Shown here: positions 1 to 64,000 of the stretch, one piece after another
Numbering within the stretch: position 1 is the first letter of the stretch
Layout of the letters: every line of letters starts with the position of its first letter
DNA from: Chthoniobacter flavus
Lineage (GTDB): Bacteria; Verrucomicrobiota; Verrucomicrobiia; Chthoniobacterales; JACTMZ01
Assembly (NCBI GenBank): GCA_945871065.1
Contig: CAMBUL010000003.1
Coordinates: 269 to 64,268, forward strand
DNA: 64,000 bases
Direction: 5' to 3'
Program-made: the position numbers and the translations under genes
Notes under the pieces: generated by a model
The model's input: the letters and a program-made list of their open reading frames with translations, nothing else
Told to the model about the DNA's origin: nothing
Database searches by the model: none

Positions 1-2
1 AG

Positions 3-98
3 CACCCTGCGCTGCGCGTGGGGACGCTCAACTCGATCCTAAGACTGGTGGCCAATCACAAAGGTGTCTCGAAAGAAGAGATCCTTGGCGGGCTCTGA
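3..98 (+). CDS. HicA-family toxin, C-terminal fragment (runs off window start)
   Basis: Frame from nt 3 reads HPALRVGTLNSILRLVANHKGVSKEEILGGL*, matching the HicA H-x-x-L-x-x-GTL-x-x-IL motif; not in the ORF track. Confidence 0.6.
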   Translation, partial: HPALRVGTLNSILRLVANHKGVSKEEILGGL

Positions 99-280
99 TC
101 ATTGAGCTGGGAAGAGACGGAAAAGCAGCGAAGAAATTGCCGAAAGACTTTCGTCGCCCGAGGGGACGGGGGCCACTTCGGCGACTTTGAGGTCCAAGGC
201 CTCGCGGATCCCGGGAGGAAGGGGCACGGTTCTTCTATTGGAGGCTTGGAGCGCCGCAATACTGCAATGCGGTGCATTGA

Positions 281-318
281 AAAGCGGCGTCGAGCCGCCG
301 CACTCCAAAAAAGACGCG
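281..318. repeat. REP-like repeat family A, copy 1
   Basis: AAAGCGGCGTCGAGCCGCCGCACTCCAAAAAAGACGCG with GCGGCG/CGCCGC hairpin; near-identical copies at 1577 and 7740. Confidence 0.85.
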
Positions 319-326
319 GCCTGTGC

Positions 327-1469
327 TCAGGGGCGGTTGGTCAGGGTTGGCCGGAGTTGTTCGACGGGGAGGAACTCGATTTCCAGATTTTTGATGCGAC
401 GGGTGTAAGGTTTAGTGATGTTGGGGGCGATGACGAGGTTGCGGCCGTGTTGGTAGGACTCGCGGAAGTGTGCGAGGTTGTCTGCTTCGAAGGCATCGGC
501 GTTCCATTTGGTTTCGAGCGCATCGACGCGGCTGCGGGTTTGCGGGATGACGAAATCGATCTCGCGGCCGGATTCGTCGCGCCAGAAATGCAGACGTGGC
601 AGCGGGATGGAGAGCAGTGTGTCCAGCACCAGGTGCTCCCAGAGCTGTCCGCAGTCTTCGGGGCGCAAGCGGTCCCAGCCGCGGGCGTGGCAAATGAAAC
701 CGGTGTCGAATCCGTAGATTTTCGGACGGGCCAGCAACTCGCGCCGGCCGCCGCCTGAGAACGGACGCAGCAGACGGACCGCGTGCGTGGCTTGCAGCAC
801 TTCGAGCCAGCTCATCACCGTGGGCCGGCTCACGCCGGCGTGTTTGGCCAGGGAGGTAATCTCGGCGAGGCCGCCGCTCTGGCGCAGGATGAGTTCGACG
901 AGCAAAAGGAAGGCATTGCGTTTTTCGACACGGAAAAGCTCCTGCACATCGCGCGCGAAGTAGGAGTCGAGCCATTCGGCGTAGAATTCCCAGTCGGGTG
1001 CGGCGGACAACAAGGCCGGGGGCAGACCGCCGTGCAGCAAGCGGACCTTGAGGTCTTGGATACCGAAGGCGGGAAGTTCTTCCACCAGCACGGGCTCGAG
1101 AACAACCGAGCGTTTGCGTCCGGTCAGGGTGTCGCGGAATTTGCGGGTCGCGGCCAGCGTGGAGGATCCGGTGGCCAGGATTTTCAATTCAGGAAAGGCA
1201 TCGGTGGCGATCTTCAGCACGCGGCTGGGGTCGGGTAATTGGTGAACCTCGTCGAGGATCACGAGGGGTTTGCTCACGGCACGGAAGAACGCTTCCGGGT
1301 CGGCGAGACGTGCGGCTTCGGCCGGCAGGTCACAGTTGAGGAATTCCGCGTCACCAAGTTCCTTGGCGAGGACGGTTTTCCCAACGCGCCGTACGCCGGC
1401 CAGCCAGACCAGAGGGACTTTGCTCCAAGCGGCCGCAAGGCGCTGTTTCCAGAGAGGACGGTCGATCAT
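327..1469 (-). CDS. AAA_14/DUF4143 ATP-binding protein with wHTH and C-terminal PD-(D/E)xK-like domain
   Basis: Walker A GVRRVGKT, Walker B VILDEVH, GSS motif, HTH-like ITSLAKHAGVSRPTVMSWL, C-terminal EIDFV...ETK. Confidence 0.85.
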   Translation of the reverse strand: MIDRPLWKQRLAAAWSKVPLVWLAGVRRVGKTVLAKELGDAEFLNCDLPAEAARLADPEAFFRAVSKPLVILDEVHQLPDPSRVLKIATDAFPELKILATGSSTLAATRKFRDTLTGRKRSVVLEPVLVEELPAFGIQDLKVRLLHGGLPPALLSAAPDWEFYAEWLDSYFARDVQELFRVEKRNAFLLLVELILRQSGGLAEITSLAKHAGVSRPTVMSWLEVLQATHAVRLLRPFSGGGRRELLARPKIYGFDTGFICHARGWDRLRPEDCGQLWEHLVLDTLLSIPLPRLHFWRDESGREIDFVIPQTRSRVDALETKWNADAFEADNLAHFRESYQHGRNLVIAPNITKPYTRRIKNLEIEFLPVEQLRPTLTNRP

Positions 1470-1470
1470 T

Positions 1471-1516
1471 GAAAGTTAACTTTACATCTAACGCGGAGAA
1501 TGTAAAGTCTGCTTTC
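1471..1516. promoter_or_regulatory. Inverted repeat (candidate operator) immediately upstream of the AAA gene
   Basis: ACTTTACAT (1479-1487) N12 ATGTAAAGT (1500-1508) is perfect; extends to GAAAG/CTTTC. Confidence 0.55.
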
Positions 1517-1576
1517 GTTCCGTGGTGGAGCTGCTGGGGCAAATCGCGGCGGCTGGGGGCGATGGGTGGACTGGGG

Positions 1577-1615
1577 AAAGCGGCGTCGAGCCGCCGCACT
1601 CCAAAAAAAGACGCG
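1577..1615. repeat. REP-like repeat family A, copy 2
   Basis: Same sequence and orientation as 281-318 with one extra A. Confidence 0.85.
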
Positions 1616-1660
1616 CCCCGGTTTCCCGGGGCGCGTGTGATTTCTGACTAGGCGATTAGC

Positions 1661-1792
1661 TTAGCAGCAGCCGGCAGCGCAGTCGCAGGGGCAGCATTGG
1701 CCGCCGCAGTCGGTGCACTTGCAGGCTTCTTTCGCCGTGACCGTGAAGGACAGGGCGAGGACCGCCAGGATTGCGAAGAGGAATTTTTTCAT
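1661..1792 (-). CDS. Secreted metallothionein-like Cys-rich peptide (43 aa)
   Basis: MKKFLFAILAVLALSFTVTA|KEACKCTDCGGQCCPCDCAAGCC: clear signal peptide, 9 Cys in 23 mature residues, GGAG RBS upstream of ATG. Confidence 0.75.
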   Translation of the reverse strand: MKKFLFAILAVLALSFTVTAKEACKCTDCGGQCCPCDCAAGCC

Positions 1793-1828
1793 TTTGATAT
1801 TCTCCGTTGAGGTTTCGTTCCAATGTTC

Positions 1829-1850
1829 CTTCCGCCAACAGGGGCGGAAG
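1829..1850 (-). promoter_or_regulatory. GC-rich stem-loop between the upstream ORF and the metallothionein-like gene
   Basis: Minus strand CTTCCGCC-CCTGTT-GGCGGAAG, 8-bp stem, no U tract. Confidence 0.55.
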
Positions 1851-1868
1851 CCGACGCTGAGTGAGCCC

Positions 1869-2174
1869 TCAGGCTCGCGGCGGGGGAACGGGCGGACGTG
1901 AGGTCCGCACGACGTAGGAGTCGTTCTCGAGCTGCGCCGCTGGTGAGCAGCAAGGCGCAAAGACAATGGCCGGGGCAACGGCGGGAAGAATGAAGATGGT
2001 GGCTCCGCTGGTCTGACAGGAAAGGGGCGGGCACGGACAAGCAGTGGCACAGCAGTCCGGGTCGGTCTCGCAGCAGACGGAGTCACAGGGTACCGGGCTG
2101 GGAGTGGTCGCCGCTGGCACCAGCGGCACAAAGGCCAAACCCAGCAACAGCAGGGATAGTGCGGCCAATCTCAC
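1869..2174 (-). CDS. CutF/CruR (DUF2946)-like exported Cys-rich protein with proline-rich C-terminus
   Basis: Signal-like MRLAALSLLLLGLAFVPLVPA, Cys cluster CDSVCC..DCCATACPC..SC, C-terminus RPPVPPPRA; start GTG 2174 or TTG 2207. Confidence 0.65.
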   Translation of the reverse strand: MRLAALSLLLLGLAFVPLVPAATTPSPVPCDSVCCETDPDCCATACPCPPLSCQTSGATIFILPAVAPAIVFAPCCSPAAQLENDSYVVRTSRPPVPPPRA

Positions 2175-2215
2175 AACTAAAAGTAACCCACTGCGGGATG
2201 GTGTCAAACGTCCCC

Positions 2216-3499
2216 TTATCGGAGAAAGAGCCAGCCGACCACGGCAAGGATCGGCAGGAGAACGGGCAGGGTGTAGCGGAGGATGTAGCCGAAAAAGGAG
2301 GGAGTTTTCACTTTGGCATGTTCGGCGATGGCTTTGACCATGAAGTTGGGTCCGTTGCCGATGTAAGTGGCGGCGCCGAAGAAGACGGCACCGAGCGAGA
2401 TGGCGACAAGGATCGGAACATGCGAAGCGGCAAAGGATGCGACATCGCTGGTCTTGCCCAGATCCAGCCCTTCCTGTCCGAGCGCCGCAGCGAGGAAGGT
2501 CAGGTAAGTCGGTGCATTATCCAGCACCGCGGAGAGCACACCGGTGAAGGCGTAGAATTGCAAGGGCGTCTCCACGCCGAGCGTGTCGGAGTGAAGTTGC
2601 ATGTAGTCCAAGGCGGGAATCATCGTCCCGAAGATACCGAAAAAGAGCCAAGCCACTTCTTTGATCGGATGGAGATTGAAGTGGTTCATCTCGTGGATCT
2701 GCTTCGGCGTGGCATACCAGGAACCGAGCGCAGCCGCGCCCATGGCAAGTTCGCGCCACGGTGTTGGCAGGAAAACGGCACCGAGGATGATGCCGATGAA
2801 AGCGAAGTTGCTTTTGCCGTCGATCCGGAACTCCTCGTATCCGGTCTCGAGTTCGCGCACCACCTCGGGCGCGCGGCGGAAATTGATCGAATCAATGACG
2901 TAAAACGTGGCGAGCAGGGCGCCGACGACAACCAACCAAGGCAGCCAGAGGTGCGCAGTCGTCCAGAAGAACGGAACACCCTTGAGGTATCCGAGGAACA
3001 GCGGCGGATCGCCGATCGGGGTCAGTGCGCCGCCGGCATTGCTCACGACGAAAATGAAGAAGACCACGTGGAATGCGGTGACGCGGTATTTGTTCATGCG
3101 GATCCACGGGCGGATCATGAGCATGGACGCGCCGGTCGTGCCGATGAAATTTGAAATGACCGCCCCGATCCCGAGAAATACGGTGTTCCGCAGCGGGGTG
3201 GCTTCGCCGCGCACGCGGATGTGCACTCCGCCCGCCACAATGAAGAGTGATCCAATGAGTGCGATGAAGCTGATGTATTCGTGGGCGACGTCGAACAGGC
3301 GGTCGCGTTCGCCAAGCACGAAGAAGTAGTAGCCCGCAGTGAACAAACCGAGAACGAGGGCTACCTTGGGGTAGTTCTTTTCCCACCAGTGCAGGTTGAT
3401 GAAAGGCATCAATGCGATGGACAAAAGCATCGCACCGAAGGGAAGGATCATCCACGGACTCGGCTCGATGGGCGCGGCTGAAATCGATGCGGCAAGCAC
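2216..3499 (-). CDS. Sodium:proton antiporter / putative citrate transporter (ion transporter superfamily)
   Basis: Multi-TM protein with IGTTGASM, NAGGALTPIGDPPLFLG, DNAPTY and YIGNGPNFMVK motifs. Confidence 0.85.
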   Translation of the reverse strand: MLAASISAAPIEPSPWMILPFGAMLLSIALMPFINLHWWEKNYPKVALVLGLFTAGYYFFVLGERDRLFDVAHEYISFIALIGSLFIVAGGVHIRVRGEATPLRNTVFLGIGAVISNFIGTTGASMLMIRPWIRMNKYRVTAFHVVFFIFVVSNAGGALTPIGDPPLFLGYLKGVPFFWTTAHLWLPWLVVVGALLATFYVIDSINFRRAPEVVRELETGYEEFRIDGKSNFAFIGIILGAVFLPTPWRELAMGAAALGSWYATPKQIHEMNHFNLHPIKEVAWLFFGIFGTMIPALDYMQLHSDTLGVETPLQFYAFTGVLSAVLDNAPTYLTFLAAALGQEGLDLGKTSDVASFAASHVPILVAISLGAVFFGAATYIGNGPNFMVKAIAEHAKVKTPSFFGYILRYTLPVLLPILAVVGWLFLR

Positions 3500-3613
3500 A
3501 GGAACCCGACAGCATCAGCCACTGGGCTCCCCTGACTCAAGTCTATTTGGCGGCCGTTGAGTTCAAAGTGGGTCAAGCCGTCGGGCGGGAGATAAAGAAG
3601 AGGTGGAACGACA

Positions 3614-3693
3614 AAGGCTGAGACTTGAGTTTGAGACCTGAGTGGAGGGGGGAGGGAGAGTTTTAAGTTTTAGGTTTGTAAGTTTTAAGTGGC
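3614..3693 (+). repeat. Composite intergenic repeat family F, copy 1
   Basis: AAGGCTGAGACTTGAGTTTGAGACCTGAGTG...GGAGGGAG...TTTTAAGTGGC; related copies at 5632 and 6978. Confidence 0.7.
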
Positions 3694-3710
3694 TGAAGCG
3701 GCACACTGGC

Positions 3711-3786
3711 GGGTGTGCGCTTGGGAAGTAACTGGGGGGATCACCCTCATTCAGGGCGCGCGGCGGGTCCGGAGGCCCCGCCCTAC
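3711..3786 (+). repeat. REP-like family E, copy 1 (TGGGAAGTAACTGGGGG box plus GTAGGGCGGGGC hairpin end)
   Basis: 17-bp box at 3722-3738 is identical to 40624-40640 (reverse); both elements end in AGGCCCCGCCCTAC. Confidence 0.75.
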
Positions 3787-3846
3787 GACAAGAGGGTGGC
3801 TATATTTGGGTTCCGGCTCTTGTCAGCTGGCGCTACAAATGCGGGG

Positions 3847-4692
3847 ATGAAGGCTCCTTTTGCTCCGAAGCTTGATGCCGCGCTTTTGATCCTGGCGCAC
3901 GGGTCGAGTGTCAATGCGACGTCGAGCCTTCCGACCCGGGAATTGACCGGGCGGTTGCGGGACTCGGGGTTGTTCGGTGAGGTGGCTTGCGGGTTTTGGA
4001 AGGAGAAGCCGGGGCTGCGGGAAGCTTTGGATCGTCTGACCAAGCCGGAAATTTTCATCGTGCCGAATTTTACGGTGGAGGGTTATTTCGTGCGCAATGT
4101 CATTCCGAAAGAACTCGGACTGACGGGTCCAGTGACCAAAAATGACAAGGGACAGGTTCTGCGGTTGTGTTTGCCAGTTGGGGGGCATCCGCGCATGACC
4201 GAAGTGTTGCTCCATCGCGCACGGGAGGTGGCGCCGGAGGTGGATTACGCGCAGGCGGCGTTACTGGTGCTGGGGCATGGCACGCCGCTCGATACGCGGA
4301 GTTCGGAAGCGGTCGAGGCGCAGGTGGAGGCCATCCGGGCGCGCGGCATTTTCGCCGAGGTGCACGGGGCGTTCATGGAAACGCCGCCGAAGATCGAGGA
4401 CTGGCGCACGATCACGCCGTGCCGGGAGGTGATTGCCGTGCCGTTTTTTATCGCGGACGGATTGCACAGCGACGAGGACATCCCGGGTTTGCTCGGCATC
4501 ACGGGCGGTGGTGATGCAGGGGAGCGGGAGCGGAAGAATCCGCATCTGCTCGACGGGCGGCGGCTTTTTTATTCGCGGGCGGTCGGCACGGATCCGGGGA
4601 TGGGGGAGGTCATCCTCGATCAGGTGCTTTCGTGGGAGCTGTGTGCCAAGGGCATTCCGCGAAACGGGGAGACAGCGGGCGCTGCAGTGTGA
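3847..4692 (+). CDS. CbiX/SirB-family sirohydrochlorin chelatase
   Basis: Two repeated domains LILAHGS...VPNF..EGYF and LVLGHGT...VPFFIADGLH; start moved to ATG 3847. Confidence 0.85.
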   Translation: MKAPFAPKLDAALLILAHGSSVNATSSLPTRELTGRLRDSGLFGEVACGFWKEKPGLREALDRLTKPEIFIVPNFTVEGYFVRNVIPKELGLTGPVTKNDKGQVLRLCLPVGGHPRMTEVLLHRAREVAPEVDYAQAALLVLGHGTPLDTRSSEAVEAQVEAIRARGIFAEVHGAFMETPPKIEDWRTITPCREVIAVPFFIADGLHSDEDIPGLLGITGGGDAGERERKNPHLLDGRRLFYSRAVGTDPGMGEVILDQVLSWELCAKGIPRNGETAGAAV

Positions 4693-4704
4693 TAGGCATA
4701 ACGC

Positions 4705-5085
4705 ATGGTCACGAAATTACTCCACACCCGCTACCGGGTGAACGACCTCGAAAAGACGGTCAATTTTTACAAGGACGTGCTCGGTTTGGAAGAAATCCGG
4801 CGTCACAAGTCCCCGCGCGGGTCCGAGTTGGTTTTCCTCAAGACGCCGGGCAGCGAGGAGTTGATCGAGATTTGTGCCTATCCGTCGAGCGGTCCGGTCG
4901 TGGTCGGACCTGACCTGACCCACCTGGCTTTCGAGGTGGAGGATTTGGAGAAATTCGCCCAGGAGGCGGCGGCCAAGGGGTATCCGCTTTCCGATGGTCC
5001 GACCACCTCATCGACCGGAACGGTTTTCGCCTTCATCGACGCGCCTGAGGGCTACGAGATCGAGTTGATCCAGGCGCCGGAATAG
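4705..5085 (+). CDS. gloA: Lactoylglutathione lyase (glyoxalase I, VOC family)
   Basis: LLHTRYRVNDLE..FY..VLG, HLAFEV, AFIDAPEGYEIELI. Confidence 0.8.
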   Translation: MVTKLLHTRYRVNDLEKTVNFYKDVLGLEEIRRHKSPRGSELVFLKTPGSEELIEICAYPSSGPVVVGPDLTHLAFEVEDLEKFAQEAAAKGYPLSDGPTTSSTGTVFAFIDAPEGYEIELIQAPE

Positions 5086-5095
5086 GCGCGGCCTT

Positions 5096-5362
5096 ATGGA
5101 ATTCGACTGGCTCGAGGCATCATTCGACCTCAAGGCGCTGACCCCACGGGCGATCGAAGAATCGTTCGAAGATCCGTTCAGCCTGCGACTACTGCCCGAC
5201 TATGATCATGGGGAGGCGCGCTATTTCAACCTCGGACGCTCGGTCGAGGGGCGGGGAATTTTCAGCGTGTTCTGGACGGACGGCAAAACGGTGCGGGTGG
5301 TGGCGGCGCGGCCAATGACCAAGGACGAGGAAAACTTTTTCGAAAGGAAGAATGCCGAATAG
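5096..5362 (+). CDS. BrnT-family (DUF497) toxin
   Basis: MEFDW start, GEARY..LG, VRVVAARPMT. Confidence 0.8.
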   Translation: MEFDWLEASFDLKALTPRAIEESFEDPFSLRLLPDYDHGEARYFNLGRSVEGRGIFSVFWTDGKTVRVVAARPMTKDEENFFERKNAE

Positions 5363-5639
5363 CGAAGCGAACGAGTTGCGCATGGTGCGTGCGTGGTCAG
5401 AGGTGCCCGCCTTCGACGATGAGGCGGCCGAGGCGGTATTCTGGTTGCGGCACAGTCTCGACCCGAAGCTAATGAATGCGTCGATCCCGAAGAGTGACGC
5501 GCGCGAGTCGGCCACGGTGACCTTGCGGTTTGATCCGCGCATGCTGGCGCGGATCAAACGCGTGGCCCGCTCGCGGTATTTGAATTACCAGAGCATGATC
5601 AAGCAGTGGTTGGCGGAGAGGCTTGAAAAAGAAGGCTGA
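5352..5639 (+). CDS. BrnA/CopG-family antitoxin
   Basis: PAF..EA.EA.FW, VTLRFDP..L..IK..A....NYQSMIK.WL.E.L (ribbon-helix-helix); overlaps the toxin gene. Confidence 0.8.
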   Translation: MPNSEANELRMVRAWSEVPAFDDEAAEAVFWLRHSLDPKLMNASIPKSDARESATVTLRFDPRMLARIKRVARSRYLNYQSMIKQWLAERLEKEG

Positions 5640-5752
5640 AAGTTGAGTTTGAGCCGGAGTGAAACGGAGACAGGTCGCCGCGGCGACCAAACCTGAGTGA
5701 AGGGGGTGAGGGGGAGGGAGTTTTAAGTGGCGGGAGTCGCGTTGGCGGGTGT
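5632..5752 (+). repeat. Composite repeat F, copy 2, carrying a family B palindrome (5673-5688)
   Basis: AAGGCTGAAAGTTGAGTTTGAG...GGTCGCCGCGGCGACC...CCTGAGTG...GGAGGGAGTTTTAAGTGGC...CGCGTTGGCGGGTGT. Confidence 0.7.
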
Positions 5753-5869
5753 TGTGAGGTGTTGAAAAAATCGACGAGGGGAGCTTTGGTATCGGCTCCT
5801 GCCGATGAGCTTGGCTGCGACGGTCGTGGACTGGTGCTCCAAGCTGGGGTATTAGAAGTTATTCCCCTT

Positions 5870-6979
5870 ATGAAAATTGGAGTCCCCCGGGAGATTAAAA
5901 AGCAGGAGCATCGGGTCGCGCTGTTGCCGGCCACGGCCTATCAGCTGAAGAAGCGCGGACACGAGGTTCTGGTCGAACGCGGGGCCGGCGCAGATTGTGG
6001 CTATCCGGATTCCGACTATGAGGCGGCCGGCGCGACGATGGTAGACGCACACCATGCGGTGTTTGCCGCGGATTTGATCGTCAAGGTGAAGGAACCGCAA
6101 CCGGACGAGATTCCGCTGCTGCGCAAAGGCCAGATTCTTTTCACCTACCTGCACCTCGCAGCGGACAAAATACTGACGGAATCGTTGATGAAAAGCGGGG
6201 TGACGGGGTTGGCTTACGAGACGATTGAGATCAATCGACGCCTGCCACTGCTCGAGCCGATGAGTGAGATTGCCGGCCGGATGTCGGTGGTGGTGGGAGC
6301 CAACTGCCTGGCCAAGCACCATGGCGGCAATGGCGTGCTGCTCGGCGGTGTGCCGGGGGTGCTGCCGGGCAAAGTGGTGGTGATCGGCGGAGGGACGTCG
6401 GGGATCAATGCGGCCCGCATGGCGCAGGGGTTGGGGGCGGATGTGACCATTCTGGAAGTCGATCTCGAGCGGATGCGTTTCCTTGATATCACGCTACACA
6501 CCGCGCATACGCTTTATTCGAATGAGGCTCATTTGCAGGAAGTGTTGCCGCAGGTGGATCTTCTGATCGGCGCGGTGCTGGTACCTGGCGCACGCGCGCC
6601 ACGGTTGATCACGCGGGAGATGTTGCGCTGCATGAAGCCGGGGAGCGTGTTTGTCGATATCGCGATCGACCAAGGCGGCTGCGCGGAGACGTCGCGTCCG
6701 ACGACGCATGAAAACCCGACCTTTGTGGAAGAGGGGGTGATCCACTATTGCGTGGCCAACATGCCCGGGGCGTATGCCCGCACGGCGACGCAGGCCTTGA
6801 CCAATGTGACGGCGCGCTACGTCGAAATGATTGCGGATCTCACGTTGGCGGGTGCGTGTGAGAAGGTGCCGGCCCTGCGGGGGGGGATCAACGTGCACGA
6901 GGGGAAGCTGATTTGTCCGATGGTGGCCGAGGCGTTTGGGATGAGTGCCGCGCCGCTGGAACTGCGCGGCGCTTACTAA
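5870..6979 (+). CDS. ald: Alanine dehydrogenase
   Basis: MKIGVPREIKKQEHRV, KVKEP, FTYLHLAA, PMSEIAGR, DIAIDQGGC.ETSRPTTH, HYCVANMPGA. Confidence 0.95.
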   Translation: MKIGVPREIKKQEHRVALLPATAYQLKKRGHEVLVERGAGADCGYPDSDYEAAGATMVDAHHAVFAADLIVKVKEPQPDEIPLLRKGQILFTYLHLAADKILTESLMKSGVTGLAYETIEINRRLPLLEPMSEIAGRMSVVVGANCLAKHHGGNGVLLGGVPGVLPGKVVVIGGGTSGINAARMAQGLGADVTILEVDLERMRFLDITLHTAHTLYSNEAHLQEVLPQVDLLIGAVLVPGARAPRLITREMLRCMKPGSVFVDIAIDQGGCAETSRPTTHENPTFVEEGVIHYCVANMPGAYARTATQALTNVTARYVEMIADLTLAGACEKVPALRGGINVHEGKLICPMVAEAFGMSAAPLELRGAY

Positions 6980-7009
6980 GGCTGAGACTTGAGTTTGAAG
7001 CCTGAGTGA
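6978..7009 (+). repeat. Composite repeat F, copy 3
   Basis: AAGGCTGAGACTTGAGTTTGAAGCCTGAGTGA, nearly identical to 3614-3644. Confidence 0.75.
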
Positions 7010-7012
7010 GGT

Positions 7013-7086
7013 GGAGCGGCGGTCTGTGACCGCCGGTGCATGGAAGACGGAACGGAAGGGTTCCGACGGTCACATACCGCCGCTAC
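7013..7086. repeat. REPIN-like inverted pair, family C
   Basis: GGAGCGGCGGTCTGTGACCGCCG (7013-7035) and reverse GTAGCGGCGGTATGTGACCGTCG (7064-7086), GTAG foot. Confidence 0.7.
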
Positions 7087-7101
7087 AAGTTTTTTGGATT
7101 T

Positions 7102-7725
7102 TCAAGTCCGTGGATCGTCCTTCGACCACTCGCGGGTGTTGATCACGCGGCGTTCGAAGGGGGTGGCGCGGCGGATAAGGGGTTTGTTTTTCTTGGGCAC
7201 GAATTGGTAGTGGGGGATGGCGTTAAGTTTGTCGTCGATTTCCCAAAGGTCTTCGTGCGTCGTGATCCAGTAGTCGCCCATAGTGCGGAGGTCGAAGGGG
7301 CGGGAGTAAGAGGCGAGGGTTTTCAGTCCGTCGTCGCGGAAATATTCGTGGTAATAAGACAGGGCCAGCTCGCGGACGGTTTTATAGATCGGGTCGCGGT
7401 AGCGGACGACGGCATGGTTGGTTTTGGAAAGGGCCCCCCAGCGGCCGTGTTCTTTGAAGAGGGCCACGACGTGTTCGTCGTCGAATTCGATGGTCTTCAG
7501 GTCGAGGAGCAATGGCGGTTTACCGTGCAACCATAATGCGGCGGCGGCGACGAGGGCGCCTTCGACGCAATGGGCTTTGTCTTCGCGCAGGACACGGCGG
7601 GGGGACATGTGGGTGTCGCCGTGTTTTTCGAAATTGATCGGGATCCGGTCGAGGAAGTCCTGAATTTTGCGCGGGGTGGAGAGCCGGCGCAGGGTGGCAG
7701 TTTCGCAGGGGGTGAGGCCGAACAT
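7102..7725 (-). CDS. Conserved hypothetical protein, transglutaminase/cysteine-protease-like
   Basis: P.KIQDFL..IP.NFE..GDT..SPRRVL....AHCVEGAL, DDEHVVALFK; start moved to ATG 7725. Confidence 0.65.
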   Translation of the reverse strand: MFGLTPCETATLRRLSTPRKIQDFLDRIPINFEKHGDTHMSPRRVLREDKAHCVEGALVAAAALWLHGKPPLLLDLKTIEFDDEHVVALFKEHGRWGALSKTNHAVVRYRDPIYKTVRELALSYYHEYFRDDGLKTLASYSRPFDLRTMGDYWITTHEDLWEIDDKLNAIPHYQFVPKKNKPLIRRATPFERRVINTREWSKDDPRT

Positions 7726-7739
7726 GAAGGGAGGATAGC

Positions 7740-7769
7740 AAAGCGGCGTCAAGCCGCCGCACTCCAAAA
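7740..7769. repeat. REP-like repeat family A, copy 3
   Basis: AAAGCGGCGTCAAGCCGCCGCACTCCAAAA. Confidence 0.8.
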
Positions 7770-7815
7770 TGGACCGGGAGCCGCCGCGCCATGGCCGGCG
7801 GCCTCCAACGGCCGT

Positions 7816-7844
7816 TTGACAGGTGCGCTGCGTGCGTTTAAGGT
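7816..7844 (+). promoter_or_regulatory. Sigma70-type promoter of ssrA
   Basis: TTGACA-N17-TAAGGT ending 11 nt before the mature tmRNA 5' end. Confidence 0.7.
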
Positions 7845-7855
7845 TCTCATTGTAA

Positions 7856-8209
7856 GGGGGCGTATATGGTTTCGACTTATGGTGCGAAGCGACGTCTGCA
7901 TGCCGAGGATGATTCGTTGGCCTCGTTAAAAATCGGATCAAAAAAATAACAGCAGAGAACGAAGATCTCGCTCTCGCGGCTTAAACGCCCGCGACGGCTT
8001 CCAGTTGACGCCTGCTAGGCGGGAAGCCGACGACAGCAGGCAACTCGGCGGCGGGATCGACCGCTGCCGCCGGGGATCTTCTCGTGGACGATAGGACGAA
8101 GGTAGCGCGCTGCCGAGCAGCCCGAGTCCGAATACTCACCGGTAGCTAAGCATGTAGTAGGCGGCGTTCAGCGGCATGAGGACAGGGGTTCGACTCCCCT
8201 CGCCTCCAT
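7856..8209 (+). ncRNA. ssrA: tmRNA (tag peptide AENEDLALAA at 7952-7984)
   Basis: 5' GGGGGCG...GGTTTCGAC, 3' GGGGTTCGACTCCCC-TCGCCTCCA, acceptor stem with G3.U, tag ending ALAA*; CCA not encoded. Confidence 0.97.
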
Positions 8210-8276
8210 TCTTGGGACGGCCGCGCAGCCAGAGCGGCGGCGGGCGGCTCGTTCGGTCGCGCCTCCCCGCCCCGAG

Positions 8277-8675
8277 TTACTGCAGGAGCCGGATGGTAGC
8301 GGGGTAGCGGTATTCTTCGCCGTTGCCCGTTTTGACTGCGGCGATAACCATGAAGACGATCCAGAGTATAAAAATGACCGGCAGGATAAGGAGACCGATG
8401 AGGACGAAGCAGAGGGCACCGGCGATGGTGGCGTAAATTGTGTAGCTGATCTGGAAGTTGATCACTTCCTTGCCGGTGCGGTCGAGAAGGGGGCTGTCAG
8501 CGCGCTTGACCAGCCAAAGAACGAGCGGGGCGACGATGTTGCCGAATGGGAAGACAAAGCCGACGAAGCCGAGCAATTGCAGGAGCACGGCAAGAGAGTT
8601 GTCGGTGGTCGGAGCCGGCGGGATGGCCGGGGGCTGGTCCGAGGGCGAGGAAATGGGCGGTGGCGTGTTTTCCAT
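8277..8675 (-). CDS. DUF4870 (Tic20-like) membrane protein
   Basis: GNIVAPLVLWL.KR..S......GKEVINFQIS...YRYP. Confidence 0.85.
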   Translation of the reverse strand: MENTPPPISSPSDQPPAIPPAPTTDNSLAVLLQLLGFVGFVFPFGNIVAPLVLWLVKRADSPLLDRTGKEVINFQISYTIYATIAGALCFVLIGLLILPVIFILWIVFMVIAAVKTGNGEEYRYPATIRLLQ

Positions 8676-8756
8676 AGGGTCTGGATGATCTGCGCGCAGC
8701 GCGGAGTCAATGCGGAAGCGACCAGGCGACTTTTTGTCGGGAGCGGCCGCGGCCTC

Positions 8757-10502
8757 CTAGGATTCGTTGAGGAGTCCGGTGCCGGCGCAGAGCCGGGCGT
8801 AGAGGCCGCCCTTTTGCAGGAGTTCCTCGTGTTTGCCCTGTTCGACGATGCGGCCTTGGTCGAGGACGAGAATCTGGTCGGCGTGGCGGACAGTCGAAAG
8901 ACGGTGGGCTATAACAAAGCTGGTCCGTTTTTGGAGAAGGCGATCGAGGGCCTGCTGGATGAGTTTTTCGGTGGTGTTGTCGACGCTGGCGGTGGCTTCG
9001 TCGAGGAGCAGGACGGGCGGATCCTTGAGCAAGGCGCGGGCGATGGAGATGCGTTGTTTTTCGCCCACGCTCAAGCGCACGCCGCGTTCGCCGACTTCGG
9101 TGTCGAGCTGTTTGGGGAGTTTTTCGACGAACGATGCGGCGTTGGCGGCTCGGAGGGCGGTCCAGAGTTCCTCGTCGGTGGCGTCCGGTTTGCCGAAGCG
9201 GAGATTGTCGGCCACGGTGCCGTTGAAGAGGAAGCTTTCCTGGGAGACAAGCCCGACCACCCGGCGGAGATCATTTTTGGCGAAGTTGCGGATATCCTGC
9301 CCGTCGAGCGTGATCTGGCCGCCGGTTGACTCGTAGAAGCGCATGAGGAGTCCGACAAGGGATGATTTGCCCGCTCCGGTGGGTCCGACCAAGGCGACAG
9401 TTTCCCCGGGCTTGGCCGTGAGGTTGATCTCGTGGAGGACGTCGGGTCCGTCGCCGTAGGCGAAGCGGATGTTCTCGAATTTGATTTCGCCACGGAGCGG
9501 GGACGGGACGGGGGTGTGGCCGGCGTCGGGTTCTGGTGTGGCGTCGAGAATATCAAAGACCCGTTTGCCGGCGGCGCGGCCGGCTTGGATGATTTGGTTG
9601 AGTTGGTGGAGGCGCCCGACCGGTTCGTAAAGGAAGCGGACGAGGACGAGAAAGGCGACGAGAACGCCGAGGTCCAGCTTGCCCTGGAGGGCAGCCCAGC
9701 CGCCGTAGCCGAGAACGACAAGGCTGCCCAAGGAGGAAAAGAAATTCATCCCCGGGTTGTAGAAAGCCCAGGCGCGCATCACCACGAGGGTGGTTTGGCG
9801 GAGCTTTTCGCTCGTGGTGTTGAAGCGTTCGTGTTCGGCGGTCTCCCGGGCATAGCCTTTGATCTGCCGGATACCATCGAGATTATCATGGAGGAGGGAG
9901 TTGAGGTCGGAAGCGGCGCGGCGTTGCGCGCCGTAGCGTTTGCCGGCGGTGAGGGTGTAAGCGAGGGCGCCGGCCATAAGGAAGGGCACAGGGGTGAGGG
10001 CGCAGAGAGCAAGGGCTGGGCTCCACCAGAGCATGAGACCGAAGACGACAGCGATCTGCAGGATGGCGACGGCACCTTGTTCAATGCCGTCGATGAGGAC
10101 GCGTTCGACACTGCCCACGTCTTCGACCACGCGGGTCATGATGTCGCCGGTAGCGCGGTGGTCGAACCAAGTGAGAGGCAGGGATTGGAGCCGCCCGTAA
10201 AGATCACTGCGCAGATCGTAGAGGACGCGTTGCTCGAAGCTGTTGTTGAGGAGGATGCGGAGCGTGTTGAGTCCGTCCTGGGCGAAGAAGCCGAAGGCCG
10301 CGAGCGCGATCATCGGCCAGAGGGCATCGGCTTTGCCGCCGCGCAGCACATCGTCAATGATGCGCTGGGTGACCACCGGGAAGATGATGACCATGACGGA
10401 GGCGCCAAGCGCGCAGAGCAAGGTGGCCGCGGCGAGCAGCGGGTAGCGGCGGAGATAGGCAAAGACTCGGGCGAGGATACGCGGGGATTGGTCGGACGAC
10501 AT
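8757..10502 (-). CDS. ABC exporter, fused permease/ATPase (MsbA-like)
   Basis: 6-TM domain plus GPTGAGKS, LSVGEKQR, LLLDEAT, IAHRLST. Confidence 0.92.
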   Translation of the reverse strand: MSSDQSPRILARVFAYLRRYPLLAAATLLCALGASVMVIIFPVVTQRIIDDVLRGGKADALWPMIALAAFGFFAQDGLNTLRILLNNSFEQRVLYDLRSDLYGRLQSLPLTWFDHRATGDIMTRVVEDVGSVERVLIDGIEQGAVAILQIAVVFGLMLWWSPALALCALTPVPFLMAGALAYTLTAGKRYGAQRRAASDLNSLLHDNLDGIRQIKGYARETAEHERFNTTSEKLRQTTLVVMRAWAFYNPGMNFFSSLGSLVVLGYGGWAALQGKLDLGVLVAFLVLVRFLYEPVGRLHQLNQIIQAGRAAGKRVFDILDATPEPDAGHTPVPSPLRGEIKFENIRFAYGDGPDVLHEINLTAKPGETVALVGPTGAGKSSLVGLLMRFYESTGGQITLDGQDIRNFAKNDLRRVVGLVSQESFLFNGTVADNLRFGKPDATDEELWTALRAANAASFVEKLPKQLDTEVGERGVRLSVGEKQRISIARALLKDPPVLLLDEATASVDNTTEKLIQQALDRLLQKRTSFVIAHRLSTVRHADQILVLDQGRIVEQGKHEELLQKGGLYARLCAGTGLLNES

Positions 10503-10676
10503 TGGGAGGGAGTGTATAAAGGGTCTCGCGCGGCCGGGCGAGATGTCCCTCGCATGACGGGACGAGGGAAAGTGCTCTGGGTTTGTCTAAATATCGCCAG
10601 TCTCTGGCCCGGTGGGGGTGGCGGGAATTATCCACCCGCAGGCCGGATATTTCTCCGACACTGGGGCGGGAGGACT

Positions 10677-10692
10677 TGGCACGGGGGTTGCT
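10677..10692 (+). promoter_or_regulatory. Sigma54 (-24/-12) promoter of amtB-PII
   Basis: TGGCAC-GGGGG-TTGCT, exact consensus spacing, about 100 nt upstream of amtB. Confidence 0.85.
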
Positions 10693-10788
10693 TTAACCCT
10701 CTTACCGGTATCTTGCTCCTCCGCGCTCCGGCCCGCTACACGGCGGGTCGCGCGGGGTGGCAGGCGTCTGGTCCAAAAACCACAATTC

Positions 10789-12312
10789 ATGAACATGATC
10801 AAAAGAACACGATGGGGATTCTGGTCGCTCACTCTGGCGGTGTCGCTTCTCGCGATGCTTCCGCTGCAGGCGCAGGAATCCATAACCGCCGTCACCGAAG
10901 CCGTGGCGGTCACAACCGATGATGGCACTCTTACCGAAGCCGTGACTGTTGCGGTCGAAGAGGCTGTTCCGTCCGGCGAACCGTCGCTCGAGGCCCGGGT
11001 CGCCGACATCGAGGCCTATTTCCACAATGTGGACCGTCCATCCGGCGACGCGTCGAAAATCAAAGTCCCTGGTCCCGGCCACAATGCCTGGCAGATGATG
11101 AGCACGGCTCTCGTGCTGTTCATGACGTTGCCAGGCTTGGCGTTGTTCTACGGCGGTCTGGTTCGCTCGAAGAACGTACTCTCCATCCTTGCCATGTGTC
11201 TGGGTATCGCCGGCCTCGTCACCATTCTTTGGTGGGCTGTCGGCTATAGCCTAACCTTTTCCGGCGGCAACGCCTTCATCGGCGACACCGCTCAGCGGTT
11301 CTTCACCGGCATGGCTCCGGGGAATGTCGGAGCGGGCTACTACTGGATTTCCGACTACATGTGGGCCATGTTCCAGTTGTCCTTCGCGATCATTACTCCG
11401 GCGCTCATTTTCGGAGCGACCGCGGAGCGGATGAAGTTCTCGGCCGTTCTGCTCTTCACGGCCATCTGGATGTTCGTTGTCTACTTCCCGCTTGCCCACA
11501 TGGTCTGGGCGGTCAACGGCTTTATGTGCGGCCCGCTCAACGCGGATGCCGGCATCAAGGCCATCGACTTCGCCGGCGGCACGGTCGTCCATATGTCCTC
11601 CGGTTGGAGCGCCCTCATTCTCTGCATGATTCTCGGACCGCGTCTGGGCTTCGGCAAAGTTCCCATGCCGCCGCACTCGTTGGTTCTCGTTATGATCGGC
11701 ACCGGCATGCTCTTTGTCGGCTGGTTCGGCTTCAATGCTGGCTCCGCGCTCGGTTCGGACGCCCTGGCATCGAACGCCTTCACCACCACCGTTCTCGCAG
11801 CCGCCACGGCCGGTTTCGTCTGGGGCATGCTCGAGTGGGTTGTCCGCGGTAAACCCAGCGTGCTGGGCTTCTGTTCCGGCATCGTTGCCGGTTTGGTCAC
11901 GATCACTCCGGGTGCCGGCTTCGTCACGCCGACCAGCGCGGTTATCATGGGTGTGCTCGGTGGCATCGTTCCGTTCTTCGCCGTTGTTTATTTGAAAAAA
12001 GCGCTCGGCTATGACGACGCGCTGGACACCTTCGGCATCCACGCTGTGGGCGGCACGATGGGGGCCATCCTCACCGGGGTGTTCGCCGACCCGGCGGTAA
12101 ACGGGGTCCTGACCTCGATGAACCTGATGGACGGTCTCGTCGTGAACCAGCTCAAGGCATGTGCGCTGACCATTGTTCTTTCGGTGGTTGCCACCGCGAT
12201 CATCGCCTTCGCGGTTAAATTCACCATCGGCTTGCGTCCGACGCAGGATGAGGAGAGAGAAGGTCTCGACACCGTGGATCACGGTGAAGAAGGCTACATC
12301 TTTGATAAATAA
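10789..12312 (+). CDS. amtB: Ammonium transporter with N-terminal signal/extension
   Basis: LVLFMTLPGLALFYGG, FQLSFAIIT, DFAGGTVVH, WFGFNAGS, DDALDTFGIHAVGG; start ATG 10789 or 10795. Confidence 0.95.
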   Translation: MNMIKRTRWGFWSLTLAVSLLAMLPLQAQESITAVTEAVAVTTDDGTLTEAVTVAVEEAVPSGEPSLEARVADIEAYFHNVDRPSGDASKIKVPGPGHNAWQMMSTALVLFMTLPGLALFYGGLVRSKNVLSILAMCLGIAGLVTILWWAVGYSLTFSGGNAFIGDTAQRFFTGMAPGNVGAGYYWISDYMWAMFQLSFAIITPALIFGATAERMKFSAVLLFTAIWMFVVYFPLAHMVWAVNGFMCGPLNADAGIKAIDFAGGTVVHMSSGWSALILCMILGPRLGFGKVPMPPHSLVLVMIGTGMLFVGWFGFNAGSALGSDALASNAFTTTVLAAATAGFVWGMLEWVVRGKPSVLGFCSGIVAGLVTITPGAGFVTPTSAVIMGVLGGIVPFFAVVYLKKALGYDDALDTFGIHAVGGTMGAILTGVFADPAVNGVLTSMNLMDGLVVNQLKACALTIVLSVVATAIIAFAVKFTIGLRPTQDEEREGLDTVDHGEEGYIFDK

Positions 12313-12678
<366 letters not shown>

Positions 12679-12724
12679 AAAATTGCGCCCCGTGTGGGGC
12701 CTGATTGGGTTGACATAGCACGAG

Positions 12725-12760
12725 GCGGCGGGGACGCGGGTCCCCGCCGCTTTCGTCTTT
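12725..12760 (+). terminator. Rho-independent terminator after amtB-PII
   Basis: GCGGCGGGGAC-GCGG-GTCCCCGCCGC followed by TTTCGTCTTT. Confidence 0.85.
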
Positions 12761-12792
12761 ATATCGGGCCGGTCATGGTGCAGGGTATCGGG

Positions 12793-13263
12793 ATGAAGAA
12801 AGCCTTGCTCCTGTTCCTCGGTGTGGCCTTGTGCGGTTGCGCCACCACCCGTGTCCCGCAACTCGAGCAACCGGGTTACATGAAGGTGCTCGCGGCGAAG
12901 GAAATTGCGCCGGTGACCTACGCGCGCATCGCGCACGGGCGTGTCCTCGGGTATGACGACATCAGGAACCTTGCCACGAAGGGCATCCCCGGGAAGATGA
13001 TCGTGCCGTATTTGAAGGCGACCAAGACGCCTTACGATTTTTCGAGCCAGCAGATCAACGGGTTGGTCGATGCGGGAGCGGATAGCACGCTGGTCAATTA
13101 TCTGGGCAAAGCGAAGGGAATCTATCTCGAGGATGCCGGCAACATTCCGTCCTCCACCGCGGGTCTGCATCCTTATTGGTCCGATCCGGGTTATGCCGGT
13201 GCGGCGCCGTTCGGCTTCGGCTACCCCGATGCCTGGGCCGGGGACTTCATCGGGCTCTACTGA
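12793..13263 (+). CDS. Hypothetical lipoprotein
   Basis: MKKALLLFLGVALCG-C lipobox. Confidence 0.7.
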   Translation: MKKALLLFLGVALCGCATTRVPQLEQPGYMKVLAAKEIAPVTYARIAHGRVLGYDDIRNLATKGIPGKMIVPYLKATKTPYDFSSQQINGLVDAGADSTLVNYLGKAKGIYLEDAGNIPSSTAGLHPYWSDPGYAGAAPFGFGYPDAWAGDFIGLY

Positions 13264-13281
13264 GCACGACTGCGCCGGGTC

Positions 13282-13947
13282 ATGAGGGATTGGACCTTCC
13301 AGTCCTACGGACCGCACGCGTGGTTGGTGCGGTTTGGGCCGGATTTGTCGGAGGAGACGATGCGCCGGGCGCTGGCCGTGTCGCGCGATTTGGAAGAGCG
13401 GCGGCCGGAGGGATTGCGGGAATTCACCATGGGGTATGGGTCGGTGCTGTTGGAGTGCGCGGATGACAGGGAGGCAGCGGCCCGCTGGGGCCAGCGGGCC
13501 CTCCCGGGGTTGATCGAGGCATGGCGTTCGCTCGAGTTGGAGGCTGCGGCGACCCGGATCGTGGAAATCCCGGTGATCTATGACGGCGAAGATCTCGGGG
13601 AGGTGGCGCGGCGGACGGGACTGGAGGTTGAGGAAGTGATTAAGTGTCATAGCGGGCGGGACTACCGTGTGTGGATGCTGGGCTTTGCTCCGGGGTTTCC
13701 CTATCTCGGGGTGCTGGACGAATTGCTGCATCTTCCGCGACGCGATTCTCCCAGGGCGCGCATTGCGGCCGGGAGTGTGGCGATCGCGGGTGCGCAGACC
13801 GGAGTTTATCCGAGCGAAAGTGCGGGCGGATGGCATATCCTCGGACGGACGGTGCGGCGGATGTTCGACCCGGAGCGGGCCGATCCGTTCTTGCTCCGTC
13901 CGGGTGATTTGGTGCGGTTCGTGCCGGTGGAGGTGGATGATGTTTAA
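13282..13947 (+). CDS. pxpB: 5-oxoprolinase subunit B (KipI-like)
   Basis: VEIPVIYDGEDL, LGFAPGFPYLG, GSVAIAG.QTGVYP.ESAGGWHILGRT. Confidence 0.9.
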   Translation: MRDWTFQSYGPHAWLVRFGPDLSEETMRRALAVSRDLEERRPEGLREFTMGYGSVLLECADDREAAARWGQRALPGLIEAWRSLELEAAATRIVEIPVIYDGEDLGEVARRTGLEVEEVIKCHSGRDYRVWMLGFAPGFPYLGVLDELLHLPRRDSPRARIAAGSVAIAGAQTGVYPSESAGGWHILGRTVRRMFDPERADPFLLRPGDLVRFVPVEVDDV

Positions 13948-14785
13948 ATTTCTCGAGGTGATTTCGCCGGGTTGCGGGGCTTCGTTTCAGGATGCGGGGC
14001 GTCCGGGTTGGAAGCGCTTCGGTGTTCCGCCGGGCGGATGGATGGATCCGGCGGCGGCAGCTGCCGCGAATGAGTTGATCGGCAATACAACGGACGCGGT
14101 GGTGATTGAATTGGCGCTGCAAGGGGCGCGGTTCCGTGTTTTGTGCGATGGGTGGCTCTCGGTGGCGGGAGCGTCGATGGGATGGATGCCTGGCACGGTG
14201 CGCTGGGTGTCGCGTGGCGAGGAGTTGTCATTCCTGCGCCATGAGAGCGGGGTGTATGCTTATTTGGCCGCGCCGGGCGGATGGGCGGCGCCGGAATACT
14301 TGGGCAGCGCGGCGGTTTCGGCGCGGAGTGGATTGGGCCGAGGTTTCGCGGCAGGAGACGTGATTTCTGGACGCAAGGATCCGACATTCCATGAACGGGA
14401 GCATGGGGCGACGAACCGGCGGCCTGCCGCGCATCCGCAAACGATCGGGGCGTGCGTCTGGCCGGGGCCGCAATGGAGCGAATTCAGCGCGGCCGCGCGG
14501 TCCGCTTTTTTCGCCATGGAATGGCGGGTTTCCGCGCGCAGTGACCGGATGGGGGTTCGTTTGGACGGGGCTTCCATCGAGGTGCCGGCGGGGACGATGT
14601 TGAGCGAGCCGGTGTTGGTCGGGTCCGTGCAGATCACGGGTGGAGGACAACCGGTGGTGACAATGCGGGATGGACCGACGGTGGGTGGTTATCCGAAGAT
14701 AGGCTGGCTTGATGAGGAAGAATGCCGCCGTTTGGCGCAAGTGCCGCCGGGTGGCACGGTCAGATTTGAGCCGTTGAACCAATGA
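13940..14785 (+). CDS. pxpC: 5-oxoprolinase subunit C (KipA-like)
   Basis: QDAGRPG...GVPPGG.MD, SDRMG.RL, GSVQI...GQP.V.M.DGPT.GGYPKIG; start ATG 13937 or 13940. Confidence 0.88.
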   Translation: MFKFLEVISPGCGASFQDAGRPGWKRFGVPPGGWMDPAAAAAANELIGNTTDAVVIELALQGARFRVLCDGWLSVAGASMGWMPGTVRWVSRGEELSFLRHESGVYAYLAAPGGWAAPEYLGSAAVSARSGLGRGFAAGDVISGRKDPTFHEREHGATNRRPAAHPQTIGACVWPGPQWSEFSAAARSAFFAMEWRVSARSDRMGVRLDGASIEVPAGTMLSEPVLVGSVQITGGGQPVVTMRDGPTVGGYPKIGWLDEEECRRLAQVPPGGTVRFEPLNQ

Positions 14786-15504
14786 AGGTGTTACTCAATT
14801 GCGATCTGGGAGAAGGCGAGGCCGAGGAGACAACAACCGCGTTGCTCGAGTTGGTGGATTTGGCCAATATCGCGTGTGGTGGTCACGCGGGTGACGAGGC
14901 GACCATGCGGCGCGTGGTGCGGGAAGCACTGCGGCTCGGGGTGCAGGCGGGTGCGCATCCCGGCTGGGCGGACCGGGAAAATTTCGGACGCGCCGCGATG
15001 GAGATCAGCGCGGGTGAGTTGACGCAACTGCTCGACGAGCAGGTGCGTGCTCTGCAGCGCGTAGCAGCCGATGAGGGCGGCCGGGTGGGTCACGTGAAGT
15101 TGCACGGGGCGCTTTACCATCTTTGCGACGAACGCACGGATCTGGCCGAGGCATGCGTTGATTGGATGGAGCTGGAGTTGGAGGGTTTACCCCTGGTTGT
15201 CGGCGCGGGCGGATTGCTTCACGCGGTGGGCGAAGCGCGGGGCGTCCCGCTGCTGCGGGAAATTTTTGCCGAGCGCGGCTATACGGCGGAAGCTCGATTG
15301 CTGCCGCGGGGCGAAGCGGGTGCGTTGATTGATGATCCGTTGAGGGTGGCGGGCCGGATCAGGGATTGGCAGACGAGCGGGTATTTGGAAGTTGGCGAGG
15401 GGAAAAAATGGCTGGTTGAGGCCGAAACAGTCTGCGTGCATGCAGATTCACCGCAAAGTGTGGCTATGGCGCGTGCGGTCCGGGCGGTGATCGGTGCCGC
15501 CTGA
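14782..15504 (+). CDS. pxpA: 5-oxoprolinase subunit A (LamB/YcsF)
   Basis: LNCDLGE, ANIACGGHAGD, GAHPG..DRENFGR, HVKLHGALY, TVCVHAD. Confidence 0.92.
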   Translation: MKVLLNCDLGEGEAEETTTALLELVDLANIACGGHAGDEATMRRVVREALRLGVQAGAHPGWADRENFGRAAMEISAGELTQLLDEQVRALQRVAADEGGRVGHVKLHGALYHLCDERTDLAEACVDWMELELEGLPLVVGAGGLLHAVGEARGVPLLREIFAERGYTAEARLLPRGEAGALIDDPLRVAGRIRDWQTSGYLEVGEGKKWLVEAETVCVHADSPQSVAMARAVRAVIGAA

Positions 15505-15515
15505 CCGGGCCGCTT

Positions 15516-16085
15516 TCACTGAGCACCTAACTTTTTCATTCTCCCCCGCACGTGGGCGATAATGGCGAGGTGGATCGTAAGCGCTACGCCCAGTCCGAGT
15601 GCTTGCCACGGGGCTGAGCCATGCCCGGCGGCGTGGAGCCCCCAAATCCCGAAGATTCCGGCGGGCAAAAACAAGCATACGGCCGTGACCAACCCGGGGT
15701 TGTAGCGGCGGAGCGCCACGCCTTGGGCGAGATGGATGATACCATTGAGGAGCGTCAACCAAATCGCGATGAGTCCGAAACCCATATCGACCAAGTGGGC
15801 TAGCGCGATGGCCGCCAGATTGACGCCCCAGACGCCCGGGATATTGATCATGAAGACTGCCTTTTGCGTCAGGACATCCCGGCCGTGGCCCACGAGTTGG
15901 TTCACAAAAATCCGAAACCTATCCGCGTCGTGTTCCTCGTATTGGTGGATCATGTAGAGCGGCAGCTGAAGCGCCACGAGCCAGAGTGCCGTGCTCCAGT
16001 CGCCGCCGATGGCCGCAAACAGGCCGAGGATAAGGATCCCGGCAAGGAATCCGCCGTACACCCAGTTGTCGATGAGCCTCTGCAT
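15516..16085 (-). CDS. HXXEE-domain membrane protein
   Basis: YMIHQYEEH motif and YNPGLVTA; start moved to ATG 16085. Confidence 0.85.
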   Translation of the reverse strand: MQRLIDNWVYGGFLAGILILGLFAAIGGDWSTALWLVALQLPLYMIHQYEEHDADRFRIFVNQLVGHGRDVLTQKAVFMINIPGVWGVNLAAIALAHLVDMGFGLIAIWLTLLNGIIHLAQGVALRRYNPGLVTAVCLFLPAGIFGIWGLHAAGHGSAPWQALGLGVALTIHLAIIAHVRGRMKKLGAQ

Positions 16086-16218
16086 GCTCAAAAGGTGGGT
16101 TAAATTGACTGTGCAAGCCAGCACCTTGCGGGCACTGGAGATCTAGACAGCATCCGGTTGTCCAAGGCATCCGGACCGGGCACATGAAGAGGGGGAAGCA
16201 AACTTTTCTTCAAGCGGT

Positions 16219-17052
16219 TCAAAAAGAGCGGGCCTCGACTGCGTTGAGGATGGAAGGGTATCGGGGGGACCATCCGGTGCGGCGGAGCTTGGTATTTCGG
16301 ACCCGCTTGCCGGATGAGATTTCGCGCCTATTGACCAGAGTCGGCGCGCCGGTGCGGATGGATTCGGCTAGATCGTCGCGGCGGGATGGGTGGTCGTCGA
16401 CGGCATTGAAGATGCCGGGCTGGCGGAGGGAGGCGACGTGGAGGAGGGCGCGGGCGGCATCGTCGCGATGGATGAGATTGATGAAGGCATCGGGGGCACC
16501 GAAAGGAAGGGGTTGGCCGGCGAGAGCGGCCTCGATGAAGCGGGCCCGGCCCGGGCCGTAGATGCCGCCGAGACGGACGGCAGCGCCACCTGCCTGCAAG
16601 GCAAGTTGCTCGGCCTCGAGCAGGATGTCGCCGGTCGGTGTGCCGCCGGTCGGGGACGATTCATCGACTTCGGTGGCGTCGTTTTGCGGATAGACCGAGG
16701 TGCTGCTGGTGAAAACAGCAAAAGCGGGATCGAGGAGTTCGAGGAGGTTGTGCAGGGTCTGGCAATAAACCGTGCGGTAGGCTTCCGGGTTGCGGCCATC
16801 TTTACCGCTCAAGCAGTGGATGAGGAGATCGGGGCTGGCTTGGCCGGAGACGGCGGCGCGCAATTGTCCGGGATCTGCCGCATCCGCGGCGATGACGCGG
16901 TAGGGTTTGCCGGCCAGGCGCCGGGCGGATTCTTCAGAGGAAACAAGAGCGGTGACCTCGCTGCCTGCCTCGTAAAAGAAATCCGCGCATCTTTCGCCGG
17001 TGTAGCCACAGCCAGCGAGGAAGATGCGCGGAGTTGGAACGGATTGACTCAG
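16219..17052 (-). CDS. NAD(P)-dependent epimerase/SDR-like protein (YeeZ-like); start probably a non-canonical CTG
   Basis: Frame is open upstream of the tracked TTG 16863 and carries RIFLAGCGYTG; FTSSTSVY, RLGGIYGPGR, NLIHRDDAA, KRVRN.KL. Confidence 0.75.
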   Translation of the reverse strand: MSQSVPTPRIFLAGCGYTGERCADFFYEAGSEVTALVSSEESARRLAGKPYRVIAADAADPGQLRAAVSGQASPDLLIHCLSGKDGRNPEAYRTVYCQTLHNLLELLDPAFAVFTSSTSVYPQNDATEVDESSPTGGTPTGDILLEAEQLALQAGGAAVRLGGIYGPGRARFIEAALAGQPLPFGAPDAFINLIHRDDAARALLHVASLRQPGIFNAVDDHPSRRDDLAESIRTGAPTLVNRREISSGKRVRNTKLRRTGWSPRYPSILNAVEARSF

Positions 17053-17246
17053 GATGGGTTGAAGCGGTGCTTCATTTTGGCGCGTTTGGCGTTGGCCTTG
17101 GCTTTACGACGGGTTTTCTGGGTCGGCGTCTCAAAAGCGCGCAGGCGACGCACTTCATCCATGATTCCCTCGGAGTCCAGTTTCGATTTCAACCGCTTGA
17201 TCGCGCGGTCGATCGACTCTCCTTTGCGAACGATGACTTCGGGCAT
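17049..17246 (-). CDS. rpsU: 30S ribosomal protein S21
   Basis: V.VRKGESIDRAIKR.K.K...EGI..E.RR...FE.P. Confidence 0.9.
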   Translation of the reverse strand: MPEVIVRKGESIDRAIKRLKSKLDSEGIMDEVRRLRAFETPTQKTRRKAKANAKRAKMKHRFNPS

Positions 17247-17403
17247 TAGTGATTCACATCCTTTCTAGGTGTCTTGGGGGGCATGAAGGAAAGGGTAGGA
17301 GGGCATCCCAAGGGGCGTCAAATATTACTTTTATTCGTTGAGGGACAACACTTTAAGTGTGATTTCGGCCCCGAAAAGACTCCCGTTTCCGGGTTTCCCG
17401 GGG

Positions 17404-19050
17404 TCAGCGGACCCGGGCCAGGCACTCGGTCAGGTAGGGCAGGAGCTGTTTTTTGCGCGAAACCACGCCCTCGAGGAACCAAACGCGGTCCGATTGCTCC
17501 GGATAAGTGATGGAGCGGAGGAAGTCGTCGTTTCCCTCGACGAGAAGATAAGAATTTTGCTCGTTGATGTCTGTCACCAGCAGAGCGGCAAAGAAAAGGC
17601 CCTCGGACCGGACCCGCTCGCGCAGCGCCGCACGGAGATGTTCGCGTTGGGAGTCGAAGTTGGCAAAGGTGACCTCCTCGATTTGCGCCACGCTGAAGCG
17701 GAGTCCTTTTTCCTCGTAGTGCTTGGCATCGGCCTCGACAACTTTGTCCGGGCTCATGGTCTGCAAGGGTGAGCCAACGGCGAAAATTTCCGCCGCGAGA
17801 TCTCCCGCACTGATACCCGCGGTCACACCCAGTTCCGCAAGAAACCGCCGGTCAGTCTCCGTGGCGGTCGGCGATGTGCCGTTCAGGGTGTCTGCCACGA
17901 TGCCGGCGAGAAGGAGCCCGGCCACGGAGCGTTCGGGGGTGATACCATGCCGCCGGTAGAGGTCCGCGACAATGGTACAAGTCGACCCGACGGGCTGGTT
18001 GAGGAAAAGAATGGGCGTCTCGGTCGGCCGGTTGCCGAGCCGGTGGTGATCGATGATTTCGACCACCGGCAAGTCATCCGCCCCTGGAACGGCCTGCGAG
18101 AGTTCATTGTGGTCGACAAGAATGAGCTGCCGCGAGGGCCCCTTGAGAAAGTCACTCTTGGAAAGGATGCCCTCCAGTCGTGCCTCGCTGTCGAGCACGG
18201 GGAAAATGAATTTGTTGGAGAGGGCGACGCTGCGGCGGGCCAATTCGAGCGGGGCGTCGCCGTCGAATTTTTCCGGTACTTCCTCGAGCGCATGCCGGGC
18301 GATCATGGCGCCGCGGGCAAAAATCACACTCGTGGCGGTGTCCCACGGGGAAACAATGACGGCCATGCCCGCGGCCTGTGCCTCAGCGGCGAAGGCGGGA
18401 TCAACCTCGGCCCCGCCTGTGACGACCAGCGCGCTCACACCGCCTTGGAGGGCGGTGCGGTGCACGTTCTCGCGATCGCCGACGAAGAGCACGGTGCGTG
18501 CGGGTTCGAGATTGCGGAGGCGGTCGGCGAAGGTGTCGGCGTCCATCGCGGCCACCACGAGGGCATAAGTCTCTTCGGTGGAAGAGAGCACTCCGGTGAG
18601 CGAGAGTCCTTCGAATGTCCCGGCGATATTGGCGAGGCTGGCCAGCACTTCGCGGGCGTGCTGGGCCGTCTGGCGCGAGGGCATGACCAGTCCGAGCAGC
18701 TTGTTTGCGCTGATCGTACCGTGAAAGCGCAGGTCTTCATCCACCACGGGAAGGGCGCGCAGGCGTTTGGATGACATCAGGCCAAGGGCCTCGGCGATGG
18801 GTTGGTCCGGACGGATCCCCACGTAATCCTTAATCATGGCGTCGCGCACCCTCGGAGTGACATCGGGGAGGAATTCGGGTTGGGGCACACCGAATTTTTC
18901 CAGAACGAAGGCGATACGTTCGTTGAGCGCGCCGGCGCGGGCCGGGCGGACGCCCTTTTCGCCCAACCGCTCCTTCAGTGCGGCGTAGGCCACGGCGGAG
19001 CAAACGGAATCCATGTCCGGGTTGCGGTGGCCGATGACGATGGTTTCCAT
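17404..19050 (-). CDS. Mn-dependent inorganic pyrophosphatase (family II) with CBS and DRTGG domains
   Basis: IGHRNPDMDS, CBS pairs, VGDRE, LVDHNE, IIDHH, VGST.TI, SRKKQ. Confidence 0.92.
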   Translation of the reverse strand: METIVIGHRNPDMDSVCSAVAYAALKERLGEKGVRPARAGALNERIAFVLEKFGVPQPEFLPDVTPRVRDAMIKDYVGIRPDQPIAEALGLMSSKRLRALPVVDEDLRFHGTISANKLLGLVMPSRQTAQHAREVLASLANIAGTFEGLSLTGVLSSTEETYALVVAAMDADTFADRLRNLEPARTVLFVGDRENVHRTALQGGVSALVVTGGAEVDPAFAAEAQAAGMAVIVSPWDTATSVIFARGAMIARHALEEVPEKFDGDAPLELARRSVALSNKFIFPVLDSEARLEGILSKSDFLKGPSRQLILVDHNELSQAVPGADDLPVVEIIDHHRLGNRPTETPILFLNQPVGSTCTIVADLYRRHGITPERSVAGLLLAGIVADTLNGTSPTATETDRRFLAELGVTAGISAGDLAAEIFAVGSPLQTMSPDKVVEADAKHYEEKGLRFSVAQIEEVTFANFDSQREHLRAALRERVRSEGLFFAALLVTDINEQNSYLLVEGNDDFLRSITYPEQSDRVWFLEGVVSRKKQLLPYLTECLARVR

Positions 19051-19310
19051 GGAAAAAGTCGGCCGCACTTTGGTGTGGCACGTTGGGATTCTAACAGAGA
19101 GCGGGCCGCGGTAAATGCCCGTTGCAGCCTCCCACCCTCAGTCGTCACTTGTTTATTTGTTGCGTCCACGCCTGTCCCGTTTTCTGGGTAATGATAATTA
19201 GAGGTCGGCAATCGCGCCAGGCGAGGCAACAGATCGCCGCAGATGGCTGGAGGAAGTCCGAATTTCCGGTCTGGTCAATCCTTGGTTACTTCGGCAGCTT
19301 TCGCCGCAGT

Positions 19311-21134
19311 ATGACTTGGGAAATCGCCGCTGTTTTGGCTTTGGTTCTGTTCGCGCTTGTTCAGTTCGTGCGCGAGCGCTGGCCGTTGGATCTGACGGGT
19401 CTGGTTGTTTTTGCCGCCCTGCTGCTCCTTTCACAGCTTCCCGGCAACAACACCTTTCCGACCACGGAACGGCTTTTGATGGTCTTCGCCAATGCGGCGC
19501 CCCTGACCGTGGCGTCAATGTTCATTCTCACCTACGCGCTCGAGAGGACAGGTGCCATCACCCGCGCTATGGTTGCGCTCGAACGTGTCGGCAATCTCGG
19601 CACCCGCGGTCTGCTCCTGATCATGATGCTGGGGGCGGGAACCGCATCGGCATTCATCAATAACACTCCGGTGGTGGTTGTCGGCCTGCCCGTGGCCATG
19701 CATCTGGCCAAACTCGCTGGTGCCCCTGCCTCGACCTTTCTGATTCCGCTTTCCTACGCCGCCGTCTTTGGAGGTTGCTGCACCCTGGTCGGCACGAGCA
19801 CAAACATCCTGGGCAGCGGTTTGCTCAACGACGCCGGCCAGCCGCCTCTGGGAATGTTTGAAATCGGTGCGGTCGGTCTGCCGCTGGCCATCATCGGAAT
19901 TCTCTACACGGTATGGGCGGCGCCTAAACTTTTGCCGGCGCGCAAGACACTCAGTGCCGAACTCGGTTCCGAGGCCGGGACAGCGGAGTATGCCTTTGAG
20001 GTTACCATCAAGTCGGGGGCCCCGGTGGTCGGTAAAACACTGACTCAAGCCGGTCTCAGCTCGCGCAAAGACATGCGCGTCATCGAGCTGCTGCGTGATG
20101 GCGAACCAGCGCAGCAGTTGGATGCGGTCAGGCTGGCGGCGGGAGACCGGCTGGTGATCGTGGGAACACCCGAAGCGGTGGTCGCCATCCTTCGCATGCA
20201 GGGAGTGGATCTGGAGACCCAAGGGGGCACGGCCGCCGATTATCTTGCGGCCCACGAGACGCACCTGGCCGAGGCGATTATTGGTCCTTTGTCCGAGATT
20301 GCCGGCCGCAGCTTGCGCGACGTCAGCTTCCGCCAACGTTTCGGACTGGTGGTGCTCGCGATCCACCGCCGCGGACTGAATCTAAGCCGCGGATTCGAAT
20401 CCGTGCCTCTGCAGGCGGGCGACACGTTGCTGCTCATGGGCAGCGATGCCAGCGTGAACGATCTTCGTCGCAGCGGTGCTCTCTTGCTGCTCGACCGAAC
20501 CCGCGTCGCGACATCAGCCCAGCAAGCAAGTGCGCCGGTCGTGTTCGGAACCTTGCTTGGAGTCATTATTTTTTCCGCTTTCGAGTTGGTGCCTATCGAG
20601 GTGGCGGCACCGGTTGGTTGCGTGCTGCTCATGCTGACCGGGGCGATCCGTCCGAGGGACGCGTACGCCTCGGTAGACTGGCCGCTGATGTTCTTGATTT
20701 ACACCACGCTGGCTCTTGGCCTCGCCATGGACAGCACCGGGGCAGCCAACTACATCGCACAGCATTTGGTCGGCTCGGCGGCCGGCTGGTTTGAGGAAGC
20801 GTGGCGGCCGCTGGCGATGCTGGCCGTCATCTATCTGCTGACGGTTGTCATCACCGAGCTTCTCTCCAACAACGCCACGGTCGTGCTGATGATGCCGATT
20901 GCACTCGGTGTTGCCGCGCAAATGGGCTTCGACCCGCGTCCTTTTGCCATCGCCATCACCCTCGGCGCCAGCGCAGGCTTTGCCACCCCGATCGGCTATC
21001 AGACCAACACCTTCGTCTATTCCGCCGGCGGTTACCGTTTCGGTGATTTTCTGAGGATTGGGCTGCCGCTGAACTTCCTTTATTTTACGGGGGCGATGCT
21101 GATTATACCATGGGTATGGCCTTTCCACCGGTAG
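19311..21134 (+). CDS. SLC13-family permease with two TrkA-C domains
   Basis: SAFINNT, GG.CTL.GTSTN, SNNA, TPIGYQTN. Confidence 0.9.
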   Translation: MTWEIAAVLALVLFALVQFVRERWPLDLTGLVVFAALLLLSQLPGNNTFPTTERLLMVFANAAPLTVASMFILTYALERTGAITRAMVALERVGNLGTRGLLLIMMLGAGTASAFINNTPVVVVGLPVAMHLAKLAGAPASTFLIPLSYAAVFGGCCTLVGTSTNILGSGLLNDAGQPPLGMFEIGAVGLPLAIIGILYTVWAAPKLLPARKTLSAELGSEAGTAEYAFEVTIKSGAPVVGKTLTQAGLSSRKDMRVIELLRDGEPAQQLDAVRLAAGDRLVIVGTPEAVVAILRMQGVDLETQGGTAADYLAAHETHLAEAIIGPLSEIAGRSLRDVSFRQRFGLVVLAIHRRGLNLSRGFESVPLQAGDTLLLMGSDASVNDLRRSGALLLLDRTRVATSAQQASAPVVFGTLLGVIIFSAFELVPIEVAAPVGCVLLMLTGAIRPRDAYASVDWPLMFLIYTTLALGLAMDSTGAANYIAQHLVGSAAGWFEEAWRPLAMLAVIYLLTVVITELLSNNATVVLMMPIALGVAAQMGFDPRPFAIAITLGASAGFATPIGYQTNTFVYSAGGYRFGDFLRIGLPLNFLYFTGAMLIIPWVWPFHR

Positions 21135-21177
21135 CTCGGCCGCTGCGCTGCGGCGAAGCTAGTGCGGACTCCTACTT

Positions 21178-22806
21178 ATGAATTCTGCACTCGTGGTCGA
21201 CGCCGTGGTGGTGGCGATTTATTTCGCCGTGATTGTCGGCATCGGTCTGCGCGCCGGGCGGGGCAGCAACAGTCTCCAGGAATTCACCCTCGGGGGGCAC
21301 AAGATTCCGTGGTGGGCCGTATTGGCCTCGATCATCGCGGCGGAGACCAGCGCCGCCACTTTTCTCGGGGCACCGGCCGAGGGCTTCAAAACGCGCAGCT
21401 TCGCCTACGCGCAGCTGGCCATCGGCACGGTCATCGCGCGTTTTTTCATCGCCTACATTTTCATCGCGCCCTACTACCGCAACAAGGTCCAGAGCATTTA
21501 TGAATTCCTTGACCTGCGGTTCGGTCCGCGCACGCGCGACATGGCCAGCGCTATTTTTCTCGTAACCCGCGTGCTCGGCATCGGCGTGCGTCTTTATCTC
21601 GGTGGTGTGATTATCGTCGTTATTTGGAGGTATCTTTATCCCGGCGCGCCAATCACCTTGGGTACCTATTTCTGGGGGATTCTCTTCACCACCGTGGTGA
21701 CGACGATCTACACCGCGGTTGGCGGTATCAAGGCTGTGATTTGGACTGACCTGATCCAGGCATGTCTCATGATCGGCGCGATCTTTTTCTCGATGGGTGC
21801 AATCTTTCTTTCCATCCCCGGCGGATGGGAAACGGTCTCGGCCAGCTTCGCGGCGAATCCGGGGGCGGGCATGTTTCAGACCGGATGGGATGCCACGAAA
21901 CCATTCGGCGAGGCACTCAAGCAAATGCTGGAGACGCCCTATACCATTTTCGCTGCGATCATCGGTTCGACGCTTTTCACCATGGCCACGCACGGCACGG
22001 ACCAGGACATGGTGCAGCGCCTGCTTACCGCGGAAAATCCAGCCAAGGCCAGGCGTTCGCTCATCGTCAGCGGTTTCGCCGACATTCCGATCGTGCTTGG
22101 TTTTCTGGCCATTGGTTTGCTGCTCGCCGTGTATTACGAGACGACACCCGACCCCAATCTGCCCGCGCAGCATAATGAAGTCTTCGCTTACTACATCGTC
22201 AACGAAATGCCGGTAGTCGTCCGCGGCCTCATCGTGGCTGGCGTGTTCGCGACCATGATGGGCTCGACTTCGGCCGCGCTCAATGCGCTGGCCACGTCCT
22301 TCACCAAAGATTTCTACATTCCCTACCTTGGCGGGGCAGGGGCGTCCGATGCGAAGGCAGTTGCTGTGGTCCGCATCGCCACGGCGGTCTTCGGCGCGCT
22401 TATGGTCGGCGTGGCCACTGCGGCTGCCTACGCGGTGCTCCAGACCAACATCACGATCATCCCGCTCGCACTTGGTATTCTCGGCTACAGCTATGGCAGT
22501 CTGCTCGGCGTGTTCCTGCTCGGTATGCTCACCGAGACGCGCGGCGGCGACCGTGCCAACGTGGTCGCCATGATTGCCGGTATCCTTTCCGTTCTGGTTT
22601 TTTGCCGGGTCAAAGTTCCTGCATTCGATGTCGCCGCCCTGCTGCGCGGGGAACTCGTGCCGCAGGAATGGGCCTTCGGAGCCCTCTTGCCGGATTGGTG
22701 GCCGGCCATCGCCTGGCCGTATTATGTGCTCATCGGGACGATTTTCACCTTCGGGTTTGCGGTCTGTTTCCGCTCGGGCAAGGCGCCCTTGCCGGTCGTG
22801 GATTAA
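21178..22806 (+). CDS. Sodium:solute symporter (SSS family)
   Basis: IPWWAV.ASI.A.ETSA.TF, GGIKAVIWTD, GTDQDMVQRLL. Confidence 0.9.
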   Translation: MNSALVVDAVVVAIYFAVIVGIGLRAGRGSNSLQEFTLGGHKIPWWAVLASIIAAETSAATFLGAPAEGFKTRSFAYAQLAIGTVIARFFIAYIFIAPYYRNKVQSIYEFLDLRFGPRTRDMASAIFLVTRVLGIGVRLYLGGVIIVVIWRYLYPGAPITLGTYFWGILFTTVVTTIYTAVGGIKAVIWTDLIQACLMIGAIFFSMGAIFLSIPGGWETVSASFAANPGAGMFQTGWDATKPFGEALKQMLETPYTIFAAIIGSTLFTMATHGTDQDMVQRLLTAENPAKARRSLIVSGFADIPIVLGFLAIGLLLAVYYETTPDPNLPAQHNEVFAYYIVNEMPVVVRGLIVAGVFATMMGSTSAALNALATSFTKDFYIPYLGGAGASDAKAVAVVRIATAVFGALMVGVATAAAYAVLQTNITIIPLALGILGYSYGSLLGVFLLGMLTETRGGDRANVVAMIAGILSVLVFCRVKVPAFDVAALLRGELVPQEWAFGALLPDWWPAIAWPYYVLIGTIFTFGFAVCFRSGKAPLPVVD

Positions 22807-22823
22807 AGCCTTGGGCTAGACTC

Positions 22824-24041
22824 ATGGCCTTCAACCTGATTGAAACCCTTGCGTTGACCGCCTTCGGGCTCCTGCTTGGGCGGGGATTGTTCCGAATCTT
22901 CCCCGTGCTTGGCCGGCTTTGCCTGCCGGAACCGGTCTTGGGCGGGCTGCTGCTCTGCGCCGTTTTTTCCCTCGCGCAGTATTTCGGCCGCACGCAGGTC
23001 ACCTTTGACACGACCTTGCAGGCGCCGCTGATGATCGCGTTTTTTCTTTCCATCGGCTGGATGGCTTCCTGGCGCGAATTGCGCCGCGGTGGTCCGGTGG
23101 TCATCACTTTCCTGCTCTTTTGCCTCGTCGCCCTGGTTGCGCAGAACGTGATCGGCATCCTGTTGGCCATGGCCATGGGTGAGTCCCCCTTGCTTGGGGT
23201 ACTGGCTGGTTCGGTTTCCCTCGCCGGCGGGCCCGGCACGGCGCTCGCGTTTGCCCCTGCCTTTGAGGAGGCGGGATTGGAATCGGCCGCGGCGATCGGC
23301 ACGGCCAGCGCGTTGGCAGGGATCGTCATTGGCGGCCTGATGGGCTCACCTCAGGCCGCCCGGCTGATTGCGAAGTTTCGGCTTAAGCCCAGTGCGGAGG
23401 ATCTTGCCACGGCCATGCCTGATAACGTACCAGTCTCGTTTGAGGAACAAGTGGTTCATCCGGATCTGGCCCCGGTCCACCTGACCAGTCACGTGCAGTT
23501 GTTCATCATTCTGATGGCGCTGGGTGCTTTGCTCGGCGAATGGATTCAAGGCCGGGGCATCACGCTGCCGGTTTACATTGGAGCCATGTTGGTCGCGGCG
23601 GCTGTGCGAAACCTGCGCGATACGGGCCGCGGCCCGCTGGGGCGGCTGCGGGTTTCCGATTCCGTGGTGGACGAACTCGGCACCATCGCGCTGGCCTATT
23701 TTTTGGTCATGGCCACCATGACGCTGAAGTTGGATCAACTGGCCGGCATGGCTTCGGTGCTGATCATTATTCTGGCCGTCCAAGCAGTCTGGATTTTCCT
23801 CGTGGCCTCGGTGGTGGTCTTCCGTTTTTTTGGCCGCGACTACGAGGCGGCGGTGATCGGGGCCGGGTTTACCGGCTTCATGATGGGCACGATGGCCAAC
23901 GCCATGGCCAATCTCAATGCCATCACGCAGCGTTTTGGCCCCGCTCCGAAAGCTTATCTGGTTGTTCCCCTCGTCGGCGCCTGCGGGGTCGATTTTGCCA
24001 ACAGCGCCCTGATCACCTTCCTGCTCGCCGTCCTGCGTTGA
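22824..24041 (+). CDS. gltS: Sodium/glutamate symporter
   Basis: PEPV.GG, GS..L.GG.GT, G..MG...NA.AN.....FGPA..A.L.VP.VGA...DF.N. Confidence 0.88.
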   Translation: MAFNLIETLALTAFGLLLGRGLFRIFPVLGRLCLPEPVLGGLLLCAVFSLAQYFGRTQVTFDTTLQAPLMIAFFLSIGWMASWRELRRGGPVVITFLLFCLVALVAQNVIGILLAMAMGESPLLGVLAGSVSLAGGPGTALAFAPAFEEAGLESAAAIGTASALAGIVIGGLMGSPQAARLIAKFRLKPSAEDLATAMPDNVPVSFEEQVVHPDLAPVHLTSHVQLFIILMALGALLGEWIQGRGITLPVYIGAMLVAAAVRNLRDTGRGPLGRLRVSDSVVDELGTIALAYFLVMATMTLKLDQLAGMASVLIIILAVQAVWIFLVASVVVFRFFGRDYEAAVIGAGFTGFMMGTMANAMANLNAITQRFGPAPKAYLVVPLVGACGVDFANSALITFLLAVLR

Positions 24042-24385
24042 GGCCGCACGGGGACAACCGTCATAGGATTCCGAGACCCTGGCGAAGGCAGCGAGGACAT
24101 GGCGAGGCGTCAGGCAAGCAGGCCGACGGCGGCGTTGAGGTTGAGTAGGTCGGTGGTAGTGAGAGGCATCGATCACGATCAAACCATCGACACGCCCGAT
24201 GAGGGCAAGCTGGAAAACTTTGCGGGAGGTGAGCCGCAAGGCATTTACCCGGAGGCTCGGCTCTCCCGGGACACCCGGCGGCGATATCAGACGCAACCTT
24301 TGGCCCAATCTCTGGCAATGCTTCAAGCTCGGTTTGCGTGGCGCCAACGAGCCCCGTTGCAACGTGTTGCTCGCCAAACACTCTC

Positions 24386-25648
24386 TCAGCGTTCCCTAAC
24401 GCCCCCAACCCGCTCCTCGATCTTGCGCGGGCGGATGAGCAGCACGAGCACAACCGAGATCACGCAGGCACTGGCGAAGACGCCGAAGATGATGTTAAGC
24501 GGGATGGCGCGGTCGCGCATCGCGCCGAAGCCCCAGTCGGCGAAGCCGCCACAACTGATGCTGACAAAGTTCATCAGCCCATAGCCGGTGGCCCGCACTT
24601 CCGGACGGGCGATCTGGCAGAGGATCGGCATGTTGTTTATATCGAAGAATCCCCAGCCGATGCCGAAGAGGATAAGCGAGGCAATGGCCAGCCCGAATGA
24701 CCCGAGGGCTGGGGAGTTGCCGACGCCGAACAACGCCGGAATGATCAAGGCCATGCCCAACGCGCTTACATAAATGCGCCCCCGGTCGGTCCGCCGCATC
24801 CAGCGGTCCGCCAGCCAGCCTCCTCCCAGCGCCGCAGCAAGGGCGGCGGCTTGCCAGTAAAGCGTCGCCGAGACACCGGCCAGCCCCTGGCTGAGGTTGA
24901 AACTCTGTTGGAGGATCGCCGGCATCCAATCACGCACCACCCAACCGGCCAAGGCGGGGAGGGTGAAGTAAAGCATGAGCAGGACAAAAGACGGGTTGCC
25001 GAGCAACTCGCGAACGGAGGAAACCGCCGTCGGCCGCGCCTCCCCCTCGGCGCTGCCGCGTTTCACATCACGAAGGAGGAAAACCAGCGGCACCGCGTAA
25101 AAAATGCCGACCAGTCCGATTACGTCAAAGACCATTCGCCAGCCGATGGAAGGCGCGTCGGCCGCATAGCCCGCGAATCCGCCGAGGATCACGCCGCAGT
25201 AAATCCCCATTTGGTGGACGCCCGTGGCCCGCGACCGTGTGGGGCCACGATGGTAGTCGGAGATGAGGGCCAGCGCCGCGGGAATGTAAAACGCCTCGCT
25301 CAACCCCATGGCCGTGCGCGTCCACAGCAACCCCTCGTAGGTCGTCACATGACCCGTCAGCCAGGTGATCAATGACCAGACAAAGAGGCTCCCGCAAATT
25401 GTCCACCGCCGGCTGAAACGGTCCGCCACATAGCCGCCGATCGGACTGAAAAACGCATAGACCCACTTGAACTGCCCGAGCATGAAGCCCCATTGCGACT
25501 CCAATTCCATTCCAGTCACATCGCTCATGACCGACATCTTCATTGCCGCGATCATCTGGCGGTCCAGGTAGTTAAGCAGCGCGACGGGAAACAGCAGCGC
25601 CACGACAATCCACGCGTAGCGGCCCGGGGAGAGATCGTCGGCCTTCAA
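24386..25648 (-). CDS. MFS transporter (ACS/Spinster-like)
   Basis: LLNYLDRQ, G..ADRFSRR, GLSEAFY.PA. Confidence 0.9.
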   Translation of the reverse strand: MKADDLSPGRYAWIVVALLFPVALLNYLDRQMIAAMKMSVMSDVTGMELESQWGFMLGQFKWVYAFFSPIGGYVADRFSRRWTICGSLFVWSLITWLTGHVTTYEGLLWTRTAMGLSEAFYIPAALALISDYHRGPTRSRATGVHQMGIYCGVILGGFAGYAADAPSIGWRMVFDVIGLVGIFYAVPLVFLLRDVKRGSAEGEARPTAVSSVRELLGNPSFVLLMLYFTLPALAGWVVRDWMPAILQQSFNLSQGLAGVSATLYWQAAALAAALGGGWLADRWMRRTDRGRIYVSALGMALIIPALFGVGNSPALGSFGLAIASLILFGIGWGFFDINNMPILCQIARPEVRATGYGLMNFVSISCGGFADWGFGAMRDRAIPLNIIFGVFASACVISVVLVLLIRPRKIEERVGGVRER

Positions 25649-25730
25649 AACAGACTTTTATTCTCTGCAGGTATGGAGGCTTCGAATCCAGCCAAATCAG
25701 CGCCGGTCGGCTTTTCTTCCCGGCATCCGC

Positions 25731-25770
25731 AAAAGAAAAGACCGGACGCGCTAAAGCGCCCGGTCTCTCT
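25731..25770 (-). terminator. Rho-independent terminator (minus strand)
   Basis: AGACCGGGCGC-TTTA-GCGCGTCCGGTCT followed by TTTCTTTT. Confidence 0.7.
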
Positions 25771-25806
25771 GCTTGCTGGCGCTGCCGGCAGCTCCGCGCC
25801 TGACGT

Positions 25807-25923
25807 CTATGGAACGGGCGCGCTTAGAATGTCCGATATCGCAGCGATCAAAAAGGAGTCGGATATCGCGGTGGTTAACATTATGGACAGCAATATTTTC
25901 AACATTCTCCGTGTCTCCGCCAT
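25807..25923 (-). CDS. Candidate 38-aa hydrophobic small protein
   Basis: MAETRRMLKILLSIMLTTAISDSFLIAAISDILSAPVP; AAGAGG RBS a few nt upstream; terminator downstream. Confidence 0.3.
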   Translation of the reverse strand: MAETRRMLKILLSIMLTTAISDSFLIAAISDILSAPVP

Positions 25924-26102
25924 GATCACGCCTCTTAGTTCCAGCGGGATCACCGGCTTGGACTCGGGGTGGTGGCGGCCTTTGTCTTGGCCCTCTGGGG
26001 TTTTGCCGCGACGGGATAACGCATCACGCACAACGAAGGCCGGCACACGCTCCTCGCCTACTCGGGCCACGTGTCTTGGCTAGTCGCGAGGACTTAGGAA
26101 GC

Positions 26103-26738
26103 TCACGATGCCTGTGGCGCGAAATGGCTGATGATTTCCGCACCTCCCCAGACAATCGCGCCGAAGAAAGCCAGCGTGAGGAGAAAAGCGACCCCCGCGG
26201 CGATTAGGCAGTAGCCGTCCCGTTCGGAGAAAGCGGCCGCGGTGAGAATGACGGTGAGGGCCGGGAGCATATTTGTGCCGGGGATGGGCAGGGGCAGGAG
26301 AAGCAACAACCCACACAGACAGACGATGGCGCCGGCGAGGAAACGCGTTTGGCCGAACTCGAAAACCCCGGTCATGCGCGGATGAAGCAGTTTTTCGAAA
26401 ACCCCGAGCACCCGCGCGCCCCCGCGCATCACAGCTGGAAACAAATTTCCGCTCAGCTTGGTGGCGAGGAGGCGTTTCGGCATCCATGGCCGCTGACTTA
26501 GGGCGAAGCGCAGTCCGAGCAACGCAATGGCCACCCCGAACGGCGTCGAAAGTCCCGGCAACGGCACCGGTTGGCACATGGGCAGGGCGAGAACGAGGAG
26601 CAGCAGGGTGTAAACCCGGCCTTGGAGCTCGTCCATCAGACCGCCGAGCGTGAGTTTGTCGTGCTCCTCGCGATCGGCCAGCTGCCGCAGCTGGGCGGAG
26701 AGACGTTGCGGTATGTCTTCGGTTCCGTGGTTTGCCAT
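26103..26738 (-). CDS. exoD: Exopolysaccharide synthesis protein ExoD family
   Basis: TLG.L...L..R...LL..LALP...P.P.PG.ST.FG, LPLPIPGTN.LPA. Confidence 0.88.
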   Translation of the reverse strand: MANHGTEDIPQRLSAQLRQLADREEHDKLTLGGLMDELQGRVYTLLLLVLALPMCQPVPLPGLSTPFGVAIALLGLRFALSQRPWMPKRLLATKLSGNLFPAVMRGGARVLGVFEKLLHPRMTGVFEFGQTRFLAGAIVCLCGLLLLLPLPIPGTNMLPALTVILTAAAFSERDGYCLIAAGVAFLLTLAFFGAIVWGGAEIISHFAPQAS

Positions 26739-26750
26739 GGCTTTTTCGGG

Positions 26751-28553
26751 TCAGCCGCGGATGACCACGGCGATGTCATCCGGAAGATTTTTTACCACCT
26801 GTTGCACAACGCTGCCATGAAGTAGGTGGGCTAGTGCGGTGTGCCCGGAAGTCCCGAGATACAATTCGTCGACCCCGAGCGTCGCCGCAACATCGGCAAT
26901 AGCCGTGCCGGCTTTTTCCGCGACGGCGTAGACCGGGATCACTTTCACGCCGACCTGCTCGCCGATGGCTTGTGCCGTTTTCATGATGAGCGCGGCTTCG
27001 GGGTCGTCTTGCCAGCGTGCTTTGGCGTCGTTTTTGGGAGCGCTGAAAGCCACAGCCACTTCGCGGACGTAGAGAACGTAGAGTGAAGCGTTGCGTATTT
27101 TGGCTGTCTCGATCGCGTATTTCATTACCGATGTGACACCACGGAGGCAGACAAGAATTTTTCCCCCTTCGGGTAAAGTCAGCTTCAGGTCTTCGGCCTG
27201 AAGTTTCTCGACCATCTCGGCCACTTTACGCGGCACTTGGACTGTGGTTACACCTTTGTGCTTCTGGCTCCATGCGCGCAGGGCCAAGCCGATGAGGAAA
27301 ACACAAGTGACAAAGAACAGGGCGTCGGGCTTTGTTTGGGCCAGGGTGAGTTCCACGCCGCAAAGGAGGAGAAAGGTCGCGGTCATCATGGCCCGTGCCG
27401 GCCAACTCATGGGCAGGGCACGGTTGAAAGCGCACGAACCGAGATTGACCGCGATGGCTCCGACCACTCCGATGGCGTAAAGGCCGGCCAGCGCTTCGAG
27501 ACCCGGCGAGATGGCAAGGACGATTACGGGCAGCGCGATGGAAACCACCAGCGGGATGGTCGGTACGCCGTGCGCGTTTAGGCGGTTGAAGCTACGCGGC
27601 ATCTCTCCGTCGCTCGACATCATGAACATGAGGCCGATGAGCGCGGCCGCCGCCGTGTTGACCGCGCTGAAGAGCAGCACGGCGAACGTGATGCCGACAA
27701 ACCATCCGAAGGCCTGTCCGATCTGCGGCCCGAGGGCCAGCCCCGCGTAGTGCTCGGCGGCGAAACGAAGGACATCGTCCTTTCGTTCGATGATCTCTCC
27801 TTGGAGTGAATGGGGAAGGGAAAGCACCGCCCATGCGAGCAATGCCGTGCCCAAGCTAACCTCGAGGGCAACCGGCAGGATGGATTTGGTCGCAGTTTGG
27901 CCGACGCGTGGCTTCTCCAGAGTGGAGCCCTTGTCGATTTTCATGACGCCGGTAAGGTTGGCGATAGCCTCCACACCACTGAGGGCGAGGATCACCCCGA
28001 CGAAGGCGACCCAATTCGCTTGGAATGTGCCGTGCGGCAATTCCAGTTCCCGGATGGTGAGATGGGGAAAGGCTAGGACAATGATGCCGACCACGGAGGC
28101 CACGACGGGCAGTGCGAGGGCCACCGCGATCGACCCGCTGTGATGCGGGCCGAAGTAATTCAGCACGCCGAAAAACAAGATAACCATGATCGATGCGGGG
28201 AGGATCCACTCCGTGGGAAGACCCAGGTAGCTGAGTCCCGCCCACGCGCTCAGTGCGGCGGTGACGGTGAAATCCGCGATGAGCAGGAGGGCGCCGATCA
28301 CGGCGAGCAAGCGTCCGTGCGGGCGTGCCGCGGAATACACGCCGCCGCCGCAGGGGAAGCAGCGGCAGATGATGATGTAGTTGAGCCCGACGATGAGGCT
28401 CAGCGCGCTGACCGCGAGGATGATGGGCAGCGAGGAAAATCCCATCGCGGCAAAAGCCAGACCGATGACGTAGGCTTTGCTCGTTCCCCAGTCGCCATAG
28501 AGCAGTGCCGCAGCGCGTGGCCAACCGAGATTGCGTGGACGGTGAATTTCCAT
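26751..28553 (-). CDS. APC-family amino acid permease fused to a C-terminal universal stress protein domain
   Basis: LYGDWGTS, GGGVY, LSGVEAIAN, C-terminal ATLGVDELYLGTS...LLHGSVVQQVV. Confidence 0.85.
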   Translation of the reverse strand: MEIHRPRNLGWPRAAALLYGDWGTSKAYVIGLAFAAMGFSSLPIILAVSALSLIVGLNYIIICRCFPCGGGVYSAARPHGRLLAVIGALLLIADFTVTAALSAWAGLSYLGLPTEWILPASIMVILFFGVLNYFGPHHSGSIAVALALPVVASVVGIIVLAFPHLTIRELELPHGTFQANWVAFVGVILALSGVEAIANLTGVMKIDKGSTLEKPRVGQTATKSILPVALEVSLGTALLAWAVLSLPHSLQGEIIERKDDVLRFAAEHYAGLALGPQIGQAFGWFVGITFAVLLFSAVNTAAAALIGLMFMMSSDGEMPRSFNRLNAHGVPTIPLVVSIALPVIVLAISPGLEALAGLYAIGVVGAIAVNLGSCAFNRALPMSWPARAMMTATFLLLCGVELTLAQTKPDALFFVTCVFLIGLALRAWSQKHKGVTTVQVPRKVAEMVEKLQAEDLKLTLPEGGKILVCLRGVTSVMKYAIETAKIRNASLYVLYVREVAVAFSAPKNDAKARWQDDPEAALIMKTAQAIGEQVGVKVIPVYAVAEKAGTAIADVAATLGVDELYLGTSGHTALAHLLHGSVVQQVVKNLPDDIAVVIRG

Positions 28554-28715
28554 GGATCCGGTCAGTCTAACACAACCTGCAGCTCGCCACCGGTTGCGGG
28601 GCGACCCGCCAAAAAGATTCGGGAGAATTGATTTGCGCCAGGGCTTTGGACGGCGGCTGGGGCGAGATCAATCCTGCGCCGATCGGACATGAGAAGGTGG
28701 TGTGTCAGGCTCGTC

Positions 28716-29648
28716 TTAGTTCTGTTTTTCCGTCGCCCGCCGGTGCAGCACGGAAGCGATGACCGAGATAACGAGGATGGCCGCAACCACGAGGAGGGAC
28801 ACCGTAGTGTCGATTTTCCACGTGCTATGGGCCAGCGACATCTTGATTCCGACGAAAACCAGAATCACTCCGAGACCGTATTTGAGGAAGTGGAAATAAG
28901 GCAGGATTCCCGATAGTGCGAAGTATAGCGCGCGCAGACCGAGGATGGCGAAGACGTTCGAGGTGTAGATAATGAAGGTGTCCTGCGTGATGGCGAAGAT
29001 GGCCGGGATGGAATCGACGGCGAAGACCACGTCGGTGACCTCGATGCAGAGCAGAACGGCGAAGAGCGGCGTGACGGCACGCACGCCGTTATGGCGGACG
29101 AAGAATTTCTGGCCGTGGAATTCCTTGGTCACCGGCATAAAGCGCCGGAGTAATTTGAACGCGATGTTTTTCTCGGGATCGATCGACTCGTGGTCGCCCA
29201 TAGCCATTTTGATGCCGGTGAAAATGAGCAGCGCGGCGAAGACGTAGATGATCCAGCTGAAATTGCTGATCAAAGCCGCACCGGCGAAAATCATGGCTGC
29301 GCGCATGATAAGCGCACCGAAAATCCCCCAGAAGAGCACGCGGTGCTGGTATTGCGGCGGTATGCCGAAGTAAGTGAAGAGCACGGCGAAGACGAAGACG
29401 TTGTCGACCGAGAGCGACTTTTCGATCAGGTAACCGGTGAGGAATTCGGTGCCTTTCTGCGGTCCCATTTGGAAATAGACCCAGACGTTGAAGGCCAGGG
29501 CCATGGCAATCCACACTGCCGACCAGCCGAGCGCCTCCTTGATCGCGACCACGTGCGCCTTGCGGTGAAAAACGCCCAAGTCAAGGGCAAGTAAGGTGAC
29601 AATGAAGGCATTGAAGGCGACCCACCACATCAAAGGTATCTCATTCAT
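28716..29648 (-). CDS. TerC/Alx-family metal homeostasis membrane protein
   Basis: GYLIEKSLSVDNVFVF, LFWG..GA..MR, DVVFAVDSIPAIFA, SN.FAILGLRALYF; start ATG 29648. Confidence 0.92.
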   Translation of the reverse strand: MNEIPLMWWVAFNAFIVTLLALDLGVFHRKAHVVAIKEALGWSAVWIAMALAFNVWVYFQMGPQKGTEFLTGYLIEKSLSVDNVFVFAVLFTYFGIPPQYQHRVLFWGIFGALIMRAAMIFAGAALISNFSWIIYVFAALLIFTGIKMAMGDHESIDPEKNIAFKLLRRFMPVTKEFHGQKFFVRHNGVRAVTPLFAVLLCIEVTDVVFAVDSIPAIFAITQDTFIIYTSNVFAILGLRALYFALSGILPYFHFLKYGLGVILVFVGIKMSLAHSTWKIDTTVSLLVVAAILVISVIASVLHRRATEKQN

Positions 29649-29841
29649 TGTTTCGAAGTATGGCGGATGATTCTCGCGCCGTTTTGTTTGGTTTGCGGTT
29701 GCACGGCGATACCGGGTAAATCCTATCACCTTAAGTGAGTCGCGGGGTCTCGGGCAAGTATATCACCGGGTCATCGAACCAACTTCTGTGGATGCGCGGA
29801 TTGACTTCGGCCGCATCCGCGGATGGTTCCCGCATCACGGT

Positions 29842-29907
29842 ATGACCAACGAGCACCTGCTGACCGCCTTTATGCTGACCTTGCTGGCTGGCCTTGGGAC
29901 TGCACTT
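29842..29907 (+). pseudogene. Possible ZupT (ZIP transporter) N-terminal remnant
   Basis: MTNEHLLTAFMLTLLAGLGTAL resembles the ZupT TM1 start (AF.LT..AGL.T); similarity stops after about 22 codons. Confidence 0.45.
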
Positions 29908-30019
29908 TGTGCCATGGATACACAAAGCGGCTCCGACATTTTTGAAACTGCTATAAGTAAACGCCGACGCCACACTTTCTGCAGCGGCGCCGCCCCCGAT
30001 GCCGGTGCCTCGGATTGCC

Positions 30020-32338
30020 TCAGACCGCAGTCTTGGGCAGATCTCCGAGGACCTCGCGCTTGATGCTCTTGCCGGTGCGCTTTGACCACCAGAGGACGAT
30101 GGGTGCGGCGACGAAGATGGAGGAGTAAGTGCCGACGAGGATCCCGATGAGGATAACCAAGGCGAAGTCGCTTAAGACCGGGCCGCCGAGGAGGAAGAGA
30201 GCCGCGGTGGCGAGCAGCGTCGTGCCGCCGGTCAGGATGGTGCGGCCGAGGGTTTCGTTGATGCACGCATTCATGATCTGCGAGACGGTGCCGCGGCGTC
30301 CGGACATGAGTCCCTCGCGGACTCGGTCGAAGACCACGATGGTGTCGTTGATCGAGTAACCGGCGATGGTCAGCACGGCACCGACCATGACGAGGGAAAC
30401 TTCGCGGCCAAGCAGTGAAAAGACGCCGACGGTGATAATGATGTCATGGAGCACCGCAACGAGCGCGCCGAGGGCAAAGGAGAACTCAAAGCGCAACGTC
30501 ACGTAAATGAGGATGCCGACCAGGCCGAGGGCGAGTGCGAAGAGTGAGCGACCGGCCAGTTCCTTGCCGACGCGTGGGCCCACGGTGTCGGTCTGTTCGA
30601 TGGTCAGTCCGGCATCGGGAAAATCCTGCTGAAGTTTGGCCACGACGGCATCCGCCGTGCCGAAACGGCTCTGCACGGTGATGAGTTCGCGGCCCTCTTC
30701 GGTCGAAGTTTGCAGGGTGGTTTCACCCAGGTTGGCGGTTTCGACGCTGCGGCGCAGGTCGTTGAGCGGGACGTTTTTGTCGGTGCCGAGCATGACAAGG
30801 TCGCCGCCCGTGAAGTCGACCCCGAAGTTTTTCTCTCCGCGCCAGGCAAAGAATCCGACCGACCCGAGAATGAGGACAAGAGACAGGGCGAGTGCGATGT
30901 GACGCTTGCCGAGAAAGTCGATGCTATGGGACGGAATCCAGTTGAGCATGCGCAACTTTTTCAGGCCGAAATTGTCCAGCATGAACCCGAAGACCGTGCG
31001 GGTGAAAAGTAACGCCGAAAACATTGAGGCGATGATGCCGAGAGTCAGGGTGATGGCGAAACCCTTGACCGGGCCGGTGGCCTGCCAGAAAAGAATGGCC
31101 GAGGTGATCAGCGTGGTCACGTTGGCGTCGAAGATGGCGGAGAAGGCTTTGTTGTAGGCCGAATTGACTGCGGCCCCGAGCGACTTGCCCTCCGCCATTT
31201 CCTCGCGGAGGCGCTCGTAGATGAGGACGTTGGCATCGATGGCCATGCCGATGGTCAGGATGATGCCGGCGATACCGGGCAGGGTAAGGACGAAATTGAA
31301 CATGCTCATCGCCCCAAAGAGGAGGATGAGGTTGACCGCCAGGGCCAAGCAGGCGACGAGGCCGGCCAGCCGGTAATAAAACAGAACGAAAAGGAGGGTG
31401 AGGGCCAGTCCGAGAATACCGGCGCCGACGCCGCTGCGGATGGAGTCCGCTCCGAGCGAAGAGGAAACGCTGCGGGTCTCTTCGATCTCGACCGGCGTCT
31501 TGAGCGGGTTTTCGAGAACGCTGGCAAGGTTGCGGGCCTCTTCGTCCGAGAAGCGTCCGGTGATGACGGCCTCGCCGCCATAAATGGGTTGGCGGATATT
31601 CGGGGCGCTCTGCACGTCGCCATCGAGCATGATGGCGAGGCGCTGGCCGACATTGTTGGCCGTGAGGTCGCCGAAGATTGTGCCGCCCTCGCTGTCGAGG
31701 GTCATGGCCACGCCGTAACCTTGAACGTCGTAAAACGGATTGGCTGCCGTGACGCGGTCACCGGTGAGGTCGGCGCGCTGTTTGACCAGCAAGCGCACAG
31801 TCTGTTCCTTGCCTTCAACCACTTCGGCATACTCCTTGACGACATAACCGGGCGGAAGGACCCCTTGTCCGGCGTCAACTTGTGCCAGGACGGAGTCGCT
31901 CTGCGGGTGAACAAGGGCGAACTCGAGTTTCGCCACGCGCTGGAGTTGCTCACGGGTCCGGGAAAGTTGTTCCGTGTCGAGCCCGGGAATCTGGACCAGG
32001 ATGCGGTCGCGGCCCTGGGCGGCAATGACTGGTTCGCTCACCCCGAATTGGTCCACGCGTTTGCGGATGACCTCGATGGCCTGATCGAGGGTCGTCGGGG
32101 TGATTTCCTCCCCGTCTTGGCCGACCAGACGGAGGAGGAACGAAGTGCCACCCTGCAGGTCGAGACCGAGACGGATTTTCTTCTCCGGCGGTATGACCGC
32201 TTCGAGACAGAAAGTAAGGAGCAGGACGGTGAGGACGAGCCCGATCATCCGCTTGCGGAGCGAGAGGTCGGTGAAGAAATACCAGATGAACAGGCCCAGC
32301 AGGAGCAGGCCGAAGGCGAAAGTGAGGGTCGGGTTCAT
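30020..32338 (-). CDS. secDF: Fused protein translocase subunit SecDF
   Basis: LGLDLQGG, RKRVD.FGV.EP, IGMAIDAN.LIYER, GVDFTGG, GYS.NDT.VVFDR.RE. Confidence 0.95.
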   Translation of the reverse strand: MNPTLTFAFGLLLLGLFIWYFFTDLSLRKRMIGLVLTVLLLTFCLEAVIPPEKKIRLGLDLQGGTSFLLRLVGQDGEEITPTTLDQAIEVIRKRVDQFGVSEPVIAAQGRDRILVQIPGLDTEQLSRTREQLQRVAKLEFALVHPQSDSVLAQVDAGQGVLPPGYVVKEYAEVVEGKEQTVRLLVKQRADLTGDRVTAANPFYDVQGYGVAMTLDSEGGTIFGDLTANNVGQRLAIMLDGDVQSAPNIRQPIYGGEAVITGRFSDEEARNLASVLENPLKTPVEIEETRSVSSSLGADSIRSGVGAGILGLALTLLFVLFYYRLAGLVACLALAVNLILLFGAMSMFNFVLTLPGIAGIILTIGMAIDANVLIYERLREEMAEGKSLGAAVNSAYNKAFSAIFDANVTTLITSAILFWQATGPVKGFAITLTLGIIASMFSALLFTRTVFGFMLDNFGLKKLRMLNWIPSHSIDFLGKRHIALALSLVLILGSVGFFAWRGEKNFGVDFTGGDLVMLGTDKNVPLNDLRRSVETANLGETTLQTSTEEGRELITVQSRFGTADAVVAKLQQDFPDAGLTIEQTDTVGPRVGKELAGRSLFALALGLVGILIYVTLRFEFSFALGALVAVLHDIIITVGVFSLLGREVSLVMVGAVLTIAGYSINDTIVVFDRVREGLMSGRRGTVSQIMNACINETLGRTILTGGTTLLATAALFLLGGPVLSDFALVILIGILVGTYSSIFVAAPIVLWWSKRTGKSIKREVLGDLPKTAV

Positions 32339-32375
32339 GGTTTGGTGGTGGCGCGAGGTCGGGCGCGCGGAGGGG

Positions 32376-32696
32376 TCAATCTTCGGTCGACTTGCTCACC
32401 GAAACGACGGCGGCTTTGTCCATTTCGATTTTCACGTTATCGGCGACCTTGAGGAGGATGGTTGATTCTTTGACGTTGGCCACGATGCCGTGGATTCCCC
32501 CGCCGGTGATGACTTTGTCACCTGTTTTGATCGCGGTCACGAGCTTCTGATGTTCCTTCTGTTTTTTCTGCTGTGGGCGGATGAGAAGGAAGTAGAAGAG
32601 GACCGCGATGATGATGAGCGGGAGGAACTGAAAAAGCACCGGTGGCTGTTCGGGGGCGCCGGGAGCGGCTTGGGCGAGAAAAGTCATGAATTCCAT
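32376..32696 (-). CDS. yajC: Preprotein translocase subunit YajC
   Basis: FYFLLIRPQQKKQK, GDKVIT.GGIHG.V. Confidence 0.93.
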   Translation of the reverse strand: MEFMTFLAQAAPGAPEQPPVLFQFLPLIIIAVLFYFLLIRPQQKKQKEHQKLVTAIKTGDKVITGGGIHGIVANVKESTILLKVADNVKIEMDKAAVVSVSKSTED

Positions 32697-32800
32697 AGAG
32701 CCGCGCAGCGTAGGCGAGGCGCGGGGCGGATCCAAGGAATTTGCGGCCCCCTTCTTTGGACTTTGCGGGGCGGGAGCGGGCCGGTAGTAAGAGCCCCCGG

Positions 32801-33679
32801 ATGATGGAGCTTAAACTTCCTGGCTGGGAATTGGTGCGCCGCGGCAAAGTCCGCGAGGTCTACGCGCGGGAGGACCGCGTGCTTTTGGTGGCGAGCGACC
32901 GTCTCTCCGCCTTCGACTGCATCTTGCCCGACCCGATCCCGGGCAAGGGGGAGTTGCTGACCCAGCTCTCCGCTTTTTGGTTCCGGCGGCTGGACTTCAT
33001 GCCGAATCACCTCCTTTCGGCGGACTTTGCCACCTTTCCAGCCGAGTTGCAGCCCTTTGCCGGCGAGTTGGCCGGTCGCGCCATGCTCTGCCGCAAGACA
33101 AAGCCCCTGCCCGTCGAATGTGTCGTCCGCGGGTATCTGGCCGGTGCGGCTTGGGAGGAATACCGGGAACACGGAACGGTGGGTGGACATGACGTGCCGC
33201 GCGGACTGCCCGAGGCATCCAAACTTCCCCAACCCCTTTTCACCCCGACAACAAAGGCATCCGAGGGTCATGACGAAGCGATTACCTGGGAAAAATGCCG
33301 CCGCCTGCTCGGCGATGATCTCGCCCACGCGGTGCGCGAGGCCAGCTTCGAGGTCTACGACTACGGCCGGGTACAGGCTGCTCGGGCCGGCGTGATCATC
33401 GCCGACACCAAGTTCGAATTCGGGTTGCTCGGCGAAGAACTTTTGCTCATCGACGAATGCCTGACCCCCGACTCCTCGCGTTTCTGGCCGGTCGAGGCAT
33501 GGAATCCGGGCCAGCATCCTCCGAGTTTCGACAAACAATTCGTGCGGGACTGGTTGTTGCAGTCCGGTTGGGACCGTCAGCCGCCCGCTCCGCATTTGCC
33601 GCCGGAAATCATCGCGCAGACCGCGGCGAAATACCGCGAGGCCTACGAACGCCTCGCGCTCGGTCGCCACCCGGAGTGA
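32801..33679 (+). CDS. purC: SAICAR synthase
   Basis: GKVREVY, SDRLSAFD, ECVVRGYL.G, FTPTTKA..GHDE, IADTKFEFG, DE.LTPDSSRFW, DKQFVRDW. Confidence 0.95.
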   Translation: MMELKLPGWELVRRGKVREVYAREDRVLLVASDRLSAFDCILPDPIPGKGELLTQLSAFWFRRLDFMPNHLLSADFATFPAELQPFAGELAGRAMLCRKTKPLPVECVVRGYLAGAAWEEYREHGTVGGHDVPRGLPEASKLPQPLFTPTTKASEGHDEAITWEKCRRLLGDDLAHAVREASFEVYDYGRVQAARAGVIIADTKFEFGLLGEELLLIDECLTPDSSRFWPVEAWNPGQHPPSFDKQFVRDWLLQSGWDRQPPAPHLPPEIIAQTAAKYREAYERLALGRHPE

Positions 33680-34572
33680 ACGCGGAGATCGACCAATTCC
33701 TCCTGTATCTCGCCACCGAGCGGGGACTTTCCGACAACTACCAGCTGAGCACGCGGTCCTCGCTTGAACTTTTCGCCCATTGGTCTGGGGAGTCCGGTCG
33801 TGGCGGGGTTTGGTCGGCGGTGACCCCCGAGCAAATCGGCGAATTCCTCGGCTGGCGCAAAAAGGGCGGCGCTGCCGCGGCGACCATCCGCCTTCATGCC
33901 GTGGCCTTGCGCATTTTTTTCCGCTTCCTTGTGCAGCGCAGGATGCTCGAAGGCGATCCGACCGAATTCCTCGGTGTTCCGAAGGTCGAGCGCTACTTGC
34001 CCGAAACACTCTCCACACCGGAGGTAACCCGCCTGATCCAAGCGGCGGCCGGCGGGACTCCGCTCGAAAGGCGCGACCGCGCCATCGTCGAATTGCTTTA
34101 CGCCAGCGGGTTGCGCGTTTCCGAACTCTGCCAAGCGCGTCTGGAAAACCTCGATCTGGAACACGGCTTCATCCGCGTGGTCGGCAAAGGGAACAAACAG
34201 CGGTTGGTTCCGGTCGGTTCGGGTGCGCGGCAGGCGCTAGAGCGCTACCTGTCCTCCGGCCGCCCGGAATTGGTCAGCCCGAAAACGGGTGGCGAAGTGT
34301 TTTTGTCCGTGCGGGGAAGAAAGTTGACCAACCAGCGCATCTGGCAACTGCTCAGGGAGTTGGCTGCCCGGGCCGGTTTGGAAAAAAACGTCCATCCGCA
34401 CATGCTGCGGCACTCCTTCGCCACCCATTTGCTCCAAGGCGGCGCCGACTTGAGGATCATCCAGGAAATGCTCGGCCATGCCGACATTTCGACCACCCAA
34501 GTTTACACTCATGTCGACACCCGGGGCCTGCAACTGGCGCATCGTCAGTTCCATCCGCGCGCCAAAAAGTAA
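33676..34572 (+). CDS. xerD: Tyrosine recombinase XerD/XerC family
   Basis: RD.A..ELLYASGLRVSE, GKG.K.R, HPH.LRHSFATHLL.GGADLR.IQE.LGH..ISTTQ.YTH; GTGA overlap with purC. Confidence 0.88.
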   Translation: MNAEIDQFLLYLATERGLSDNYQLSTRSSLELFAHWSGESGRGGVWSAVTPEQIGEFLGWRKKGGAAAATIRLHAVALRIFFRFLVQRRMLEGDPTEFLGVPKVERYLPETLSTPEVTRLIQAAAGGTPLERRDRAIVELLYASGLRVSELCQARLENLDLEHGFIRVVGKGNKQRLVPVGSGARQALERYLSSGRPELVSPKTGGEVFLSVRGRKLTNQRIWQLLRELAARAGLEKNVHPHMLRHSFATHLLQGGADLRIIQEMLGHADISTTQVYTHVDTRGLQLAHRQFHPRAKK

Positions 34573-34610
34573 AGCGTGCCGCCCGCGCGGGATTGGGCAA
34601 TCCTCCGATT

Positions 34611-35294
34611 ATGTCCACCTACGCCACGCCCGTCTCCGATTTGGCCGCGCGGGAGCAGAGCTCCTTCCTTGTCCGGGTTTACGCGCATCTTATCCTCGCC
34701 GTCCTCCTTTTTGTCGGTTTGGAGGTTTGGTTTTTCCGCAGCGGGATGGCCAATACCGTGCTGCAGATCTTTTCCGGTGTCTCCTGGCTCGTCGTGCTCG
34801 GCGGCTTCATGCTTCTCTCGTGGGTGGCCACGCTCATCGCCGTGCCGTCCGTCTCACGACCGCTGCAATACCTCGGGTTTTTCCTCTACGTGCTCCTGCA
34901 GGCGCTCATCACCATTCCGTTGCTGGCCGCGGCGGACAGCGCGGCACCGGGTGTCATTGCCAGTGCGGCGCAAGCCACGATCGGAGGGTTCCTGCTCCTC
35001 ACAGCGGTGGTGGTGACCACCGGGAGGAACTTTTCTTTCCTACGCACGTTTCTCATCTGGGGCGGGCTGTTTGGCTTGGCGGTCATTGTCTGTGCCGTTC
35101 TTTTCAAGTTCGACCTGGGGACCTGGTTCAGTGTGGCCATGATTGCGCTGGCTGGCGGGTCGGTGCTCTACACGACATCGAATGTCATGCGCGGATTCCC
35201 GCCGAATGCCGACGTGGCAGCCTCGATCCAGCTTTTCGCCGGCATGACCATGATGTTCTGGTATGTCCTGCGCCTCTTCATGGCGCGGCGCTGA
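34611..35294 (+). CDS. Bax inhibitor-1/YccA family membrane protein
   Basis: 7-TM protein, F..RVY.HL, LY.TS.V, L..LF...R C-terminus. Confidence 0.85.
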   Translation: MSTYATPVSDLAAREQSSFLVRVYAHLILAVLLFVGLEVWFFRSGMANTVLQIFSGVSWLVVLGGFMLLSWVATLIAVPSVSRPLQYLGFFLYVLLQALITIPLLAAADSAAPGVIASAAQATIGGFLLLTAVVVTTGRNFSFLRTFLIWGGLFGLAVIVCAVLFKFDLGTWFSVAMIALAGGSVLYTTSNVMRGFPPNADVAASIQLFAGMTMMFWYVLRLFMARR

Positions 35295-35307
35295 GTTTGG
35301 TGCAGAA

Positions 35308-35374
35308 GGTGGATCGCGCCGTCCCGGCGCGATTAATCGTGTGGCTTATCGCGATAGGGACATCGCGATCCACC
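35308..35374. repeat. REPIN (family D) at the RAYT 3' end
   Basis: GGTGG-ATCGCGCC-GTCCC-GGCGCGAT (35308-35333) and inverted variant GGTGG-ATCGCGAT-GTCCCT-ATCGCGAT (35348-35374). Confidence 0.9.
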
Positions 35375-35953
35375 TCAGAGAGCGACGTACCATTGCCAAT
35401 CGTCGGGACTGGCACAGAGATGTTTGACGACCGGATTGCGGCGGATGTAGTCGTATTTCAAATTGGCTTCGGCCTCGTTGCGCAGACGGTGGTCGAAGAA
35501 GTTGTCCTGCCAGGCAATTCCGTGCTCTTTGGTATGGTATCTTTTCCACTGGCCGATGACGCGTGACATCGATTCCTGCGCTGGGAAGGACAAGATGGCG
35601 TGCAGATGATCGGGCATGAGCAGGAAAATTGTCGCATGCCAGCGCTGCCGGTTTTGGTAAAAAGCGACCGAGTCTAGGAGATGCGTAGCAATCTTCGGGT
35701 CTGTCAACGGACGGAGGTATTCCTGGGACACGCGGACGCGGATATGAAATCGTGATCCGTCAGGAATCCAAGACGGCACCGCGTGGTGCAGCTTTTTTCC
35801 GAAAGGCGGGTGGATCGCGCCGTCCCGGCGCGATGTGTCTTGGGGCTTGATCGCGATAGAACCGAAGCGATCCGGAGTCCGCCGCGGCGACCAACTGACC
35901 GCGCAGATAGGCCTTAGGCAAACATCGCGATCCACCTTGGCCACTTTGTTCAT
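35375..35953 (-). CDS. REP-associated tyrosine transposase (RAYT, Y1/HUH family); start uncertain
   Basis: MPDHLH (HUH), WQDNFFDHRLR, YIRRNPV catalytic Tyr region; flanked by GTGG-foot hairpins. Confidence 0.88.
   Translation of the reverse strand: MNKVAKVDRDVCLRPICAVSWSPRRTPDRFGSIAIKPQDTSRRDGAIHPPFGKKLHHAVPSWIPDGSRFHIRVRVSQEYLRPLTDPKIATHLLDSVAFYQNRQRWHATIFLLMPDHLHAILSFPAQESMSRVIGQWKRYHTKEHGIAWQDNFFDHRLRNEAEANLKYDYIRRNPVVKHLCASPDDWQWYVAL
35809..35936. repeat. REP cluster (family D plus degenerate B) at the RAYT 5' end
   Basis: 35809-35834 identical to 35308-35333; degenerate inverted copies at 35850-35873 and 35923-35936; GCCGCGGCGACCAA at 35881. Confidence 0.85.
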
Positions 35954-36846
35954 CTCCTCTTTTCTGCTGTGTCTTCGTGCCGCTGGAGCAACTCGAAGTC
36001 GATCATGGTGTAAACGATCTTGCCGCGGCGGTGCAGAAGTACGCCGTCGGAGCGCGGGCGCACAATAAGATGGCGCGGTTTGTTGTCGAGCACGCGGTAA
36101 CCGAGTCGTGACAGCGCGTGGTTGCTTGAACGGGTCAGCAGGACCAAGAGTTCCTCGTCCAGCAAACCGAGTCGTGAAGCCTCCTCGGCATCGATGCCGT
36201 CGATCCAGGCGAAAATTTCGATGTAGTCCCGCCCGGGATCGAGGGTGATCCGCGTTAGCCCGTTCTCGAACTGGTCTTCGGCCATGGCTTCTTGGTGCGT
36301 GCGGAAGATGTCCATATGGCGCCCGGTCTGCCACAGCGGGTATTTCTCCGGAGGAGCATAGACGGCGAGCGGCAATTTGGTGCGCAAACGGTGCGGGCCG
36401 TGGTTGAGGATGTTGCTGCGCAATTGGTGGAGCAGCCCGAACTCGGCAAAGGGTGAAAGGAAGCGCGCATCGGCCACCGCACCGTCCGGCAGGGAATCGA
36501 GGAATTCGTCCGGAATGAAAAGCGGGACGTCCTGCGCGAGTCGCGAGAATTTCACCACAAGGTCACGCGGAGGGAGTCCGTCCGGAGTGCTCCGCGCGCG
36601 GTAGACGGTGCCGGTGCTGCCGCCCAGCCGCTCGCCCCGCACACTCAAATCTTTGCGGTCCCACCAGCGGTCCGGCTGGAGGTAATCGGACCAATGCCAT
36701 GCCGGGCGGCTGATGTAGAGCTCGCCGCCATCCCGCTGCGGGACCAAGGCGTAGTCGACGCCGAAAACCCGGGCGCGGCGATCTGCGGGGAGGATTTGGA
36801 ACGGTGGACGCTCTTCCATATAGGCCGGGTCCGCGGCAGAGGGCAT
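35950..36846 (-). CDS. Atypical protein-kinase-like (PKL fold) protein
   Basis: LGGSTGTVY (Gly loop), VVK, PFAEF, VLDNKPRHLIV (catalytic loop), IDFE (DFG equivalent). Confidence 0.65.
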   Translation of the reverse strand: MPSAADPAYMEERPPFQILPADRRARVFGVDYALVPQRDGGELYISRPAWHWSDYLQPDRWWDRKDLSVRGERLGGSTGTVYRARSTPDGLPPRDLVVKFSRLAQDVPLFIPDEFLDSLPDGAVADARFLSPFAEFGLLHQLRSNILNHGPHRLRTKLPLAVYAPPEKYPLWQTGRHMDIFRTHQEAMAEDQFENGLTRITLDPGRDYIEIFAWIDGIDAEEASRLGLLDEELLVLLTRSSNHALSRLGYRVLDNKPRHLIVRPRSDGVLLHRRGKIVYTMIDFELLQRHEDTAEKRR

Positions 36847-37340
36847 CAGCGATTGCCCATCATGCCGGGCGGCGCTTCGGTGTAGCCGTAGGGACCGACG
36901 GGCATGCCGACGTAGTAGAGGCGGTTGCTTGCCACTTTGCCGGAAGCGGTGTCGAAGATCATGACGGGACGTCCGCCGCCGGTCGGCCGCGCCGAGATGG
37001 TGTCGACCAGAATGTAGCGGGGAATGTTCTGCGCGCCGCGCTGGCGGGCTTGCTCGACCAGCATTTGTCCGCGTTGTTCGGCCAGCATGCGCTGGTCGCG
37101 GCCGACTTGCATGTTTGTCGCGGCCACGGCGAGAGCGCCTGCCCCCGCGGCGGCGCCGAGCGCGATGGGAATCGCGGAGCTGGCCGGCACCCCGGTGGTG
37201 CCGAGGGCGATACCGGTGGCGGCTCCGGCCAGACCGGCGGCGAGCAGTCCTGCTTCGGTGGCGCTGAAGTTTTCACAGCCCGAAGTGCCCAGCGAGCCGG
37301 CGGCGGCGAGGGCGGCGCAGTAGCGGAGAGCGCGTTGCAT
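36846..37340 (-). CDS. Glycine-zipper lipoprotein
   Basis: MQRALRYCAALAAAGSLGTSG-C lipobox, Gly/Ala-rich zipper. Confidence 0.7.
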   Translation of the reverse strand: MQRALRYCAALAAAGSLGTSGCENFSATEAGLLAAGLAGAATGIALGTTGVPASSAIPIALGAAAGAGALAVAATNMQVGRDQRMLAEQRGQMLVEQARQRGAQNIPRYILVDTISARPTGGGRPVMIFDTASGKVASNRLYYVGMPVGPYGYTEAPPGMMGNR

Positions 37341-37440
37341 GGATTCTCCATAGTGCATGAGGGAGAATGTGCAAGCTGCAGATGTAAAGACGGACCACGG
37401 GGCTTTGCAGGCGCCGGACCGTAGGCTACGCTCACTGGTG

Positions 37441-37893
37441 ATGAATCTGAGCGAAGAACAGAAAAAACTGGTTGCCGCGTGGGTGGCGGAGGGGGCCTCG
37501 TTGGCCGAGGTGCAGCAGCGCCTGAAAGAGGAATGCGCCATGTCTGTCACCTACATGGATGTGCGTTTTTTGGTCGATGACCTGCAGTTGCAGCTCAAGG
37601 AGCAGCCCAGGCAAAGCGAGGCGGTCGAGCGTTTGGCTGCGGCCAAGCAGGAGGGCGAGAGTGCGCGCTCCGGTCCGGCGCCCGGCGGGGTCAGTGTGAC
37701 GATGGACAGCATTACCAAGCCGCAGTCCATGGCCAGCGGGAAGGTGACTTTTTCCGATGGTGAAACGGCCGACTGGATGCTCGATCAGACCGGACGCCTC
37801 GGCTTGAACCCGGTTACGCCGGGTTACCGTCCATCGCAGACGGACGTCGCGGCTTTCCAGCAAGAACTGCAGCGTGTCGCGCAGGGCTTCTGA
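37441..37893 (+). CDS. Conserved hypothetical protein
   Basis: MNLSEEQKKLVAAWVAEGASL.EVQ.RL; coding-like codon usage. Confidence 0.7.
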   Translation: MNLSEEQKKLVAAWVAEGASLAEVQQRLKEECAMSVTYMDVRFLVDDLQLQLKEQPRQSEAVERLAAAKQEGESARSGPAPGGVSVTMDSITKPQSMASGKVTFSDGETADWMLDQTGRLGLNPVTPGYRPSQTDVAAFQQELQRVAQGF

Positions 37894-37899
37894 TCCCCG

Positions 37900-38103
37900 C
37901 TACTGCATCACATTGTTGAACCACGACTCGTAACGCTGGTCCTGGGCCTGACGCCGCAAGGATTGGCGGTTTTGGAAGGCGTCCCACTTCTGGTTGCGAT
38001 GGTAAAGATCGCGTTGCAGTGTGTAGGTGGGATCTTGGTAAGGATCTTGATTCGCGCAGCCGGCGGACGCAACGGCGAGGGCGAAGAGGAGAAGGACTTT
38101 CAT
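37900..38103 (-). CDS. Small lipoprotein
   Basis: MKVLLLFALAVASAG-C lipobox. Confidence 0.7.
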   Translation of the reverse strand: MKVLLLFALAVASAGCANQDPYQDPTYTLQRDLYHRNQKWDAFQNRQSLRRQAQDQRYESWFNNVMQ

Positions 38104-38122
38104 TGATCAGAGGGTAGGCGGA

Positions 38123-39373
38123 TTAGCCGGCCTTTGTGAAGTCCAGTGCGGCGAGGCGCCGGGCTGCTTCGATGGCGCGCTCGCGGCTGTTGAAGGCGGA
38201 GATGCGGAAGTAACCTTCGCCGGCCGCCCCAAAGCCGCTGCCGGGGGTGGTGACGATGTTGGCTTCCCGCAGGAGGAAGTCGAACATGGTCCAGCTGGGG
38301 ACGCCCTCGGGTCCGCGCACCCAGATGTAAGGCGCATCGATGCCGCCATAAACCCGGAGACCGGCCCCGCTTACCGCCTCGCGCAGGATGCGGGCATTCT
38401 CCATGTAGAAATCGACCAGTGCATCCACCTCTTGTCTGCCGTTAGGCGAATAGATTGCCTCGGCGGCGCGTTGCACCGGGTACGACACGCCGTTGAACTT
38501 CGTGGTGTGGTTGCGCAGCCAGAGGGGGTAGAGCGGTTTGCTTTCACCGCCGCGGGTTTGCCCGTGGAGCGATTTCGGCACGACAGTGAAGGCGCAACGG
38601 AGTCCGGTGAAGCCGCCGTTTTTCGAGAAGCTGCGGAATTCAATGGCGCAGTCGCGCGCGCCGTCGATCTCGTAAATGGAGTGAGGTACACCGGGGGTGC
38701 GCACGTAGGCTTCGTAGGCGGCATCGAAGAGGATGATGGCTTTGTGTTTCCGTGCGTAATCAACCCAAGCGGTGAGCTGTTCGCGGGTAGCGACGGCGCC
38801 GGTCGGGTTATTCGGATAGCAGAGGTAGATCAGATCGACGGGTTCTTTCGGGATGGCGGGGACAAACCCGTTTTCGGCGGTGCAGGGGAGATAAACGACG
38901 CCAGCATAAGCGCCGGATTCGTCGGCATCGCCGGTGTTGCCGACCATGACATTGGTGTCGACGTAAACGGGATAGACCGGATCGGTGATGGCCACGCGGT
39001 TGCCGGGGCCGAAGATGTCGAGGATGTTGCCGCAGTCGCACTTCGAGCCGTCGGAGACAAAGATTTCGTCGTCAGCGATGTCGAGCCCGCGGTCGCGAAA
39101 ATCGTGTTGCGCGATGGCCTGGCGGAGGAAGTCGTAGCCTTGTTCGGGTCCGTATCCGCGGAAGGTGTCGCGGTGGCCCAGTTCATCGACCGCTTTGTGC
39201 AGCGCCTCACGGCAGGCCGCGGGGAGGGGTTCGGTCACATCACCGATCCCGCAGCGAATGACCCGGCCGGCCGCGTCGGGATGAGCCTCGGTGAAAGCTT
39301 TGACCCGCCGCGCAATCTCGGGGAAGAGGTAGCCGGCTTTGAGTTTGGAATAGTTTTCGTTGAGGTAGGCCAT
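38123..39373 (-). CDS. dapL: LL-diaminopimelate aminotransferase
   Basis: [47 protein letters not shown]. Confidence 0.95.
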
Positions 39374-39527
39374 GGGAAAAGAAGGTGGAGTTTAGAACGC
39401 AGAGCGAAGATGTCAAAGAGCGACGGGATGCGACCGCCAGCCGTGGCCTGCTGTCCTCTTCTGCACATACCAACCAAGCGCAGAGGCAATCCAGCCACAG
39501 CCGAGTCCTCGAACCGAGGCTTGGCGA

Positions 39528-39594
39528 GATAGGTCGCCGTGGCGATCAACTGATACCGTAACGCAGTGGAGATGGGTCGCCGCGGCGACCAAAC
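39528..39594. repeat. Tandem family B palindromes
   Basis: GATA-GGTCGCCGTGGCGATC-AA (39528) and GATG-GGTCGCCGCGGCGACC-AAAC (39571); the same core occurs at 5673. Confidence 0.8.
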
Positions 39595-39600
39595 AGACAG

Positions 39601-39614
39601 CTCGAAGAGCTGAG
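39601..39614 (+). repeat. Left 14-bp inverted repeat
   Basis: CTCGAAGAGCTGAG; exact reverse complement at 44247-44260. Confidence 0.6.
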
Positions 39615-39637
39615 CACAGCGTTCAAATTAAGACCCC

Positions 39638-39940
39638 TCAAGCCGCCAACTTGGTGAAGTCGCCTTTGACTTTGGCGGTGATCCGGTTGGCTTGTTTCAT
39701 GATCCGGCGGAAATCGCAGGCTGTTTGGATATTGAACCAGAACTGTGGGCTTTGTTTGAAAAATTTGCCCAGCTTGAGTGACATCTCGGGCGTAATGGCG
39801 CGGCGCCCAAGCACGATTTCGTTGATACCGCGAGGGCTGACACCCAAGGCCCGGCCCAGCGCGTTCTGCGAAATGCCCATCGGCTCAAGGTAGTCTTCGA
39901 GCAGGATTTCCCCGGGAGTGAGCGGCGTTTTCATTTTCAT
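39638..39940 (-). CDS. higA: HigA-family antitoxin (XRE HTH)
   Basis: [18 protein letters not shown]...LGVS...INEI..G.R.IT.EM.L.L..FF..S.QFW.N.Q. Confidence 0.92.
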
Positions 39941-39943
39941 ATC

Positions 39944-40243
39944 CTATAGCGTTATAGGGGGCTGTCCATGGTAGTCCGTGATCGAGACATCGGCCGGGCC
40001 TTGTGCGGTCCAGCGGAAGACAATGCGCCACTGGTCGTTGATCCGGATTGAGTGCCAGCCGGCTGCCCGGCCCTTGAGTGGTTCAAGTCTGTTTCCCGGT
40101 GGAACGGCAAGGTCCTGCGCCTGTTCAGCCGCATCCACCGCGATCAGCTTGCGCAGGGCGACGCGGGCAATCTGGGAAAAGCGGCGGTTGGCCTCCTCCC
40201 GGAAGAGTTCCTCTGTGTTGTCGTCGCCGAAGGAAACAATCAT
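39944..40243 (-). CDS. higB: HigB-family toxin (plasmid maintenance killer type)
   Basis: MI.SF.D..TEELF, DL..PPGNRLE.LKG...G.HSIRINDQWR.VFRW...DYH. Confidence 0.93.
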   Translation of the reverse strand: MIVSFGDDNTEELFREEANRRFSQIARVALRKLIAVDAAEQAQDLAVPPGNRLEPLKGRAAGWHSIRINDQWRIVFRWTAQGPADVSITDYHGQPPITL

Positions 40244-40472
40244 GCGTTGCCGGGCATCTTAGGAACGTCATGCGCTGGCGGAAGGCGAAACTAGGGAGGA
40301 AGGAAAACTTAGCCACCGATAGACGTAGCTGAGTCTGCGAATGGTAACGCATTGGAGCTCGGTCGCTGCGGCTGCGAGGCCGCAAACGAATAAACGAGGA
40401 TGACTGGGAAATGGCATTTGCCGTCTGATTGCCTCCCGATTAACACCGAGTCTTATGCCGCATATGTCCCCG

Positions 40473-40660
40473 GGTAGGGCGGGGCCTTTGCCTATGGGCC
40501 ATCTTCACTGCGCTCCGGTTGCACCCGCCGTGCGCCCCCCAAAGAAGGGCGACTATCCCGGCGCGCCGAGGATCCGCACACGGCGGACTGGGTGCCGCGC
40601 CCTACCTCTTCGCCCATGTCGATCCCCCAGTTACTTCCCAGCACACACCGCGCCAACGCG
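40473..40660 (-). repeat. REP-like family E, copy 2 (long form)
   Basis: GGTAGGGCGGGGC (40473-40485) / GCCGCGCCCTACC (40594-40606) inverted ends plus the 17-bp box shared with 3722-3738. Confidence 0.75.
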
Positions 40661-40881
40661 CGGGTTCAGGGACTCTGGGCCGTCTCGCAAAGCATCGGCT
40701 GCGGCCGCCGCAACCGTCAATTTCACCCGCATTACGGCGACGAGATACTGTTTGCGCAGAGGCTGAAACATAGTAGATCTCTCTTTCTGTTGTCATCGTT
40801 TCTGGTGTGCCGGCCGCGGATCTCCAATTTTGACAGCGGCAGGTAATGTCGGTGTTGGTCGCGGCCGGAGAAAACACGCTT

Positions 40882-43800
40882 ATGAAACACCCGCTCGCCT
40901 TCGGCGCCGTTCTCTACGTCGCACTGATGACCATTTCCGCTGCCCGCGCGCAGACAGAACTCTATATCGATTCTGGAACCACCGCACCTATGACACGGAG
41001 CTTCACTTCAGGATCCAACGGTTATTCGGAAATCTATGAGGCTTTGTTAGTCACTTCTTCTAACAACGTATTGATCGTTTCCAACACAGGCACCCTGCTC
41101 AATGCCAGTGGCTCCACCTATATCGGATACAAGGGTTCCGGGGGTAATAACCTCACCATTGCAGGCGGTGGAGTATTCAAAGGAACCGCTGCCTTTGTGG
41201 GATACACGAACAGCGCCGCCAGCAACTCGGTTCTGGTTACAGGGGCTGGTTCCAGTTGGACCAACAGCGGTGATCTGAACTTCGGTCGTTATAGTTCGGG
41301 AAACAGTATGGTGGTTTCGGACGGCGGGCTGGTCTCCGCTGCTAATCTCTACATGTCGAGTCTCGCTGGCGGGGGTAATGCAATCCAAGTGACGGGTTTG
41401 GGATCTCGCTTGGTTGCAAACAGTGGTTTCGAGATCGGTAAGGCCGGGACGGGCGGTAACAGCGTCACGATCTCCAACGGTGGAAGGGTGGAGAATAATT
41501 CCGGCTATGGGTTCATCGGCTATGCCGCCACAGCTTCGAACAACTCGGTGACGGTGACCGGGACTAACTCCCGCTGGAGCAACAGTCCATCTTTCGGGTT
41601 TTATGTGGGCTAGCAAAGCAGCGGTAACAACCTGGTCATTTCCAACGGAGGGGGCGTGAATAGCACGGCGGCAGGGATCGGCGATGCAGTCACCTCCTCC
41701 AATAACTCCGTTCTGGTGACGGGAGCCGGCTCCTTCTGGAGCAATAGCGGATCAATGACTTTGGGAAATCTTGGCGCCGGCAACAGTCTGGTCATCTCCA
41801 ATGGAGCGAGGGTGGTGAGTTCAAGCGGCCTGTCCTTAGGCCAATTTGCAGGCTCCACCAATAACTCGGTCCTGGTAACGGGACTAGGATCGAGCTTCAG
41901 TAGTACGAACAGCTTGCTGATCGGGCCAAGGGGAGGGGGAGTTTTCACGGTGGCTGACGGTGGCTCCATGGCAGCCAGAGACATCACGATTGCTTCGGAA
42001 GCGGGGTCTTCAGGTGTGCTGAACGTCGGCTACGGGGCTGCCATCTCCACCGGCACCATCACCATCACCACCGGGGCTACGAATTCCACCGGCACCCTGA
42101 ACTTTATCGACTCGGTGGGCGCCATCAGTGAGACGACATTCGGTGCTTCGACCGTCACCTTCGGGATCGGAACTGCCACGATCAACATGAATCAGGGAAA
42201 TGCTGTCACCATTGCTTCTACAATCAACGGCGGTGGCACTCTCAATCAACTTGGACCGGGACAGACATTCCTCTCGGGTAACAGCACCTTCTTCACCGGC
42301 TCCACAGTCATCAGTGGCGGCTCCCTTTGGGTAACGGGTGCCAATGCCCTGGGCAGTAGCAAGGTCACTCTCAACGGGGGTCTACTTGCTCTTCCTTACG
42401 GCGTCACCCTTTCCAACTCCTTTGACTGGAACTCCTCGGGATCGATTTATTTAGGGGGAAGTTCCAGCTCTGTGAGCCCTCTGACCATGGCTGGCGGCAC
42501 CCTCACGCTCACGGGCAGTTCCCTTCACACTTTTTCACTGGATTACACATATCGTCTCAGCACCGACCCCGCGCAGATCCTTGTTGGGGTCGGCGGAAAT
42601 TCGGCCAGTCAGTTCGGTGTCTCCGGCCGGGATAACTACGCCCTGTTCGTCAGCAATAACACGCTTTGGGTCACGCTCGGCAACCTCTATGTAGGAACCA
42701 ACTCCACGCCGGCAACCAAGAGTTTCACATCCGGCACTCTGGAATACAACAACACCTACGTCGGCTTCTCCCCCACAGCCTCGAACAACACCCTCAATGT
42801 ATCCGGCGCAGGTACCGTCCTGACCAACCACACCGACCTCTACGTCGGCTACGAGGGCAGCAGCAACACGATGCAGGTGGCCAACGGTGGCACCGTGGCG
42901 AACACCATCGGCTTCATCGGAAATGCCTCCACCTCCTCCAACAACAGCGTGCTCGTAACCGGGGCGAACTCGCTCTGGACCAACAGCGCTAATCTCTATG
43001 TCGGCTACGGCGGCAGCGGCAACAACCTCACCATCGCTGACGGTGGCACCGTGGCGGCCTCGAACATCAGCATCGCCTCACAGGCCGGTTCCTCCGGCAC
43101 ACTCAACATCGGTCGCTTCGGAACCAACGACACCGCGGGCACGATCAACGCCCCGACCATCGCCTTTGGAAGCGGCACGGGCGCGATCAACTTCAACCAG
43201 AGCAATGCGGTGACGATCACCAGCGCCATTTCCGGCAATGGTGCGGTGAACCAACTCGGCACCGGCACGACGATCCTGAGTGCGTCGAACACCTATACGG
43301 GTGGCACGATGGTCTCGGCGGGATCGCTCGTCGGCACGACGGCCAGCCTGCAGGGCGCGATCACCAACAATGCGGCGGTAACCTTCGATCAGAGCACCGA
43401 CGGCACCTACAGCGGGGCGATGAGTGGCAGTGGCTCCCTGAGCAAAACCGGCATCGGCCGCCTCAGCCTGAGCGGGAGCAGCAGTTACAATGGCGCAACC
43501 ACGGTCTCGGCCGGCGACCTCAACCTCTCCGGTGGATCGATCACCAACTCTGCGGTCACCGTGGCCTCCGGCGCGAGCCTCAGCGGCTACGGCTCGGTCG
43601 GCACGATCGGCGGCGCGGGCGCGATCAATCCGGGCAACAGCCCCGGCATTCTGACCACCCCGCAAGTGATCCCTTCGGGCGGAACGACTTTCAACTTTGA
43701 AATGACCGGCACTGCTCCGATCTACAGTAATGCGGCCAGCAGCACGAACGACCTCATCCGGATCACGGGCATGCTACCGACCACGCCATTCAGTCAGGCC

Positions 43801-44211
43801 CTCACCGCGAGCAACGGCATCAACATTTACTTCAGCGGAGCCGCGCTCTTCACCGGCAGCACCGCGGTGCAATATAAAGGTGGCTTTTTCACCGACCAGT
43901 CAGCGAGTTTCGCCGGCTTCATCACCAACGCGACGTACAATTACTACTTCGCCAACGCGATCGGGACCAATTCCTATAACGGGGCCAATTACTACAGCAA
44001 AGCCCAATACGAAACCGCCGTGCTATCGAACAACCTGATGACCATCACCATCACAACGGTGGCCCGCGCCGCCGATTTCGGCAGTGGCAACGTGAACGGG
44101 CAGGTCATGCAAATCGACGTCATCCCCGAGCCGAGCACCTACGCGCTGCTCGTGCTGGCGGTGATTGGGTTGGGCGTGCAATGCTGGCGCCGACGGCGGA
44201 AGGTGGCCTGA
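40882..44211 (+). pseudogene. PEP-CTERM surface protein with T5SS/PEP-CTERM-associated and autotransporter-type beta-strand repeats, interrupted by an in-frame TAG at 41611-41613
   Basis: ORFs 40846-41613 and 41656-44211 are in the same frame; signal peptide MKHPLAFG...ARA; C-terminus VIPEPSTYALLVLAVIGLGVQCWRRRRK. Confidence 0.8.
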
Positions 44212-44246
44212 TTTTTTTGAACAGCAGGTAGCGAAGGGGGAAGCCA

Positions 44247-44260
44247 CTCAGCTCTTCGAG
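44247..44260 (-). repeat. Right 14-bp inverted repeat
   Basis: CTCAGCTCTTCGAG, reverse complement of 39601-39614. Confidence 0.6.
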
Positions 44261-44280
44261 TTGCCCAACGAGTGAGTCGT

Positions 44281-45129
44281 CTATTCGCCGAGGGCCTCGG
44301 CCACCGCGCGCTGGAAGACGGATTCCTCGGGGGTGAGGTCGGTCCAGCGCTGGAAAATTTGCATGGCCAATTGCACGAGCATTTCCACCCCGTCGACGGT
44401 GCGGCAACCGTGGTCACGGGCCGTGGCGAGGAAAGGGGTGATGCGTGGATTGGTGATCACATCGACCACGGCGCAGTCCGTGCTGACCGTATCCCAAAGC
44501 ACCGGCACCGGCTCCAGTTCGGGCGCGCAGCCCAGATGGGTGGCGTTCATGAGCAATGTGGTGCCGGCCGGCACTTCCACTTCCCGCTGCCATGCCTGCC
44601 ATTGGCTGGGCACGCCGCTGGCTTTCTCAACGAGGGCGGCCACTTCGCGCCCCTGCTCTTCGCGGCGCGTCACAAGGGTCATCTTGGCGGCTCCGGCCCA
44701 GGCGATTTCTACGGCCATGGCGCGTCCGGCACCGCCGGCGCCGAGCATGACCACGTGCTGACCGCGCAGAGGCACCACTTTTTCGATCGCTTTGACCACG
44801 CCCTTGCCGTCGTTGTTGTGGCCGACGAGACGACCCTTTTCGATCGTCACGTAATTGGCGGCGCCGATGGCGCGCACGTCATCGTCGACTTCGTCGAGCA
44901 GCGGAATAACCGCCACTTTGTAGGGCACGGTGACGCACATCCCGCGGTAGCCGAGCGGCACGAGGGCGGCCACGGCCAGGCGGAGGTCGGATTCGGAGGC
45001 GATGTTATTTTTCCAAAATTGCCAAGGCAGTCCGTAATGCGCGTAGACCGCGTCGAACATGCGGTCGATCGGGTTCTCGGCCACCGGGTGACCGAGCATG
45101 CCGGTCATTTGTTTTTGCGGAGGGATCAT
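44281..45129 (-). CDS. Shikimate/quinate dehydrogenase-family protein with non-canonical substrate motifs
   Basis: G.PV, VTVPYK, IGAAN, HNNDG, LGAGGAGRA, NATHLG, DG..MLV..A..F..WT. Confidence 0.85.
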   Translation of the reverse strand: MIPPQKQMTGMLGHPVAENPIDRMFDAVYAHYGLPWQFWKNNIASESDLRLAVAALVPLGYRGMCVTVPYKVAVIPLLDEVDDDVRAIGAANYVTIEKGRLVGHNNDGKGVVKAIEKVVPLRGQHVVMLGAGGAGRAMAVEIAWAGAAKMTLVTRREEQGREVAALVEKASGVPSQWQAWQREVEVPAGTTLLMNATHLGCAPELEPVPVLWDTVSTDCAVVDVITNPRITPFLATARDHGCRTVDGVEMLVQLAMQIFQRWTDLTPEESVFQRAVAEALGE

Positions 45130-45185
45130 GGTCGGATGCTACCTCGGCTCTGGGCGGCGGCTCAAGGGGGAGGTGGCGAGCAAAG

Positions 45186-45220
45186 AAAAAAACCCGAGGC
45201 GTTGGGGCCTCGGGTTTTTT
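45186..45220. terminator. Bidirectional Rho-independent terminator downstream of the SOD gene
   Basis: AAAAAAA-CCCGAGGC-GTTGGG-GCCTCGGG-TTTTTT. Confidence 0.9.
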
Positions 45221-45243
45221 GGTGAGAAGATGGTGTGCGCGGA

Positions 45244-45870
45244 TTACAGCGCGGCGAGGTAGTTTTTCTCGGCTTGGTCCCAGTTAACGGTGTTCCACCA
45301 GGCTTTGAGGTAATCGGGGCGGCGGTTTTGGTAGTTGAGATAATACGCGTGTTCCCAGACGTCGCAGCCGATGACGGGTGTGCCTTCGACGCCGGCGACG
45401 GCTTTGCCCATGAGGGGGCTGTCTTGGTTGGCGGTGGAGACGACTTCGAGTTGGCCGTTGTTGACCACGAGCCAAGCCCAGCCGCTGCCGAAGCGCGTGG
45501 CGCCGGCTTTTTCAAAGGCCTCTTTGAAGGCGTCGAAGCTGCCGAATTTGGTGTTGATGGCCTCAGCGAGTTTACCCTTCGGCTCACCGCCGGCGTTGGG
45601 GCCCATGATGGTCCAGAAGAAAGAGTGGTTGGCGTGGCCGCCGGCATTGTTGCGCAGGGCGGTGCGGATGGCCTCGGGCACAGAGGCGAGGTCGGCGATC
45701 AGTTCGTTGACCGGTTTGGCCGCCAGGTCGGGATGGTCTTTGAGCGCGTTGTTCGCGTTGGTGATGTAGGCCTGATGGTGTTTGTCGTGATGGATTTCCA
45801 TCGTGCGCGCGTCGATGTTCGGTTCGAGGGCGTTGTTTGCGTAAGTGAGAGGTGGAAGTTCGTAGGCCAT
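45244..45870 (-). CDS. sodA: Superoxide dismutase, Mn-type signature
   Basis: [41 protein letters not shown]. Confidence 0.95.
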
Positions 45871-45932
45871 AAAGTTGATTTATTGAAACTGCAACGTATC
45901 GGCCGGCGGCGGCGGGAGCAAGCGGGACCGTA

Positions 45933-47168
45933 TCAATCCACCGTCGAGATGGTGTAACCGCGCTCGCGCAGGGCGGCGGCCGCCATGGGGGTCAGTTGGC
46001 CATCGGTCCACAATTCGGCCCCTGCGGGGGGCGCGCCTTCGCTCTGGAGCAAGGCTTGGGAAATCTCATCGGCGGTGGGTGTCCACCAAAGGAGGTCAGC
46101 CGGTAGGGGAACAACCAACTCGTTTTGCTCCGAAACGGCAACCGGCAGCGCGTGAAATATCTCAAGGCGGGCCAGCGGTCCCTGCGCGGCCACGCGGCGT
46201 GCGAGCAGAGCAGCAACTTCCCGGTAGTAGGTCGCATCCGCGCTATCCTCCACCCCGGCACAAGCGGCAACGAAACGTGGGATGCCCTTCTTCGTCCCCA
46301 ATTGCTTGAGGGCATCGACCAGCACGGTGGTCGATGCGGGGGTGAACCAGCGGTTGGCGAAAAGTGCGGCGATGGTGTCCGGCGGAACGCCGAGCGAACT
46401 CAGGTCCTCGCGATCCGAGGCGCGCAAGTCGGCCGCGGAGGACGAGACAATTTTTTTCGTCAGATTGCCGCTGATATTCAACCCGGTGACTGTTCCGGAG
46501 ACGGCCGCAGGCGCGACCAGCATGGTGAGGGCCTTCACTCCGATGCCGCCGAAATAGGCCGCGGAGGCGGTCTCGTTGAGGATATTTTGGAAGGTTTCGT
46601 CCGGCAGGTAGGGGTCAACCCCGAGGGAGACGGCCAACTGACGCTTGATGCTGCCGAGGCCGATGAGGTCCGAGGCGGCTGTGGAGTTCGCGCTGCCTTC
46701 GGCGATCTGGCGGCTGTTTTCTTTGATTTGTCGGCCGGTACGTTTGAGGAAGTTCATCGCTCCCTTGGGCATGGCGGCGAGTGTCTTGGCCGGATCGGTG
46801 ACCAGCTTGGCGGCTGCTTCGATCGGTGCCTTGGCAGCTTTGCCGGCGGCCCGGCCGAACATTTTTTCACGATCCATTTTCCCGAGTTCGGCGATGGCGC
46901 GGAGCATGCCGGCATAGGCGGCGAGGTTTTCCCGGCCGGAAAGGGAAAATCGTCCCCGCGGACCCGTGCCGGAAAAGCGCAAACTGGCGCCATCCGGTTC
47001 CGCCAGGGGATCAAGCACCAAGCCGGCGCCGTCGATTGTTTCGGCGGAAACATAATCTGCCGCGGCGACCGGAACCGGGGTTTCGTGGGGTGCCTCCGCG
47101 GCGCGCGCGGGGTCGGTCAAGAGTCGGCAGGCGAGCAGAGCGAGGACGAGGGTGAGGTTGTTTTTCAT
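45933..47168 (-). CDS. Hypothetical exported protein
   Basis: Long ORF with N-terminal signal-like segment and coding-like codon bias. Confidence 0.7.
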   Translation of the reverse strand: MKNNLTLVLALLACRLLTDPARAAEAPHETPVPVAAADYVSAETIDGAGLVLDPLAEPDGASLRFSGTGPRGRFSLSGRENLAAYAGMLRAIAELGKMDREKMFGRAAGKAAKAPIEAAAKLVTDPAKTLAAMPKGAMNFLKRTGRQIKENSRQIAEGSANSTAASDLIGLGSIKRQLAVSLGVDPYLPDETFQNILNETASAAYFGGIGVKALTMLVAPAAVSGTVTGLNISGNLTKKIVSSSAADLRASDREDLSSLGVPPDTIAALFANRWFTPASTTVLVDALKQLGTKKGIPRFVAACAGVEDSADATYYREVAALLARRVAAQGPLARLEIFHALPVAVSEQNELVVPLPADLLWWTPTADEISQALLQSEGAPPAGAELWTDGQLTPMAAAALRERGYTISTVD

Positions 47169-47196
47169 GCAGAAGTTGGTTTCGGAAAGAAGGGTC

Positions 47197-47871
47197 TCAA
47201 GCCTCCTCCAAGGCGCCGTCGCGGATGTGGAGGATGCGGTCGCCGCGGGCGGCGAGGTTGGTGTCGTGGGTCACGGCGAGGAGCGTGGTGCCGTGCTCCC
47301 GGGCCAAACCGAGGAGGAGGTCGACGATTTCCCCGCCGGTGCGGGAGTCGAGGTTGCCGGTGGGTTCGTCGGCGAAGAGCATGCCGGGACGATTGACCAG
47401 CGAGCGGGCGATGGCCACGCGTTGCTGTTCGCCGCCGGAGAGTTCGGAGGGAAGGTGTCCGGAGCGATCGGCAAGGCCGACTTGCTTGAGCAAGCCGGCG
47501 GCGCGGGCCAAGTCGGGGCGGCCGCCGATGAGTCCGGGCAGCGCCACATTCTCCAACGCGGTCAATTCGGGCAGAAGCATGTAGCTCTGGAAGACGAAGC
47601 CCATGCGCGTGTTGCGCAGTTCGGCTTGGCGGGCGGCGGAGACGCTGTAGAGGTCTTCATTTTCGAAACGGACTTCGCCGGTGGTGGGACGCTCGAGCCC
47701 GGCCAAGGTGTAGAGGAGGGTGCTTTTGCCCGCCCCGGAGGCGCCGCAGAGGAAGACGGTCTCGCCGCGGAGCACGGTCAGGTCGAGTCCGCGCAGGATT
47801 TCGAGGGTGGAACTGCCGAGACGGAACGACTTGCGGAGTTCGCGGGCCTGCAAATGGACGTCGTCCGCCAT
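47197..47871 (-). CDS. ABC transporter ATPase, LolD-like
   Basis: GASGAGKSTLL, GFVFQSY.LLPELTALENV, LSGGEQQR, FADEPTGNLD, VTHD. Confidence 0.88.
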   Translation of the reverse strand: MADDVHLQARELRKSFRLGSSTLEILRGLDLTVLRGETVFLCGASGAGKSTLLYTLAGLERPTTGEVRFENEDLYSVSAARQAELRNTRMGFVFQSYMLLPELTALENVALPGLIGGRPDLARAAGLLKQVGLADRSGHLPSELSGGEQQRVAIARSLVNRPGMLFADEPTGNLDSRTGGEIVDLLLGLAREHGTTLLAVTHDTNLAARGDRILHIRDGALEEA

Positions 47872-47875
47872 GGAA

Positions 47876-49678
47876 TCAAAAGATAGCGGCTTCGAGACGC
47901 GCGCGGAGTTCGGCGATCGGGATGCGCTCCTGCTGCATGGAGTCGCGATGGCGCAGGGTGACGGTGTCGACTTTTTCGGGTCCGTTTTCCCCGATGGTGT
48001 CGAAGTCGACGGTGACGCAAAATGGCGTGCCGATTTCGTCCTGTCGGCGATAACGACGGCCGATGGCACCGGCTTCGTCATAAAAGATATTCATGTGACG
48101 GCGCAGCGAGGCTTCGACTTCGCGGGCTTTGGCCACGAGTTCGGGCCGGTTCTTGAGCAGCGGGAAAATGGCGCATTTGACCGGGGCGATGCGCGGATGG
48201 AGGCGTAGGACGGTGCGTGTCTCGGCTTTGCCTTTTTCGTCGGTCACGGTCTCCTCGTCGAAGGCCGCCGCGAGCACAGCGAGGGCCATACGGTCGAGTC
48301 CGGCGGACGGCTCGATCACATGGGGCAGGTAAAAGCCTTTGAAAAGCTTGTCCGCATAAGCAGCGATTTCCTCGCGGGTGGTGTCCGCACATTTGCGGTC
48401 CTCGAAAAGTTCGTCGATGAATTCTTTTTTCTGCTCGTTGCTAAGTTTTTCGGCGGCAGCCTTGAGTTCCTCATCGAAGACTTCCAGCTGTTTGCCGGAG
48501 AATTTCTGGTGCTGCGAGAGGTCGAAGTCGCCGCGGGCCGCGATGCCTTCCAGTTCCTCCGTGCCGAAGGGGAACTTGAAAAGGATGTCCACCGTGGCGC
48601 GCGCGTAGTGGGCGAGTTCCTCCGGTTTTTGCCAGTGGTAATCGAGCACGTCGGTGCCCAGTCCGACGGAGTCGTAATATTTGGTGCGCTGGTCGACCCA
48701 ATAGCGGTGCCACATTTCCCAGCCCCACGCGGGGTTCGGGGCGGAAAGGTCGGCGCCCTCCCTCCATTTTTCGACGTGTCCATGGATGAGACACACGGCG
48801 TCGTCGGGGCGGATGAAGAATTCCAATTCCATCTGCTCGAACTCGCGGGAGCGGAACGTGTAATTGCGCGGGGTAATTTCGTTGCGGAAGGCTTTGCCGA
48901 TTTGCGCGATACCAAAGGGGACTTTGACCCGCGAGGAATCGAGGACGTTCTTAAACTGCACGAAAATGGCCTGCGCCGTCTCGGGGCGGAGGTAGCAAAT
49001 GTTGTCCTCACTCTCGACGGGACCGTAGTGGGAGCGGAACATCAGGTTGAATGGACGCGGAGCGGTCAGTTCGCCGCCGCAGTGCGGGCACGGTGTGACC
49101 AGACCCGTGATGGCCATTTGTTCGGTGGCGAGAAATTTGTAGAGCTCGGTGGCATCCGCCGGACCGCGGCCCTTCTCGATTTCCTCCGCAACCCAGGAAA
49201 TGGTCACATCCGGATTGCGGACCAGCGCGAGATTGGGGGCGAGCTGCTTGCCTTTGCCCTTGCCCCACTTGAGAAGGACCGCCGGCTGGAAGCGATTGGT
49301 GCCCGGTTCAATCAGCTCCGCAATGGATTGCGTCCAATTCTGCTCCGCCATCATGGCCCACCATTGGTCGGACCGTACCAGCTTCTTGCAGTGTTTGCAG
49401 GTGCTCATCGGGTCGCTGAAGGTGTCCACGTGGCCGCTGGCCGTCCAAACGGTCGGATGCATGATGATGCTGGCATCCAGACCGACGACATCGTCGCGGT
49501 CGCGCGTCATGGTTTGCCACCATGTGTCGCGAAGGTTGCGCTTCAATTCCGCGCCCATCGGACCGTAATCCCAGAAACCGTTGAGGCCGCCGTAGATTTC
49601 GGAGGACTGGAAAATGAAGCCGCGTCTCTTGCAGAGACTGACGATTTTTTCCATCCGTTGTTGAGCTTCTTTGGACAT
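47876..49678 (-). CDS. glyQS: Glycine--tRNA ligase, alpha2 type, with insertions
   Basis: KRRGFIFQSSEIYGG, LRPETAQ.IF, FRNEITP, FRSREFEQME, HVIEPSAG, YRRQDEIGTP. Confidence 0.95.
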   Translation of the reverse strand: MSKEAQQRMEKIVSLCKRRGFIFQSSEIYGGLNGFWDYGPMGAELKRNLRDTWWQTMTRDRDDVVGLDASIIMHPTVWTASGHVDTFSDPMSTCKHCKKLVRSDQWWAMMAEQNWTQSIAELIEPGTNRFQPAVLLKWGKGKGKQLAPNLALVRNPDVTISWVAEEIEKGRGPADATELYKFLATEQMAITGLVTPCPHCGGELTAPRPFNLMFRSHYGPVESEDNICYLRPETAQAIFVQFKNVLDSSRVKVPFGIAQIGKAFRNEITPRNYTFRSREFEQMELEFFIRPDDAVCLIHGHVEKWREGADLSAPNPAWGWEMWHRYWVDQRTKYYDSVGLGTDVLDYHWQKPEELAHYARATVDILFKFPFGTEELEGIAARGDFDLSQHQKFSGKQLEVFDEELKAAAEKLSNEQKKEFIDELFEDRKCADTTREEIAAYADKLFKGFYLPHVIEPSAGLDRMALAVLAAAFDEETVTDEKGKAETRTVLRLHPRIAPVKCAIFPLLKNRPELVAKAREVEASLRRHMNIFYDEAGAIGRRYRRQDEIGTPFCVTVDFDTIGENGPEKVDTVTLRHRDSMQQERIPIAELRARLEAAIF

Positions 49679-49712
49679 GAAAGGCCAATCTTAGCGGCGT
49701 GGACTCCGCGCG

Positions 49713-50639
49713 TCACGCCAGAGGTTTCAGGCCGGCCTCAATCTCGCGGCGCTTTGGCTCGAGGAAGGGTGGCAGGGAAAGTGTTTCGCCGAGCTTGTCG
49801 AGCGGTTCGTCGGTAGTGAAACCGGGCTCGTCGGTGGCAATTTCGATGAGGATGCCGTTGGGTTCACGGAAGTAGAGGCTGCGGAACCAATGACGGTCGA
49901 CGGGACCGCTGCTGGGCGTACCGGATTCGGCCAAATGCTGCGCCCACGCTTGGTAGTCCGCCTGCGTGGTGCGGAGGGCCAGATGATGGACGCCGCCGGC
50001 ACCCTGGCGTGCGGCGGGGATGTCTGGATCGACCCGCAGGTGAAGTTCGCGTGCAGATCCGAGTTTCGAGCCGATTTGGTAGACGTGCACATCGCGTCCG
50101 TCCATCGGGTAAGTGCCGACATTTGGCAGGTGCAGCAGTTCACGGAAGACACGGTCGGTCGGTTCGAAGGTTGGCACGTTGAGGAGCAAAGGACCCAGAC
50201 CGCGGATCTGGTGTCCGGCGGGAACGGGGCTTTGCTCCCAGACGGCGGCAGCCGGTTCGTCGTCGACGATGAGGCTCAAGCGTTGGCCTTCGGGATCCTC
50301 AAAATCCAGCACCGGCTTGCCGTTGCGTTCGGTGACGGAATCTCCCGAGCCCAGTCGATCGCGCCACCATTCGAGCGAGGCGGTGCTGCCGACCCGCAGA
50401 CCGGTTCGCGTCACGCTGCGTGTCCCGCGGCGTTCGGGTGCCGCGGGCCAATCGAAAAAAGTGAGATCTGTTCCCGGCGTGCCGGCGCCGTCGGCGTAGA
50501 ACAGATGGTAGGCCGAGACGTCATCTTGGTTGACCGTTTTTTTGACCAAGCGCAGGCCGAGGTTGCGGGTGTAGAAATCATGGTTGTCGCTTGCGCGAGC
50601 GGTGATCGCGGTGACGTGATGGAAGCCGTGGAGTTTCAT
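49713..50639 (-). CDS. Ring-cleaving dioxygenase (MhqO-like glyoxalase)
   Basis: G.HHVTAI, LVKKTVNQDD...YHLFY, G.G.VHH.A, R..F.SLYFREP.GIL.EIATD.PGF. Confidence 0.92.
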   Translation of the reverse strand: MKLHGFHHVTAITARASDNHDFYTRNLGLRLVKKTVNQDDVSAYHLFYADGAGTPGTDLTFFDWPAAPERRGTRSVTRTGLRVGSTASLEWWRDRLGSGDSVTERNGKPVLDFEDPEGQRLSLIVDDEPAAAVWEQSPVPAGHQIRGLGPLLLNVPTFEPTDRVFRELLHLPNVGTYPMDGRDVHVYQIGSKLGSARELHLRVDPDIPAARQGAGGVHHLALRTTQADYQAWAQHLAESGTPSSGPVDRHWFRSLYFREPNGILIEIATDEPGFTTDEPLDKLGETLSLPPFLEPKRREIEAGLKPLA

Positions 50640-51376
50640 GAAAGCCGTTCCAGCCCGAGGATGCGCACCGCAACGCCGTCCGCGGAGCAGGTGTGACGGG
50701 GTTCGGGCGCGAGGTTCCCGAATCCGGCGAGGGTGGCGGGGAAGACGGAGAATTCCTCGACCTTCGCCGCGCGGAATTCGTAAGGGGGATGGGCTACGGT
50801 GCCGCGGAAGAGTTGTCCGCCACGGCTGGAGTAGAGGTGGTAGCGTTCGAGGAGGAAAAACTCGAGGCTGCCGGGAGCGGCGATCCGGGTCGCGCCTTCC
50901 GGCCGCCAGACAAAGCGGGATTCTTCCGAAGTGCCGCGCCGGGTGGAGCGGTAGTCGATGAGGGATCCGAAACCGGCCCGCATCTTGGCGTGTTGGTAAG
51001 GCAGGCCGAAAAAAATGCGGGCAATGAGGACGGCGAGCGATTGGTTGCAGTCGAGCGAGTAGAACCAGACGCCGGGGACGCCGCGGTCGTCGTGCACGTA
51101 AGTGCGGACGTTGAGCTCGAGAAAATTCGAGATGGGTCCGACGGCGGGGAGCCCGGTGGGCCGCACGGCACGCATGGCGAAGGGGACGATTCCGAGCCAT
51201 GCACCTCCAGCAAAAGTGTCGGCATGGAGTCCGGGCGGAAGGGTGCGCTGGATGAGGTCGGGTTCGACGGTCCAGTGGAGAAAAAGCAGATTCTCCCAGC
51301 GCTGGTGCATCACGGTGCGCTGCCGCGGGTCGGGGTGCCGTGCCGCTTCGCGCTGTTCGCCGGTCGGGCTGGTCAT
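50636..51376 (-). CDS. YqjF/DUF2071 family protein
   Basis: M.Q.W.NLLFLHW, F.ELNVRTYV, GVWF.SLD, FL.ERY. Confidence 0.88.
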   Translation of the reverse strand: MTSPTGEQREAARHPDPRQRTVMHQRWENLLFLHWTVEPDLIQRTLPPGLHADTFAGGAWLGIVPFAMRAVRPTGLPAVGPISNFLELNVRTYVHDDRGVPGVWFYSLDCNQSLAVLIARIFFGLPYQHAKMRAGFGSLIDYRSTRRGTSEESRFVWRPEGATRIAAPGSLEFFLLERYHLYSSRGGQLFRGTVAHPPYEFRAAKVEEFSVFPATLAGFGNLAPEPRHTCSADGVAVRILGLERLS

Positions 51377-52494
51377 GAGAAGAGTTCGCGCCGCGGGTCG
51401 CGGGCAAATTGAAAAGCGGTCGGCCGGTCGGCGGCATTTTTGGCCAGGGCGAGGAATTGGAAAGTGGTGCCCATGCTTTCGGGATGGAGTAATTGGCGCA
51501 GGGCGCGCATTTCGCGGGCCGCTTCGGGCGAAAGTTCCGTTTCCGGCATGGCGGGAAAGGTGCGGGCCGCGAGTGCGGTGAGGGCGTGGTGCTGGTCGGT
51601 AAAGCCGGCGAGGGTGAGTCCGGCCTCCGCGGCGGCGCGGGCCACGGCAGTGAAGTCGACGTGCGCGGTGAGGTCTTGCGTCCCCGGCTCGGCTAGCGGG
51701 TCGTCCGCACGTTGATGCCCCCGATAGGCGGCGAGTGTCCCGGCGGCACGAGCCGGATGATGGCGCACGGCGGCGGGATGTCCGTAGTCGATGAGGAGGA
51801 GCCAGCCCCGGGTGAGTTTACGGGCGACGGTTTGGGTCCATGGCTCGAGGGACGGACAGATTTCCGTGGTGAAGTGTGGGATTCCGTCCGGCACGGGCGG
51901 CGGTTGCCCGGCGAACGGCCTTTCCACAAAGACAAAGCGTCCGCCGTCATAATCGACGCAGCGCTCGTGCCATGCGCCTACGTTGCGGACGAGAAGTTTG
52001 ACTGGGAAAGCGTCGAGCAACTCGTTGGCGAAGAAAACGCCGGTAAAGGGGGGCAGGTCCTTCTCGTGCGCCACGTGGGTGAGATGGTCCGCCCAGGGAG
52101 CGAGGGTCTGTTGCTGGACGGCGCGAAGCTTGGCCAGCGGTTCGACCACCACGATCCGCGGGGTGCGGCCCGGCCAGGCGGAGAGGATGTCGGCCATCAG
52201 TCGGCCGTCGTTGGCGCCTTGCTCGACGAGTGTGAAGTCATCCGGGTTCCCGAGGAGTTGCCGCATTTCGGCAAACTGGGTGGCGAGGAGTTTTCCGAAG
52301 ACGGGGCCGACGTTCACGTTGGTGAAGAAGTCGCCGCGACGTCCGGTACGGTTCGTCCCGCACGCATAGTAACCGCCGTGCGGATGGTAAAGTGCGACGG
52401 CCATGAATTGGTCGAAGCCGACCGGTCCTTCTTGCGCGATGCGGCGGCGGAGTTCTTCCGCGGGTCCGTCAGGGCCGGGTGATTTCCCGGACAT
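51373..52494 (-). CDS. SAM-dependent methyltransferase, MidA/NDUFAF7 (DUF185) family
   Basis: FM..ALY.P..GYY, GDFFT, E.GA..G.L..D, ANELLDAFP, IDYG, QDLTAHVDF. Confidence 0.9.
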   Translation of the reverse strand: MSGKSPGPDGPAEELRRRIAQEGPVGFDQFMAVALYHPHGGYYACGTNRTGRRGDFFTNVNVGPVFGKLLATQFAEMRQLLGNPDDFTLVEQGANDGRLMADILSAWPGRTPRIVVVEPLAKLRAVQQQTLAPWADHLTHVAHEKDLPPFTGVFFANELLDAFPVKLLVRNVGAWHERCVDYDGGRFVFVERPFAGQPPPVPDGIPHFTTEICPSLEPWTQTVARKLTRGWLLLIDYGHPAAVRHHPARAAGTLAAYRGHQRADDPLAEPGTQDLTAHVDFTAVARAAAEAGLTLAGFTDQHHALTALAARTFPAMPETELSPEAAREMRALRQLLHPESMGTTFQFLALAKNAADRPTAFQFARDPRRELFS

Positions 52495-53899
52495 AAACGT
52501 TGATCTGTCCGTCGGGCCCGCGCTCGACGTTGGTGATCTGGAACGGCCGCTGCGCGTCGCGCTGCACGGTCTCGCCTTCGGCTGGAGGCGCTGTGTTGCC
52601 GGGAAAGTCGACGATGACGCGGACGTTTTGTTGTCCTCCGCTGCCGCGCAGGACTGCCCGGCTTTGGCCCGCGGCACTGACTTGAAAATCACCGGCAAGG
52701 TACTGCACCCCGCCGAGGTCATCGGCGGGAAGATTGCCTGCCGCATCGAGGCCGAGGAGGCGGCCGCGCGGCATGCGTCCAGGTTGGTAAACGGTCCATT
52801 GGCCTGTGGATGGGGGTGAGACGGCCGCGGGAGCGGGTGTGGCGAAGGGCTGGAGATTTGCGGCCGGGACGGCGCCGGGATCGACGGGTTCGGCCCTCGC
52901 GACCGGCATGGCGCTCTCGGCGGGGTTGACCGGTTCGGCCCGGGCGACCGGAGTGGCGCTTTCGTCCGTCTTGACGGGAAGGGCCCGGGCCACGGGCCGA
53001 CCGTCGATTTCCGCGGGAACTGCCTTGGGTGGGACCGGTTCGGCCCGGGCGACCGGAATGGCGCTTTCGGCAATTGCTTCCGTGCGTTGCACGCGCATGA
53101 GGGTGGGTGAGCGAAGGGCAATCCCGCTGGGCTTGAGCTGTGCAGAATAGCGTTTGTCGGCTTCGTCAACGGCCGCTTGGTTCAGAACCGGCAGGCCGGC
53201 TGAAATGTTAAGGTCGGCAGGTGGTTCAAGATTGAGAATACCGGAGGCGTCGGTGGAGGTGTAACTACCGTAAAGGAGAGGAACGGCGGTGAGGTTGAGG
53301 CGGCCGTCGGGCATGATGCGGGCATTGATCAGCGCGGACAGATCAAGGGTGCGGGCCAATTGCAGGTCGAGCCCCATCCGTAGCATGCGTTCGAGTTGGC
53401 CCACGTCGGCCCCGGCGGCGGGAAAAATGAGTTCGAGGAGGACGGACGGATTTTCTTTCGACTGGGCGAGGGCGACAACGCCGTCGGGGAAGAAGTTGTT
53501 CGGCCCGAGGCGGAAGGCTCCCATCACGCTGAAGTTGCCGATGACGTAAGGAACCAATTCCTTGGTGCGCTGGTAATTGCGGAGGTAGTTGCGCAGGAGG
53601 GAGGCATTCCCGGCCTCGAGTTCGCGCGGGGTCATTTTGCCGTAGCGCTCGAAAAGTTTGTCGGCGTCGAGGAATTGTCCGCGCGGCGCCTTGGTCAACT
53701 CGAAGCGTTTCGGCGCATCAATTTTCCCAAGCGTGCGAAGGATGCCGTAGCTGATAGCTTTTTCGGGATGTCCGAAAATGTAGAAGCTGCCCACCCATGA
53801 GACGCCGGCGAAAACGGCCAGCAGCAGGAGAAAGACGGTCCAACCAAAGAGGTTGTCTTGGTTCCCGCCGCGATGCCGGTTGACCCTTAGCTTGATCAT
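52469..53899 (-). CDS. Hypothetical membrane-anchored protein with PVARAEPV repeats
   Basis: N-terminal TM helix; Pro/Ala-rich linker with four PVARA(E/L)PV units. Confidence 0.75.
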   Translation of the reverse strand: MIKLRVNRHRGGNQDNLFGWTVFLLLLAVFAGVSWVGSFYIFGHPEKAISYGILRTLGKIDAPKRFELTKAPRGQFLDADKLFERYGKMTPRELEAGNASLLRNYLRNYQRTKELVPYVIGNFSVMGAFRLGPNNFFPDGVVALAQSKENPSVLLELIFPAAGADVGQLERMLRMGLDLQLARTLDLSALINARIMPDGRLNLTAVPLLYGSYTSTDASGILNLEPPADLNISAGLPVLNQAAVDEADKRYSAQLKPSGIALRSPTLMRVQRTEAIAESAIPVARAEPVPPKAVPAEIDGRPVARALPVKTDESATPVARAEPVNPAESAMPVARAEPVDPGAVPAANLQPFATPAPAAVSPPSTGQWTVYQPGRMPRGRLLGLDAAGNLPADDLGGVQYLAGDFQVSAAGQSRAVLRGSGGQQNVRVIVDFPGNTAPPAEGETVQRDAQRPFQITNVERGPDGQINVYVREITRP

Positions 53900-54012
53900 G
53901 GCACGAGAGGGAGCGGGGAGCGCGGCGTTGAGTCGTTCGGTCGGGCCATGTATGCAGGATGCAATGTCTCTAAACCACGGGCCGCAGCCAAGTCAAACGA
54001 CAGGGGTGAGTC

Positions 54013-55752
54013 GTGGGTAGCATACGCGTCTTGCCCGACATGGTGGCCAGTCAGGTGGCGGCCGGCGAGGTGGTGGAACGTCCGGCCTCGGTGATCAAGG
54101 AATTGATGGAGAACAGTCTCGATGCCGGGGCGAAGTCGCTCGAGATCGAGGTCCGGGGTGCCGGATCTGTCCTTCTCAGGGTCAGTGATGACGGATCCGG
54201 CATGGATCGCGAGGATGCTCTTCTCTCGCTCGAGCGTCACGCCACGAGCAAGATCACTTCGGCGGCGGACCTGGCCACCGTGCGGAGCATGGGCTTCCGC
54301 GGCGAGGCGCTGCCGAGCATTGCCAGTGTTTCGGAATTCGTCCTGCGCACCCGGCAGGCGTCTGCTTCGGCCGGCACAGAGGCGGTGGTCAAGGGAGGCA
54401 AAATTGTCGCGGTGCGCGAGGCCGGCTGCGCGCCGGGAACAACGGTGGAGGTGAGGTCCCTGTTTTTTAATGTCCCGGCCCGGCGCAAGTTCCTTCGCAG
54501 TGCGGCCACAGAGGCGGCACATCTTGATCGTGCCGTGGAAACCGTCGCCCTGGCCTTCCCCGGTGTGGCCTTGCATTACCGACGCGACGGCCGCGCAGTC
54601 CACCGGTTGCCGGCGTCCGCCTCGCTCGCATCCCGGGTCGCAGACCTTTATGGAGCGGAAGAGCGCGCGGCTTTGCTCGAGATGCCTGAGGTGGCTGGCA
54701 AAGGCATCCGGGTGAGCGGCCTCGTCTCGCGTCCTGGTGCAACGCGTGCCGACCGTGGCCGCCAGTTTTTTTTCGTCAATGGTCGCGCGGTGGAGAACGT
54801 TTTTCTCTCCACCGGGCTACGCGAGGCCTACCGTCAGATGCTCGAACCCGGCCGCCATCCCTCGCTCTTTGTCCATATTGCCATGGACCCTCAGGCCGTG
54901 GACTGCAACGTGCATCCGGCCAAACGCGAAGTGCGGTTTCGCCACGGCGCCGAGGTACGCGATGCCCTGCGCTCCGCGGTGGAGGCCGCGCTGCGTCAGG
55001 CCAGGGCTGACTGGTTGCAGCCGGTGCGCGCTCATCTGACCGCGCGTGTCCCGCCTCCCACGGATCATGTCCCCCCGGCCAGACCTCTCCGCGTCGCGCA
55101 CCAACCGGAATTGCCGCGGCCGGTTATGCCCGAGTCCCCGCCCGATCCCGGGACGGCGGCTCCACGCGTGCTCTCGGAGGAATTCCGCTTGGTTGGCGCC
55201 TTGTCGCGTCGCTACCTGCTCCTCGAGGGGGGTGAAGGCCTTGTGCTCCTCGACCAGCGGGCGGCGCACCAAAGGATCCTTTTCGAGCGTTTGCAGCGTG
55301 GGGTGGCGGGGGGAGGAGTGGCGGTGCAGAGATTGCTCGCCCCCGCCGTTTTCGAGTTGCCGGCGCGAGAGCATGAGGCCGTGGCGGGAAATCTCGCCGT
55401 TCTCGCGGCGGCTGGATTTGGCGTCGAGGTCTTCGGTGGACGAGCGCTGAAGGTCGAAGCTTTGCCCGATTTTCTGGCTGGACGCGATCCGCAGCGCGTG
55501 ATGGAAGAATTTGCCGCGGCCTGCGTATCGGGGGGTGCGCCCCGGTTGCGCGGGCAGGCGGCCGAAGAAGCGGTACGCCGGGCGGTGGCACGCTTGGCGC
55601 TCGACGAGGGTGGCGCCAAAGACGAGCGCGAGCAGTGTGCCCTTGTCACGCAGTTGCTCGCGTGCCGACTGCCCTACTGTGATCCGGACGGCCGCCCGGT
55701 CATGCTCCAATTCTCCTGGCGCGAACTGGACCGGAAATTCGGGCGCGACTGA
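54013..55752 (+). CDS. mutL: DNA mismatch repair protein MutL
   Basis: IRVL......QVAAGEVVERPASV.KEL.ENSLDAGA, HATSKI, GFRGEAL.SI, D.NVHP.K.EV, DQ.AAH.R. Confidence 0.95.
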   Translation: MGSIRVLPDMVASQVAAGEVVERPASVIKELMENSLDAGAKSLEIEVRGAGSVLLRVSDDGSGMDREDALLSLERHATSKITSAADLATVRSMGFRGEALPSIASVSEFVLRTRQASASAGTEAVVKGGKIVAVREAGCAPGTTVEVRSLFFNVPARRKFLRSAATEAAHLDRAVETVALAFPGVALHYRRDGRAVHRLPASASLASRVADLYGAEERAALLEMPEVAGKGIRVSGLVSRPGATRADRGRQFFFVNGRAVENVFLSTGLREAYRQMLEPGRHPSLFVHIAMDPQAVDCNVHPAKREVRFRHGAEVRDALRSAVEAALRQARADWLQPVRAHLTARVPPPTDHVPPARPLRVAHQPELPRPVMPESPPDPGTAAPRVLSEEFRLVGALSRRYLLLEGGEGLVLLDQRAAHQRILFERLQRGVAGGGVAVQRLLAPAVFELPAREHEAVAGNLAVLAAAGFGVEVFGGRALKVEALPDFLAGRDPQRVMEEFAAACVSGGAPRLRGQAAEEAVRRAVARLALDEGGAKDEREQCALVTQLLACRLPYCDPDGRPVMLQFSWRELDRKFGRD

Positions 55753-55800
55753 GCGGCGGTGTGCCTTGCCCCCCGGCCTGTTTCCCCGCTAAAAAAGACC

Positions 55801-56280
55801 ATGTCCGACCTCCGCATCGAACCGGCGACCCTCGAGGACATGCCTCTTTTGGCGGAGTTGCTGGCGGATCTTTTTGCCCGGGAGCCGGACTTTCATCCCG
55901 ACCAAGCCAAGCAGATCCGCGGGCTGCGGCTGATTTTGGAGCAACCCAACCGCGGCCGCATTTTCGTCCTGCGCAACAATCTCCGTATCATCGGCATGAT
56001 CAACCTGCTTTTCACCATCAGCACCGCGGAGGGCGGATTCGTCATCATGCTCGAGGATCTCGTGGTGCGGGCCGACCACCGGGGTCAGGGACACGGAAGC
56101 CGTCTGCTGCATCACGCGATTGATTTTGCCCGGGAGAAACAGTTTGTCCGCATCACCCTGCTGATGGCACCGGACAGGGAGGGGAAGTTGCTCGATTTTT
56201 ACCGCAAATACGGCTTCCGGGAATCCGAGATGGTGACCATGCGCCTGCTCATCGGCGGAGAGGAGCAGGCCGCCTCGTGA
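55801..56280 (+). CDS. GNAT-family N-acetyltransferase
   Basis: LEDL.V...HRGQG.GS.LL, FY.K.GF. Confidence 0.88.
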   Translation: MSDLRIEPATLEDMPLLAELLADLFAREPDFHPDQAKQIRGLRLILEQPNRGRIFVLRNNLRIIGMINLLFTISTAEGGFVIMLEDLVVRADHRGQGHGSRLLHHAIDFAREKQFVRITLLMAPDREGKLLDFYRKYGFRESEMVTMRLLIGGEEQAAS

Positions 56281-57254
56281 GCACGGGGGTCCGGACAGCG
56301 TTTGTGCTTTGCGCGGGTTGGGGTGAGCGATTGCAACCGCTGACCGACCAGATTCCCAAGCCGCTCGTCCCGATTTGCGGCCTTCCGCTCTGCGAGTTTG
56401 CCTTGGCGCGCCTTGCGGCGGCGGGCGTGGAGCGCATCGTGATCAACACGCACCGTTTGCCCGACCAATTCATTCGTCTTTTTCCGGAATACCCCCATCC
56501 TTCGCGCTACGCTGGGGTGCCTGTGTTTTTCCGCCACGAACCGGTCCTCTTGGACACCGCCGGCGGCCTGAAAAATGTGGAGGATCTCCTGCTGCCCGGC
56601 CCGGTGCTGGTCCACAACGGGGACATCCTTGCCGAGTTGGACCTTGCAGCCCTGATGTCCGCGCACCACCACAGCGGCGCACTTTGCACTCTGGCCCTGC
56701 GGAGCAACGGGGGACCTCTGCAGGTCGGCTTCGATGCGGCGAGTGGATGGGTTACCGATATCCGCGGGGAGCTTGGTTCGGGTGACCCGCGTTTTCTTTA
56801 CACCGGCGTCTGCGTCGTTGCGCCGGAGTTGCTCTCCCGTATTCCCTGCGGGCAACCACTGTCCTTTGTTCCCGTCTGGCTCGAAGCACTGCGCGCGGGT
56901 GAAGTCATCGCCGGTGTGGTGCTTGATCGCGGGGTGTGGCGCGACATCGGCAATCTCGGCGAATACTTGCGCATCCACGCCGATTTGGCCTCGGGCGAAG
57001 TCGAGGTTATCCCGCCGCCGACCGCGCCAACCGGCTGGCCTTTATGGCGCATGCCCGGCGCGCGGGTGGCACCTGATGCCGAGCTATCCGGGTGGAATTG
57101 GCTGGGGCCGGACTGTGAGGTGGGGGCGGGGGCGCGGGTCAGTCAATCGGTCCTCTGGGCCGGTTCTAAGGTGCTGTCGCATGCGGTGGTGGCAAACACC
57201 GTGGTGCGCGAGGGTATGCTGGCCGAAGGACGGATTGAAGGATCGGCGGTATGA
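56277..57254 (+). CDS. Sugar-1-phosphate nucleotidyltransferase (MurU-like)
   Basis: VLCAG.GERLQPLT...PKPL, E..LL.TAGG, YTG, W.DIG. Confidence 0.85.
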   Translation: MSTGVRTAFVLCAGWGERLQPLTDQIPKPLVPICGLPLCEFALARLAAAGVERIVINTHRLPDQFIRLFPEYPHPSRYAGVPVFFRHEPVLLDTAGGLKNVEDLLLPGPVLVHNGDILAELDLAALMSAHHHSGALCTLALRSNGGPLQVGFDAASGWVTDIRGELGSGDPRFLYTGVCVVAPELLSRIPCGQPLSFVPVWLEALRAGEVIAGVVLDRGVWRDIGNLGEYLRIHADLASGEVEVIPPPTAPTGWPLWRMPGARVAPDAELSGWNWLGPDCEVGAGARVSQSVLWAGSKVLSHAVVANTVVREGMLAEGRIEGSAV

Positions 57255-58210
57255 GAGAGATTTTCGAATGGGTCGAGTCGGTCTGTCCCGCCGCTTCGGG
57301 CGGCGAGTGGACCCCGGTCAGCCACGGCGGTTCCGACCGCCGATTCTGGCGCGGCTCCGGCCGTGCTGCAGGTTTGGTCGCGGTGCATTATGGCGCGGAA
57401 AAAGCCGAGAATGGCCGCTATGCGCCTTGCGCAGATTTCCTCCATCGTCACGGAGTGCGGGTGCCGGCGGTGTTGGCTCATGATGGCCGATGGCGGCGCA
57501 TTCTCATGGAGGATGCCGGAGCGAAGGATCTCTGGTCCCACCGCGAGGAGAGGTGGACGGTTCGACGCGAACTTTATAGCCAGGCCCTCGCGCAGCTGGC
57601 GCGGATGCATGCGCTCGATCTGCGCGAAGCTGATGGCGGGCAAGTGCTGAGCGAACCCTTCGACCAAGACCTCTATCTTTGGGAGCAGGAGTACTTTTTC
57701 GGGAACTTTCTCGGCGCGGAAAAAGCGGCTGCCGCGCGCGCCGCGGTGCCGATGGTTGTGCAGGCGCGGCAATTGGCGGCGCGGCCCCGGGTCCTGGTAC
57801 ATCGCGATTTCCAATCCCAGAATGTCATGGTGAAGGACGGCCAAGTGACACTGATCGATTTCCAGGGAATGCGCGCCGGACTGGGGGGATACGATGTGGC
57901 GTCGCTTCTTTACGATCCGTATGTGGCATTGAGCGCGGAGGAGCGCGGGGAGTTGTCCGATGTTTACGCTGCCCTGGCCGGACGCCAGGACTCCGACGTC
58001 TGGCAGGCCGAACTCGAAGCCTGTGCACGACAACGGCTGATGCAAGCTCTGGGCGCTTACGGGTTTCTCGGTGTGCAGAAGGGAAAGCCGGCCTTTCTCC
58101 AATACATTCCCGTGGCCTCCGAGCGCCTTGCCGTCCTGTGCGAAAAGAACAAAGAGTGGCACCCGCTGGCGCCTACCGTGCGCGAGGCGGCGCGAAACTT
58201 TTTATCATGA
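57251..58210 (+). CDS. APH-family anomeric sugar kinase (AmgK-like)
   Basis: GGSDRRFWR, MEDAG...L, VHRDF.S.N.M, IDFQG...G...YD.ASLL.DPY. Confidence 0.85.
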   Translation: MREIFEWVESVCPAASGGEWTPVSHGGSDRRFWRGSGRAAGLVAVHYGAEKAENGRYAPCADFLHRHGVRVPAVLAHDGRWRRILMEDAGAKDLWSHREERWTVRRELYSQALAQLARMHALDLREADGGQVLSEPFDQDLYLWEQEYFFGNFLGAEKAAAARAAVPMVVQARQLAARPRVLVHRDFQSQNVMVKDGQVTLIDFQGMRAGLGGYDVASLLYDPYVALSAEERGELSDVYAALAGRQDSDVWQAELEACARQRLMQALGAYGFLGVQKGKPAFLQYIPVASERLAVLCEKNKEWHPLAPTVREAARNFLS

Positions 58211-60159
58211 AGAAGACCGCTGTTGTCATCGAAAACGTGCAGCCCTTGCTGGACTGCGGGCGCTATGCCATCAAGTGCCTGGTCGGCGACCCGGTGAGGA
58301 TCACGGCGGACATCTACAAGGACGGACACGATGTCATTGCCGCGGCCCTCAAGTGGCGGATGCGTGGAGCCATGCGTTGGCACGAGGTGCCGATGCAGCA
58401 CGAGGGCAACGACGTTTGGTCGGGGTCTTTTGCCGTGAGCACAATCGGGGATTGCGAATACACGGTGGAGGCATGGCTGGATGGTTACGAGACGTGGCGG
58501 GAGGAATTCCGGCGCAAATATGAGGGTGGGCAGGAAGCCCTATCCTCTGAGGCGCGGGAGGGAGCGCATCTTTTGGAGTATGGCGCGCGGCGCACAGCGG
58601 GCAAAGCCGCAGCGCAGACCTTGCGCAAAGCAGCCAAATCCTTGGCTGCCGCTTCTCGTGACGCAGCCGCGGCTTTGGCCGCGCAGAAAGATTTATCCGA
58701 CTTGATGGCTCGCGTACCAGACCGTGCGATCGGCAGTGAATTTCGTCCGCATGGCCGTATCATGGTCGAGCGCCAAGCCGCACTATTCGCCGCGTGGTAT
58801 GAATTTTTTCCGCGGTCCGCGGAAGGGCGCGGCGACAAGGGTTCGACCTTCCGGGATTGTCTGCCGCGTTTGGATGACGCCATGGCGATGGGCTTCAGCG
58901 TGGTCTACTTTCCGCCCATCCATCCCATCGGCACCAGCAAGCGTAAAGGGCGCAGCAATGCGCTGGAATGCGAACCGGGCGAGCCGGGCGTGCCGTATGC
59001 CATCGGCAATCGGCACCAGGGTTGCCCCCACGGCGGCGGGCATCGGGATGTGGCACCGGAACTCGGAACGCTGGAAGATTTCGAGTGGCTGGTTGGCGAG
59101 GCCCGGAAGCGCGGTCTGGAGATTGCGCTGGATTTCGCTTTGAACTGCTCGCCCGACCATCCCTATGTGGCGGACCATCCGGAATGGTTCTTCCACCGCC
59201 CGGACGGGACAATCAAGTACGCTGAGAACCCTCCGAAAAAATACGAGGACGTCTATCCGCTGGATTACCACTGCACCGACTGGAAGGCGTTATGGGGCGA
59301 ATTGAAGAGCGTGATTTTGTGGTGGGCGGAGCGCGGGGTGCGCACCTTCCGGGTCGACAATCCGCACACCAAGCCGGTGGCGTTCTGGGAGTGGCTCATT
59401 GCGGAAACCCGCGCCGAGTTTCCCGACCTTGTTTTTCTTAGCGAGGCCTTCACCAAACCGAAAATGATGCGCGTGCTGGCCAAGGCCGGTTTCTCGCAGA
59501 GCTACACTTATTTCACCTGGCGCAATACAAAGCAGGAATTGACCGACTACTTCACCGAACTGACCGCGGCGTGGTCGGCGCACTACTTTCGTCCGAATCT
59601 TTTCACCAACACACCCGACATCCTGCCTTTGTTCCTCCAGCAACCGGGTCGCACCCCCTTTATGATCCGCGCCGTGCTCGCCGCAACGCTCTCCCCGGTT
59701 TACGGGATCTACAGTGGTTTTGAGTTGTGCGAAAATGCGGCGTTGCCCGGGCGGGAGGAATACCTCGACAGCGAGAAATACCAGTTCAAGCAACGCGACT
59801 GGAATGCACCCGGCCATATCAAGGAACTGATCACGCGGTTGAATCACGCCCGCCAAGGACACCCCGCGCTCCAGCATCTGGCCAATCTGCGTTTCCACCC
59901 CGCGGAGAACGACAACGTTCTCTTTTACGTCAAAACGACGGGAGACAACCTTTTGCTTATCGTGGTCAACCTAGACCCCGACAACACCCAGGCCGCGGCC
60001 GTGGAGTGGCCGCTCTGGGAGTACGGACTCGCTTGGGATGCGGACTATGTGGTCGAGGATCTGCTCACGGGCGAACGCTGGACTTGGCACGGAGCGCGCA
60101 ATTATGTGGCGCTGGATCCCTCTGTGCGGGTGGCCCACGTCTTCCGTCTGGCCCGTTGA
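58207..60159 (+). CDS. glgE: Alpha-1,4-glucan:maltose-1-phosphate maltosyltransferase
   Basis: WYEFFPRS, PPIHPIG...RKG, KYAENPPKKY.D.YP, FRVDNPHTKP, EAFT, NSEKY-like DSEKY. Confidence 0.95.
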   Translation: MKKTAVVIENVQPLLDCGRYAIKCLVGDPVRITADIYKDGHDVIAAALKWRMRGAMRWHEVPMQHEGNDVWSGSFAVSTIGDCEYTVEAWLDGYETWREEFRRKYEGGQEALSSEAREGAHLLEYGARRTAGKAAAQTLRKAAKSLAAASRDAAAALAAQKDLSDLMARVPDRAIGSEFRPHGRIMVERQAALFAAWYEFFPRSAEGRGDKGSTFRDCLPRLDDAMAMGFSVVYFPPIHPIGTSKRKGRSNALECEPGEPGVPYAIGNRHQGCPHGGGHRDVAPELGTLEDFEWLVGEARKRGLEIALDFALNCSPDHPYVADHPEWFFHRPDGTIKYAENPPKKYEDVYPLDYHCTDWKALWGELKSVILWWAERGVRTFRVDNPHTKPVAFWEWLIAETRAEFPDLVFLSEAFTKPKMMRVLAKAGFSQSYTYFTWRNTKQELTDYFTELTAAWSAHYFRPNLFTNTPDILPLFLQQPGRTPFMIRAVLAATLSPVYGIYSGFELCENAALPGREEYLDSEKYQFKQRDWNAPGHIKELITRLNHARQGHPALQHLANLRFHPAENDNVLFYVKTTGDNLLLIVVNLDPDNTQAAAVEWPLWEYGLAWDADYVVEDLLTGERWTWHGARNYVALDPSVRVAHVFRLAR

Positions 60160-60227
60160 GGGCCAACTCCGGCGTTGCCTTGGCGTCCGTTTGACTTTAA
60201 GCAGTCCTCTTTCATTCGCCGCAACCT

Positions 60228-61193
60228 ATGGGCAAGTTTTACAATAACATCGTCGAAACCGTCGGCCGCACGCCGCTGGTCAAGCTCAACCGCGTCAGCG
60301 AAGGCGCGGGTGCAACCGTGGCGGTCAAATGCGAATTCTTCAACCCTCTCGGCAGCGTCAAGGATCGCATCGGCATGGCAATGATCCAGGACGCCGAATC
60401 CAAGGGCCTTTTGAAAAAGGGCATGATTATTGTCGAACCGACCAGCGGCAACACGGGCATTGCCCTCGCCTTCGTCGCGGCGGCCAAGGGATACAAATTG
60501 ATTCTGACCATGCCTGAAACGATGAGCCTCGAGCGCCGCACTTTGCTGGCCATGCTCGGTGCGGATCTCGTGCTCACTCCCGGTCCGGAGGGCATGAAGG
60601 GCGCGATTGGCAAGGCGGAGGAAATTCTCAAGAACACCCCGAACGGCTGGATGCCGCAGCAGTTCAAAAACCCGGCTAACCCGGAAATCCATGCCAAGAC
60701 AACGGCGGAGGAGATTTGGGACGACACGGAGGGCAAGGTTGATATTTTTGTCTCGGCCGTCGGCACCGGCGGCACCTGCACGGGGGTTGGCGAGGTACTG
60801 AAAAAACGCCGGCCCGGGGTGAAAATTGTCGCGGTCGAGCCGAAGGACTCACCAGTTATCACCCAAACGCGTGCGGGCGAGGCGCTCAAACCCGGGCCTC
60901 ATAAAATCCAGGGTACTGGCGCGGGGTTCGTGCCCGACAACTTGCATCTCGACGTGGTGGACGAAGTGCTCACCGTGTCGAACGATGATGCTTTCGCCAT
61001 GGCCCGCCGGCTGGCCAAGGAGGAGGGGATCCTCGGCGGGATTAGTTCGGGCGCCAATGTCCATGCCGCGCTCGAGTTGGCCCATCGTCCGGAAAACAAA
61101 GGCAAACTTATTGTCACCATAGCCTGCTCGACCGGCGAACGTTACCTTAGCACGCCCCTGGCCGACGAAGCACGGGCTGCCGCAACCGTCTAA
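60228..61193 (+). CDS. cysK: Cysteine synthase A
   Basis: [48 protein letters not shown]. Confidence 0.95.
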
Positions 61194-61197
61194 AGCC

Positions 61198-61860
61198 ATG
61201 GAATCGCCGCGCCCATCTGTCCTTTTGCCCGCCGTCGATCCGGCACTCGAAATGAGCGGAAGCGATCTTTTCTGGCAGGAGCATTGGAAAAAATTCGCGG
61301 GGGGACTCATTTTGGTTGTCCTGCTCATCCTAGCGGCCGGAGCGTGGAGCTTTTGGCAGTCGCAACATCGCAGTGCGGCGGAAGCGCTCTACAGCGCCTC
61401 CGCCGGTCCGGAGGGGTGGCGCGAGGTATTGGTCAAATTTCCCGGTACGGTTGCCGCCGGCAATGCACAGCTGCGCTTAGCCGAGGCTCTCCGGACAGAG
61501 GGTAAGGCTGATGAGGCCGCGTCCACCCTGGAAACTTTTGTTGCCGCGCAGCCCGAACATCCGCTGGCTCCGGTCGGTTGGCTTTCCCTCGGGGAAATTC
61601 GCCAAATGCAGAAAAATGATGCCGCCGCCCTAGAGGCCTTCCGCACGGCCTCGGGAAAATACGGGTCCTCTTATGCTGCTCCCATGGCCTTGCTGGCCGA
61701 AGCCCGGCTGCTTATCGCCGGTGGAAGCCGGGGAGAAGCCAAAGCGGTACTGGAGTCGATTGGTACTTCTTATCCCCAGACCCCCGCGGCCATGATCGCG
61801 GCAGGCGAACTTTCCATGTTCGAGGCGCCTGCCGGAATGCCGCCTTCCTCCGGACCCTAG
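61198..61860 (+). CDS. Membrane-anchored TPR protein (YfgM-like)
   Basis: TM helix followed by A..LY, YP.T..A-type TPR repeats. Confidence 0.75.
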   Translation: MESPRPSVLLPAVDPALEMSGSDLFWQEHWKKFAGGLILVVLLILAAGAWSFWQSQHRSAAEALYSASAGPEGWREVLVKFPGTVAAGNAQLRLAEALRTEGKADEAASTLETFVAAQPEHPLAPVGWLSLGEIRQMQKNDAAALEAFRTASGKYGSSYAAPMALLAEARLLIAGGSRGEAKAVLESIGTSYPQTPAAMIAAGELSMFEAPAGMPPSSGP

Positions 61861-62921
61861 CGGGCAGAGGCCGTCAGCAAGCAGGCCGTTTCGATCGAGG
61901 CGGTCTGCGGGAACATATCGACCGGTGCCGCCCGGACGAGTTCGTATCCGGTGGCCAAACGCGACAAATCACGGGCCAAGGTCGCCGGATCGCATGACAC
62001 GTAAATCACACGGGCCGGCCGGGCGCCGAGCAGGATGTCAATGACACCGGGTTCCAGGCCTTGGGCCGGGGGATCGAGGAGGACAACGGTTGTCGCGGCG
62101 GGACCGAGGGCCGCCGACAGCAACTCGGCCGTGTCACCTATACGATAGTCCTCGTGAGCCTCGGCGTCTTGCGCCGCCGCGGTGACGGACCTTTCGTCCC
62201 AATCGAGGCCGATGACGCGCCTGAACGAGGTCCGCAGCTTTTTGGCGAAGAAACCGGCCCCGCAATACGCATCGACGAGTAACTCGCCGGATCCGGCCAT
62301 TTCGACGACGACCGCCGCGAGGATTTCGGCCGCGCCGGCGTTGACTTGGCGGAAGCCCCGTGCTTCCGGATTGGCGCGCAACGTCGCGGGTCCCGGACGC
62401 CAATATCTTTTCGCCCGCAAGTGGGCCAGGGCTGCATTGACCGCCTCGCCGGCCAGCAGGCAACGGTCGAGGTCGATAACTTCGCGCGGATCGGTGCCGC
62501 GGAACCCGATGTCGGGTGGCTCGACATGCACGGTAATGCGGTTGCGGTAACCGTAGTCGAGCGGCGAAGGGAGCGCAGGTTCGACCGGTGGGTCGGTAAA
62601 CTTGCCGATGCGGCGCAAAGCTTCGTCGACCTGCCCGCTTTTGATCCCGAGTTGTCGCGGATAAGCAATGTGCTGGTAGGCACAACCGCCGCAGCGGGTG
62701 AACCAAGGGCAAGGAGGCGTCACGCGGTCGGGCGAGGGGGTTGTCACTTTGACCAACTGCGCCTGTGCCCAGCCGCGCCGGACACGCGTGATGCGGGCGC
62801 GCACTTGCTCGCCCGGAATGGTGAAGGGCACGAAGACCACACACCCTTCGTGCCGTGCGAGTCCGGCGCCACCGTAAGTGATGCTGACAATCTCCAGTTC
62901 AAGTTCCAGGCCGGGTTTCAC
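61857..62921 (-). CDS. TRAM-domain class I RNA (uracil-5) methyltransferase, RlmD/TrmA family
   Basis: CPWFTRCGGC, GF.QVN, DAYCG.G.F, DPP..GL, YVSCDP.TLARD, DMFPQT. Confidence 0.9.
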   Translation of the reverse strand: MKPGLELELEIVSITYGGAGLARHEGCVVFVPFTIPGEQVRARITRVRRGWAQAQLVKVTTPSPDRVTPPCPWFTRCGGCAYQHIAYPRQLGIKSGQVDEALRRIGKFTDPPVEPALPSPLDYGYRNRITVHVEPPDIGFRGTDPREVIDLDRCLLAGEAVNAALAHLRAKRYWRPGPATLRANPEARGFRQVNAGAAEILAAVVVEMAGSGELLVDAYCGAGFFAKKLRTSFRRVIGLDWDERSVTAAAQDAEAHEDYRIGDTAELLSAALGPAATTVVLLDPPAQGLEPGVIDILLGARPARVIYVSCDPATLARDLSRLATGYELVRAAPVDMFPQTASIETACLLTASAR

Positions 62922-62992
62922 GGCAAGGATGATGGCCGGTGGCTGGCGCCATGGCGATGGACTTTACACCGCTCCGCGTCCAAAATCAGGCG

Positions 62993-63436
62993 ATGCCAAC
63001 CAAGTTCCCGCGCAGCCCTTATGACCGCGAGGGTGGTTTGGTTTACTTCCCGCGCATGATCGGAAAAATCAGGATGCACATGGCTGGTGACTTGCCGTCC
63101 GATTACCATGCCAATCTGGGGTCCGGCTTCGATCTTCGTTGCTGCGAGTTCCTCAATGTCGATTATGCCACGCTTGCCGCCAAGGTGCGGGAAGGCGGAT
63201 CGGATGGAGATTTGCTCGGATGGTGTTTCGCCACGGGACGTCGTCCGCAGGAGGGCGAAATTTTCATGTGGAACGAGTACTTGCGCAAGTGCGGCTGGAA
63301 CGACCATTACTCCGAGCGTCTGCGGACCCGTCTGGAGGGCCTCGGGATGGCGGGGCGCCTCGACGTCCAGACCTTATTCGACCTGATCGAGGTCGACGAA
63401 GGGCGTCAACCCGGCGGCCCAAGCGCCGTCGGCTGA
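62993..63436 (+). CDS. DUF5069-like protein
   Basis: PRSP....GG..YF.RM..KIR....G.LP.DY...G.D...C.FL.VDY. Confidence 0.75.
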   Translation: MPTKFPRSPYDREGGLVYFPRMIGKIRMHMAGDLPSDYHANLGSGFDLRCCEFLNVDYATLAAKVREGGSDGDLLGWCFATGRRPQEGEIFMWNEYLRKCGWNDHYSERLRTRLEGLGMAGRLDVQTLFDLIEVDEGRQPGGPSAVG

Positions 63437-63442
63437 AGCGGC

Positions 63443-64000
63443 ATGCCTGCCACCCGGTCCCTCTGGCGCGGGAGACTCGCGTTGCTGGCCACCGTGGTCA
63501 TTTGGTCGAGTCCCCCGGTCTTCCAATACTGGTTGGCCGGGGCTTTTGATGTATGGACCCAGAACTTCTACCGCTACCTCGCTGGCTTCCTCGTCATGGC
63601 GCCATTCTTCGGGTGGAGGCTTTGGCGCGCACCCGGGCGCCTGCCGCTTTCCGATTGGGCCGGATGCGCGGCGGCGGCGGTGCCGAATGTGGTCCATCAA
63701 GTCGCCCAGACCGCGGCAGTTGTCGTGCTCCTGCCTGGCATTTACGCGCTCTTCGGGCGCTTTTCGGTGGTCATCACCGCGGTGCTCGCCGTGGTTTTCT
63801 TCCCGGACGAACGGTGGATCGCGCGCAGTTTGAAATTCATCCTCGGCACCGTCTTGGCCCTGACCGGGGTGGCCGCGCTGGTTCTCGACGCCGGCCAGCA
63901 GTTCGCGGGAGACGCGCGCTGGATCGGCCTGGGATGGGCTTTGCTCGCCGCCACCGGGTGGGCCGTTTACGGCATCCTCGTGAAGAAGTTCACCGCGCGA
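63443..64000 (+). CDS. DMT/EamA-family transporter (runs off window end)
   Basis: Open frame from ATG 63443 to the window end; hydrophobic TM pattern VIWSS...YRY... Confidence 0.8.
   Translation, partial: MPATRSLWRGRLALLATVVIWSSPPVFQYWLAGAFDVWTQNFYRYLAGFLVMAPFFGWRLWRAPGRLPLSDWAGCAAAAVPNVVHQVAQTAAVVVLLPGIYALFGRFSVVITAVLAVVFFPDERWIARSLKFILGTVLALTGVAALVLDAGQQFAGDARWIGLGWALLAATGWAVYGILVKKFTAR

Follow-up and report, generated by a model that had tools for sequence, protein, structure and literature searches.

A Verrucomicrobiota cassette of a candidate sensor ORF and a Cys-rich peptide, resembling the CutF/CruR copper switches

Anatomy and distribution of the cassette

On the minus strand of the window (the whole 64,000-nt stretch of Chthoniobacter flavus DNA analysed here), a sigma-70-type promoter is followed, in this order, by a 101-aa ORF (hereafter the sensor ORF, after the role proposed below), a structured spacer of 76 nt, a 43-aa ORF for a Cys-rich peptide (the Cys9 peptide) and an intrinsic terminator (Table 1). 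These five parts form a self-contained unit. A first-pass annotation had reported a Cys-rich ORF, a 5-bp hairpin, an 8-bp stem-loop and a 43-aa ORF in this region, and re-reading the sequence located all four where it had placed them, on the minus strand. There is no second copy of the cassette in the window, as the sole other match to the covariance model is noise (12 bits).

Table 1. Features of the cassette and of the adjoining permease gene (window positions).
Feature	Positions	Strand	Evidence or remark
CitMHS_2-family permease, 427 aa	2216..3499	-	PF16980, E = 1e-142
-35 hexamer TTGACA	2202..2207	-	Cassette's own promoter; geometry conserved across loci
-10 hexamer TACTTT	2180..2185	-	16 nt past -35, 5 nt ahead of GTG 2174
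Sensor ORF, 101 aa + stop: MRLAALSLLLLGLAFVPLVPAA / TTPSPVPCDSVCCETDPDCCATACPCPPLSC / 39-aa spacer / RPPVPPPRA-stop	1869..2174	-	24 homologues
Predicted Sec signal peptide of sensor, 22 residues, ...VPAA	2109..2174	-	Hydropathy heuristic
Cys cluster C30..C53, CxxxCC-x5-CC-x3-CPC-x4-C	2016..2087	-	Family alignment
Cys-cluster-to-tail spacer, proline-rich, fixed length, poorly conserved sequence	1899..2015	-	29/29 proteins
Tail RPPVPPPRA, candidate arrest sequence	1872..1898	-	Invariant in 24 homologues; stop TGA 1871-1869 next
P1 5' strand CGUUCC (Pro/Val/Pro codons)	1885..1890	-	Predicted pairing with GGAACG 1821-1816, closing a three-way junction
P2, CCG.CGC 1883-1877 with GCG.CGG 1857-1851, enclosing P2b	1851..1883	-	Predicted fold
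P2b hairpin GAGCC-UGAG-GGCUC, stop codon in loop	1876-1863	-	Predicted fold
P3, 8-bp stem-loop CUUCCGCC-CCUGUU-GGCGGAAG	1829..1850	-	Covariation
P1 3' strand GGAACG, 24-29 nt upstream of peptide AUG	1816..1821	-	RNAalifold and single-sequence MFE
Shine-Dalgarno CGGAGA, 8 nt ahead of peptide ATG	1801..1806	-	GGAG/GGA-type element there in nearly all loci
Peptide ORF, 43 aa + stop: MKKFLFAILAVLALSFTVTAKEACKCTDCGGQCCPCDCAAGCC	1661..1792	-	9 Cys among last 23 residues
Predicted peptide signal peptide MKKFLFAILAVLALSFTVTA	1792-1733	-	Hydropathy heuristic
Predicted mature peptide KEACKCTDCGGQCCPCDCAAGCC	1732-1664	-	23 residues, 9 Cys
Intrinsic terminator ACGCGCCCCGG-GAAA-CCGGGGCGCGT + CTTTTTTT	1603..1636	-	Hairpin 1636-1611 and T-run

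The combination of ORF pair, spacer hairpin and terminator recurs at no fewer than 24 distinct loci (at least 24), which so far all belong to Verrucomicrobiota. Many of these loci come from close relatives, so locus counts exceed the number of independent observations and overstate independence. With at least 24 loci, nine invariant peptide cysteines and compensatory changes in the hairpin, the recurrence is far above chance. The two ORFs also occur side by side elsewhere in Verrucomicrobia: their pairing is obligate, being recovered from either search direction in all 22 loci with sufficient DNA. The peptide ORF is likewise complete in 22 of 22 loci with sufficient downstream DNA and starts 73-86 nt past the sensor stop in canonical loci (76 nt in the window), and the terminator is conserved 3' of the peptide gene in all loci. 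As regards annotation, the sensor gene is uncalled at L025, a very distant Terrimicrobiaceae locus, and the peptide gene is uncalled in several loci other than L025.

Surroundings are more variable, the neighbours being the CitMHS_2 permease, an AAA_14/DUF4143 ATPase, DUF3108, Mnh antiporter genes or unrelated genes. In the window, the permease stop codon lies 9 nt before the cassette -35 hexamer. A permease gene precedes the cassette in the window as well as in 14 of 25 locus records (12 of the 23 distinct loci); it is absent upstream in L002, L014, L022 and L025, and within the short upstream stretch of L021. The wider CitMHS family includes metal-citrate carriers. A PDB search returned no relatives of the permease. 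An obligate partnership was rejected, as the gene is upstream in about half of the distinct loci and missing from several, and we regard the permease as a possible partner outside the core cassette.

The sensor ORF and its proline-rich tail

The sensor ORF starts at GTG 2174, in agreement with all homologues, and thus encodes 101 aa, whereas the mechanically listed ORF, which begins at a TTG, has 112 aa. The start at TTG 2207 in the first-pass annotation was misplaced, as this TTG is the first half of the conserved -35 hexamer TTGACA (2207-2202). The pattern TTGAC[AT]-N16/17-TAnnnT-N5-8-start codon is found in 19 loci despite unrelated spacer sequence, and also in L023 and L024. A simple consensus promoter scan of the window did not report it, because the -10 hexamer is weak. 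There is no sign of a Shine-Dalgarno sequence upstream of GTG 2174 and no room for one, the -10 being only 5 nt away. This conserved geometry implies a transcription start from which the sensor mRNA would be leaderless or nearly so.

The sensor family is small. Its homologues (n = 24) are 43-87% identical, and among 1.84 billion representative proteins the family amounts to only 11 clusters at 50% identity. Pfam and NCBIfam searches gave no family match (Pfam E <= 1 for the window protein). A relationship to DUF2946 (PF11162), which the first-pass annotation had put forward for checking, found no support, as none of the 25 aligned members has any Pfam match at E <= 10.

The signal peptides of both cassette products were assigned by a hydropathy heuristic alone; the predicted one of the sensor has a basic residue at position 2 and a small-x-small c-region, and the N-terminal Kyte-Doolittle maximum (15 residues) is 2.57 in the window and 1.8-2.9 across the family. 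In the cluster that follows, C34, C35, C41, C42, C46, C48 and C53 are invariant in family alignments, and CxxxC (C30-C34) is present in the window sensor and most members, its first Cys being absent in P0001-P0003. From the second Cys of CxC to the Arg of the tail, 43-45 residues are counted in 29 of 29 proteins, although only one residue of this linker is invariant. A fixed length combined with an almost free sequence marks a ruler rather than a folded domain. The linker was also considered as a second transmembrane segment; this was rejected, as its hydropathy is below threshold in most members and it contains 5-9 prolines. AlphaFold2 returned no confident fold for the sensor (pLDDT 54, pTM 0.18), which would be in keeping with a sensor that exists only transiently and forms no stable domain.

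The sensor ends in ...RTSRPPVPPPRA, with its stop TGA at 1871-1869 on the minus strand. The tail RPPVPPPRA is unchanged in all 24 homologues despite identities of 43-87%, and is also found in members at about 30-40% identity. It is preserved in L022 despite five synonymous codon changes, and the distant L025 retains the core VPPPRA-stop. The tail is thus under selection at the peptide level. In 22 of 24 loci the stop codon follows it directly; in the other two, L023 and L024, it is degenerate (PPVPRA-R... and SPPPRP-W...) and the ORF runs past it, to within 25 nt of the peptide ATG or overlapping that ATG, so that a stop immediately after the tail is not universal. Taken together, export signal, Cys motif, free-sequence spacer of 43-45 residues and proline-rich tail before the stop constitute the anatomy of the CutF/CruR class, and comparative evidence supports the likeness to this class noticed on first reading.

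The same features bear on another explanation, in which the two ORFs encode stable, cooperating secreted proteins and translation is not arrested for regulation. In this case, the larger product would act as a Cys-rich periplasmic metallochaperone or oxidoreductase serving the Cys9 peptide, which it would load, fold or supply with metal, possibly together with the CitMHS_2 permease, and its tail would serve docking or protection from proteases. Strong conservation of the Cys cluster, the constant association of both genes and a permease gene that precedes the cassette in the window and at 12 of 23 distinct loci are all expected from such a pair, as is a protein that extends beyond the tail in L023 and L024. 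However, a folded partner accounts poorly for a linker of fixed length (43-45 residues) and almost unconserved sequence, for the failure of AlphaFold2 to yield a fold, or for a tail that is the most conserved part of the protein and sits at the stop codon in 22 of 24 loci. That tail also resembles the PPPRL of CutF, which is experimentally required, and its codons sit in conserved RNA structure beside a covarying hairpin (see below); moreover, the permease is missing from several loci. We consider such a stable pair unlikely, although folding, which reveals no shielding of the ribosome-binding site, is a further point in its favour.

The structured spacer and the Cys9 peptide

Tail codons and spacer are predicted to fold into a three-way junction closed by P1, on which the RNAalifold consensus and single-sequence MFE concur. 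The P1 5' strand includes the Val codon of the tail, which reads GUU at all loci, L022 and L025 among them, and matches the GGAAC partner. As both P1 strands are invariant, they carry no covariation information; the 3' strand is absent in L025. Similarly, P2 and P2b are uninformative because they are invariant in the core group, and P2b is not retained in L012, L013, L022 or L025. The 5-bp hairpin over the stop codon, described at first as a structure of its own, is present at 1876-1863 but stands as one arm of this larger predicted junction, in which the tail codons for Val-Pro and Pro-Pro-Arg are paired as well. The third helix is of a different kind, as the 8-bp hairpin P3 is maintained by compensatory changes: four of its eight pairs have changed on both sides, and 98% of cells are paired. 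Wholly different stems occupy the P3 site in L010, L012, L013, L020, L023, L024 and L025. Taken alone, the spacer of the window folds modestly better than shuffled sequences (z = -2.06), and an Rfam search gave no RNA family above noise.

This predicted structure leaves the ribosome-binding site of the peptide gene uncovered. In the consensus fold the Shine-Dalgarno is open, 10 nt beyond the junction, and P3 ends 22 nt before it. Partition-function folding of 22 loci, either free or with a ribosome footprint at the PPP or stop codon, gave no consistent shift in Shine-Dalgarno accessibility. The idea that the left arm of the stem could alternatively pair with the ribosome-binding site did not hold up either: in the core group this pairing reaches -6 to -7.5 kcal/mol, which is matched by 8-33% of composition-matched shuffles, and it is lost in L004, L012, L020, L022 and L025 though the hairpin is retained. 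In L025, a pairing between UUCGAG (just past the stop) and CUCGAA (just before the AUG) was also rejected, as it appears in a short-context fold only and is gone in a larger context.

The secreted-type peptide with nine Cys in 23 residues that had been noticed on first reading is indeed present (1792-1661), with a predicted signal peptide. Its family has 31 members in the protein database. In 20 distinct sequences the nine Cys are invariant, and the C-terminus is always CC-stop. Pfam, NCBIfam (E <= 1) and PDB searches found no relatives of the peptide, and no metallothionein family matched it. Its mature part, with 39% Cys, no aromatic residue and CxC, CC and CPC motifs, is metallothionein-like in composition. 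A common origin with the sensor Cys cluster is unsupported (hhalign probability 11.6%, over 8 columns).

It is hardly credible that the 43-codon ORF is not translated and that the conserved region works only as RNA. Small ORFs are often spurious, and this one shows high nucleotide conservation, with 181 synonymous versus 489 non-synonymous codon differences (pairwise counts). The codon-position test is also unclean (variable columns: 18 at position 1, 10 at position 2, 19 at position 3), so that we argue for coding from ORF integrity, whole-codon indels and invariant Cys. The ORF spans 42-46 aa across loci, is intact in 22 of 22 and varies in length by whole codons only (42, 43, 44 aa). All nine Cys positions retain a Cys codon, TGC/TGT exchanges and other synonymous substitutions being occasional, while the N-terminus stays signal-peptide-like although its residues vary. 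In addition, a Shine-Dalgarno lies at the right distance, and the ORF persists in L025 at about 50% identity.

If translated, the small ORF might instead encode the precursor of a modified or disulfide-rich secreted peptide (bacteriocin, toxin or signal), with the larger protein as its immunity or maturation partner and metals irrelevant. Disulfide-rich antimicrobial peptides, too, are typically small, rich in Cys and equipped with a secretion signal, and a defensin figures among the matches of a PDB profile search with the peptide, all of which are at chance level (E about 1 for the defensin). Yet the number of Cys is odd and invariant, and CC, CxC and CPC motifs in a mature part without aromatics are metallothionein-like. 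We also checked for a RiPP of the SCIFF/ranthipeptide kind: maturation genes, be it for a radical-SAM enzyme, a lanthipeptide synthetase, a peptidase-ABC exporter or another such protein, are absent from the neighbourhoods examined, and the leader is a classical hydrophobic Sec-type signal, unlike a RiPP leader. Such a precursor is thus quite improbable.

Another explanation keeps the pause but gives it a different purpose, namely delivery. A paused upstream chain would tether the bicistronic mRNA at the translocon, the peptide would be made beside the export site, and this would keep a nine-Cys product from scavenging cytoplasmic metals. Synthesis of a 43-aa peptide ends while its signal peptide is still inside the ribosome, which precludes co-translational targeting, and the ORF size (42-46 aa) and predicted export signals on both products fit this scheme. 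Tail and spacing would suit a chain pausing while it spans the translocon, and the peptide's own unshielded Shine-Dalgarno fits constitutive rather than switched initiation. The scheme is nevertheless pure deduction, no precedent was found in the literature consulted, and both the conserved eight-Cys cluster of the sensor and the covarying hairpin are left unexplained by it. We therefore hold delivery to be improbable.

Known systems and a proposed mechanism

To our knowledge, only CutF and CruR have been studied as exported nascent chains that turn metal availability into ribosome stalling. Both are DUF2946 members from Proteobacteria. The CutF of Rhodobacter capsulatus (cutFOG operon; Ozturk et al. 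2021, 2023 and 2025 preprint) has a 45-residue spacing and the tail P109EPEGPPPRL118 (bioRxiv 10.1101/2025.02.05.636593); regulation is lost in a PPP-to-PAP mutant, and the absence of EF-P has the same effect as copper (bioRxiv 10.1101/2025.02.05.636593; PMC9973294). The protein itself is undetectable or rapidly degraded in vivo. Set against the four operational points of the 'CutF-like' definition of Ozturk et al. 2023, the sensor is 101 aa long, has PPVPPP within its last 8 residues, reaches a Kyte-Doolittle value of 2.57 (export signal by hydropathy) and has the peptide gene 76 nt downstream, and so is CutF-like on each of them. The tails end in PPPRA-stop for the sensor and PPPRL-stop for CutF. 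In both cases a stem-loop lies in a short intergenic region ahead of the gene for an exported metal-handling product (putative here). Unlike CutF, the sensor has no Pfam DUF2946 match, and its cluster has eight Cys (CC, CC, CPC, C) instead of a single CxxxC; its target is the 43-aa Cys9 peptide rather than a multicopper oxidase; the stem-loop leaves the Shine-Dalgarno uncovered; and the mRNA appears leaderless. Verrucomicrobiota are not among the phyla named in the consulted text of the CutF survey of Ozturk et al. 2023, and Verrucomicrobia do not occur in the consulted supplementary text of the two key papers.

CruR (Bp2923, DUF2946) of Bordetella pertussis (Roy et al. 2022) has 45 intervening residues, within 1-2, and adding 5 impairs regulation, a spacing which its authors read as coupling metal-dependent folding to arrest (PMC9426467). 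It has a CXXC motif, RAPP three residues before its end, an intergenic region of 162 nt and an output through Rho-dependent termination; it is independent of signal peptide and EF-P, and its target is a TonB-dependent transporter (PMC9426467). Like CruR, the sensor is encoded upstream of its putative target, carries a predicted export signal and has a Cys motif about 45 residues ahead of a C-terminal motif of the arrest type. However, the sensor tail has RPP and PPP but no RAPP, and its spacer, unlike the 162-nt region, is a highly structured 76 nt leading into a translated ORF. A short structured spacer followed immediately by a translated ORF makes a Rho-type output look unlikely for the cassette.

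Export activity is what the secretion-monitoring arrest peptides (SecM, VemP, MifM, ApdA/ApdP and the RAPP-like 'RQH' family) sense; their genes precede secA, secDF or yidC, and their arrested ribosome remodels downstream mRNA (Fujiwara et al. 2024). The sensor resembles them in its N-terminal localisation signal, poorly conserved spacer and Arg/Pro-rich C-terminal motif. They have no Cys cluster, and the classical hairpins occlude the target Shine-Dalgarno, unlike that of the cassette. Furthermore, in no locus does secA, secDF or yidC lie directly downstream, where the peptide gene and then the terminator are always found.

As for the product, the nine thiolates of the mammalian metallothionein beta-domain form an M3S9 or Cu6S9 cluster. 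The predicted mature Cys9 peptide has the same number of thiolates as this domain, and its roughly 23 residues, 39% Cys, CxC, CC and CPC motifs and lack of aromatic residues recall the small copper metallothioneins, without sequence homology. Characterised bacterial metallothioneins (SmtA/BmtA, MymT) are cytoplasmic, whereas the Cys9 peptide carries a predicted Sec signal. Cu-thiolate chemistry outside the cytoplasm is represented by Csp1 (Tat-exported Cu(I) storage in methanotrophs) and CopG (a periplasmic CxCC copper cluster), but both are larger (about 100 residues or more), have a fold and show no sequence relationship, and we know of neither being controlled by an arrest-type upstream ORF.

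By sequence comparison the cassette resembles the CutF/CruR copper switches, of which it would be a novel form acting on a novel kind of target. The reading we favour, with a probability of roughly 0.55, is that of a CutF-like nascent-chain sensor of thiophilic metal controlling a secreted metallothionein-like peptide. Judging from promoter geometry, transcription would begin at, or a few bases from, the sensor start codon and give a leaderless mRNA, and the signal peptide would bring the growing chain to the Sec translocon. Once the ribosome is at the tail, the Cys cluster would, if CutF and CruR are a guide, have just emerged on the periplasmic side, as the 44 or so residues back to CPC roughly correspond to the length of tunnel plus membrane. 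RPPVPPPRA would then slow or arrest the ribosome at Pro codons or at termination, for a time that may depend on the pulling or folding force exerted by the cluster as it binds thiophilic metal or changes redox state. Cu(I) would be the most likely metal, Zn, Cd, Hg or As(III) being also possible. An arrested ribosome would cover the 5' strands of P1, P2 and P2b, leaving the junction open and P3 folded, which would in turn alter the translation or stability of the peptide cistron. The product would be a Sec-exported, 23-residue, nine-Cys peptide, most simply a metallothionein-like metal-thiolate buffer of the periplasm or the extracellular medium.

A bolder version of this CutF-like reading is tentative and, on balance, doubtful. 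Here, a family unrelated to DUF2946 would have independently reached the ruler-and-brake design (signal peptide, thiolate cluster, spacer of about 44 residues and PPPRx-stop) on a leaderless mRNA, and would use it to meter the output of a nine-Cys, Sec-exported peptide. No earlier bacterial metallothionein-like peptide, or unmodified ribosomal metallophore peptide, would then have been secreted natively. Sensor and effector would have the same ligand chemistry, and the CitMHS_2 permease would possibly cooperate with the peptide.

If the cassette encodes a stable protein pair or a bacteriocin instead, it is a modest lineage-specific cassette. If the CutF-like reading holds, about 550 bp with a leaderless sensor, a hairpin and a reporter-sized target of 43 codons make a compact natural test case. 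The same spacing and nearly the same tail, in another phylum and in a family that Pfam does not recognise as kin, suggest that a distance of about 45 residues and PPPRx-stop are physical requirements of the mechanism and not inherited accidents. The Cys9 peptide belongs among the very small ORFs overlooked by gene callers, and an exported 23-residue peptide with nine Cys would, if true, extend metallothionein-type buffering to the periplasm or the medium.

The cassette, its peptide and its neighbours

The cassette encodes an exported Cys-rich protein (the sensor), which in the window reads MRLAALSLLLLGLAFVPLVPAA-TTPSPVPCDSVCCETDPDCCATACPCPPLSC-(39 residues)-RPPVPPPRA, and a downstream nine-Cys peptide. 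The first-pass annotation described the ORFs, hairpins and ribosome-binding site accurately, all of them on the minus strand; its sole error was the ORF start, placed by a mechanical ORF list at TTG 2207. This TTG is the -35 hexamer, and the ORF is taken here from GTG 2174.

Features of the cassette and of the surrounding window
Feature	Position	Strand	Remarks
CitMHS_2-family permease gene	3499-2216	-	PF16980, E = 1e-142; TAA stop 2218-2216
TTGACA, -35 hexamer	2207-2202	-	nine bases past permease stop
TACTTT	2185-2180	-	16 nt after TTGACA, 5 nt before GTG
Sensor ORF, 101 codons	GTG 2174 to TGA 1871-1869	-	
Hairpin GAGCC-UGAG-GGCUC	1876-1863	-	stop codon inside loop; assigned to 76-nt spacer
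8-bp stem-loop CUUCCGCC-CCUGUU-GGCGGAAG	1850-1829	-	within 76-nt spacer
CGGAGA, Shine-Dalgarno of peptide	1806-1801	-	8 nt 5' of ATG
Peptide ORF, 43 codons, MKKFLFAILAVLALSFTVTAKEACKCTDCGGQCCPCDCAAGCC	ATG 1792, TAA 1663-1661	-	
Intrinsic terminator	1636-1603	-	11-bp GC-rich hairpin, then CTTTTTTT; textbook form
AAA_14 + DUF4143 ATPase gene	327-1469	-	directly downstream of terminator
CbiX-type chelatase gene	3715-4692	+	two CbiX domains; divergent from permease
BrnT-family toxin (PF04365) and CopG-type antitoxin (PF12441) genes	5096-5362 and 5352-5639	+	overlapping
~45-nt element, palindromic core AAAGCGGCGTCGAGCCGCCGCACTCCAAAA	271-315, 1567-1611, 7730-7774	+ coordinates	three intergenic copies
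Second short repeat AAGGCTGAGACTTGAGTTTGAG...	3611-3655, 5629-5673, 6975-7019		at or just past gene 3' ends

At least 24 distinct loci, many of them close relatives of one another, carry the cassette: besides the window, these are metagenome contigs, one Terrimicrobiaceae MAG and three MAG contigs with the label Verrucomicrobia or Chthoniobacter. The sensor is invariably accompanied by the peptide ORF, which is present in full wherever enough downstream DNA exists (22 of 22 loci) and has begun in the two loci ended by a contig edge. The peptide starts 73-86 nt 3' of the sensor stop in canonical members, and the terminator behind it is conserved everywhere. All nine Cys and the CC-stop end are kept in the 20 distinct peptide sequences, whose lengths (42-44 aa) change only by whole codons; the N-terminal 20 residues are variable yet always follow a K/R-hydrophobic-AxA pattern, a signal peptide by heuristic. 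Since synonymous change is not dominant in pairwise codon counts, we argue for translation from ORF integrity, the Shine-Dalgarno and the Cys pattern; that the region is non-coding seems very improbable.

The predicted mature peptide (23 residues, 39% Cys, no aromatics, with CxC, CC and CPC motifs) is metallothionein-like by composition; a bacteriocin-like role is a distinctly improbable alternative. It has no detectable homologue in Pfam, NCBIfam or PDB, and hhalign found no relation to the sensor Cys cluster. Profile searching gave a family of 31 members of up to 46 aa. Two divergent metagenomic members (P0062 and P0063) have seven Cys only (...CKCTDCDCKGNPCECKAG...).

Upstream of the sensor start codon, 19 loci, as well as the two variant loci L023 and L024, carry TTGAC[AT], 16-17 nt, TAnnnT and 5-8 nt, the sequence between the two motifs being unrelated among loci. 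As only 5-8 nt follow TAnnnT, there is no room for a Shine-Dalgarno, and transcription is expected to start approximately at the sensor start codon. The cassette thus appears to carry its own promoter and to produce a leaderless sensor mRNA. The window has a permease gene upstream of the cassette, as do 14 of 25 locus records retrieved, which represent 12 of 23 distinct loci. Because cassettes without it exist (L002, L014, L022, L025, and within the short upstream stretch of L021), it is a frequent neighbour and not a core part.

Several other elements lie in the window. The CbiX-type gene, matched most closely in NCBIfam by PRK02395 and by models of sirohydrochlorin nickel/cobalt chelatases, encodes a metal-insertion enzyme next to the permease and cassette region; its divergent arrangement with the permease is also found in L001, and not in L004. 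The ATPase gene, likewise downstream of the cassette in L004, is a common gene probably unrelated to it. One copy of the ~45-nt palindromic element, which looks like a REP-type repeat, directly follows the terminator, as does the same motif in L006 and L008. The BrnT/CopG-type pair is a type II toxin-antitoxin module.

The sensor tail and its distance from the Cys cluster

A word-indexed search returned 24 sensor homologues, all metagenomic and all ~102 aa, and an exhaustive HMMER profile search only 11 clusters among 1.84 billion representative proteins. The alignment is invariant at the Cys (CC, CC, C-P-C, C), at a few prolines and throughout the tail R-x-x-R-P-P-V-P-P-P-R-A abutting the stop. 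At ~30-40% identity, four members (P0030, P0032, P0033 and P0034) still end in (R/Q)PPVPPPRA. L025, the Terrimicrobiaceae locus found via its peptide, has a 110-codon sensor ORF with a signal peptide (heuristic), another Cys cluster and the end ...LPDVPPPRA-stop; this homologue (2374-2706) is uncalled in the public MAG annotation, and protein databases probably under-count small members of the family. In L022, the tail codons (CCA CCT GTT CCG CCC CCT CGG GCC) show five synonymous differences and encode the same peptide, so the amino-acid sequence itself is under selection, not the RNA alone. The main rival, a stable two-protein system whose tail acts at the protein level, is unlikely in our judgement.

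The suggested search against DUF2946 came back negative: the sensor is not DUF2946 by Pfam, and no member of its family matches a Pfam or NCBIfam model. AlphaFold2 gave no confident fold (pLDDT 54), which would fit a transient sensor and proves nothing.

The stretch between Cys cluster and tail contains 5-9 prolines and a single invariant residue, and is too weakly hydrophobic for a membrane helix in most members. Its length is fixed: in all 29 proteins compared, 43-45 residues separate the second Cys of CxC from the tail R. The same spacing has been reported for CutF (Rhodobacter capsulatus) and CruR (Bordetella pertussis), two copper-responsive upstream ORFs. The 45 residues of CutF were explained as ~30 in the ribosome tunnel and ~17 across the membrane (PMC9973294), and adding five residues impaired regulation by CruR (PMC9426467). 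The CutF tail is P109EPEGPPPRL118; copper control is lost when its PPP is mutated to PAP, and removing EF-P has the same effect as copper (bioRxiv 10.1101/2025.02.05.636593). The sensor end PPPRA-stop differs from the last five CutF residues only at the final one.

RNA structure between the two cistrons

RNAalifold (17 sequences) and the minimum-free-energy fold of the window predict the same three-way junction. In helix P1, the tail Pro/Val/Pro codons CGUUCC would pair with GGAACG, 24-29 nt 5' of the peptide AUG; in P2, the Pro-Pro-Arg codons would pair with GCGUCGG. P2b is the predicted small hairpin over the sensor stop codon and P3 the 8-bp stem-loop. In a covariance-model alignment of 21 sequences, which is fitted to the model and hence biased towards it, both sides have changed in four of the eight P3 pairs, 98% of cells are paired, and the entire structure scores above 500 of 500 shuffles and every slid control. 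Stems of unrelated sequence occupy the P3 position in seven loci (L010, L012, L013, L020, L023, L024 and L025). P1 and P2 are invariant, so covariation is uninformative on both; all loci encode the tail Val with GUU, in keeping with P1, and P1 is missing from L025. No Rfam family matches the spacer RNA.

The consensus fold leaves the peptide Shine-Dalgarno open, 10 nt past the junction. The proposed alternative pairing of the P3 left arm with CGGAG was discarded as unsupported, since shuffled arms equal it and divergent members have lost it. We imposed a ribosome footprint on 22 loci, placing either the second Pro of PPP in the P site or the stop codon in the A site. The imposed ribosome opens P1, P2 and P2b, with no consistent change in predicted accessibility of the peptide initiation region. 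As the 5' strands of the junction are the tail codons, a stalled ribosome would certainly remodel it; the remodelled junction might then act on the peptide cistron by extending a single-stranded standby region, by altering mRNA stability or by another route.

Two divergent loci lack the stop after the tail. L023 (93-443; tail PPVPRA) ends its ORF 25 nt 5' of the peptide ATG, and in L024 (135-518; tail SPPPRP) the TGA overlaps it (ATGA); both retain the promoter geometry along with a hairpin resembling P3 (CUCCCC/GGGGAG). These loci suggest a variant based on translational coupling; they could be natural 'coupled' forms or artefacts of assembly.

A proposed metal-responsive arrest device

A CutF/CruR-type device is the most economical reading of the cassette, at slightly better than even odds (roughly 0.55). 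The exported nascent sensor would hold its thiolate cluster one tunnel-plus-membrane length from the proline-rich brake; outside the membrane, oxidation of the cluster or its binding of a ligand would alter ribosome dwell time on the last sensor codons, and ribosome position would decide the fate of the peptide cistron. That the stall instead serves delivery is improbable. For the CutF/CruR-type device, the ligand is likely a thiophilic metal: copper is favoured by analogy alone, and Zn, Cd, Hg and As(III) would be compatible with the vicinal CC pairs. The secreted peptide might buffer or carry the same ligand.

The operational definition of CutF-like proteins by Ozturk et al. (length below 150 aa, PP among the final 15 residues, signal peptide, same-strand downstream gene) applies to the sensor, its signal peptide being judged heuristically. 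However, RAPP of CruR is missing, and the stem-loop does not cover the Shine-Dalgarno, whereas that of CutF does. Verrucomicrobia are unmentioned in the CutF-like survey text and in the supplements consulted for the two key papers, and no exported metallothionein-like peptide under arrest-type upstream-ORF control turned up in literature searches. As judged from sequence, the cassette shares its design principle with CutF and CruR; new relative to them are the sequence family, the phylum, the Cys chemistry, the type of target and, apparently, the leaderless mRNA.

Follow-up and report, generated by a model that had tools for sequence, protein, structure and literature searches.

A strain-variable islet with a HigBA pair and a broken surface-protein gene between dapL and an aroE-like gene of a lake verrucomicrobium

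In an uncultured freshwater (lake) member of the Chthoniobacterales (Verrucomicrobiota), a higBA toxin-antitoxin pair and a large PEP-CTERM surface-protein gene are bracketed by a perfect 14-nt inverted repeat. Does this repeat mark the ends of an exchangeable or invertible cassette that is mobilised in trans, as the original prediction proposed, or is the block variable in its own right? We addressed this question in the whole 64-kb stretch of DNA (the window) and in related strains, using about 25 assemblies and the contigs of eight sequencing runs. The islet is an ordinary, strain-variable one, consisting of a HigBA toxin-antitoxin pair and a broken surface-protein gene between two core genes (Table 1).

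Table 1. Features of the islet and its flanks (positions in the window)
Feature	Position	Strand	Details
dapL (LL-diaminopimelate aminotransferase), core flank	38123..39373	-	TIGR03542, 593 bits
Whole strain-variable insertion	39423..44281		4,859 bp relative to empty-site strains
135-nt module	39499..39633		higA 3' hairpin, REP-like palindromes GGTCGCCGTGGCGATC and GGTCGCCGCGGCGACC, further hairpin
Left arm	39601..39614		inside hairpin CAGCTCTTCGAGCTG (39612-39598, minus strand), then TCTGTTTGGT
higA antitoxin, 100 aa	39638..39940	-	helix-turn-helix; TIGR02607, 98.4 bits (cut-off 47.7); PF01381
higB toxin, 99 aa	39944..40243	-	RelE-like; PF05015, 66 bits (cut-off 27)
higB/surface-protein divergent spacer, 602 nt	40244..40845		REP-like unit 40344-40372; 47-55-nt dispersed element 40625-40679; no Rfam match
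Surface-protein module	40405..44268		absent from aroE-higBA-hsdR strains; L096/L097 junctions 44269/40404
Surface-protein gene, 5' part	40846..41613	+	signal peptide, T5SS/PEP-CTERM-associated repeats (TIGR04393); ends at in-frame TAG 41611-41613
Surface-protein gene body	40875..44113		other strains have a different allele here, its protein about 40% identical
Surface-protein gene, remainder of the same frame	41614..44211	+	T5SS/PEP-CTERM repeats, PATR repeats, C-terminal PEP-CTERM sorting signal
Right arm	44247..44260		69-nt gap between the convergent PEP-CTERM and aroE-like genes
aroE-like shikimate dehydrogenase paralogue, other flank	44281..45129	-	PF08501

The inverted repeat and its placement

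The perfect inverted repeat is real: the left arm reads CTCGAAGAGCTGAG on the plus strand and the right arm is its exact reverse complement, on the minus strand. Over a slightly longer stretch, 39598-39614 aligned with 44247-44263, 16 of 17 bases match. A pattern search found exactly two copies of the 14-mer in the 64-kb window, also at one mismatch, and no third copy at up to three mismatches. Both arms are intergenic and occupy the two gaps that flank the higBA and PEP-CTERM/PATR genes, as had been claimed. The left arm lies 23 nt past the higA stop codon within the 264-nt dapL-higA gap, and the right arm lies 35 nt past the stop codon of the PEP-CTERM gene, ahead of the stop codon of the aroE-like gene. 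We could also confirm that no recombinase gene lies inside the block and that there is no target-site duplication, the bases immediately outside the arms being ACAGACAG and TTGCCCAA.

The whole window holds 51 perfect inverted pairs of 14-mers, corresponding to about 31 independent pairs of at least 14 nt, so that such pairs are common. Intergenic DNA makes up about 7% of the window on a rough gene map. The placement of the arms, which the original prediction took to be unlikely by chance, is indeed unlikely for a single window, since intergenic shuffles gave a pair between two segments in only about 1% of the trials with arms at most 10 kb apart and in about 3.5% at any distance, but the argument does not hold once very many windows are scanned. 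Two further inverted pairs of the window are intergenic, and both are real features, namely a terminator hairpin (45187-45220) and REP palindromes.

The 40-nt flanks of the arms show no significant similarity to each other (p = 0.10 and 0.23); a TTTGAAC 7-mer upstream of both arms looked suggestive of extended homology but was not significant. The T-rich start of the aroE-proximal gap is common to the 3' ends of surface-protein paralogues. Membership of the arms in the REP family was considered and rejected, given the lack of further copies in the window and the local REP core, which is GGTCGCCGCGGCGACC.

The aroE-dapL gap among related strains

Comparison of the aroE-dapL junction in relatives revealed empty sites, alternative cargo and alternative surface-protein alleles, which bears out the part of the original prediction that called the block exchangeable. 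Among strains with identical DapL, the gap takes four forms: it is empty (L082, L083 and L084), contains the same block with an intact surface-protein gene, contains higBA with a different surface-protein gene body (L085-L088), or contains higBA and then a type I restriction gene (aroE-higBA-hsdR, revealed by HigA look-ups in L096/L097). The window's arrangement is seen in L081 and in L090 together with L092. At the empty site, 59 nt separate the aroE stop codon from the dapL ATG, and in one lake metagenome, run X8, the empty-site joint (depth 60) occurs beside the filled form (depth 28-47). In the sister species L002/L003, with a DapL identity of 94%, this gap is occupied by a sugar ABC transporter. 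In the bacterial order more widely, sodA adjoins dapL. Along the higA region and the first two-thirds (from the 5' end) of the surface-protein gene, GC content is 52-58%, as compared with 61-68% in the flanks.

Two of the cargo variants (L002 and L096) hold partial duplicates of the 5' end of dapL, which a simple double crossover does not predict. In L002, direct repeats of 90 nt, made up of the dapL promoter and first 15 codons, lie on either side of the ABC-transporter cargo, the outer copy being 93% identical to the window's lineage versus 83% to L002's own dapL. In L096, a remnant of the 5' end of dapL is found ahead of the restriction-modification cargo. No such dapL duplicate occurs at the far end of the block in the window.

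Differences among strains begin and end at 39423/44281, 40404/44269 and 39498/39634, positions that coincide with neither arm. The original prediction had the block bounded by the repeat; the insertion exceeds the arms by 178 nt on the left and 21 nt on the right. The islet is modular: higBA together with the hairpin at its 3' end forms one module, clustered REP-like palindromes another, and the divergent PEP-CTERM/PATR surface-protein gene a third, and every module is present, absent or replaced among strains with identical DapL protein. The 135-nt module itself comes and goes: 9 nt stand in its place in L096/L097 and in a run X3 contig, it has one extra 32-nt unit in L105 and one fewer in runs X5 and X8, and its part at 39499-39594 shows about 10-fold contig depth and many contig breaks. 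We consider it likely that the gap between the aroE-like gene and dapL is a hotspot of gene turnover and that 39423-44281 is an accessory islet within it.

The two arms belong to different modules, whose presence varies independently among strains. On the left, the arm lies in a terminator-like hairpin of higA, which is called on the higA strand by the terminator scan and folds as predicted, and the right arm is part of the surface-protein module, 8 nt from its end. This hairpin accompanies higA in three genomic contexts, two of which (L105 and L110/L112) differ from that of the window and have no right arm. The right arm is absent from the paralogue contexts L105 and L106, and the two strains L096 and L097 have neither arm. 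In L103/L104/L107/L108 the left arm has a G-to-T change and reads CTCGAAGATCTGAG, and the right arm, which is present in L103/L104/L108, has no matching change. In one lineage the whole block is present and colinear with its left arm mutated and its right arm unchanged. For run X5, the changes listed in the majority contig include none at the right-arm positions. Part of what the original prediction had named as grounds against it is thus observed, some relatives having the block, or parts of it, but no intact repeat pair. Arm copies among closely related loci are found at homologous positions only.

Could the arms nevertheless be copies of one functional RNA or DNA hairpin (CUCAGCUCUUCGAG(C/U)UG), a 3'-end or terminator element shielding dapL and aroE from read-through, which looks inverted through its position on opposite strands and has no role in recombination? 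Both arms are able to form the same small hairpin just past the block's two outward-facing genes, and the short distance to a stop codon in both cases, the terminator call on the left arm, the travelling of the hairpin with higA and the low frequency of chance placement in two gaps point in this direction. Moreover, the higA hairpin allele of L110/L112 is exactly the right arm's 17-mer, so that the GAGTTG stem variant of the right arm is a natural allele of the higA hairpin. However, the right arm is followed by no T-run on either strand and was not called by the terminator scan, the folds are no more stable than those of shuffled sequences (z = -0.7 and +0.8), the stem is disrupted in L103/L104 by an uncompensated G-to-T change, no such hairpin follows the stop codons of the surface-protein paralogues in L105 and L106, and the window has no third copy at three mismatches. 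The gaps also gave no Rfam match to a structured RNA. On balance, we regard a shared hairpin element as unlikely. Under our preferred reading of a coincidental repeat, the right arm, in the aroE-proximal gap, would be unrelated to the left one and match it over 14-17 nt most likely by chance, and the repeat would have no role in the turnover of the islet.

Surface-protein and toxin-antitoxin modules

The window's surface-protein gene is inactivated by a Tyr-to-amber change, the intact allele having TAT (Tyr) at codon 41611-41613. The intact protein P0001 (1107 aa, 96% identical) carries the signal-peptide-like N-terminus and the PEP-CTERM anchor on one polypeptide, while in the window the TAG cuts one off from the other. 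The C-terminus (...VIPEPSTYALLVLAVIGLGVQCWRRRRKVA) has a PEP motif, a transmembrane hydrophobic helix and a basic, Arg-rich tail, and scores 20.1 with TIGR02595 (cut-off 16) and 20.0 with PF07589, just below the cut-off of 20.7. With its signal peptide, TIGR04393 and PATR repeats and this C-terminus, the protein resembles other PEP-CTERM (exosortase-sorted) proteins, from which the window's copy differs in being split by an amber codon. Among strains, the body of the gene is swapped between conserved gene ends, which comprise the first 30-45 nt or so and about the last 90-100 nt (the PEP-CTERM anchor). Homology with L085-L088 stops at 40874-40890, and the majority contig of run X5 has a loose end at 44114 and resumes at 44123.

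The toxin gene higB lies upstream of higA in one operon with a 3-nt spacer. As in HigBA type II modules, a gene for a RelE-fold HigB-like toxin directly precedes that for a helix-turn-helix HigA protein, and the pair is found in accessory DNA, where it recurs beside mazEF, vapC-like PIN and abiE pairs. It differs in adjoining PEP-CTERM/PATR genes, as it also does in L105, L113, L137 and L140 (degenerate in the last three), while the HigBA pair of L096/L097 is without a surface-protein gene and none was seen in the L110/L112 contigs. PADLOC gave no match to anti-phage defence in the block. The HigBA pair may slow the loss of the islet.

It has also been considered that higBA and the divergent, hypervariable PEP-CTERM/PATR gene form one co-moving functional unit, in which HigA or HigBA would act from the shared spacer, controlling the expression of the surface protein or keeping the variable gene in place, and the small hairpins past the outward-facing genes would be the matched 3' ends of the unit. 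We judge this predicted unit to be improbable. A 47-nt match between 40624-40669 in the spacer and 3693-3738 was tried as a shared surface-protein leader and rejected: the neighbours at 3.7 kb are citrate-transporter-like and CbiX-like genes rather than surface-protein genes, so the match is only a small dispersed repeat.

Turnover of the islet

We infer from the mosaic patterns that turnover would take place by ordinary homologous recombination of incoming DNA, with crossovers falling in the conserved genes on either side and, where the surface-protein gene is exchanged, within its conserved 5' signal-peptide and 3' PEP-CTERM-anchor ends; a dedicated recombinase would probably not take part. 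The aroE gene of L084 is such a mosaic, being 82% identical in the 5' third and 96-97% elsewhere, and its upstream genes differ. The NCBIfam aroE models score below their cut-offs on the aroE-like gene of the window, and at the other flank, next to dapL, the promoter scan placed a promoter-like site at 39416-39389.

Hotspots without mobile elements that recombine at flanking core genes have been described (Oliveira et al. 2017, PMC5635113). The islet resembles them in that closely related strains differ in the accessory genes found within a single core-gene interval, integrases and transposases are lacking, a flanking core gene is mosaic (one clear mosaic here) and toxin-antitoxin, defence and surface genes are frequent among the cargo. 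In contrast to those hotspots, it was seen in lake metagenome assemblies and not in isolate collections, and two of its variants have the partial dapL duplicates.

These duplicates raise the alternative that the islet is a remnant of insertions directed to the 5' region of dapL, either site-specific or anchored by homology, for instance of a circular intermediate by a single crossover, or of a rearrangement promoted by REP elements and RAYT, instead of a double crossover in the flanks. The direct repeats around the L002 cargo with their divergent outer copy, the dapL remnant of L096 and the REP-like units that adjoin module borders (39499-39594 and 40344-40385) would fit such insertions. Against them stand the unduplicated far end of the window's block, the lack of any integrase or attachment-site-like repeat among our findings, and the REP clusters, which vary on their own and are thus suggestive of passengers in intergenic DNA. 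Such an origin seems rather doubtful to us. The dapL-higA gap does resemble REP/BIME loci with RAYT genes, with its tandem GC-rich palindromes, raised depth and strain-variable unit number, and a RAYT gene (Y1-transposase) lies 3.6 kb from the left arm; the 14-nt arms, however, stand outside that repeat family.

Mobilisation in trans through the repeat fares worse. The only tyrosine recombinase gene, which is XerD-like and lies about 5 kb from the left arm, adjoins purC in all strains whose locus reaches that far, filled or empty, and thus looks like a housekeeping gene; the RAYT gene is present or absent among strains and is missing from some that have the block (L088). The block had further been called invertible, but the assemblies and contigs contain one orientation only. 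Strand-changing joints were absent from the contigs of the eight runs, which can miss rare forms, and inversion is rejected as far as contigs allow. A transposon was likewise rejected, given the lack of a target-site duplication and of a transposase domain inside the block and the position of the arms away from the insertion borders. Invertons and composite transposons share with the islet a short perfect inverted repeat that brackets a surface-protein gene; unlike them, it was not seen in both orientations, lacks an invertase or transposase as well as a target-site duplication, and has its arms off the polymorphism borders. That the arms serve a recombinase acting in trans (the XerD-like protein, RAYT or an unknown invertase) as sites for inverting or exchanging the higBA-surface-protein cassette is therefore highly improbable: the exact inverted pair around a block that varies among strains and the two nearby enzyme genes speak for it, but no structural border falls at an arm, the inverted orientation occurs in 0 of about 25 assemblies and in the contigs of 0 of 8 runs, and the arms are not conserved together and are unlike the local REP palindromes.

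Overall, our data are probably best explained by a recombination hotspot islet without a mobile element and a coincidental small repeat, hence by ordinary biology, and the present case leaves the knowledge of how such islets form unchanged. It does show that a short perfect inverted repeat in intergenic DNA should not be taken as evidence for a mobile or invertible cassette. The islet is a well-resolved case of gene turnover between strains of an uncultured verrucomicrobium that is abundant in fresh water: the occupants of a single short gap flanked by core genes can be toxin-antitoxin pairs, a restriction system, a transporter or different alleles of a large surface protein. As such it is useful to students of the microdiversity of lake bacteria.

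Strain variation between the aroE-like gene and dapL

Contigs that encode an identical DapL differ in what lies between the aroE-like gene and dapL, and several forms were found. Locus L081, and L090 and L092 combined, have the same arrangement as the window. In L082, L083 and L084 the site is empty, with 59 nt from the aroE stop codon to the dapL ATG; relative to this empty site, the window carries an insertion at 39423-44281. Loci L085-L088 keep higBA with a different surface-protein gene, and their homology to the window breaks off at 40874-40890, some 30-45 nt past the start of the surface-protein gene. Look-ups with HigA added L096 and L097, which have the order aroE-higB-higA-hsdR (hsdR being a type I restriction enzyme gene), with junctions at 44269|40404 and 39634|39498; in these strains neither arm of the inverted repeat is present, and the REP cluster and the entire surface-protein module are missing as well. 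In L103, L104, L107 and L108 the whole block is present at 96-97% identity, and the surface-protein gene in it is intact. In a sister species (L002 and L003, DapL 94% identical) the aroE-dapL gap holds a sugar ABC transporter; in L001 this gap is empty and an abiEii pair lies between sodA and aroE.

The block had been predicted to be exchangeable, with a check of the dapL-aroE junction in relatives for an empty site or alternative cargo. Both were found, the cargo being another surface-protein gene, hsdR or the ABC transporter. Gene content inside the block and beside it also agrees with what was first listed (see the table).

The aroE-like gene scores under the NCBIfam cut-offs for a true shikimate dehydrogenase. 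It lies between sodA and dapL, which are directly adjacent across the wider taxonomic order, and is probably a lineage-specific paralogue that arrived by an earlier insertion at the same spot. Other toxin-antitoxin pairs (abiEi/abiEii-like, mazEF, PIN-toxin) cluster close to this locus, or accompany the same higA in other contexts. At a distance of 3.6 kb from the islet lies an IS200-like Y1 transposase (RAYT) gene, itself present or absent among identical-DapL strains (L082, L083 and L088 compared with the window).

Features of the islet and of related loci (window coordinates unless a relative's locus is named)
Feature	Location	Strand	Evidence or content
dapL	38123-39373	minus	TIGR03542, 593 bits
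Left arm	39601-39614		CTCGAAGAGCTGAG
higA	39638-39940	minus	TIGR02607, 98 bits
higB	39944-40243	minus	PF05015, 66 bits
Large surface-protein gene	40846-44211	plus	T5SS/PEP-CTERM-associated repeats, PATR repeats, PEP-CTERM tail
Right arm	44247-44260		exact reverse complement of left arm
aroE-like gene	44281-45129	minus	
REP-like palindromes	39524-39594, 5666-5692, 35880-35894, 40344-40372		core GGTCGCCGCGGCGACC, conserved GAGAT(A/G) lead
Second small dispersed element	40625-40679; 3693-3738 (inverted); L082 13506-13558		CCCCCAGTTACTTCCCAGCACACACC...
Motif upstream of PEP-CTERM/PATR genes	40788-40840; L106 about 5800-5860		GTTGTCATCGTT...GCCGGC...TTTGACAGCG
RAYT gene	35375-35953		IS200-like Y1 transposase
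Other toxin-antitoxin pairs	L001 6914-8785; L112 3729-5215; L105 656-1267		
Mosaic aroE-like gene	L084 9091-9940		
Direct repeats around cargo	L002 5102-5191, 9956-10045		
dapL 5' remnant	L096 1613-1733		
hsdR	L096 1920-4697		

The inverted repeat and its two arms

The inverted repeat is real, and the match between its arms grows to 16/17 bases when extended. A pattern search allowing one mismatch found only these two copies in the window. Perfect inverted pairs of 14-mers are nevertheless common: 51 such k-mer pairs were counted across the window, about 31 of them independent, and one of them, a 15-nt pair, lies inside the same 5-kb block. The original prediction considered it unlikely that both arms should fall into two intergenic gaps. 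By a rough gene map, about 7% of the window is intergenic, and a 14-nt inverted match between two shuffled intergenic segments occurred in about 3.5% of trials at any distance and in about 1% with the arms within 10 kb. That argument is fair for a single window (about 1-3.5%), but very many windows were scanned. The 40-nt flanks of the arms are not significantly similar (p = 0.10 and 0.23), which is the picture expected of a very small motif or of a core that matches by chance, and not of a duplicated element.

From these comparisons, the repeat is neither the border of the block nor the means of its exchange. Because the insertion relative to the empty site is 39423-44281, its borders fall 178 nt beyond the left arm and 21 nt beyond the right. 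Relatives carry the block or higBA with an altered left arm (L103, L104, L107, L108), with neither arm (L096, L097) or with the left arm present and the right arm absent (L105). No recombinase gene is encoded within the block, and target-site duplication is absent, since the bases immediately outside the two arms differ. The block was also proposed to be invertible, and of this there is no sign: in every assembly the surface-protein gene points toward aroE and higA toward dapL, and no strand-changing joint was reported in the contigs of eight lake metagenome runs.

On the higA strand, CAGCTCTTCGAGCTG contains the left arm and precedes TCTGTTTGGT; it forms a hairpin of six pairs, 23 nt past the higA stop codon and terminator-like by the scan. 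This hairpin trails higA in all three contexts where the gene or a close relative of it was found: the aroE-dapL locus; L105, where the hairpin separates higA from mazEF and the outer flanks are genes for a response regulator and an RNase R/II-type (RNB-domain) protein; and L110/L112, where an abiE pair and a gene for a PIN toxin surround it. The right arm lies in a 69-nt gap around which the surface-protein gene and aroE are convergent; it has no trailing T-run, and the scan called no terminator there. In L103, L104, L107 and L108 the left arm reads CTCGAAGATCTGAG and the right arm is unchanged. This change, 1/28 arm bases, is about what local divergence would predict for unconstrained sequence. 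That the two small hairpins, which have the motif CTCAGCTCTTCGAG(C/T)TG in common, share a function as 3' ends seems to us rather unlikely.

Several other small elements occur in the region. In the lake metagenome contigs, depth over 39442-39655 is about 10 times that of the neighbouring sequence, with contig breaks at 39499-39594. The REP-like palindromes of this stretch form a dispersed repeat, whose unit number in the dapL-higA gap varies by strain. The second dispersed element lies in the spacer between higB and the PEP-CTERM gene; it recurs, inverted, around 3.7 kb, and in L082 and L083 it occupies the site that lacks RAYT. The motif conserved just upstream of the paralogous PEP-CTERM/PATR genes may serve them as a common promoter or leader.

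Allelic state and turnover of the islet

Empty and filled forms coexist in one lake metagenome. In run X8 a contig of depth 60 links 39397 to 44282 via the empty-site sequence, alongside filled-form contigs of depth 28-47. In run X5, where a depth of about 600 shows the organism to be very abundant, the majority strain carries higBA and the aroE-proximal gap with the right arm around a different surface-protein body; homology to the window restarts at 44114-44123, in the PEP-CTERM anchor, and the window's own allele reaches a depth of only about 5.

In the window, frames of 255 and 851 aa belong to one gene, split by an in-frame TAG at 41611-41613. In this genome the gene is a recent pseudogene, since the TAG recurs in independent assemblies, three contigs of two samples carrying it as well as contigs from runs X1 and X2, and the intact, 96% identical protein P0001 (1107 aa) has a Tyr codon at this position. 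The intact 1107-aa allele was found in other lake samples (L103, L104, L108). This state argues against a currently selected surface antigen in this strain.

The modules of the islet are gained, lost and swapped separately. The islet borders bear no mobile-element signature, and three observations suggest homologous recombination as the mechanism. The aroE-like gene of L084 is a mosaic, its identity to the window being 82% over the 5' third and 96-97% over the remainder, with unrelated genes (an MFS transporter, hypotheticals) upstream in place of sodA, which points to a recombination breakpoint inside the gene. The body of the surface-protein gene is swapped between a conserved signal-peptide end and a conserved anchor end. 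Moreover, GC content is lower (52-58%) in the higA region and across the first two-thirds of the surface-protein gene than in the flanks (61-68%).

Homology-anchored insertion, in place of a simple double crossover, is a minor rival, kept because two loci misfit a double crossover: the L002 cargo lies between two direct repeats, each 90 nt long and made up of the dapL promoter plus codons 1-15, and L096 has a dapL remnant ahead of its restriction-modification cargo. The L002 cargo is a 4.85-kb operon whose first long ORF starts with the DapL N-terminus, and the outer repeat copy is 93% identical to the window's lineage versus 83% to the dapL of L002 itself. The L096 remnant is short and follows aroE-higBA; the intact dapL copy presumed to come next is not on the contig.

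Overall, the region is most likely an accessory islet in a gene-turnover hotspot that works by homologous recombination. The comparisons demonstrate the variability and the position of the borders, and recombination is inferred from them. Hotspots without mobile elements have been described by Oliveira et al. (PMC5635113), and the turnover seen here matches them. From general knowledge of toxin-antitoxin modules, HigBA may stabilise the islet, as originally predicted. All in all this is an ordinary strain-variable islet, a known kind of feature of which this example is new.
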